Origin: a virus
Lineage: Duplodnaviria; Caudoviricetes
DNA length: 29,116 nt
IMG/VR virus record: IMGVR_UViG_3300047308_000044
Coordinates: 1 to 29,116 of that record
Direction: 5' to 3' (one strand)
Part shown: positions 1 through 29,116 of the stretch, piece by piece
How positions within the stretch are numbered: the first letter of the stretch is position 1
Layout of the letters: the number at the start of each line of letters is the position of its first letter
Program-made: the position numbers and the translations under genes
The notes under the pieces: generated by a model
What the model saw: only the letters and a program-made list of their open reading frames with translations
Database searches by the model: none
Told to the model about the DNA's origin: nothing

Positions 1-46
1 CTTTAGGGGCCTCTGATTTGCTGCACCGCTGCAGCAGCTTTGCTAC

Positions 47-259
47 ATGCACAAAGTCCCGTCCCCAGTGGGGTCTGACCTACACGACCGCGCTATGGCT
101 TGCTTTGAAGATGCAGCAGATTGCATCACCAAGGCGCGTTCATTTATCCAGTCGATTTCCGAGAGCTACAGCCATTGCTCGTTTACGGCTGACGAGCGCT
201 CGCGATTGATTGACATGTCTGAAAACCTCGCCCTAGCAACCAAGGCCCTTCGTCAATGA
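47..259 (+). CDS. hypothetical protein (70 aa, helical)
   Basis: ORF whose TGA stop overlaps the ATG of the next gene (ATGA at 256-259). Confidence 0.55.
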   Translation: MHKVPSPVGSDLHDRAMACFEDAADCITKARSFIQSISESYSHCSFTADERSRLIDMSENLALATKALRQ

Positions 260-957
260 CAATCCCCAACCTCGCTGGTGTCATCACCAAAGCTGACATC
301 GATACCAAAGGCAGCGGGAGCTATGCCGCCTCCTATGTCAACTGGGCCAAAGTCGCTCACCTGCTCCATGAACAAGCCCCAGGTTGGGAGTTTCACCTCC
401 AGCCCACTGAAGCCGGATCTTTGATTTGGCAAGCACCTGATGGAACTGCCTACGTCGTTGGCTACTTCACCGGACCCGATGACCAGCTAACCGCTGAGTT
501 CCCATTTCCTGCGATGGGGAACCGCAATGAGCCGATTGCCTTTGACAAGGTTTCAGCTCGTACCTTGAGTGACACCCACCGCCGAGCGTTATGCGCTGCT
601 GCTGCGTTCACTTTTGGGCTTGCATTTGAGTTGTGGGCAAAGGAGGAGATCGAGAATCCCCACCGGGAGGAGAAGGCAGCCCCAGAACCCGCCAAAGCTC
701 AAGCCGTTTGCCCTATGCCTACGCAAACAAAACCTGAACCAGCACCCATACCCAAGAAAGAAGCTGCGGTGGTCTTTGCCGATCAATCCGACATTGCCGC
801 CATCCAGCAACGCATCCTTCAGCACCCAAAACGCCCCGACGTGATCGAGGCATTCAAGAAACACAAAAACCTCTTGCCTGCTGCCAAGCGCGTTGCTGAT
901 CACATCCAAACCCCAGCAGACGTTGCCTTCCTGACTGACCTCTGTAACCGCCTGTGA
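256..957 (+). CDS. Sak-like single-strand annealing protein (DUF1071/Sak3-type)
   Basis: SYVNWAKVAHLL, FPFPAMGNRN and HRRALCAAAAFTFGLAFELWAKEE motifs resemble DUF1071 recombinases; Pro/Ala linker and short C-terminal domain; same module as RusA. Confidence 0.75.
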   Translation: MTIPNLAGVITKADIDTKGSGSYAASYVNWAKVAHLLHEQAPGWEFHLQPTEAGSLIWQAPDGTAYVVGYFTGPDDQLTAEFPFPAMGNRNEPIAFDKVSARTLSDTHRRALCAAAAFTFGLAFELWAKEEIENPHREEKAAPEPAKAQAVCPMPTQTKPEPAPIPKKEAAVVFADQSDIAAIQQRILQHPKRPDVIEAFKKHKNLLPAAKRVADHIQTPADVAFLTDLCNRL

Positions 958-1190
958 CCACATCCATTCCAATCCTGATCGACTGCCTTCGTGATGCCAT
1001 CGATGAACAACACCGCACCACCAACAAAAGTTTCTTTACCGAACGTTTCGTCTCCTATGGCGATGGCCGCGCCCTTGAAACGGCCCTGCGTTCCTGTCTT
1101 GCGATCCTCCAGCCCTTCAATCAGGGTGACCCGATACCTCTTGGCTACACCGAAGGGATGGATTGCGGATCACAGCAAGAAGTTGCCTGA
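954..1190 (+). CDS. hypothetical protein
   Basis: GTG start overlapping the upstream TGA stop (GTGA at 954-957). Confidence 0.6.
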   Translation: MTTSIPILIDCLRDAIDEQHRTTNKSFFTERFVSYGDGRALETALRSCLAILQPFNQGDPIPLGYTEGMDCGSQQEVA

Positions 1191-1368
1191 AGAAACAAGC
1201 TTTTACACGCAAGATTATTTGTTGGCGTTGAGCTACGCCACTATCCAGGCAGCAATGCTACGCGCTAGGGCCATTCGTGATCTTGAACTCGATATTCAGA
1301 TCATGACCCTTGAAATCACGTGTGACCCCAAAACCTATCCATTCGGATGGGAGGTAGCGCATGACTGA
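1126..1368 (+). CDS. hypothetical protein (MTRYLLATPKGW...)
   Basis: In the frame of ORF 991..1368; GTG at 1126 chosen because the upstream part lies entirely within the previous gene; the stop overlaps the next start. Confidence 0.6.
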   Translation: MTRYLLATPKGWIADHSKKLPEETSFYTQDYLLALSYATIQAAMLRARAIRDLELDIQIMTLEITCDPKTYPFGWEVAHD

Positions 1369-1624
1369 CGCGCAAATGCGGGCAGCAGTAGAACGCCAGG
1401 ACTTGGAGCTATGGGAAACCTATCGCGGCGAGGTCCTTAAAGCCCTGGAAGATCGAAACGCCTACCCTGACCCGCAATCGTGGAAAAACAGATGCAAGTT
1501 TTCCTTCAAACTCGATCCTCCTGAAACCGCCGCGCTATACGCCTATGCAAGGCTAAATAATTGCTCTCTCAATAGAGCAATCAAGCAACTCATCACCACT
1601 CACCCCGTACTCTCCGATGACTGA
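1361..1624 (+). CDS. hypothetical protein, possible ribbon-helix-helix DNA-binding C-terminus
   Basis: GGAGG Shine-Dalgarno just upstream; C-terminal KFSFKLDPPETAALYAYARLNNCSLNRAIKQLI has a strand-helix-helix pattern. Confidence 0.65.
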   Translation: MTDAQMRAAVERQDLELWETYRGEVLKALEDRNAYPDPQSWKNRCKFSFKLDPPETAALYAYARLNNCSLNRAIKQLITTHPVLSDD

Positions 1625-1910
1625 CCCCGCATTCAAGGCTTCCTTTCGCATCAGCGACAACCGCAACCGCAAAACCGAAAAGTCCCCCGAACAAAACATC
1701 TCAGTCGATTTCACCCCTGAACAGGCAATCGCCGCCGCCCATTGGCTGATGACCGCCGCTGAAAATGCAGAGCGTAATTCGACCAAAATAAGGGTATACA
1801 AAGGCCCCAACGATTTTGAGGAAGTCCCTGGCTTCACTCTATGGGGTGGTCTTTGGGGCCAGAAAGGCAGTTTCAGCCCGCTCAAGCATGAAACCGATCT
1901 CCCCTTCTGA
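1617..1910 (+). CDS. hypothetical protein, candidate single-stranded DNA-binding protein
   Basis: Ends in ETDLPF, like the SSB acidic tail; aromatic residues in predicted strands; lies between the Sak-like gene and RusA. Confidence 0.6.
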   Translation: MTDPAFKASFRISDNRNRKTEKSPEQNISVDFTPEQAIAAAHWLMTAAENAERNSTKIRVYKGPNDFEEVPGFTLWGGLWGQKGSFSPLKHETDLPF

Positions 1911-2410
1911 TGTCTGAACTCCTGGTCCATGCTGACGTTCAAGGCAACGATGCCTTCACCTGTAATGTCATCGGCCTCCCGGTGTCACAGGGCTCCTTGG
2001 TTTCTCGGGGAGATGGTCATGGGTTGAGGTATCAAAACGATGCATCACTCAAGCTTTGGCGGCACATGGTTATCTCGGAGGTTCGTGATGCACGGCCTGA
2101 GGGTTGGAATCCACGTGCTGCTGTGTCGTTAGCCCTGACCTTTCGCTTTCCACGAAACAAGGGGCACTTCAACCGGCATGGTGCGCTTCTGCCCTCAGCG
2201 CCTGCCTATAAGGCAACCAAACCCGATCTAGACAAATGCGCCCGCGCTGTTTTTGATTCCCTAGAACAGGCTGGTTTGATCCTCAATGATTCGCAGATCA
2301 TTGCCGTTAATGCGTCAAAGCGTTGGGCATTAGCCAATGAGGCGCCTGGCGTGCTATTGACTGTTATCTCTACGCAGGGACACAGCGAGCGACACCCGGC
2401 GAAAACATGA
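1910..2410 (+). CDS. rusA: RusA-family Holliday junction resolvase
   Basis: KPDLDKCARAVFDSL...NDSQI catalytic Asp motif; PVSQGS N-terminal motif. Confidence 0.92.
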   Translation: MSELLVHADVQGNDAFTCNVIGLPVSQGSLVSRGDGHGLRYQNDASLKLWRHMVISEVRDARPEGWNPRAAVSLALTFRFPRNKGHFNRHGALLPSAPAYKATKPDLDKCARAVFDSLEQAGLILNDSQIIAVNASKRWALANEAPGVLLTVISTQGHSERHPAKT

Positions 2411-3423
2411 GCACATCAGAGGCCAACTGGTATTCCAAGCAAATCAAGCGGGTGCCCATGCTTACCGCTGCGGAAGAGATCACCCTTGGCACTCAAGTAC
2501 AAGATTGGCTAAGCAACCCGGAACCATCTCCAGCGTTAGCGCGTCGTGGCAGACGGGCACAGAACCGAATGGTGGAAGCCAACTTGCGTCTAGTGGTGAC
2601 GGTAGCAAACAAGTATTTGCACAAGGTCCCAGCCAGTGATTTCCTAGACCTGATCCAAGCTGGCAATATCGGTTTGATTCGAGCGGTTGAGAAGTATGAC
2701 CCAACACGAGGTTACAAGTTTTCGACCTATGCGTACTGGTGGATACGACAAGGGATCAGTCGTCACGTTGAGACGCAAACACGTATTATCCGCCTACCAT
2801 CAAGCGCAACGCAAAAGCTATACCAGCTAGCTACGGCAACTAGACGCTTGGTTCAAGAGCTACACCGCAGCCCCACAAAAGCAGAACTTGCGGAGGCGCT
2901 GGAAGTCACCATAGAAGAGCTTGAACAGATCATCACACGCGGGCAGATGTGCCTATCGCTTGATGCATATGCCAATGGCAACGACAACCTGTCAACAATG
3001 GGTGACTTGATTGCTGACAACAGTGGGTTGGATATTGACGAGCACTTTGAACAGCTGGAGGAGATTGACGCAATTCAAAAATTGATGGGTCACCTGGCAG
3101 AACTGAACCCACGCCAGCGGTTGTTGATTGAGGGTAATTTTGGCATTGGACAACCCGTGCGCACCATCACTGATCTAGCCAAGGAATTGGGGATGAACAC
3201 TGCACAGGCATCGAAACTATTGAGGGAAGCAAAGATGCGCCTTCGTTTGCTGGCCAATACCCACCCAAAGCACACACCACCACCATTGCCAACTGCCTAT
3301 GAAGAATTAAACCAACTAGAACTGACCAGTTGCTCCTACGAAATTGCTATCAGAATTGAGACAGCAACGGCACGCAAGCCACGCAAAAAAGACCTGAGCA
3401 TTATTCAGCCTTCGTTCTGGTAG
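2407..3423 (+). CDS. RNA polymerase sigma-70 factor (RpoD/group 2 cyanobacterial type)
   Basis: Region 1.2 PMLTAAEEITLG; region 2 MVEANLRLVV, DLIQAGNIGLIRAVEKYDPTRGYKFSTYAYWWIRQGISR; region 3 RIIRLP...PTKAELAEAL...LSLD; diverged region 4. Confidence 0.95.
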   Translation: MSTSEANWYSKQIKRVPMLTAAEEITLGTQVQDWLSNPEPSPALARRGRRAQNRMVEANLRLVVTVANKYLHKVPASDFLDLIQAGNIGLIRAVEKYDPTRGYKFSTYAYWWIRQGISRHVETQTRIIRLPSSATQKLYQLATATRRLVQELHRSPTKAELAEALEVTIEELEQIITRGQMCLSLDAYANGNDNLSTMGDLIADNSGLDIDEHFEQLEEIDAIQKLMGHLAELNPRQRLLIEGNFGIGQPVRTITDLAKELGMNTAQASKLLREAKMRLRLLANTHPKHTPPPLPTAYEELNQLELTSCSYEIAIRIETATARKPRKKDLSIIQPSFW

Positions 3424-3650
3424 TCATCTTCAGCCATCATTCCTAGCTCACATTCCAACTCGGCAATGCGCTTGACGGCACCGTTGATGATCAGTGTTCG
3501 GCGGGCATCGTTTTCCAACATTTGACAGCAAAGTCTGGCTAATGCCTCTGGACGCTTCAAGCCTTCGGTTTGAATGGCACGCTTCTGCGCTTCTAAGGCC
3601 AGCTCCGCTGCCAGACTTAAATCTGGGCACATCCATTTACTCCAGGCCAT
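3405..3650 (-). CDS. hypothetical protein (81 aa, coiled-coil)
   Basis: Clean ATG ORF with helical heptad character (AVKRIAELECEL); last gene in the late-strand direction. Confidence 0.7.
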   Translation of the reverse strand: MAWSKWMCPDLSLAAELALEAQKRAIQTEGLKRPEALARLCCQMLENDARRTLIINGAVKRIAELECELGMMAEDDYQNEG

Positions 3651-3840
3651 GATGGAAGGAAACGATATTTATCAGTCTGCCGAGCCTTGCATTGAATTGA
3701 TGCAAACAGGAGACGGCCCAGTGTGGGAGGTTTCAGGGTTTGGCTACGTGACCCAGCACAAACAGCTATGGCAAGCCATGTTGAGGTTTGACTGTATCTG
3801 CCTGAGCAAGGGACTTGACCCGTCAAGGGGTTACCGCTAG
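3649..3840 (+). CDS. hypothetical protein (63 aa)
   Basis: ATG at 3649 in the frame of ORF 3574..3840; exactly fills the gap between two minus-strand genes; protein-like sequence GDGPVWEVSGFG...HKQLWQA. Confidence 0.6.
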   Translation: MMEGNDIYQSAEPCIELMQTGDGPVWEVSGFGYVTQHKQLWQAMLRFDCICLSKGLDPSRGYR

Positions 3841-4463
3841 GCGTTCCACATGGCGCCTTCTTCCCGCCGCCTGCGTGCTAAACCTGCTTCCACGTTGCTG
3901 CCTGGGTTTCTGTAGAGGTACAGAGCTGCGGGTACTTCATGCCACCGCCGATCACGCAACACGCGGGTGATGGTGTTGAACGCTGGGTTTCCGTAGAAAT
4001 GCTTACCCAGGTTGTAAGCGAACGAAGTGAGCACCCCGCGTTGGTTGGCATTCATTTCCCGCCAATGGGGGATTGTTTTTGCCATGTGTTTGTAGGTGCT
4101 TTCGACTTCATCCTTAAGGTATTGGTCAGCCTGTGCTTGGGTGATGGTGTCGCCGCGTGAGATCTTGCGGCCATTGGGATAGCGCGTTGTTCCCCAACCG
4201 ATGGTGCAAACACCGACGCCATCGTTGTACGCCGTAAGCCTGCACCCCTCATACTTTTTTATGAGTTTCAGTGCAGGACCAAGGTCGTCTTGTTTGCCTG
4301 ATTGGCTCCAGGTTTGAAACCACGGACGATCACGTCGCATTGCAACCTCATAGCCATTTGCGCTGAGGTCTTCTTCAAGCTCAGAGATTGCTGCCAGCTG
4401 ATAGGTATAGCCGCGATTGAAACGAAACAGCTGTGACAGGGTAATTGGTGCTTGGTTAGCCAT
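3837..4463 (-). CDS. endolysin, GH24 lysozyme with ~60-aa N-terminal extension
   Basis: KYEGCRLTAYNDGVGVCTIGWGTT gives the E-x8-D-x5-T triad; LTSFAYNLG and GLARRRREEGAMW motifs; ATG at 4463. Confidence 0.93.
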   Translation of the reverse strand: MANQAPITLSQLFRFNRGYTYQLAAISELEEDLSANGYEVAMRRDRPWFQTWSQSGKQDDLGPALKLIKKYEGCRLTAYNDGVGVCTIGWGTTRYPNGRKISRGDTITQAQADQYLKDEVESTYKHMAKTIPHWREMNANQRGVLTSFAYNLGKHFYGNPAFNTITRVLRDRRWHEVPAALYLYRNPGSNVEAGLARRRREEGAMWNA

Positions 4464-4662
4464 TGTCAAGCCAAGGTGCTTTGAGTTCCATTGCTCCGCC
4501 CAAATCCAGTGAATCCCCGGTTTGTAGTACAGGGTCGATTGGATGCTCGATGTAGATCGGTGCAGGCATTGGAGAAGGCTCAGGCGGCAGGCTTGCTTCG
4601 TACTGCTCGATAGCAGCAGTTACCTCCGCCTGAAAGTCAATGTCCCGCGTTACCGCTTTGGG
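4456..4662 (-). CDS. -1 frameshift extension of the holin-like protein (68 aa, acidic/Pro-rich)
   Basis: Open -1 frame from slippery C CCA AAG (4662-4656) to TAA at 4458-4456: PKAVTRDIDFQAEVTAAIEQYEASLPPEPSPMPAPIYIEHPIDPVLQTGDSLDLGGAMELKAPWLDNG; no ATG/GTG/TTG at its 5' end. Confidence 0.65.
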   Translation of the reverse strand, partial: PKAVTRDIDFQAEVTAAIEQYEASLPPEPSPMPAPIYIEHPIDPVLQTGDSLDLGGAMELKAPWLDNG

Positions 4663-4787
4663 AAAGTCAGACGAGCAACCTGAAGGATGAACTGGATAAT
4701 CCCGTTTGCCTTGAGCGGGGTGAAGGGAAGGATTTCAGAAACGGCGGTTACAACGATTGCCGCAACGGTGAGTGTGGTGGGGTCCAT
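4650..4787 (-). CDS. small holin-like membrane protein (45 aa), not in ORF track
   Basis: MDPTTLTVAAIVVTAVSEILPFTPLKANGIIQFILQVARLTFPKR: hydrophobic helix, amphipathic helix, basic end; upstream of the endolysin. Confidence 0.8.
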   Translation of the reverse strand: MDPTTLTVAAIVVTAVSEILPFTPLKANGIIQFILQVARLTFPKR

Positions 4788-4814
4788 TGGATGAATGGGA
4801 CTGATGAACTCAGG

Positions 4815-5048
4815 CTACTTATGCATTTCAAGCGCTCTAACACGAGTATCAAGCTGGGCTAGCTGAGCCTTGGCATCGTTCTTTAGCTCTTCAATGGCCT
4901 GCGCGGTGGACTGCACCGTTGCCTCGATCCTGGCAGCCTGAATCTGCATTGATACAAGCAACGCTCCAATGGCAAACATGCCAGCCGCTATGGCAGCCGG
5001 TAGCGCAGAGGTGAACACCCCAGAGATTGTTTTGGGGCCTTCGTCCAC
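4815..5048 (-). CDS. single-TM plus coiled-coil lysis-cassette protein (holin- or i-spanin-like)
   Basis: Hydrophobic ALPAAIAAGMFAIGALLVSM followed by heptads ending LDTRVRALE; position in the lysis cassette. Confidence 0.7.
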   Translation of the reverse strand: MDEGPKTISGVFTSALPAAIAAGMFAIGALLVSMQIQAARIEATVQSTAQAIEELKNDAKAQLAQLDTRVRALEMHK

Positions 5049-5069
5049 CGGGCGGAAGTCGCTAAGAGC

Positions 5070-5075
5070 ATTCTA
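5070..5075 (-). promoter_or_regulatory. putative -10 element TAGAAT for lysis cassette
   Basis: TAnnnT 21 nt upstream of GTG 5048. Confidence 0.5.
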
Positions 5076-5079
5076 GGGA

Positions 5080-5211
5080 TTAGCCTTGCCCGCGATATTT
5101 CTTCTTGCCTTTGCGTTGTGGGCGTGAATGTAACCCGTGGCCAATGGAAGTGGTCTTAGGTTTTGCGACCTTGCGGAGCGTGCCAGTACCGACCTTTGCT
5201 TTAACCGCCAT
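5080..5211 (-). CDS. small basic protein ending KKYRGQG (43 aa), not in ORF track
   Basis: MAVKAKVGTGTLRKVAKPKTTSIGHGLHSRPQRKGKKKYRGQG; ATG overlaps the upstream TGA. Confidence 0.8.
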   Translation of the reverse strand: MAVKAKVGTGTLRKVAKPKTTSIGHGLHSRPQRKGKKKYRGQG

Positions 5212-5468
5212 CAGTAGGGGGAGTCGCCGAGGATTGCTGGCCAGGCTGCCTTGAGTCCCTCCACGTCGGTAGCGGCTGCAATATCGGGATCAGCGGTCAC
5301 ATCACGTAAGGCTTGCTTTTCGGCGGCAATCTCAGCCTGCGTAGCGGTATCAGCCTGCTCGACAGCACGCATGAACTGAACGTCTAAAGCGGCGAGCTGA
5401 GGGGCACGGGCTTCACGCATGAAGTCCTTGTGAATTTCGCGGGCTTTATCCAGGTTGATGGTGATCAT
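5211..5468 (-). CDS. tail fibre assembly chaperone-like protein
   Basis: MREARAPQLAALDVQFMRAVE...KQALRDVT...LKAAWP, a Tfa-like pattern downstream of a fibre gene. Confidence 0.75.
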   Translation of the reverse strand: MITINLDKAREIHKDFMREARAPQLAALDVQFMRAVEQADTATQAEIAAEKQALRDVTADPDIAAATDVEGLKAAWPAILGDSPY

Positions 5469-5713
5469 TGGTTGGCCTCCTTGGCTGCAAAGTAGGCATC
5501 GGCACCGATACCATATCCATCGGGTGCGCTGAAATCTGCCTCCCAGGCGTTGAAGAAAACGTGACTTTCGGGGAGATCTTCGTATTCCATGTAACGGTAG
5601 GGAACGCCTGCAGGGACATCCTTTTGGGCTACATCCGCAAGGGGCAGGGCGCCTGTCGGGGTTACTAACGCGATGCTGCCATTGTCTTGGGGGTAGATGA
5701 TGACGGTCGCCAT
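5465..5713 (-). CDS. tail fibre-associated protein
   Basis: ATG at 5713; KDVPAGVPY...DLP...FFNAW motif typical of genes that follow small distal fibres. Confidence 0.7.
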   Translation of the reverse strand: MATVIIYPQDNGSIALVTPTGALPLADVAQKDVPAGVPYRYMEYEDLPESHVFFNAWEADFSAPDGYGIGADAYFAAKEANQ

Positions 5714-5717
5714 AGGA

Positions 5718-6329
5718 TTAACGGAAAACAGCAAATGTGAGAACTACAGCATCTCCAAGAGTAGCCGTAGTAGTTGTCGTTGCGTTTAATATCTGAAAAT
5801 TAGTAGTTGCCAGGCTTAACAAGGAAGGACGGTAAGCATAAGAGCCACTGTTTTCATAAGTGCCCCCAAGAGCAACAGCATAATTAAGATCTACCATTGC
5901 CGTTGCAAAGTTGACGGTATAGTTTCCAGTACCACTTTTGCCATAGCTGCTGATATTGCCTGCAGGGAGAGTTGGCCGTGAAGTAGCTGCTGCACCGTTG
6001 TATGCACCCCACGCACGGCATCCATAGGCGGTAGCAGCGGAGCCATAGCCAGAGTTGAATGACAGGTCAGTGCCAACACTTGCAGCTCCGGTGGTGCTTA
6101 ATCCGGTGAGCGCGTAGGTGGTCGTTAGTTCGCCCCATGCCGTGCCGGACCATTTCTGCCACCTGTTGATGGTGCTATTCCAGCGGATTGTTCCGGTTGG
6201 GATGTTGGTGTAACTGGTTGAGGTGCCGTCGAATTGAAGAGCAAGGTCTTCATCTCTAGCTTTAACCTCGGTGACAAAGTTGGCAACGAGGCTTGCGGTA
6301 GTCGGGTTGCTCCAGTTTGCGTTTGGCAC
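5718..6329 (-). CDS. short distal tail fibre / receptor-binding protein
   Basis: Directly after J; C-terminal CRAWGAYNG...NISSY...GTGNYTVNFATAMVDLNYAV beta-sandwich motif. Confidence 0.75.
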   Translation of the reverse strand: MPNANWSNPTTASLVANFVTEVKARDEDLALQFDGTSTSYTNIPTGTIRWNSTINRWQKWSGTAWGELTTTYALTGLSTTGAASVGTDLSFNSGYGSAATAYGCRAWGAYNGAAATSRPTLPAGNISSYGKSGTGNYTVNFATAMVDLNYAVALGGTYENSGSYAYRPSLLSLATTNFQILNATTTTTATLGDAVVLTFAVFR

Positions 6330-9300
6330 TTAGACCCCTCGGGCGCTCCAGCTGAATGCTCCACTCACTCTAGTGCCGGCTGCATCAAAGAGATAGACCG
6401 AGAATTGCGTGGGATTTGGGGCATCAACAAATGAGTATGTTGCCGATACTGAGGTCGTTGCGATAGGGGTTACCGCAATGCTTGAAACATCGATAAATGC
6501 CACATTGAATAGAACCGTCGTACCAGATGCATCCGTTGAAAGAGCATTCCCGCTGCCTGCATCACTGCGAAGCTTGGAATCCAGTTTGACGTTGAGGTTA
6601 GTGACTTGCAGCAGGTTGTTAGTACCGGTAGCCGCGAAATCGTATTGCACCCTGACGTAGCGGAAATTGGTGGCAAAGACCGAGTTAAGTCCCGAATACA
6701 CGGTCCACTTGGCCCAGCTGACTCCAGGCGTTTGGGTGGCAATCGTTGCGCTGGTGGCTGTGACCGTGAATTGAGTAGTTGTTGGCACCGTCGCAACGGT
6801 ATAAGTTCGACTTGTGGCGCCACCAGTTGCAAAGCTTAGATAAACCAGATCCCCAACTATCAAGCCATGCGCGGCGGCTGTGTTAACCGTGATGATGTTA
6901 CCGGTTTGGGAGTAGTTGGTGGCGTTGGTAAGTGTGCCGCCCCTGGTGCTGATGTTTGGAGTGAATGATGTTGTTCCAACAATGTTGTTACTGGTGAGAA
7001 CAGTGGTGATTTTGTTTGCGGCTAAAACAGAGCCATAGTCAAATTCTTCTATATAGTTGCCTGTTGCTAGCGATGGGGTAAATAGGTAGGGAAAACCAGC
7101 GGTGATTTGCGCTTGCAACGTGGTCCAACCATTAGCGCTAAAGTGCGTTGCCCATGTGTCTGTAGTGCTTACGTTTGCGTAAAGACTGGAGCCTTCGACT
7201 ACAGCGTTTGTCTTGGTCCCGGTAAACAAACTGTTCTGATCACTTTGGAGTTGATAATCAGGCGGCTGGCTAACTTGCGCTGAGATGCTACCCGGGGTGC
7301 CCATATTGCCCGCTGAATCCACGCCCGTGACCCAGTAGGTATAGACACCAGCGGCTAGTTCAAAGACAGAAGTGAAGCGGCCTGATTTTGTACCGATGAG
7401 AGTGCTTGTCGCGTATGTTGTCCCTTTGCGGATTTCATAAGACACAATCGGCAGAGTGCTGGGGTTTGGATCATTGGCATGGCGCCAATACAGTAAAACG
7501 TTGTTGTCAACTACTTGCTGGGTGACGATTGTCTGCGACGGGGCATTGATCGTAACGTCGAAAAATTGTGTATTGCTTCCTTTGTTCCCAGCAATGTCAA
7601 CCGTGACAATGAAGAAGCGCTTTGTACCAATCCAGTTGCCAACGATGGAGTAGGTAGTCGCCTGCACGGTCCCCACTACGGTTGCCACTTGCCAGTCGTT
7701 GCCAACTGGACCAAAGCGGATTTCGTAGTAAGCCGTGCTCAGGCTTCCCGCAACTGCCGTCCATTTAAGGAGGATGGTGTCGTTAGCAAAGGTGGCCGTG
7801 GTAACCGGCTGGCCTGTGGCAGTCGTCGTGATAGAAGCGCTGGCCGCATTTGTGCTGTAGGAGCCACTGGTGTCTAGGGCCTTGATATGCCAAGTCGTTG
7901 TGGCGCTTGCAGGGATCAATCCAACCTTTGTGGTGGTGACGTTTAGCAAGCCGATCTTGGTGCCGGTATTCCATGCCGCACCTTGCCAAACCTCGTAACC
8001 CTGCAGGTCCAGATCTGGTGCCGGGTCCCAGGTCAATGTGACCCCGATGTTGGGGTCCAGGGCAGCGGTGAAGTTGGTGATGTCGCTGGGTGGCGCGACC
8101 TTGCCAAGTGCAGTGATCGAGCCAGACAATGCTGTGATCGACGGGACGCCTGATGCATTGAGGCTGTAGATCTTGAAATCGAAAGTGCCTGGTGTGATGT
8201 CGAGAATTTCAAAATCAACTGATGGTTGCTGAGTAACCGTCCAGTTGCCAAAGTCTTTGCGCCACCTGATTTCATAGTTGCTGACTCCAATTAAGTTATT
8301 ATTTGTGTCTTTAACTACCGGCTTCCAGCTTACAATTACCTTGGAGCGGATAATTCCTTGATATAGGTACAGCGTTTCCTTGGCGCTGAAGTTTGTCGGT
8401 GTTGCAGGTAGCCCGCTGAGATTGACGGCGGTGCGTGGCTGCAGCGGTATACCATCTTCGATATAGGCGTATTTGCTGGCGTTATAAGAAATAGCTGTGA
8501 CGTTGTAAAAAATTTCATCTTGTTCTGTCACGCTTAACACGCGCCAGGTAGTAGCTGGTTTATCTGTAGATTCAAAAACCCAGATGCTATTTGTATTGGG
8601 TGCTGAGCTAAATGCAGTGCCAACAGTGATGACGTTACCGGTAATGGCAGTAACGCTACGGGTCTCAACAATGCCGGCTGGGTATGGACCACCCGATAGG
8701 ATGCAAGATAATGTTGGCGAATTGGCAACAGTTAGCCCGGTTGCATCGTCTACGGTGATTGCGGTTGTTGTTGCAGATGTAATGCGCCCACCACGTCTAG
8801 ACCCAGAAGGGGTACGCATCGGATCGGCAATCTCAATGACTTGCCCTGGTCTGCAAGCCACCCCAGCCTCAATGGAAGCTGTGAACGTGACAATCTCAGA
8901 GTTGTTTTCCTCGTAAAGGATCCATTTGCCGAGGCGTGAAGCTTGGCCCCGTGATGTGCATCCGAAACCAGTGACTTGACTTGTAATTACGCCATACTTG
9001 GCGATGGCATCTTTATCTTCTGAAGCCTCGTAAGCAATATCCCTTGTTTTCAGGTCTAGGTAAGAAACAATGACAACTGTGGGCCTTGTCTTCTTGCTGC
9101 TGTTCTGGTAGGAGAACCCCCCCTCGGCTACATTCGCAAGGGAGAAGAGATAGGTTGGATCTGTCGGGCGATCTTGACTGATGGTTAGGCTGCCTGCACT
9201 CCAGTACGGCATACAGCGCATCGTGCTGCATAAATCGTTAATCAGTTTGTAGGCATCCTCTTGCGTTTGAATGTTGCAGTTGCAAGAGAAGCGCGGCTCG

Positions 9301-10349
9301 GTGCCACCAAAGCCATCAGACACGAGCGCTGAATTGTATTGAGAAGCAGAGTAAAAAGAAAATTTGTCTAGCGATGCTTCCTTGATGTGATCACCCCATC
9401 CATAGCGTGTAGATATAAGCAAATCATATAAAATCCAGGCGGGGTCCGTACACCAGGCAGCAGCGCCAAACACCCCACCCCATACCCCCGAATAAATCAA
9501 TCGCCCGTTAGTAGCATCAACCGTTGCATTATTGGGGATCTTGACCTTGACACCACGCACCAAGTAGGTACGGGTCGGAATTGAGTTGAACTGCTCTGCA
9601 TCGATCCTCAGGCCAACCAAGGCTGAGTTGGGGTATCTCAGTTTTGCGTAGGTGATCTCTGTGTACGAAGCCCAGGAAAAGGCGTTCACTAGTTTCGGAT
9701 CTGTGCTGTCTGCTGTTACGCGGGTGACCTTGATGTCAACAGGACGTGATCCTGTAAAGTTGATTAGGTAATTCTTCTGATACAGATCGCCGCTGCGGCC
9801 AGTGATTGTGTCTGTTGTTGCGCCGTTGGGACCTATCGCTACGTCAGTGAAACCACCATTTGCATATTGAACAGAAATTTTCAGATCGACAGTCGCGCCA
9901 ATAATGTCGCCTTGATTGGTGAACCCCTGAAGCTGCGGGATTGAAATGGTGACCCGCACAGCATCAACACTAGGCTTGGTGATAGAGCGGACAACAGGCA
10001 AGCCATTCAGAACTGTTGTGCTGACTCCTACCTCAGTTTCTACGTTGTTGCTGATCGGGATCGCAGCTTGATCCTGAGTCCCGTTGGTGGTGTAAACACT
10101 GACGTTTTGGAAGTTGTAAGTACCGTCAGTATTTTGAAGTGCTGTGTTGTTAATGTAAATTGATTTATTGCCATCTTTCAAGCCTTCAATTTCGCCTTCG
10201 CTGATCAGGTCAATGACCTTGGCGTATTGGACGGAATCAAGCCCATCCCGTGCTGTTGATGGGGTGTACGAACTGCCGCCACCCTTGCCGCCGCCACCGC
10301 CAGATCCAGTGATCAGGCTCCCCCCCGCAATGCGCCCGCCGCTGCTCAT
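6330..10349 (-). CDS. J: tail tip / host specificity protein J
   Basis: GSGGGGGKGG start, DLISEGEIEGL, YPNSALVGL, DPAWILYDLL, EPRFSCN, GCTSRGQASRLGKW; several FN3-like repeats. Confidence 0.95.
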   Translation of the reverse strand: MSSGGRIAGGSLITGSGGGGGKGGGSSYTPSTARDGLDSVQYAKVIDLISEGEIEGLKDGNKSIYINNTALQNTDGTYNFQNVSVYTTNGTQDQAAIPISNNVETEVGVSTTVLNGLPVVRSITKPSVDAVRVTISIPQLQGFTNQGDIIGATVDLKISVQYANGGFTDVAIGPNGATTDTITGRSGDLYQKNYLINFTGSRPVDIKVTRVTADSTDPKLVNAFSWASYTEITYAKLRYPNSALVGLRIDAEQFNSIPTRTYLVRGVKVKIPNNATVDATNGRLIYSGVWGGVFGAAAWCTDPAWILYDLLISTRYGWGDHIKEASLDKFSFYSASQYNSALVSDGFGGTEPRFSCNCNIQTQEDAYKLINDLCSTMRCMPYWSAGSLTISQDRPTDPTYLFSLANVAEGGFSYQNSSKKTRPTVVIVSYLDLKTRDIAYEASEDKDAIAKYGVITSQVTGFGCTSRGQASRLGKWILYEENNSEIVTFTASIEAGVACRPGQVIEIADPMRTPSGSRRGGRITSATTTAITVDDATGLTVANSPTLSCILSGGPYPAGIVETRSVTAITGNVITVGTAFSSAPNTNSIWVFESTDKPATTWRVLSVTEQDEIFYNVTAISYNASKYAYIEDGIPLQPRTAVNLSGLPATPTNFSAKETLYLYQGIIRSKVIVSWKPVVKDTNNNLIGVSNYEIRWRKDFGNWTVTQQPSVDFEILDITPGTFDFKIYSLNASGVPSITALSGSITALGKVAPPSDITNFTAALDPNIGVTLTWDPAPDLDLQGYEVWQGAAWNTGTKIGLLNVTTTKVGLIPASATTTWHIKALDTSGSYSTNAASASITTTATGQPVTTATFANDTILLKWTAVAGSLSTAYYEIRFGPVGNDWQVATVVGTVQATTYSIVGNWIGTKRFFIVTVDIAGNKGSNTQFFDVTINAPSQTIVTQQVVDNNVLLYWRHANDPNPSTLPIVSYEIRKGTTYATSTLIGTKSGRFTSVFELAAGVYTYWVTGVDSAGNMGTPGSISAQVSQPPDYQLQSDQNSLFTGTKTNAVVEGSSLYANVSTTDTWATHFSANGWTTLQAQITAGFPYLFTPSLATGNYIEEFDYGSVLAANKITTVLTSNNIVGTTSFTPNISTRGGTLTNATNYSQTGNIITVNTAAAHGLIVGDLVYLSFATGGATSRTYTVATVPTTTQFTVTATSATIATQTPGVSWAKWTVYSGLNSVFATNFRYVRVQYDFAATGTNNLLQVTNLNVKLDSKLRSDAGSGNALSTDASGTTVLFNVAFIDVSSIAVTPIATTSVSATYSFVDAPNPTQFSVYLFDAAGTRVSGAFSWSARGV

Positions 10350-10909
10350 GCCGTCACCTGAACGGTGTCAATTCCGGCACTAATTACAATAGAGCCGCAC
10401 AATGTTTCACCATAAATGATGTTTACAGGAGTGCCTTGCCGTGATGTGTTTTGTATGCCAGAGAAGGAATATGACTTGCGTGGGTCCTGTTGGCTGTCAG
10501 TTCCAGATGAGAGCTTCGGCACGGGGCTGATGAGCTGGGCAACGCCACCAAGAATCAAAGAAGAGCCGACACCTAACATTAGGCTTACGCCAAGTGCCCC
10601 AATTCCGGGGATAAAGGACAATGCAACCAAAGCAATCCCCGCAATGATCTTGCCCACCGCTCCAGCGCCAACAACTACCGGCACAATCTTTATTTCTTGC
10701 TGCCCCGCTGGATCGTGCAACTCATCTTTGTCTAGGTCGTAGCTTCCAATACTGACGCGGTAATGCTGGTCAGCAATATGTTTTTCAACCTTTGGCCAGT
10801 TCGCAATCAAGAACCGCACAGCCTCAGCCGCTGTCGATACATCTGCCTCTAGGACACGCTTACCGATGAACGTTGCTAGCTTCCCGTAAAGCTTGATCTT
10901 GCGAAGCAT
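10346..10909 (-). CDS. I: tail assembly protein I
   Basis: IKLYGKL...AEAVRFL, hydrophobic Gly-rich middle, [23 protein letters not shown]. Confidence 0.93.
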
Positions 10910-11606
10910 GACGCAACCTCCTTCCCGTACATTTTAGGAGCCATCCGCCGCCATACAAATCACGCGATGAGAGGCGATGCTGGAGGTGATGCAAAATCAT
11001 CTGATCGCCTAGATAGACGGCGCAGTGGTTGAGTCCATTGGTGCTGATTGACATAAGCAGCAGATCACCCGGCTCTAGCTTCTCGTCTTCGCCAAGCTCC
11101 CGGAATCCAGTTTCTTTCCAGCACCCGTCAAACATTGGAGCAGCAAGGAATTCATCCGGGCTTCGTGGCCGCTCCCAATCGCGCAAGATGATCCCCTGCT
11201 CGGCGTACCAATCACGGGCACAGGTCCAGCAGTCAGCAACACCCCATACCCACTCTCGGCCAATCAACGGCGCCTTGTAGCCGCAGGGTTTGCACTCCCC
11301 CCAACCTTCTGTTTTGGGATTACAGATGAACCATGACAACCCTCCTGATTTCTCGCACGCCATTCGATCCGCCGGACTTGGGGATGGCGGAGTAACAGGG
11401 TGAGAATGAAATACGGCGACGATCTCACCTGCGTCCTCCGCTCTTGCGTAATCATCTGGATCCAGCAGGAACATCTCCTGGGGGCTGTCCGCCAAGTTCT
11501 TGCAGGGCCAGTACCGCTCTCTCCCTTTGATAATCACCACTAACCCGCACGCCTCTTTAGGGTCTTCAGCCTTTGCGTGCTCCAGTGCTGCGGTTTTCCA
11601 TGTCAC
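10860..11606 (-). CDS. K: tail assembly protein K (MPN/JAB plus NlpC/P60)
   Basis: EACG, HSHP...SPAD JAMM motif; WGVADCW and NHCAVYLG...ILHH NlpC motif. Confidence 0.95.
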
Positions 11607-13021
11607 TAGCTGTAACCACCGACGCCTGGCATCGAACCAAAAGGCAGCTCGCCTGCAACGTCACGGAAGGCGTAGGTTGTGTCAGCTGTAAAGGTGTAAG
11701 AGCTTGCGGTTGGGGAAGGCGGGATGAAGTACAGCTCCAATGGCGTGACATCACCCGGCAAGTTGCCGTAGTTGGTGAGCGTGATGCTTCCAGCCACTCC
11801 AGCTGTAGGGATCGATGCAATGGTGGTATCGATGCCGGTGCTTCCCCAGACACGCCAGCCAATTGCAAGCCCAGTGGTATCGACGGTAATACCCCGACTG
11901 ATCACAACACCCCGGTTGGTGACAACATTAGAAGTTGCAGTCCTGAGGTACAAGTAAGGCTTCCGGCTCAACGTCACCACAAACCCAGACACCGAGGCAA
12001 CAGTCGTGTTGGTCATGTAGGTGCCAGTAATCGCCATTCCAGCCACAATCCCCGTTGCGCTTGTCATGGTCAACGTTTCTGTGCCTGCTGTCACCGTGCC
12101 GGTCAATGGTCCTGCGCTATTGGAAGCAGTTGCGTTGGCGCTAAGGGTCAAGGTTGTACCGCTAGAAATGGCGCTGACTGTGGTTCCTGTAGGCAGTCCC
12201 CATCCACGGATGATTTCACCCACAGGGATGTTGGCAGTGCTCGCGGTAGTCCAGATGTTGCTGCCAGCCGTGACGGTGCCGGTGAGGGTATAAACGCTGA
12301 ATCGTTTCTGGCAACTGTCTAAACGTTTGCCGCATACATCCAAGGCCGCTGAGCCAACTGGGTTGTTGTTGACGTCGAAGTAGCTGGCTTTGTTGTAGCC
12401 ACACTCAGCAGAGCGGTACTGCCACTGGCAGATGTTAGCAATACACTGCCGCTTTGGACTGCGCACCCCGACAAGATCGAAGGCGCTGCACATCTCATAT
12501 TCAACAACGTCTCTATTCTCAACCGATTTGCGGTCTAAATAATATATTTCAGCGGGTAGATCAGCTGTAGGATCGGGAAAATAGGGACTAACACCACCAG
12601 GCCAGTTAATATGATCGAGGTATCGTGCAAGCGTCCGAATCCTGGTGACCTTTGCACCTTCCAGTGGTGTGGCAAGGATCAGCGATGTGATCGTGCCCAT
12701 AATGTTGGACACCCGAATTTTGGGTCTAGGTAACTGACCATTTCCGCTGTACTCAAAACCCTCAGCCTCAATCGGCATTGCCTGGTAAGCATTGCCAGCC
12801 CACACCACATTCCCGCCATTGCCGACCGCATTGGTGCCAGCATGGAAACGGTAAGTGGTGTTACTGCCGTGAATCGTGCTACTGAGTTGCAATTCAAACA
12901 ATTCAATGATTGCACTTGGAGCAACCGATTGAATCTCACTGCCGATGAGTACGTTGCCGCCTTCACCTACGGCATAGCCATTATCCCAGTAGCCAGAATC
13001 AACGTAAAGTGTAAGGCTCAT
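11606..13021 (-). CDS. L: minor tail protein L with large C-proximal insertion
   Basis: [52 protein letters not shown]...[12 protein letters not shown], terminal LPFGSMPG. Confidence 0.93.
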
Positions 13022-13353
13022 GCAACATCACCCCAAGGGACCCCAGCGGCTTTGCTGGGGTTGCGCTGTTCGTCAATTTGAGCCTGGAGTGCAGCCGATA
13101 CCTCTTCAACCTTTTCAGCACCAAGGGCATTTTTGACCCAGCCGATCACATCAGTTTCGCTGAGATCAGCAAATGGGATCAAGTTTTCGGGACGTTCAAA
13201 ACCAACGCTGCCATAAGCACCAGAAGCCGAATAGGTGTCATCCTTTGCGTCCAGGTGCCAGTGTGCGGTATAGACAAAACCGTCTTTAGTTTCGCGCTCA
13301 AGGTTGGAGATGCTCCAGGTATAGCTTGTGGTTGAGGTTTTAGCTTTAGCCAT
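13018..13353 (-). CDS. conserved fibre-associated protein
   Basis: YTWSISNLERETKDGFVYTAHW...IPFADL...VIGWVK...GVPW pattern typical of genes following cyanophage fibres. Confidence 0.75.
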   Translation of the reverse strand: MAKAKTSTTSYTWSISNLERETKDGFVYTAHWHLDAKDDTYSASGAYGSVGFERPENLIPFADLSETDVIGWVKNALGAEKVEEVSAALQAQIDEQRNPSKAAGVPWGDVA

Positions 13354-13373
13354 GGGTGGAAAGAGTTTATAGA

Positions 13374-13379
13374 AGTGTA
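13374..13379 (-). promoter_or_regulatory. putative -10 element TACACT
   Basis: TAnnnT 20 nt upstream of ATG 13353; similar spacing recurs at other late genes. Confidence 0.5.
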
Positions 13380-13406
13380 GGCTGGTTACTTGCCTAGTGG
13401 CAATGA

Positions 13407-14594
13407 TCAGAAACGGATCATTAGTTGACCCGTAGAAGTTCGGTAGACATCGCCAACAGCAAGACCACCTGTAATTGCAGCAGTGTTATCAGCATAGGTT
13501 GCAACGCTGGAAAAGTTGATCGTGCCGTTATTTTTAATAGTCATTCGCGCCGTCGGGATGGCGCCCGCTGTTGTACTTGTTGTACTAAAGACAAGCCGCC
13601 CCGGCATGATTGTGCTTCCAGGGGATCCGTCTATCTGTGCGTTAATTGAGGCAGCAGTAACAAGCGATACGCCATCTGCTCCTGAGAAAATAATTGATCC
13701 GACGCCATCATCAGGCGAGACTATAGCGACGCTGGTATTACTTGTGCCACGACTCTTACCAAAATTTATAGAAGGCTGAGAATTGTCATCAGAGTTACGA
13801 GTAATCGAAAGATTTGTGGTGGTGCCGCTAGTCCCTTCAATCTGAACCAGGCGGGCCGCACCACCAACGCTACGGCTAGAAGTTGTACCAACTAAAAGCC
13901 TACGGTTAGTATCGACGCGGACACTTTCGCTGGAATTGGTATCAAATATAATGTTTCCTGATCTTGTGCCAATACGTGAGCCAGCAGCTGAGTCAAATAA
14001 AAGAATACCGCAATCTGTTGACGTGGAATCAAGTCTTACAACATCGCCCGAGGAGCTGACATTCAAGCGGCTGGTTGGACTTGCAGTGCCAATGCCAATC
14101 CTGCCCGTACTATTAATAACCAGTGAGTCGTTAGGTGCGCTGCCATGAAAGCTGACGGCTTGGGTAGATCCAGCAGAGCCACCGCCGACGATGTTTACAG
14201 TGCCAGCTGATGAGACAATAAATCTTATAGACGATTCAGTGCCAATAGCAACGTCTTTGCTGATATTTGTAGAGTTAAATGCTATAAACCCCATTGGCGT
14301 AGAATCAACTTGATACTGAAGACGCATCGCAAGGCCATTCCAAGTAGACCCCGCATTGTGACGCACTGACTTTGCATCTAAAAATACATTATTTCCTGTT
14401 GGATTGCTTCTAAATCGTTGAATAATTGTTTCTCCGCCCACTGTTCCTGATGCGTTTTGGCTTGCTTCAAGCAATCCAGTGAATGTCGCTCCGCTTTTTT
14501 CTGCCTTATCGTTGTTTAGGTTGGTGAAGTTTGCATCAACCTCATTCCAGGTCAGCGAGCTACCCTTTGTTGTCCTATTGATAAGAGTGCTCAT
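13407..14594 (-). CDS. tail fibre / spike protein
   Basis: N-terminal KGSSLTWNEVDANFTNLN anchor; GRIGIGT, RLLVGTTS, GKSRGT, MPGRLVFST fibre repeats. Confidence 0.8.
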   Translation of the reverse strand: MSTLINRTTKGSSLTWNEVDANFTNLNNDKAEKSGATFTGLLEASQNASGTVGGETIIQRFRSNPTGNNVFLDAKSVRHNAGSTWNGLAMRLQYQVDSTPMGFIAFNSTNISKDVAIGTESSIRFIVSSAGTVNIVGGGSAGSTQAVSFHGSAPNDSLVINSTGRIGIGTASPTSRLNVSSSGDVVRLDSTSTDCGILLFDSAAGSRIGTRSGNIIFDTNSSESVRVDTNRRLLVGTTSSRSVGGAARLVQIEGTSGTTTNLSITRNSDDNSQPSINFGKSRGTSNTSVAIVSPDDGVGSIIFSGADGVSLVTAASINAQIDGSPGSTIMPGRLVFSTTSTTAGAIPTARMTIKNNGTINFSSVATYADNTAAITGGLAVGDVYRTSTGQLMIRF

Positions 14595-14926
14595 GGTTCA
14601 AACACCTGCCTGAAGGTTGCCTGGATTGTATTAAAATTGTAGGCACGCATTGTCACCTGCCATTCTTCGCAGAGATACTTCCCGGCAACACCACGCGGCG
14701 GGGTCCAGTCAAATGACGTGACGCCTACGCTGGATTCAAAAAAACTCAGGATTGCATCTCGCTCCGTATTGGTGCGTTCTGAGAATGTCAGGCTCCATTG
14801 CTTGGGGTCGGTGTTAAGACCAAAACGAACACGGCTTTCATAGCCGTCGCCTGCCACGAATTTGCGGACGCGAGGCTTGCTGCTCTCGTTAGCTTCAAAG
14901 CTGGGTATGTAGGTGAAAGTTGCCAT
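14591..14926 (-). CDS. M: minor tail protein M (distal tail)
   Basis: GDGYESRVRFGLN, FDWTPP, ATFRQVFEP; follows the tape measure gene. Confidence 0.93.
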   Translation of the reverse strand: MATFTYIPSFEANESSKPRVRKFVAGDGYESRVRFGLNTDPKQWSLTFSERTNTERDAILSFFESSVGVTSFDWTPPRGVAGKYLCEEWQVTMRAYNFNTIQATFRQVFEP

Positions 14927-14929
14927 GGG

Positions 14930-17629
14930 TTAAGCGAGGATCCCCCCGGGGCGTTTGTGGTACACCAGCCGTTGATCCACCACGGCGGCTAGGTCGCGGG
15001 CCAATGCACCGGAGCGGCCCTGGTCGCCTTCAGCCTTCGTGCCTTTTGCGTCCACGTTGATCGTGATATTGGTAGTTCCGCCGCCACCTGCAATGCCGAG
15101 TTTTCCGTTAGCTCCACGCTTCAGCGGCATGATCGCTTCAGGGCCAGCTTCACCTAGCACTCCATTTTGTAGCGTGCCACCATTGGCAAACTTGAAGAAC
15201 GTGGGACGATCAAACACGCCACCAGCAGCAAAGGGGACAATCCCATTCGCGCCATAAACATTGCCCATGGCGTTGGGTTTGTACTGAACAGCCTTGCTCC
15301 AGTCGATCCCAGTGGAGCCAGCACCGGCAGAGCTGAAATTTTTGCCGAGGTCCATTCCTCCACCACCGCCACCAATGCCACCGAGCACGCTGCCGAGAAT
15401 GTTTGTCAGGATTTTGATTGCCGCCATGCGAATCGCATCAGCAATCATTTGAGTCGCCATCTTGGAGAAGTAGTTGGCAATATCCCGAAAGAAACTACCT
15501 AGCGCTTGCTTAGCCGACATCGTGCCGTTTATCACCCCTTCAAAGCTTGTAGCGAAGGCATCACCGATAGCATTGGCGGCACCAATGATTTGGTTGACGG
15601 GGTCCGCCATTTCCTTCAGGCGATCCTTGATTTTGTTGTAGGCATCGTCGAGCTTGGCCATGCCTTCGCCCTGTAAGCCTGTGCCAGCGGAAGGGTTGTA
15701 GCCATAGGTGCCTTTAGGATCTATAGCTGGTGGCTTCTTCCCAAAGTCTGGGTTATCAATGCCAGCCTGACGGAGCAGTTCATTGGTCTGCTGCTTGAGA
15801 TAGTCCAGTCGGATCTTCTCTAGCTCGTTGTGCTTGATTGCATTGAGGTTGCTTTTCTCGGCTAATGACTTGGCATCTGCAAGCTTGCTGGTGAAGTCCT
15901 GCTCAATCCGTAGCTTCTGCAGCGCATACTCTGCGGCGGCTTTCTCCAGTGCATTGGATGCCTGGGTGATGGTCAGCTCAGCCTGAGAGATTGCCAGCCG
16001 CTTCTGGCTGTCGAGCAGCTGCTTGGCACGTTCTTCGGCAAGGCGCTTGGCGTCCGCTGCGGCTTTATCGGCTGCCCCACTGCCACTACCCCTACCGGTA
16101 CCGCTGCCTCCCCCGCCAGTCAGTGTTGGCAGGTCACCGCCATTATCGTTGCCGTTCCCATCCCCGTTGCCGTTCCCGCTGCCTGCTCCCTTGCCAGTCG
16201 GTCCCTTGCCTAGCGCCTGAAGCGCCACCATCGTGGGATAGACGCCGGGAATCATCTTGGCCGCATTGACCAGCGCAGCACCCGTACCGCTGAGCATTCC
16301 TCGGATGGGTGCAGGGATGCGATTCCACCAACCCATGACAAGGGCCTGCATCTGTGCGAATGCCTGCCGCCCTGTCTGCACCATCCGCGCAAAGCCACTG
16401 GCAAATCCTTGAGGGATTGAATTGGCGACATCTTTTATCCTGGCGTTGAACCAGCTGCCTGCATCTACTGCCGCCTTGAATGCATCCTTTGCACCCTTGG
16501 CGATTGAGTCCATCGCGCCTTTGAAATCATTGGCAACGATTGAAACAATGTTGTCAACCCAGTTCTTAAATTCCTTGTTGTTGGCATAGAGCGCCGTACT
16601 CAGCGCTGCTAACGCCGTTGCACCAGCCAATGCCCATCCCCATCCAGGGATAGAAAGGATCGCGGCGTTAAGAGCAGGGATGCCTTCCATTGCAGCAAGA
16701 GCAATCTGCACGCGCAGGGTTCCAACAGCTGCAGCTCCAGCGATGAACAGTGTGCTGGCTCCGGCAATCAATCCACTGAGCGGCCCCCAGGCAATGGCCA
16801 GCATGGCGGCACTAACCGCTAACCCCTTGACGGGTCCAGGCAATGCATTAAATGCACCCACGCCAGCCGTCACGGCGCTGGTCACAGCATCCAAAGCAGG
16901 CAGCAACGCGATTAACAGATCAGCCCCTAGCGCCCCTACCTTGCCGCTGAGCATGGCGAGCTTGTCGCTGTATGCGTCCGCCTTCTGCGCAAATGCAGTG
17001 GTCATTTTGACGCTGAGTTTTTCTATGGCATCCGAGCCCATATTGAGGAGCGGGATCATGTCGGCTCCAGCCTTGCCGAATAGATCCATGGCCTTTGCGG
17101 TCTTGATGGGACCATCAGCCATGCCCTTAAATCTGTTGGCAATCTCCAGCGTTACCTGATCAGCTTTCTTGATTTTGCCGCTGGCATCAGTGGCAGAAAT
17201 TCCGAGATATTTCAAAGCTTCGGCGGCCTTGCCTTTGCCAGTCGTGGCAGCTTCAACCATCCCCCGAGAAAGCTTGCCCAGACTCTTGGCTACCGCGTCA
17301 ATATCCGTCCCGCTGGTGGCTGCTGCCTTCTTAAACCGAGCCAGCGCTTCGACACTAACGCCAGTTTTCTGAGACATGTCGTAGAGCTTGTCCCCTGCAT
17401 CAAGCGCACCCTTCGCCAGGCCAACCAACCCCGCAACACTTGCCAATGGGGCCAGAGCACCTAATGCACCAGATAGGCCGCCAGCAGCGCCAGCCATGCC
17501 ACGCATTGCAGCAGAAGCACCCTTGGCTGTACCTTCCATGGCCATCAAGCCACGGTTCAATTCAACAATCTTGTTAGCGCCTTGAACGTCTGCCTTAATG
17601 CGTAGCAGTGCATCCATGTTCATTGCCAT
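14930..17629 (-). CDS. H: tail tape measure protein
   Basis: 899 aa Ala/Gly-rich helical protein; C-terminal FAAGG...GEAGPEAIMPLKRGANGKLG and KRPGGIL. Confidence 0.95.
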   Translation of the reverse strand: MAMNMDALLRIKADVQGANKIVELNRGLMAMEGTAKGASAAMRGMAGAAGGLSGALGALAPLASVAGLVGLAKGALDAGDKLYDMSQKTGVSVEALARFKKAAATSGTDIDAVAKSLGKLSRGMVEAATTGKGKAAEALKYLGISATDASGKIKKADQVTLEIANRFKGMADGPIKTAKAMDLFGKAGADMIPLLNMGSDAIEKLSVKMTTAFAQKADAYSDKLAMLSGKVGALGADLLIALLPALDAVTSAVTAGVGAFNALPGPVKGLAVSAAMLAIAWGPLSGLIAGASTLFIAGAAAVGTLRVQIALAAMEGIPALNAAILSIPGWGWALAGATALAALSTALYANNKEFKNWVDNIVSIVANDFKGAMDSIAKGAKDAFKAAVDAGSWFNARIKDVANSIPQGFASGFARMVQTGRQAFAQMQALVMGWWNRIPAPIRGMLSGTGAALVNAAKMIPGVYPTMVALQALGKGPTGKGAGSGNGNGDGNGNDNGGDLPTLTGGGGSGTGRGSGSGAADKAAADAKRLAEERAKQLLDSQKRLAISQAELTITQASNALEKAAAEYALQKLRIEQDFTSKLADAKSLAEKSNLNAIKHNELEKIRLDYLKQQTNELLRQAGIDNPDFGKKPPAIDPKGTYGYNPSAGTGLQGEGMAKLDDAYNKIKDRLKEMADPVNQIIGAANAIGDAFATSFEGVINGTMSAKQALGSFFRDIANYFSKMATQMIADAIRMAAIKILTNILGSVLGGIGGGGGGMDLGKNFSSAGAGSTGIDWSKAVQYKPNAMGNVYGANGIVPFAAGGVFDRPTFFKFANGGTLQNGVLGEAGPEAIMPLKRGANGKLGIAGGGGTTNITINVDAKGTKAEGDQGRSGALARDLAAVVDQRLVYHKRPGGILA

Positions 17630-17631
17630 GG

Positions 17632-17976
17632 TTATGCCTCCCGCTTAGCCATTACCGACAGCACCGCTGATTCCATCACTTGGAGATCCTCTAGGAGCGA
17701 GCGCCGGTCTTTGACCTTGACTGCATACAGTCTAAAGAGCCATTCTGCAGCCACATAATCCAACCCGATAAGGCCATTCATCCCAACCCGCCATTGCGTC
17801 TGCAACCCTAAGAACATCTCCACCGCTTCCCAGTTCTCCTCCCACACTTCAAAGTCATCCGAGGCTTCAGGCTCATCTGGCAGGGTTACGCCTAGAACCG
17901 CTGCATCGTCAGGTGTGTCATCTTGAACGCTACCGCCTGCCCAATAGGTAGCAGCGTCCGTCAGGTTCTTTTTTTT
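17632..17976 (-). CDS. tail assembly chaperone T part (DUF1799-like), expressed as GT by -1 frameshift
   Basis: The -1 frame is open from the slippery run (KKKNLTDAATYWAGG...) through VWEENWEAVEMF...TQWR...GLDY. Confidence 0.85.
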   Translation of the reverse strand, partial: KKKNLTDAATYWAGGSVQDDTPDDAAVLGVTLPDEPEASDDFEVWEENWEAVEMFLGLQTQWRVGMNGLIGLDYVAAEWLFRLYAVKVKDRRSLLEDLQVMESAVLSVMAKREA

Positions 17977-18341
17977 CCCCCTTTGAGCGAATCAAAGAAC
18001 GCCTCAACAATTGAGGCCGACACAGCAGGAAGATCTAAAACCTGTTCCTTGGCCTTCTCTGAATACGGCACTTCACCGCCTTCTCCATCCTCGATAGCAG
18101 ACCAGCCAACCAAGATTTCAGAGGCAATTTCAAGATCGGTGATCATGCCTGCGGTGTCTTCGTCGTTTTGAATGGCACGCAGCCGAGCCATCACAGACTC
18201 CTGGATCTCAACAATTCGGGTCTGGGTAGGACGCTTGAACTCCGCATCAAAGGTTTGTTTGACAAATCGCCCACCATCGACCGGGATCTCAAAAGAAACC
18301 GGCCAGGTGTAGGTGTCGCTTTGCTTTAAGACAAAAGCCAT
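17961..18341 (-). CDS. tail assembly chaperone G
   Basis: Between tail tube and tape measure; ends at the slippery GGGGG AAAAAAAA G run. Confidence 0.88.
   Translation of the reverse strand: MAFVLKQSDTYTWPVSFEIPVDGGRFVKQTFDAEFKRPTQTRIVEIQESVMARLRAIQNDEDTAGMITDLEIASEILVGWSAIEDGEGGEVPYSEKAKEQVLDLPAVSASIVEAFFDSLKGGKKRT
17968..17981 (-). other. programmed -1 ribosomal frameshift site (G/GT)
   Basis: mRNA AAA GGG GGA AAA AAA AGA ACC TGA contains G GGA AAA and A AAA AAA heptamers; the -1 frame joins the T ORF. Confidence 0.85.
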
Positions 18342-18362
18342 TTGATGCGCCTAGGTAGCCGT

Positions 18363-18368
18363 ATGGTA
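18363..18368 (-). promoter_or_regulatory. putative -10 element TACCAT
   Basis: TAnnnT 21 nt upstream of ATG 18341. Confidence 0.45.
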
Positions 18369-19307
18369 TTAGGTAAATACTAGCGACGTTTCATCGTTGC
18401 CCGCTGTGGTGGGAAGTGCCACATACGGAACATTGAGCATTTGTACAGAATCCTGATCTTGATAGGTGGGGTTTAAGATGTCTACTTGTGGAGCAGTGAA
18501 GGTGACCCGGTTGCCAGCAGTTGTGCCGTGCAGGAAGGTCAAGTTTCCAGTCGATGAGCCAAGCGCCGCAGTCCAGAAATCTTTTTGAGCAATCGTGGGC
18601 GCTTCGATTTGAACCGTTCCAGCGGGCATACGGTCAGTGATCAATGTTTCCTTGGTGCCGCCCACCAGCTCCCGGTAGACCAGGCTATTGGCCATGTTGA
18701 ACTCCACCGATTGCAGCACGCCGCTGTAGGAAAAGAATGAAAAGCCGGTGGTGTTGCCTTGACGGAACACAATCGGGGTGGCTTGAAAGGAGTAGGTGAC
18801 GCTGGGTTGAGCGGTATCGGTGGGGCTGTTGTAAACGCCCATCATGTTGAACTTTAACGTGGGAATTTGACCCACAGCACAGCTCATTGACATGTCACCA
18901 CGACAACCCGTCAGCTTGTGCAACACGCCATCCACATTGAAGTAAATGGTGACCGAGCTAAAAGCGGTGCTTACAGGGGCATACGTGACCGAGGGCGAGG
19001 TGATGGGCACGATGGTCTCACTCATCCCGCACGCCTTGAGGATCGACCCGTAACGCGGCGCGATGCCAGCAGTGCCAGAGCCAGCAAGTTCAACCTCAAA
19101 TGAGATTTCAACGCTGGTCTTTGCAATCAACTGGTCATAGTTGCCGAGGTAGGGGCGAACCAGATCACGGCTGACCAGATCACCAGACAGCGGCGTAATT
19201 TCCAGGTTACGTACCAGGACGGCATCAGTACCCGCAGGGGTTGAATCAGTGCCGTATGTGGCTTCAGCTTTCGCCAGGATCAGGCGTTTGCGGCTCAGAA
19301 GGGCCAT
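18369..19307 (-). CDS. major tail tube protein
   Basis: 312 aa; AKAEATYGTD, FEVELAGSG, LKACG, HKLTGCRG motifs; position before the chaperones. Confidence 0.88.
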   Translation of the reverse strand: MALLSRKRLILAKAEATYGTDSTPAGTDAVLVRNLEITPLSGDLVSRDLVRPYLGNYDQLIAKTSVEISFEVELAGSGTAGIAPRYGSILKACGMSETIVPITSPSVTYAPVSTAFSSVTIYFNVDGVLHKLTGCRGDMSMSCAVGQIPTLKFNMMGVYNSPTDTAQPSVTYSFQATPIVFRQGNTTGFSFFSYSGVLQSVEFNMANSLVYRELVGGTKETLITDRMPAGTVQIEAPTIAQKDFWTAALGSSTGNLTFLHGTTAGNRVTFTAPQVDILNPTYQDQDSVQMLNVPYVALPTTAGNDETSLVFT

Positions 19308-19440
19308 CGGTCAGTTCCTCAGGGGTGGATGCAGAGGGTGTGGCCGGCTCGGTGCGCTCGATGAGCGTGCGTTTGCCAGTTTTAGGGTCCAGCAGGTAAG
19401 AACCACCCTGGCCCTGGTATTCATCAATCATCGTATCCAT
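19264..19440 (-). CDS. small hypothetical protein (DEYQGQGGSYLLDPKTGKR)
   Basis: ATG at 19440; fills the gap between tail terminator and tail tube. Confidence 0.7.
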   Translation of the reverse strand: MDTMIDEYQGQGGSYLLDPKTGKRTLIERTEPATPSASTPEELTDGPSEPQTPDPGES

Positions 19441-19444
19441 GGTT

Positions 19445-19870
19445 TTAGACCGACAAATCGGCAACGGTGGTGCGGTAGAGAATGCGGTAATCGCACATGA
19501 CTACCCCTGTTGGCTGGTCACTTTCTACCAATTCCCACGATACAGAGATTGGCTGCACGTCCATTACGTAACCACCAAGGGATAGGTCTGCTGTGAGTTT
19601 GCTGTGCAAGCTTTGAACAATTGGATCGGCTAGTTGGTCTGGGATATTCCCGCGCACAATTACCATCACCCGAACCCCTAGGCGCCAGGTGTAGGTAGGA
19701 AGGCTGGTATCAATTGAGGCATCGTCGCTGATGGGCTCAATTACCAATGCAGGGCACTCTGACCTAGCAAAAGCTTCAACTCTGCTGCGATAAACCCGCC
19801 CGCTGACTCCAGAGGTGCTGGCCAATGCCGTGGCGATAGCGTTCAGGATTTGCTCGCGTTTGGTGGTCAT
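19445..19870 (-). CDS. tail terminator / completion protein
   Basis: MTTKREQILNAI...GRVYRSR...PALVIEP; size and position upstream of the tail tube. Confidence 0.8.
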   Translation of the reverse strand: MTTKREQILNAIATALASTSGVSGRVYRSRVEAFARSECPALVIEPISDDASIDTSLPTYTWRLGVRVMVIVRGNIPDQLADPIVQSLHSKLTADLSLGGYVMDVQPISVSWELVESDQPTGVVMCDYRILYRTTVADLSV

Positions 19871-20142
19871 GTCTTCATCAGCGAGACTTCACAGAACCGG
19901 CCATCATCAATTAATCGTGTATCTCGAACGGTGTAGGCCACACCATCAACCGTGATGCTGTCGTTGTATTTGAGGCTTCCGAAATCTGAAGCTTTTGCCG
20001 TGAGTTGGTAGTCAGTTGAAATCACCAACCCATCAGCCAGTAATTGACCAGGCATGTCAAGGATGCCCAAGCCTGTGGTGCTACCTGAGGTACAGGTCAC
20101 CCCGAAGTCGGTAAGAAATACTGAGAGATCTTCTGTGATCAT
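19867..20142 (-). CDS. head-tail joining protein (gpFII-like)
   Basis: ATG at 20142; FLTDFGV, GILDMP, ITVDGVAYTVR...DDG. Confidence 0.8.
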   Translation of the reverse strand: MITEDLSVFLTDFGVTCTSGSTTGLGILDMPGQLLADGLVISTDYQLTAKASDFGSLKYNDSITVDGVAYTVRDTRLIDDGRFCEVSLMKT

Positions 20143-20498
20143 CACGCAAACACCCGATACGGATTGGCAGGCTCTACGGCGAACTCGTCCCACCCATCAG
20201 GCAGCGTCCCAGCAAAATTGACGTGCCAGCCATCAAGCACGGTCGGGGCAACAATCACAACGCCAGTCTCTGGATTCCACTCACCACCACGGGTGATGGT
20301 GCCAACCACATCAATGGCGCGGTCGTGGGTGTAGGCGATCAAGGTGCCAGTCCAGGCTTCATCGGCTGGGGTAGCTGGATCATCAGCAGCAAAGGTGCCG
20401 TCAGCGTTGCGAGCGCGAACGGGGTCTGTGTAAAACCCAGCCTCAGTGGCAGCAGCGGTCCAGGCAGATTCGTCGGGAAAGCGTAGGAAGTGGGTCAT
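20142..20498 (-). CDS. hypothetical protein associated with head fibre
   Basis: Start/stop overlaps on both sides; FLRFPDE...IDVVGTI...GWHVN pattern. Confidence 0.75.
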   Translation of the reverse strand: MTHFLRFPDESAWTAAATEAGFYTDPVRARNADGTFAADDPATPADEAWTGTLIAYTHDRAIDVVGTITRGGEWNPETGVVIVAPTVLDGWHVNFAGTLPDGWDEFAVEPANPYRVFA

Positions 20499-21766
20499 GG
20501 TTGGGTGATCTGCTGAAGTTGAGTGTTGGCAAATTTAATAGGCCAGTAGGTAAGGCGCCGAATAGTTCCATTAGTTTCAGTTCCCACTCCTCTTGGCCCA
20601 CCGATTGTCAACAATGTAGATCCTGTAAAATTAGTAGACGTTCCACTTACTGCTGAAGATCCATTTGTTGATAAACTTTGAGTGCTACTTCCATAGCACA
20701 TTGCCAATTTATTTGCAGCTCCTGGATTTGAAAGAGCACTACCTAACAATAAATTTGTTCCATCAAAAATTGCTGCCGAACCAGCAATGTGTCTGTATAA
20801 ATAATAGTTAGTTTGGTTACCTATAAAAGCGCGTCCAGCATCTAAAGAAGTAACTGTACTGACTTCTGCGTACATAGTTCCTGCTGTTGCGTTATACCAG
20901 GAGCTAAAGTTCGACCCGGTAATGCTGGCCACATCTGCGGCGCGGGTTACGGTTGCGGTCGTGGTTGGGATGTAGGAGGTGGGAAAAGCTCCGGCTTCGA
21001 GCATTGCGCCCCAAAGTAGGTATCCAGAGGTTCCGTCGCCTACATACAATGTTAAGCCGCTGTCTTGAGAAGTAGTCAAAAATGCACTTGCAGTACCAGC
21101 GCTGCTTAATGTTGTTGTAGTGACAGAGCAACGATACCAACCATTGCCTACTGATACTATGCTTGGGGAGGTTGTGCCAAAATTGGACCCAACAGTTCCG
21201 TTGGCCAAGTTAAAATAGCAATAAACCTGACTGCCAGTTACGGCGGTCCCATTAAATGCAATGACTAAAAGATTTCTGCCTGCGGCTTTTGCGTAAAGAC
21301 TGTAAGTGTAAACAGTAGATACAGCAGGTGAAAATGATTGTGAAACTTGATGGTAAGCGTTGCTAGTATTTTCAGCAAATTTGTCGGCAGTTGAATTGCC
21401 ATCTGGCGCTACTCCTTGGTTTGCCGTAATTGCCGAAAATCCTTTGCTCCAGCTCGCATCATTAAACTCCTCACTCCTCTGCAGCAGGTTCGTCCTTGCC
21501 TCTTCCGCCAACAGGCCCAGGCTTTCACCCGTTGTTGGGTTGTGGTCGAAGCGTGGCTCGTTGGTAGTTGCCGTCTTGAGCAACCCATCGCTGCCGATGA
21601 ACGTGCCGCTGCTGGCGCGGGTGAAGGTGACGCGGGGGTCGAGGGTTTTCTGTTGTGCAAACCGTAGGTCCAGGGGGGCGGTGCTGAATACATCGCCAGA
21701 AGGTGCCCTTAACGCACGACCGCGCAACCCGCCAACAGCCAAACCACCCCGCAGCGCCCTCAACAT
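20495..21766 (-). CDS. head fibre / carbohydrate-binding (ConA/LamG-like) virion protein
   Basis: TFTRASSGT, PRFDH...GLLAEEARTNLL, GNGWYRCS, WGAMLEAGAFPTSYIPT, TRAAD motifs; ATG at 21766. Confidence 0.8.
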   Translation of the reverse strand: MLRALRGGLAVGGLRGRALRAPSGDVFSTAPLDLRFAQQKTLDPRVTFTRASSGTFIGSDGLLKTATTNEPRFDHNPTTGESLGLLAEEARTNLLQRSEEFNDASWSKGFSAITANQGVAPDGNSTADKFAENTSNAYHQVSQSFSPAVSTVYTYSLYAKAAGRNLLVIAFNGTAVTGSQVYCYFNLANGTVGSNFGTTSPSIVSVGNGWYRCSVTTTTLSSAGTASAFLTTSQDSGLTLYVGDGTSGYLLWGAMLEAGAFPTSYIPTTTATVTRAADVASITGSNFSSWYNATAGTMYAEVSTVTSLDAGRAFIGNQTNYYLYRHIAGSAAIFDGTNLLLGSALSNPGAANKLAMCYGSSTQSLSTNGSSAVSGTSTNFTGSTLLTIGGPRGVGTETNGTIRRLTYWPIKFANTQLQQITQP

Positions 21767-21767
21767 C

Positions 21768-22100
21768 TCAGAGAGTCCCCACAACGCCAACAACGCTCGG
21801 GGTGCCACCGCTAAAGCTAACCAGCCTCAGCCGCACAAACTTCACAGGGCACCCATTCAGCGAATAGCCAAATGTTCCATTCCCCGTGATTGTTGTGTCA
21901 ACGTTGTTTGAGTCAAGGTTGAAGAACGAGGAATCATCTAGGCTGCCTTCAAATCTGATCACCACATTGGTGCCAATGCTTGAGATTGTGACTTGAAAAG
22001 TCAGCGGGCCACCACCAGTCTGCACGCTTGTTCCAGCGCCTGCTGCCGTCAACGTTCCTAGCGCTGCTGTTTCAAATCCGGCGCAATCTCCTAATGCCAT
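21768..22100 (-). CDS. small beta-rich virion protein (putative head decoration)
   Basis: VVIRFEGSLD...KFVRLRLVS jelly-roll-like pattern; directly upstream of the head fibre. Confidence 0.65.
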   Translation of the reverse strand: MALGDCAGFETAALGTLTAAGAGTSVQTGGGPLTFQVTISSIGTNVVIRFEGSLDDSSFFNLDSNNVDTTITGNGTFGYSLNGCPVKFVRLRLVSFSGGTPSVVGVVGTL

Positions 22101-22121
22101 GATGAAGGCCCTTTTGGTTCT

Positions 22122-22127
22122 AGTTTA
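22122..22127 (-). promoter_or_regulatory. putative -10 element TAAACT
   Basis: TAnnnT 21 nt upstream of ATG 22100; includes the upstream stop codon. Confidence 0.4.
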
Positions 22128-22304
22128 ATTGGCAGAATCGTCTACCTTACTTTTCCTTGCTGTTGCCTTAGGAGCTGGCAGCTCAGTGGTTGCCTTGCCC
22201 ATGCGGGTCAAGATCTGAACGTCACTTGCGCTCAGCTCATAAACCTTGCCGGCTTCTACAAACGCACCGCTAGCGATGGTGTCGCGAAGAATCAAGACTT
22301 GCAT
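22125..22304 (-). CDS. small protein after capsid (59 aa), not in ORF track
   Basis: MQVLILRDTIASGAFVEAGKVYELSASDVQILTRMGKATTELPAPKATARKSKVDDSAN; this small-domain plus basic-tail type commonly follows capsid genes. Confidence 0.8.
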   Translation of the reverse strand: MQVLILRDTIASGAFVEAGKVYELSASDVQILTRMGKATTELPAPKATARKSKVDDSAN

Positions 22305-22330
22305 AAGAAGAAGGGGCGGAAGACCGCCCC
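22305..22330 (-). terminator. rho-independent terminator after capsid gene
   Basis: Minus strand GGGGCGG-TCTT-CCGCCCC perfect 7-bp stem followed by TTCTTCTT. Confidence 0.8.
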
Positions 22331-22364
22331 AAAGTGTGACTATGCCTAGCTAAGCGTAGGGCTA

Positions 22365-24497
22365 TCAGGTGGTCAGAGCGTCGAGCATTGCAGCAAACGA
22401 CTCGGGGTGGCGAACCGCGATGTCAAGATCCTGCAGAGCAACAACCCGAACGGTGCCGCTGGTGGAAGCAGTGTAAGGGTCAACCATCAGGTCGAGGCTG
22501 CCCCACATGCCCACAATCAGATCAGCAAAGTTGCCGAAGATGATGGCGGAGCAAACACCAGATGCAGAGCCTTTGGTCAGGGTGCTGCTCACCATGTTGG
22601 TGATGGCGGTGTTGTAGGAATTCATCCGACCGTCAAGACCAAACACGGGGGCATCACCGTAGGTGGAGTTGGTGAATGTCTGCTTGAGCTTGCCGCGCAC
22701 CTTGGAGTTGGTGAGGTAGTTCAGGCTGCCGAGGTCGGCGTTGTCCTGAGCAACTTCAGTTTCCAGTCCGATGATGTTGGCCAGAGTGGGAGCAGCGCCG
22801 TTAGTACCGCCAGCAACGGAACCGATGCCAGAGGTGGCAAGGATGCCAGTGGGCTGGTTAGAAGCACCAGAGCCGTGGATAGCGGCGCGGTCAATTTCCA
22901 ACGCAAGCACGGTGGCAAGATCGTTGCGAACAAAGGTTTCGATGTCGATGCTGCTCTGGAGCAGAAGCTTGCGGCTGATGTCGGTGAAAGCACCCAAGGT
23001 TTTGGGGCTCATCGTCACCTGATCAAAGGCTTGCTGCGATTCGGTAGGAGAACCGGACTCAGCCACCCAGTAGCCAGTAGCACCACCCGTTTGACGGGGG
23101 ATGGCGATGTTGCCTTGCAGGCCGGTCAGCATCTGAGTGCCGAGGCCCATCACGACTGCCTTATTACGGAGCAGGTCGATGAAGTTGGCAGCCAGCAAAT
23201 CAGTTGCAACAGTGTTACCACCAGCAGTTGCAGTGCCAACAGTCAGGTCACGACGAAGCACCTCAGCAGGCACCATCAGACCACGGGACTCTTTGCCCAT
23301 TGCCTTAGCAGCGGCATCGCTCACTTCAAACTCGAAGCGGGCAGCCTCTTGGCAACGGCGATCGGTGGGGTGAGCCAGTGCGTTGATCGCACGCACAAAG
23401 GAGAACTGACGGGTTTCGGCTTCGGTCAGGCCGATGTCAGCAGCTTTGTCATTGACGGGCTTTTGGGCAGAACCCATCCGCTCCAGAACAGCAGCGCGGG
23501 CGGCGTCGATATTTTGGCCACCGCGAACTAGTTCGCCAGCAAGGTCAGTCATTTGGTGCTTGTCGCAAAGGGCAGTAATGCCAGCAATACGGGTGCGCTC
23601 GGCCTCAGCCGCTTCAGCCCGCACCACTGAGAGATCAGGGGTGTTTTCCATTGGAACCACGGGAGTGGGTGCGGCAGTGGCCGCGAGTTGAGAGTCGTAA
23701 GTACGGCCAAAGCCAACCTGATGAGGGTCTGCTGGGACCGATACGATGCTCACCTCGTATGGCGACCATTTAGTCGCCACGAAATCTTCGCCACGCTGTT
23801 GCATGTCGTTGATCTCATACGCAAAGGAGACATTCCGTAGAACGCCATCCTCTACATCAGCTTGGATTTCCTGCGCGAACGCATTCCTGCTGAATCGCAC
23901 GGTGGAATATCCGCGCTTGCTTTGCTCATCAATCCATGCACGCTCAACTACACCAACGACTTTGTTGGGGTCATGGTTCCAGAGGAGTGGCGCTGAATCA
24001 TTGAGTCGAGCAAGATTGGCGGCACCTGCTTCATGGCTGAGCACTTCATTGCCAAACGATCTGGCAACACCAAACTCAGAGCTAAAAGGGAAGGTGTAGG
24101 TCCGCCCTTTCTTGTCTTCAGCGGCACGCTCAAATTGAACGGGCTGATAGCGGCGCAGATTCTGTTTTTCTTCCTGACGCTCTGCAGGTGCAGGCGCATC
24201 GGGTTCTGTCATTGTTAGCAATCGCTCAGGAATTATCCACAGCTTACAAATACCTGCAGGATCTATTTCACCTTGAACCACTTCGCAGGCACGAGGCCCT
24301 TGGTAAAGAGCGCAATTGGCGCATTGCATCCCTTCTGCCGCAAAGGGATTGTTGGCACCGTCAACGTAGTGAGCACCATTGGCACCAATGGATTGATCAA
24401 ATGCGCCTAGCTCTTCCGTGATTGCTTCCAGTGCGTTGTAGAGCAACCCCTGCCGGGCACTCATATCTGGTGTCAGTTCGCGCTTCTGGCTGTTCAT
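22365..24497 (-). CDS. fused HK97-type prohead protease / scaffold / major capsid protein with N-terminal 4-Cys domain
   Basis: Protease motifs PLLWNHD and EVSIVSVPAD; capsid motifs FIDLLRN, WVAES, SRKLLLQSS, GSGASNQPTGIL, IFGNF, RHPESF. Confidence 0.95.
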   Translation of the reverse strand: MNSQKRELTPDMSARQGLLYNALEAITEELGAFDQSIGANGAHYVDGANNPFAAEGMQCANCALYQGPRACEVVQGEIDPAGICKLWIIPERLLTMTEPDAPAPAERQEEKQNLRRYQPVQFERAAEDKKGRTYTFPFSSEFGVARSFGNEVLSHEAGAANLARLNDSAPLLWNHDPNKVVGVVERAWIDEQSKRGYSTVRFSRNAFAQEIQADVEDGVLRNVSFAYEINDMQQRGEDFVATKWSPYEVSIVSVPADPHQVGFGRTYDSQLAATAAPTPVVPMENTPDLSVVRAEAAEAERTRIAGITALCDKHQMTDLAGELVRGGQNIDAARAAVLERMGSAQKPVNDKAADIGLTEAETRQFSFVRAINALAHPTDRRCQEAARFEFEVSDAAAKAMGKESRGLMVPAEVLRRDLTVGTATAGGNTVATDLLAANFIDLLRNKAVVMGLGTQMLTGLQGNIAIPRQTGGATGYWVAESGSPTESQQAFDQVTMSPKTLGAFTDISRKLLLQSSIDIETFVRNDLATVLALEIDRAAIHGSGASNQPTGILATSGIGSVAGGTNGAAPTLANIIGLETEVAQDNADLGSLNYLTNSKVRGKLKQTFTNSTYGDAPVFGLDGRMNSYNTAITNMVSSTLTKGSASGVCSAIIFGNFADLIVGMWGSLDLMVDPYTASTSGTVRVVALQDLDIAVRHPESFAAMLDALTT

Positions 24498-26011
24498 TGC
24501 GCTGCTGGGGGCTGTATCTCAACGTTATCCATTACTGGCGTGGCTTCTGGTGCAGCAGTTGAAGTGTCAAAGGTGAGTCCCAGTTCATCGGCCAGGTCTA
24601 GCTCCCTGCGGCGCTGCTGGAAGATCTCTTCAATGTCACCACCATTTTCAGCGATGATCTCAGCCTTGGTTGTGTAGCCCGCCATCTCTGCTTCTTTGTA
24701 GGCCGCCACTTCCTTCTGTGGATCAACCCAGGCCCACCCGCGATACATCCACCGCACTTGCCTGAAGCGCTCAGGATCGGCTTCATAGACAGGCAGATTC
24801 AAGGCGTTGCTCAACACGGCCAGCTCTAGCCACTGCTCAAACACACGCTGATGCAGGTTTTCTGTCAGCCACCGCTGAAGCATCCTCCAGTTATCACGCT
24901 CCTCAAGGAGAGAAAGCCTGCTGCTGGAGTAGTTGGTCTGTGAGAAATCGTGACTGATGCTTTCAAACGAGACGCCCAAGCCTGCGCTCACAGCACGCAG
25001 CATTCCACGCACAAACGGCTCAAATTGCCCATCGGGGGCATCAAGATTGGGGACGCTGACCGACTCACCAGGCGCCAAGTATTTAAAAACCCCAGGCTCA
25101 AACGATGTCACCCGCTCGCCATCCATGACGTCATCGCCAATCAGCTCACCTTCGGGGGAAGTGATGAAGCCCATTAAGGCAGAAGATGCACGCTGCCGAA
25201 TTACAGCTGCCTCACAAAATCCACTCAAATGATGCAGGCTCTTGACTGCTGATGCAAACCAAGAAATCCCACGAGTTTGCCCTGGGCGTTCGGTCAAGAA
25301 CAGGTGCAAAATTTCATCTGCTGAAATCCGCGTGCGTTGCTTGGCTGTGTCAACCGTGGCAGCAGGGAAGGTGTAGTCACCAGGGTGCTTGTTCCTGAAC
25401 CAGTAGGCCACAGGGCGCTGCCAGCTATCTAGCTCCACACCCATCCGCACTTCGTTTTTACTGTTTGGCGCGGTGCCGTTATAAGTCTCGTCTAGCTTGT
25501 CGGCTTCAATCACCTCAAGCGCCAAAGGAATCTTGGAACCACCGAAGGGCTGCTTGACCATGCGCACCAAGACTTCCCCAGACTCCGCCACGCTGCGAAT
25601 AACAAGGCGCTCGATCTCTTCAAAGCACAGCTTGCCGGCGGTGTGACAATGCTTGGCTTTACTCCATGTGACCCAAGCCGCTTCAATGGCATCGTTGGTT
25701 GGCTGGTCAAGTTTGTTGCCGCGTTGTTTTTTGACTTGAGCTTGGAATGGGATGCCATTACCAACAACATTGGATGCAATGGTGCGCAATGCTTGCCTTG
25801 CATAGTCAGAATCCCTGACGAGTTGGCGTGCCCTATTGCGTAGTGCCGTAAGGCTTGCCCTTACCTCTGCGTCTGCACTGGTCCCACTGGTAACCCAGTC
25901 AGCAGTCAGGCGGCTAACCCGTGCGCCTTCAAACATGCGCCGACGCGGTGCCTGCGTAGGGCTAACGTCTTCGCGGTTGAATAGCTCGCGGATGGCAGAA
26001 CGAACGCCCAT
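24494..26011 (-). CDS. portal protein, lambda family
   Basis: LRNRARQLVRDS, ESGEVL, RPGQTRGI, NYSSSRL, WVDPQKE. Confidence 0.95.
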   Translation of the reverse strand: MGVRSAIRELFNREDVSPTQAPRRRMFEGARVSRLTADWVTSGTSADAEVRASLTALRNRARQLVRDSDYARQALRTIASNVVGNGIPFQAQVKKQRGNKLDQPTNDAIEAAWVTWSKAKHCHTAGKLCFEEIERLVIRSVAESGEVLVRMVKQPFGGSKIPLALEVIEADKLDETYNGTAPNSKNEVRMGVELDSWQRPVAYWFRNKHPGDYTFPAATVDTAKQRTRISADEILHLFLTERPGQTRGISWFASAVKSLHHLSGFCEAAVIRQRASSALMGFITSPEGELIGDDVMDGERVTSFEPGVFKYLAPGESVSVPNLDAPDGQFEPFVRGMLRAVSAGLGVSFESISHDFSQTNYSSSRLSLLEERDNWRMLQRWLTENLHQRVFEQWLELAVLSNALNLPVYEADPERFRQVRWMYRGWAWVDPQKEVAAYKEAEMAGYTTKAEIIAENGGDIEEIFQQRRRELDLADELGLTFDTSTAAPEATPVMDNVEIQPPAAQ

Positions 26012-26580
26012 CAGAACCTCACATAAAGATTGGTGGGATCGCCAAGGCCATTAGCAATCAACGCGGCTTTTTGCTCACGCATCACCATTGTTTTCAGCCT
26101 ACTTTCAAGCATGACAAGATCAGCCATTGGCATTTTCTTCAGACGCCTAGTGCCAATGTTGTATTCAGAGACTGCACCGCCAGCAACAATTGCCCTGATG
26201 GCTTCCTGTACCGCGTCAAGATCTTTCTGGTTTTGAGTGCGGCCATCAAATGCAGCAGGCGTGCCTGTGTAATTGAGAGCAGGTTCAACTGTGAGCTGGC
26301 CAGCCCCAAGAGTGTGGGAAATACTTCCAGCTGTGGCAATCGCCTGCCAATACCAAACGCCTGCGTCAAACCCTGCACTGGTGGATGCTGCGATGGTGAA
26401 CTGCCACCCTGATGCGTAGTTGCTACCAACAACTGTGGCACCTTCACTGGCGGCGTTGAAGCGCAGGTAATAGGTCAGCGCGTAGGTGCTACTGGTGATT
26501 GCATTGCCAAGCGAATCCGTGGCTTCGTTGTCCCGCCATTGGACAGTGCTGCCCGCCCTGATTGTTGCTGGGATCTGCAT
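26011..26580 (-). CDS. head completion protein (gpW-like C-terminus with N-terminal beta domain)
   Basis: Between TerL and portal; C-terminal LDAVQEAIRAI...EYNIGTRRLKK...DLVMLE resembles gpW. Confidence 0.75.
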   Translation of the reverse strand: MQIPATIRAGSTVQWRDNEATDSLGNAITSSTYALTYYLRFNAASEGATVVGSNYASGWQFTIAASTSAGFDAGVWYWQAIATAGSISHTLGAGQLTVEPALNYTGTPAAFDGRTQNQKDLDAVQEAIRAIVAGGAVSEYNIGTRRLKKMPMADLVMLESRLKTMVMREQKAALIANGLGDPTNLYVRF

Positions 26581-28454
26581 TACCAACCAGACACAAAGGA
26601 AGACGCTGCAGCCTTCTGTGTAGATGTTACCGCCGGCCTCTTGGCTTCAGATCGGCCTTCTAATCGCGCTTGCAGTTGGTCCCAAATCGTGCGGCGATCA
26701 AACCTGCGATAGAGCAGATGCAAGGCAGCCACTGAATATACGCACACGTCTAACGCTTCGTTTCGTGCATTGCTCTTTTTGACGTACTCGCTCAATGGCA
26801 TCCCTGCCCGATTGAACCGCGTCACCTTGCGTTCTGCCGTGAGCTGCTCGAAGTACTCCTGCGTAGCCGCAGCGCCAAAGTGCAAATAGCCAGTGCCTGG
26901 TTCGGTGTTCGTGCGTAGGCGGCCAAAGATCGTGTCTTTGATGGTGTCAGTGCCGACGCTATAAACCGATGCCCCATTTTTGATGATGCGACCTCGCATG
27001 GTGAGATCGACTTTTGACTCGCGCCCAATGGGTGGTTTCCCTCTTGTGCTCGCACCTTTGATGGCCACTACCAGTTGACCTTTGCGTGGTTGTCGGCAGT
27101 AGCTGTAAACCTCAGAGGTGCAGTGGCCAGAGTCAACGCAAGCAGCCATCACCCGGAGTTTCTTGCCATCCGCTCTGGGATATTCCCCTTCAATCAAAAC
27201 GTCAAGCTGCTTCCATAGCTCAGTGCGGGTTGGATCGCCCCATAGCTCGGTGTGCTCTATGAGCCATGCCTCTTCATCCCTGCCATAGCCCCAGATGCTC
27301 ACAGCCAATCGGTTGTCCTGAACGTCCACCCCAGCGGTCAGGCACAGCACCCCATCAGGGACAACCCCGCGCTCGTACTTCTCAACGCGCTCCATCAACC
27401 CCTCAGCATCAATCCGCGTCCCGGTCTGCTCGTCCCAGGTTTCAGCCAGCCGGGTATTGACAAACGTCTTCAGCAACGGGGCATCACCCTTGGCCCTGAG
27501 GAAGTCATCGACCAACTCCGCCCAGCTCAGCCAACCAAGCGGGGAATACAACCCGGACAAGTGAAACCCTGCTGTCTTGCCATCACCAGGAGCAGTAGCC
27601 CGCCATTTCCCAGCCGCCAGCATTCGCCCTTTGTTGACTTCGCTGAATCGTTCCTTGCAGTGCTCGCATTCATAGCGTGCCGTTTCCGGCTGATCTTTCT
27701 CCCACTTCATCTGCGGCCACTTCAGCCATTGCATCTCCCCGCAAGAGGGACAAGGGACAAAGAACCGCCGTTGATCTGAGCGCAAATACTCAGCCTCGAT
27801 TCGACTGCTGCCCTTCACCGTTGGCGTAGAGGTGAGCAGAATCTTGCGCCTGGCAAATGTTGTGGTCCTGCGCTCCGCCAAACTCACTGGGTCACCTTCC
27901 CCGTCAACGTCCGCCGGAAATGCGTCAACCTCGTCAAGGAACAGGTAGCGGCAAGGCATTGAGCGCAAACCACTGGCACTGTTGCTGCCGGTGATGACCA
28001 GGATCCCGCCGGGGAATTCCTTGGCAAAAAGCGTGTTGCCAGAGTCACGACTCCTAGCCGGTGCGATCCGTTCCCTTAAACAAGGGGTTTCGTTAATCAA
28101 ACTTTCAAGCCTTTGCTTTGATAAGCGCTTGGCCATCTCCACCGTGGGCTGTACAAGCAACATCGGGCCTGGGCAATGTTGGATCACATATCCCAGCCAG
28201 TTGCTCCCGCTCTCGGTCTTCCCTGTCTGCGCTGCAAACATCATCACCACCCTTTGCACTGGGCTGCTACTGCTCAGCTCATTCATGGGCTCCCGCAAAT
28301 ATGGGGTGCGATTTGTGCGCCATGGGCCAGGTTCCGCTGATGCCTTGCTTGTCAACATCCGGTGCTCGTCTGCCCACTCACTAACCGTCAATTGCGGTTC
28401 AGGGCGCAACCCAGACAGGAACGCCTCGCGGTAAACCGTGCTCGCCTCAAGCAT
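26580..28454 (-). CDS. terL: terminase large subunit (lambda GpA family)
   Basis: TVSEWAD, RTPYLREPM, Walker A AAQTGKTE, Walker B LFLDEVD, STPT, CPSC/CEHC, AGVDVQ, RNEALD. Confidence 0.96.
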   Translation of the reverse strand: MLEASTVYREAFLSGLRPEPQLTVSEWADEHRMLTSKASAEPGPWRTNRTPYLREPMNELSSSSPVQRVVMMFAAQTGKTESGSNWLGYVIQHCPGPMLLVQPTVEMAKRLSKQRLESLINETPCLRERIAPARSRDSGNTLFAKEFPGGILVITGSNSASGLRSMPCRYLFLDEVDAFPADVDGEGDPVSLAERRTTTFARRKILLTSTPTVKGSSRIEAEYLRSDQRRFFVPCPSCGEMQWLKWPQMKWEKDQPETARYECEHCKERFSEVNKGRMLAAGKWRATAPGDGKTAGFHLSGLYSPLGWLSWAELVDDFLRAKGDAPLLKTFVNTRLAETWDEQTGTRIDAEGLMERVEKYERGVVPDGVLCLTAGVDVQDNRLAVSIWGYGRDEEAWLIEHTELWGDPTRTELWKQLDVLIEGEYPRADGKKLRVMAACVDSGHCTSEVYSYCRQPRKGQLVVAIKGASTRGKPPIGRESKVDLTMRGRIIKNGASVYSVGTDTIKDTIFGRLRTNTEPGTGYLHFGAAATQEYFEQLTAERKVTRFNRAGMPLSEYVKKSNARNEALDVCVYSVAALHLLYRRFDRRTIWDQLQARLEGRSEAKRPAVTSTQKAAASSFVSGW

Positions 28455-28986
28455 TGGCCAACCTCTCAAGCGCCAACACCAGCTCTTGACTCAATGCCAT
28501 GTGGATCGTGGCCGGGTCACTCTCTGCCGCCAATTGATTTGCCAATCGATCCGGGATATTGACAAGCGCCTCCCTCACCGTCTTGGCCAAATTGAATGCC
28601 TCCTTCTTCACTGCCTCAGCCGACACCAACTCACCCCGCTTTGCATCCACTTCCAACTTGCTCAACTCCGCCTGATAGTGCTCTCTGCGCTCGCGACTCA
28701 CATTCAGCTCAGGGATCGCATCATCTGGTAACTGCTCAACCCGTGCCTGCAACTCCTTTGCCGTCTTTGCCGGCTTCACCTCAACAGGATCAGGCCGACT
28801 CACTTTTGCGTTATGCGTCTTCAACGTATTGCGGTTCCATAGCTCCAACGCCAGATCACGATCCAGCCACCTCTTCTCATCCTTCTCCACCACCGCCCCA
28901 GCAATACGCCCAGACTTCACCGCATGACTAACCGCCGGCTTACTGCATCCCTTGATCAGCGCAAACTCTGCAAAAGTAACAAGCAC
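28447..28986 (-). CDS. terS: terminase small subunit (Nu1-like)
   Basis: N-terminal HTH (FAEFALIKGCSKPAVSHAVKSGRI), REHYQAEL...GELV, LVNIPDRLA. Confidence 0.88.
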   Translation of the reverse strand: MLVTFAEFALIKGCSKPAVSHAVKSGRIAGAVVEKDEKRWLDRDLALELWNRNTLKTHNAKVSRPDPVEVKPAKTAKELQARVEQLPDDAIPELNVSRERREHYQAELSKLEVDAKRGELVSAEAVKKEAFNLAKTVREALVNIPDRLANQLAAESDPATIHMALSQELVLALERLANA

Positions 28987-28992
28987 CCTCGG

Positions 28993-29050
28993 TTAAGTAC
29001 CCTTGCTCCTAGTTAACTGATTCTAGTTAACCTACTTAACTTGCTTAACT
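28993..29050. repeat. cluster of TTAA(C) repeats upstream of terS
   Basis: TTAA at 28993, 29013, 29027, 29036, 29045; CTAGTTAAC twice (29009, 29023); CTTAACT twice (29035, 29044). Confidence 0.7.
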
Positions 29051-29116
29051 CTTGCCTGGGGTTGGGGATGCCATTCCTTCAAACCCCTTGCGCTGCAACG
29101 GTTCGGACCTTTGGGG

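Follow-up and report, generated by a model that had tools for sequence, protein, structure and literature searches.

A conserved slippery heptamer in a small membrane-protein gene of cyanophage lysis cassettes points to a second product made by -1 frameshifting

Gene layout and the slippery site

The window, that is, the whole stretch of DNA analyzed here, is a 29-kb virus record (29,116 nt; 85% complete) that carries a head and tail module resembling that of lambda and also codes for a sigma factor and a phage lysozyme. Because the cultured-phage relatives of the two genes considered below, ORF1 and ORF2, are Synechococcus phages or cyanophages, with the exception of one uncultured marine phage record, the host is presumably a picocyanobacterium. 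The lysis cassette lies on the minus strand and comprises, in order, a 77-aa one-helix coiled-coil protein, ORF1, ORF2 (in the -1 frame) and the endolysin. The endolysin (3837-4463), a phage lysozyme, matches PF00959 and phrog_28234 (E = 2e-68). The 77-aa protein (4815-5048), upstream of ORF1, has a single hydrophobic segment as well as a tail of coiled-coil-like character and is a candidate for a second holin-like or accessory component; across the family, too, ORF1 is usually preceded by a small protein of similar build, drawn from one of several families. A very basic 43-aa ORF without a family match (5211-5080, minus strand) is located just upstream of the cassette, and a promoter and terminator scan of positions 3400-5600 returned nothing above chance. 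Elsewhere in the window, a single 710-aa ORF (24497-22365, minus strand) combines the prohead protease domain with that of the major capsid protein.

ORF1 (4650-4787, minus strand) occupies the apparent gap before the endolysin gene, in which the sequence-only reading had recognized a 45-aa membrane protein. This zero-frame product matches phrog_22542, a family of unknown function (E = 5e-6); it has a hydrophobic helix bearing an invariant Ser-Glu, then a turn (Pro-x-Lys-x-Asn) and an amphipathic helix, and its C-terminus is basic. The gene ends in ACT TTC CCA AAG CGG TAA and contains, at 4662-4656, the X XXY YYZ heptamer C CCA AAG, correctly phased and one codon ahead of the stop. From the heptamer, the -1 frame (ORF2, 4456-4662, minus strand) runs for 68 codons, with no ATG, GTG or TTG at its 5' end, to a TAA at 4458-4456 that overlaps the endolysin start; the overlap with the endolysin ATG at 4463 amounts to 8 nt (ATGGCTAA). 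The frame is open from 4734, and its sole internal start is an ATG at 4569. ORF2 encodes a helix, a Pro-rich linker and a conserved QTG-x-S-x-x-LGG...PW motif. Slippage at the heptamer would join 44 residues of ORF1 to 66 residues of ORF2, yielding a predicted protein of 110 aa; the short form has a net charge of +2 and the new tail one of -10. All these elements, from which a programmed -1 frameshift had been proposed, were found in place.

Heptamers occur in frame 13 times in the 9203 codon positions of the 35 window genes, which corresponds to a chance of ~0.011 per 8-codon gene end. In only 2 of the 35 genes is a heptamer close to the stop followed by a -1 frame that stays open over a long distance, namely, in ORF1 and in the tail-assembly-chaperone gene. 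The latter (18341-17632, minus strand) ends in G GGA AAA / A AAA AAA from position 17979, and its -1 frame continues for 115 open codons up to the tape measure gene; this ordinary G/GT frameshift provides an internal control. A G/GT identity of ORF1 itself was ruled out by its position before the endolysin and by the phage's own G/GT pair at 18341-17632. Judging from the nature of the site, transcriptional slippage is unlikely as well, since C CCA AAG includes no long homopolymer.

Comparative survey of ORF1 loci

Related loci were gathered with ORF1, ORF2 and endolysin queries, with no more than the 80 best of each scan being kept, and do not constitute a random sample. Scanning 597 sources with profile HMMs yielded 529 ORF1 hits, 7 of which were dropped because the locus contained no stop, or less than 330 nt downstream and no ORF2. 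The 522 judged hits collapse to 297 distinct loci; 7 cultured-phage loci are additional to this count. ORF2 follows ORF1 in 223 of the 297 loci and is absent from the other 74, that is, it is dispensable. Wherever present, it is in the -1 frame, which is uninterrupted from the heptamer to ORF2 (223/223 for both).

A canonical heptamer within the last 8 codons of ORF1 was found in 218 of the 223 loci with ORF2, compared with 3 of the 74 without it. The association held when only loci not found through ORF2 were considered (139/141 versus 3/72) and after clustering of the ORF1 DNA at 80% (60/64 versus 2/21) or 70% identity (20/23 versus 2/15). Thus, the expectation that homologues would retain a slippery site together with an open -1 frame was borne out. 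The 218 heptamers fall into four classes, CCCAAAG (94), AAAAAAG (119), CCCAAAA (4) and GGGAAAG (1, in phage S-EIVl), and lie at a distance of 0, 1 or 3 codons from the stop of ORF1. In a review of recoding, C_CCA_AAG, A_AAA_AAG and G_GGA_AAG constitute the three heptamers listed as highly shift-prone in Escherichia coli (PMC5009743).

Codon usage at the site was strongly biased. Where ORF1 ends in Pro-Lys, the proline codon is CCA in 102 of 104 loci with ORF2 versus 4 of 67 without it, and other ORF1 prolines of the ORF2-containing loci are encoded by CCA in 78 of 435 cases. In the 119 loci of the A_AAA_AAG class, the preceding codon specifies 7 different residues through 8 codons (GGA, GCA, CCA, ACA, GTA, AGA, TCA and ATA), every one of which ends in A; among all ORF1 ends of the form X-AAA-AAG, this preceding A is present in 119 of 120. 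These patterns indicate that the constraint on the site acts on nucleotides rather than amino acids, the motif being held at synonymous positions. A position-wise conservation table was left unused, being circular at the heptamer columns.

The 5 ORF2-containing loci without a heptamer fit the frameshift model: in 3, a GTG start is located at the stop of ORF1 (L027, L277 and L472, comprising phage S-CBS2, a Cyanobium locus and L472 itself, the relatives of which, L475 and L476, retain the heptamer), and 2 keep A_AAG (L212 and L424). In L467, scored as ORF2-negative, the heptamer is kept and is followed by a 34-codon -1 frame, the end of which resembles some ORF2 ends and which may be an ORF2 remnant. 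In three other loci (L014, L016 and L038), a different ORF of 49 aa occupies the ORF2 slot before the endolysin; it has an ATG of its own, which overlaps the ORF1 stop. On the best tree of ORF1 DNA with the site removed, the ORF2 state changed 9-10 times. A sign test for correlated evolution was not significant (p = 0.25): supported branches provided just 4 independent pairs, none of them in the opposite direction. The test was underpowered, as 120 alignment columns are too few.

The proposal also required that the stretch upstream of the internal ATG be under purifying selection, and this was observed. Across 79 disjoint pairs, dN/dS was 0.11 for the 5' part of ORF2, 0.25 for its 3' part and 0.09 for ORF1; for the 27 window codons ahead of the internal ATG, comparison with the two nearest relatives gave pS of 0.39-0.41 and pN of 0.10-0.15. 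Judged by these comparisons, ORF2 is a coding sequence from the shift site onward. Neither does ORF2 have a conserved start of its own, in agreement with the sequence-only reading: 185 of the 223 loci carry no ATG, GTG or TTG from -20 to +10 codons around the site, and 58 carry no CTG either. The spacer between the heptamer and the ORF2 core ranges from 8 to 39 codons and is always in frame (194/223 loci in which the core was located).

Neither a Shine-Dalgarno-like stimulatory signal nor a hairpin is conserved across the family. Folding 3' of the site is weak and variable, exceeding that of shuffled sequences by a small margin (mean z of -1.0 versus 0.0), the window's own 3' region gains nothing over shuffled sequence (z = +0.56), and no covarying pair was detected in the window's subfamily. 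The efficiency of the shift may therefore be low.

Cultured phages, hosts and stand-alone ORF2

The ORF1-ORF2 element is carried by the cultured siphoviruses S-CBS1, S-CBS3 and KBS-S-2A, all with A_AAA_AAG, and also by S-EIVl, in which the unannotated ORF1 (L028, 2190-2330) terminates in G GGA AAG. In the T7-like phages S-B28 and 7B11-B (Autographiviridae), A_AAA_AAG abuts the ORF1 stop; the -1 frame that follows lacks a start, extends over 64 and 54 codons, respectively, and bears a weak likeness to ORF2 (10 and 4 bits). These -1 frames are unannotated (L604, 1027-1170; L606, 1027-1200). The gene after ORF2 in S-B28 encodes the terminase small subunit rather than an endolysin; the S-B28 gene matching the terminase small subunit is annotated as 'core protein'. 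In GenBank, the genes of the element are hypothetical, and ORF2 is either truncated (S-CBS3 gp22) or absent (KBS-S-2A, S-B28 and 7B11-B).

In P60 (L608, 856-1086), S-CBP1 (L607, 838-1035) and B3 (L030, 2435-2656), the ORF1 homologue lacks a heptamer and carries a charged tail that is fixed in frame, those of the first two belonging to phrog_15106; the ORF1 of a MedDCM phage has neither heptamer nor tail. In S-CRES3 (L029, after 2596), a GC-rich hairpin and a T run separate ORF1 from an ORF2-like gene with its own ATG. In S-EIVl, a nearby 102-aa gene is annotated as 'lysozyme', although we could not discern by eye any resemblance to lysozyme families.

Among 81 genomes from the family of Cyanobium genome G001, the pattern of tRNA-Lys(UUU) was found in 80 and that of tRNA-Lys(CUU) in 6; these counts are pattern-based, with 4 loci checked using ARAGORN, and the genomes are possibly incomplete. 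The shiftiness of A_AAG has been tied to the presence of a single tRNA-Lys in the same review (PMC5009743).

ORF2 also exists as a stand-alone gene. In phages of ~80 kb, a version that starts at an ATG of its own and has a Trp-rich N-terminus of amphipathic character lies between an exonuclease gene and a primase-like gene (L358-L406, L004-L012, L275 and L276); in L010, a neighboring ORF is one that we take to be hli-like. Scanning 5 records of such phages turned up ORF1 in none of the 5. Being optional in the cassette and free-standing elsewhere, the ORF2 tail resembles a binding module that is portable and that ORF1 would anchor in the membrane at a set ratio.

A possible role in lysis and its alternatives

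In several respects, ORF1 is holin-like: judged from hydropathy only, it has one hydrophobic helix (family median KD of 2.1) and a second, amphipathic one, its end is basic, and just one of the helices is hydrophobic enough to span the membrane. The same endolysin family lies directly downstream in 265 of the 297 loci. In the T7-like phages S-B28, 7B11-B and P60, ORF1 follows tail-fibre or lysozyme genes and precedes the terminase small subunit gene, a slot that we take to be the position of holin 17.5 in the T7 gene order. T7 17.5 has been identified as a holin (PMC8365609).

Family searches gave less. ORF1 matched nothing in Pfam or NCBIfam; in PHROGs it matched families of unknown function, with 1 of 44 members hitting a holin PHROG (E = 0.01). 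A PDB sequence search produced nothing useful (one match at E = 0.2). ORF2 had no useful match in the Atlas; the Atlas clusters compared for holin similarity are hypothetical. A spanin identity was rejected, there being no lipobox and no cysteine in the window ORF1 or ORF2; by this criterion, lipobox-like patterns are present in 6 of 297 ORF1 sequences. The sequence-only reading had proposed one gene for a holin and an antiholin: its programmed frameshift is supported by the survey, whereas family matches do not back the holin:antiholin pair or a lysis-timing device, a reading for which the suggestion comes from gene order alone. ORF2 is, moreover, lacking from 74 of the 297 cassettes and occurs as an independent gene beyond lysis modules. 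Hence, the conclusions differ in strength. A programmed -1 frameshift in the ORF1 gene, widely conserved across cyanophages, is strongly indicated and leaves us in little doubt. A role of ORF1 in lysis appears probable, and that the 110-aa form is specifically an antiholin is possible but less likely than not. We assign a probability of about 0.6 to the combined reading, namely, that the conserved heptamer very likely leads to a 110-residue form being made in addition to the membrane protein of 45 residues and that both probably act in host lysis.

The most serious competitor, to which we attach roughly the weight of a minority view, accepts the frameshift but casts the two forms as a virion, superinfection-exclusion or host-interaction pair encoded at the end of the late operon. 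It would account for the failure of ORF1 to match a holin family convincingly, for the presence of stand-alone ORF2, with its amphipathic N-terminus, in replication modules where ORF1 was not found, and for S-EIVl, S-CBS2 and S-CRES3, in which the ORF1/ORF2 pair is not adjacent to the lysin; the holin could then be the one-helix protein upstream. It sits poorly with the predominance of a directly adjacent endolysin, the pre-terminase slot of ORF1 in T7-like cyanophages and two database proteins (see below) in which ORF2 is in frame with the endolysin. Far less probable is that ORF2 is made as a separate protein, without fusion, by termination and re-initiation at a codon overlapping the ORF1 stop. 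That codon is CTG in 126, GTG in 14 and TTG in 10 of the 223 loci (150/223 in total), so re-initiation may contribute, and the three loci with GTG and no heptamer, as well as the stand-alone ORF2 genes, are in keeping with it. However, the overlapping codon is the non-start CTA, TTA or GTA in the remaining 73 loci, including the window (GTA), start codons are missing altogether, CTG included, near the site in the 58 loci noted above, and re-initiation leaves unexplained why three different heptamers should be fixed synonymously at 0, 1 or 3 codons from the stop.

It is improbable, even more so than re-initiation, that the shift serves mainly to feed a few ribosomes to the endolysin start and thereby dose the endolysin below the membrane protein, the ORF2 peptide being secondary. 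The endolysin start overlaps the end of ORF2 in all 148 scorable loci (lying 159-261 nt beyond the ORF1 stop in the commonest classes), and no obvious Shine-Dalgarno sequence precedes the window's start at 4463. Yet, ORF2 is under purifying selection at the protein level, persists as a stand-alone gene and is kept in S-B28, where a terminase subunit comes next. Moreover, where ORF2 is absent, the endolysin start abuts the ORF1 stop (62/63 loci); overlap is thus equally the rule there and may be a side effect, so that coupling of endolysin translation to shifted ribosomes, which had been suggested for the window, is possible and compatible with the overlap, which is not diagnostic of it. Finally, we give almost no credence to an assembly error or a decayed fused gene. 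Of 14 longer ORF1 homologues, 2 (P0008 and P0013) do continue in frame into ORF2, but the junctions in the 8-member P0013 cluster are scrambled and differ among members, as sequencing indels would produce, and these in-frame database proteins are likely indel errors. For the window itself, a 757-nt contig from another study covers 4193-4949 with 36 substitutions and 0 gaps, and no indel is listed across the site in any of 4 runs (run X1, possibly the window's own source, was not counted). The possibility that a single-base assembly indel had created the offset is countered further by its recurrence in all 223 loci with both ORFs and by the cultured phages, which agree.

Returning to the preferred reading, a frameshifted product acting in lysis, the following sequence of events can be envisaged. 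While CCA AAG is occupied by tRNA-Pro and tRNA-Lys, re-pairing on CCC AAA would take place in a minority of ribosomes, aided by the decoding of AAG by tRNA-Lys(UUU) alone in most of the likely hosts. The 45-aa form would be the major product, a holin-like membrane component oligomerizing through its Ser-Glu helix. Since the membrane part is common to both forms, the 110-aa protein would co-assemble with the short one, at a fixed minority ratio. By the positive-inside rule, a basic C-terminus resides on the cytoplasmic side of the membrane; the tail added to ORF1 would accordingly be displayed in the cytoplasm. There, this mostly acidic extension would bind a partner through its conserved C-terminal motif and tune lysis, although acidity is not universal (net charge of family ORF2 tails: median -3, range -11 to +4). 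Overall, the G/GT logic would have been carried over to a membrane protein.

The predicted arrangement has much in common with lambda G/GT, where an X XXY YYZ heptamer likewise lies shortly ahead of the short gene's stop and two products, short and C-terminally extended, have a common N-terminus; in lambda and other long-tailed phages, as at the ORF1 site, position is conserved and the motif variable (PMC5009743). In contrast to G/GT, a soluble chaperone encoded before the tape measure gene, ORF1 is a small membrane protein of the lysis cassette, and the element is found in T7-like phages as well; furthermore, the window has its separate G/GT site at 17979. The closest anatomical analogy is alphavirus 6K/TF, in which a small viral membrane protein has its C-terminus swapped for a hydrophilic one by a -1 frameshift (PMC5009743). 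However, 6K/TF derives from a eukaryotic RNA virus polyprotein, and the analogy is functional only, with no homology implied.

Among lysis systems, lambda S105/S107 is a holin/antiholin pair produced from dual starts. Like S105/S107, ORF1 is predicted to be one lysis membrane gene with two products at a set ratio; unlike them, its forms would differ at the C-terminus by recoding and not at the N-terminus by start choice. In T4, the antiholin RI is encoded separately (PMC11413866). ORF1 shares no sequence similarity with S105/S107 or RI, and inhibition by the 110-aa form is hypothetical. The cassette further recalls, by description, mycobacteriophage LysF1a/LysF1b, two small membrane-protein genes beside the endolysin, one of which encodes a lone helix at the N-terminus; that phage has a different host envelope, and the abstract of the report is silent on frameshifting (PMC13056207). 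In phage MS2, frameshifting or termination has been linked to expression of the overlapping lysis gene, and a later study, by its title, ascribes activation to coat-gene termination (PMC10885494, PMC5009743). Unlike ORF1/ORF2, MS2 is a single-stranded RNA phage system and yields no fusion product.

The mechanism is thus a known one, and its use, recoding in a membrane-protein gene of the lysis cassette, is new. Conserved frameshifting in double-stranded DNA phages has been known chiefly for tail chaperones and some structural genes; here, the setting would be a widespread membrane-protein gene of cyanophage lysis cassettes, across tail types. A literature search, from which subscription journals were mostly outside the scope, retrieved no report of frameshifting in the ORF1 gene or in any holin gene. 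More speculatively, siphoviruses and T7-like podoviruses of picocyanobacteria might share an undescribed holin family with a regulator made from the same gene by -1 frameshifting, a generalization that we consider attractive but tentative. If true, it would represent a third route to a holin/regulator pair, the other two being dual starts and separate genes. The timing of lysis would then be set by the slip rate, which could respond to the host tRNA-Lys supply and would also meter ribosomes to the endolysin.

These considerations bear on the timing of lysis by Synechococcus phages, which is poorly known and involves genes annotated as 'hypothetical'. The idea is directly testable because cultured phage-host pairs carry the site (S-CBS1 and S-CBS3, as well as KBS-S-2A and 7B11-B on WH7803), and the family supplies natural controls in the form of ORF2-less loci, loci in which a GTG start replaces the heptamer and homologues whose tail is fixed in frame.

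In the two database proteins referred to above, P0017 and P0020 (431 and 432 aa; from different sources), ORF2 is in frame with the endolysin, a configuration that could be real or due to indel errors and that was found in 0 of the 223 loci with ORF1 and ORF2. If the fusions are real and ORF1 precedes them, slippage would yield a membrane-tethered endolysin.
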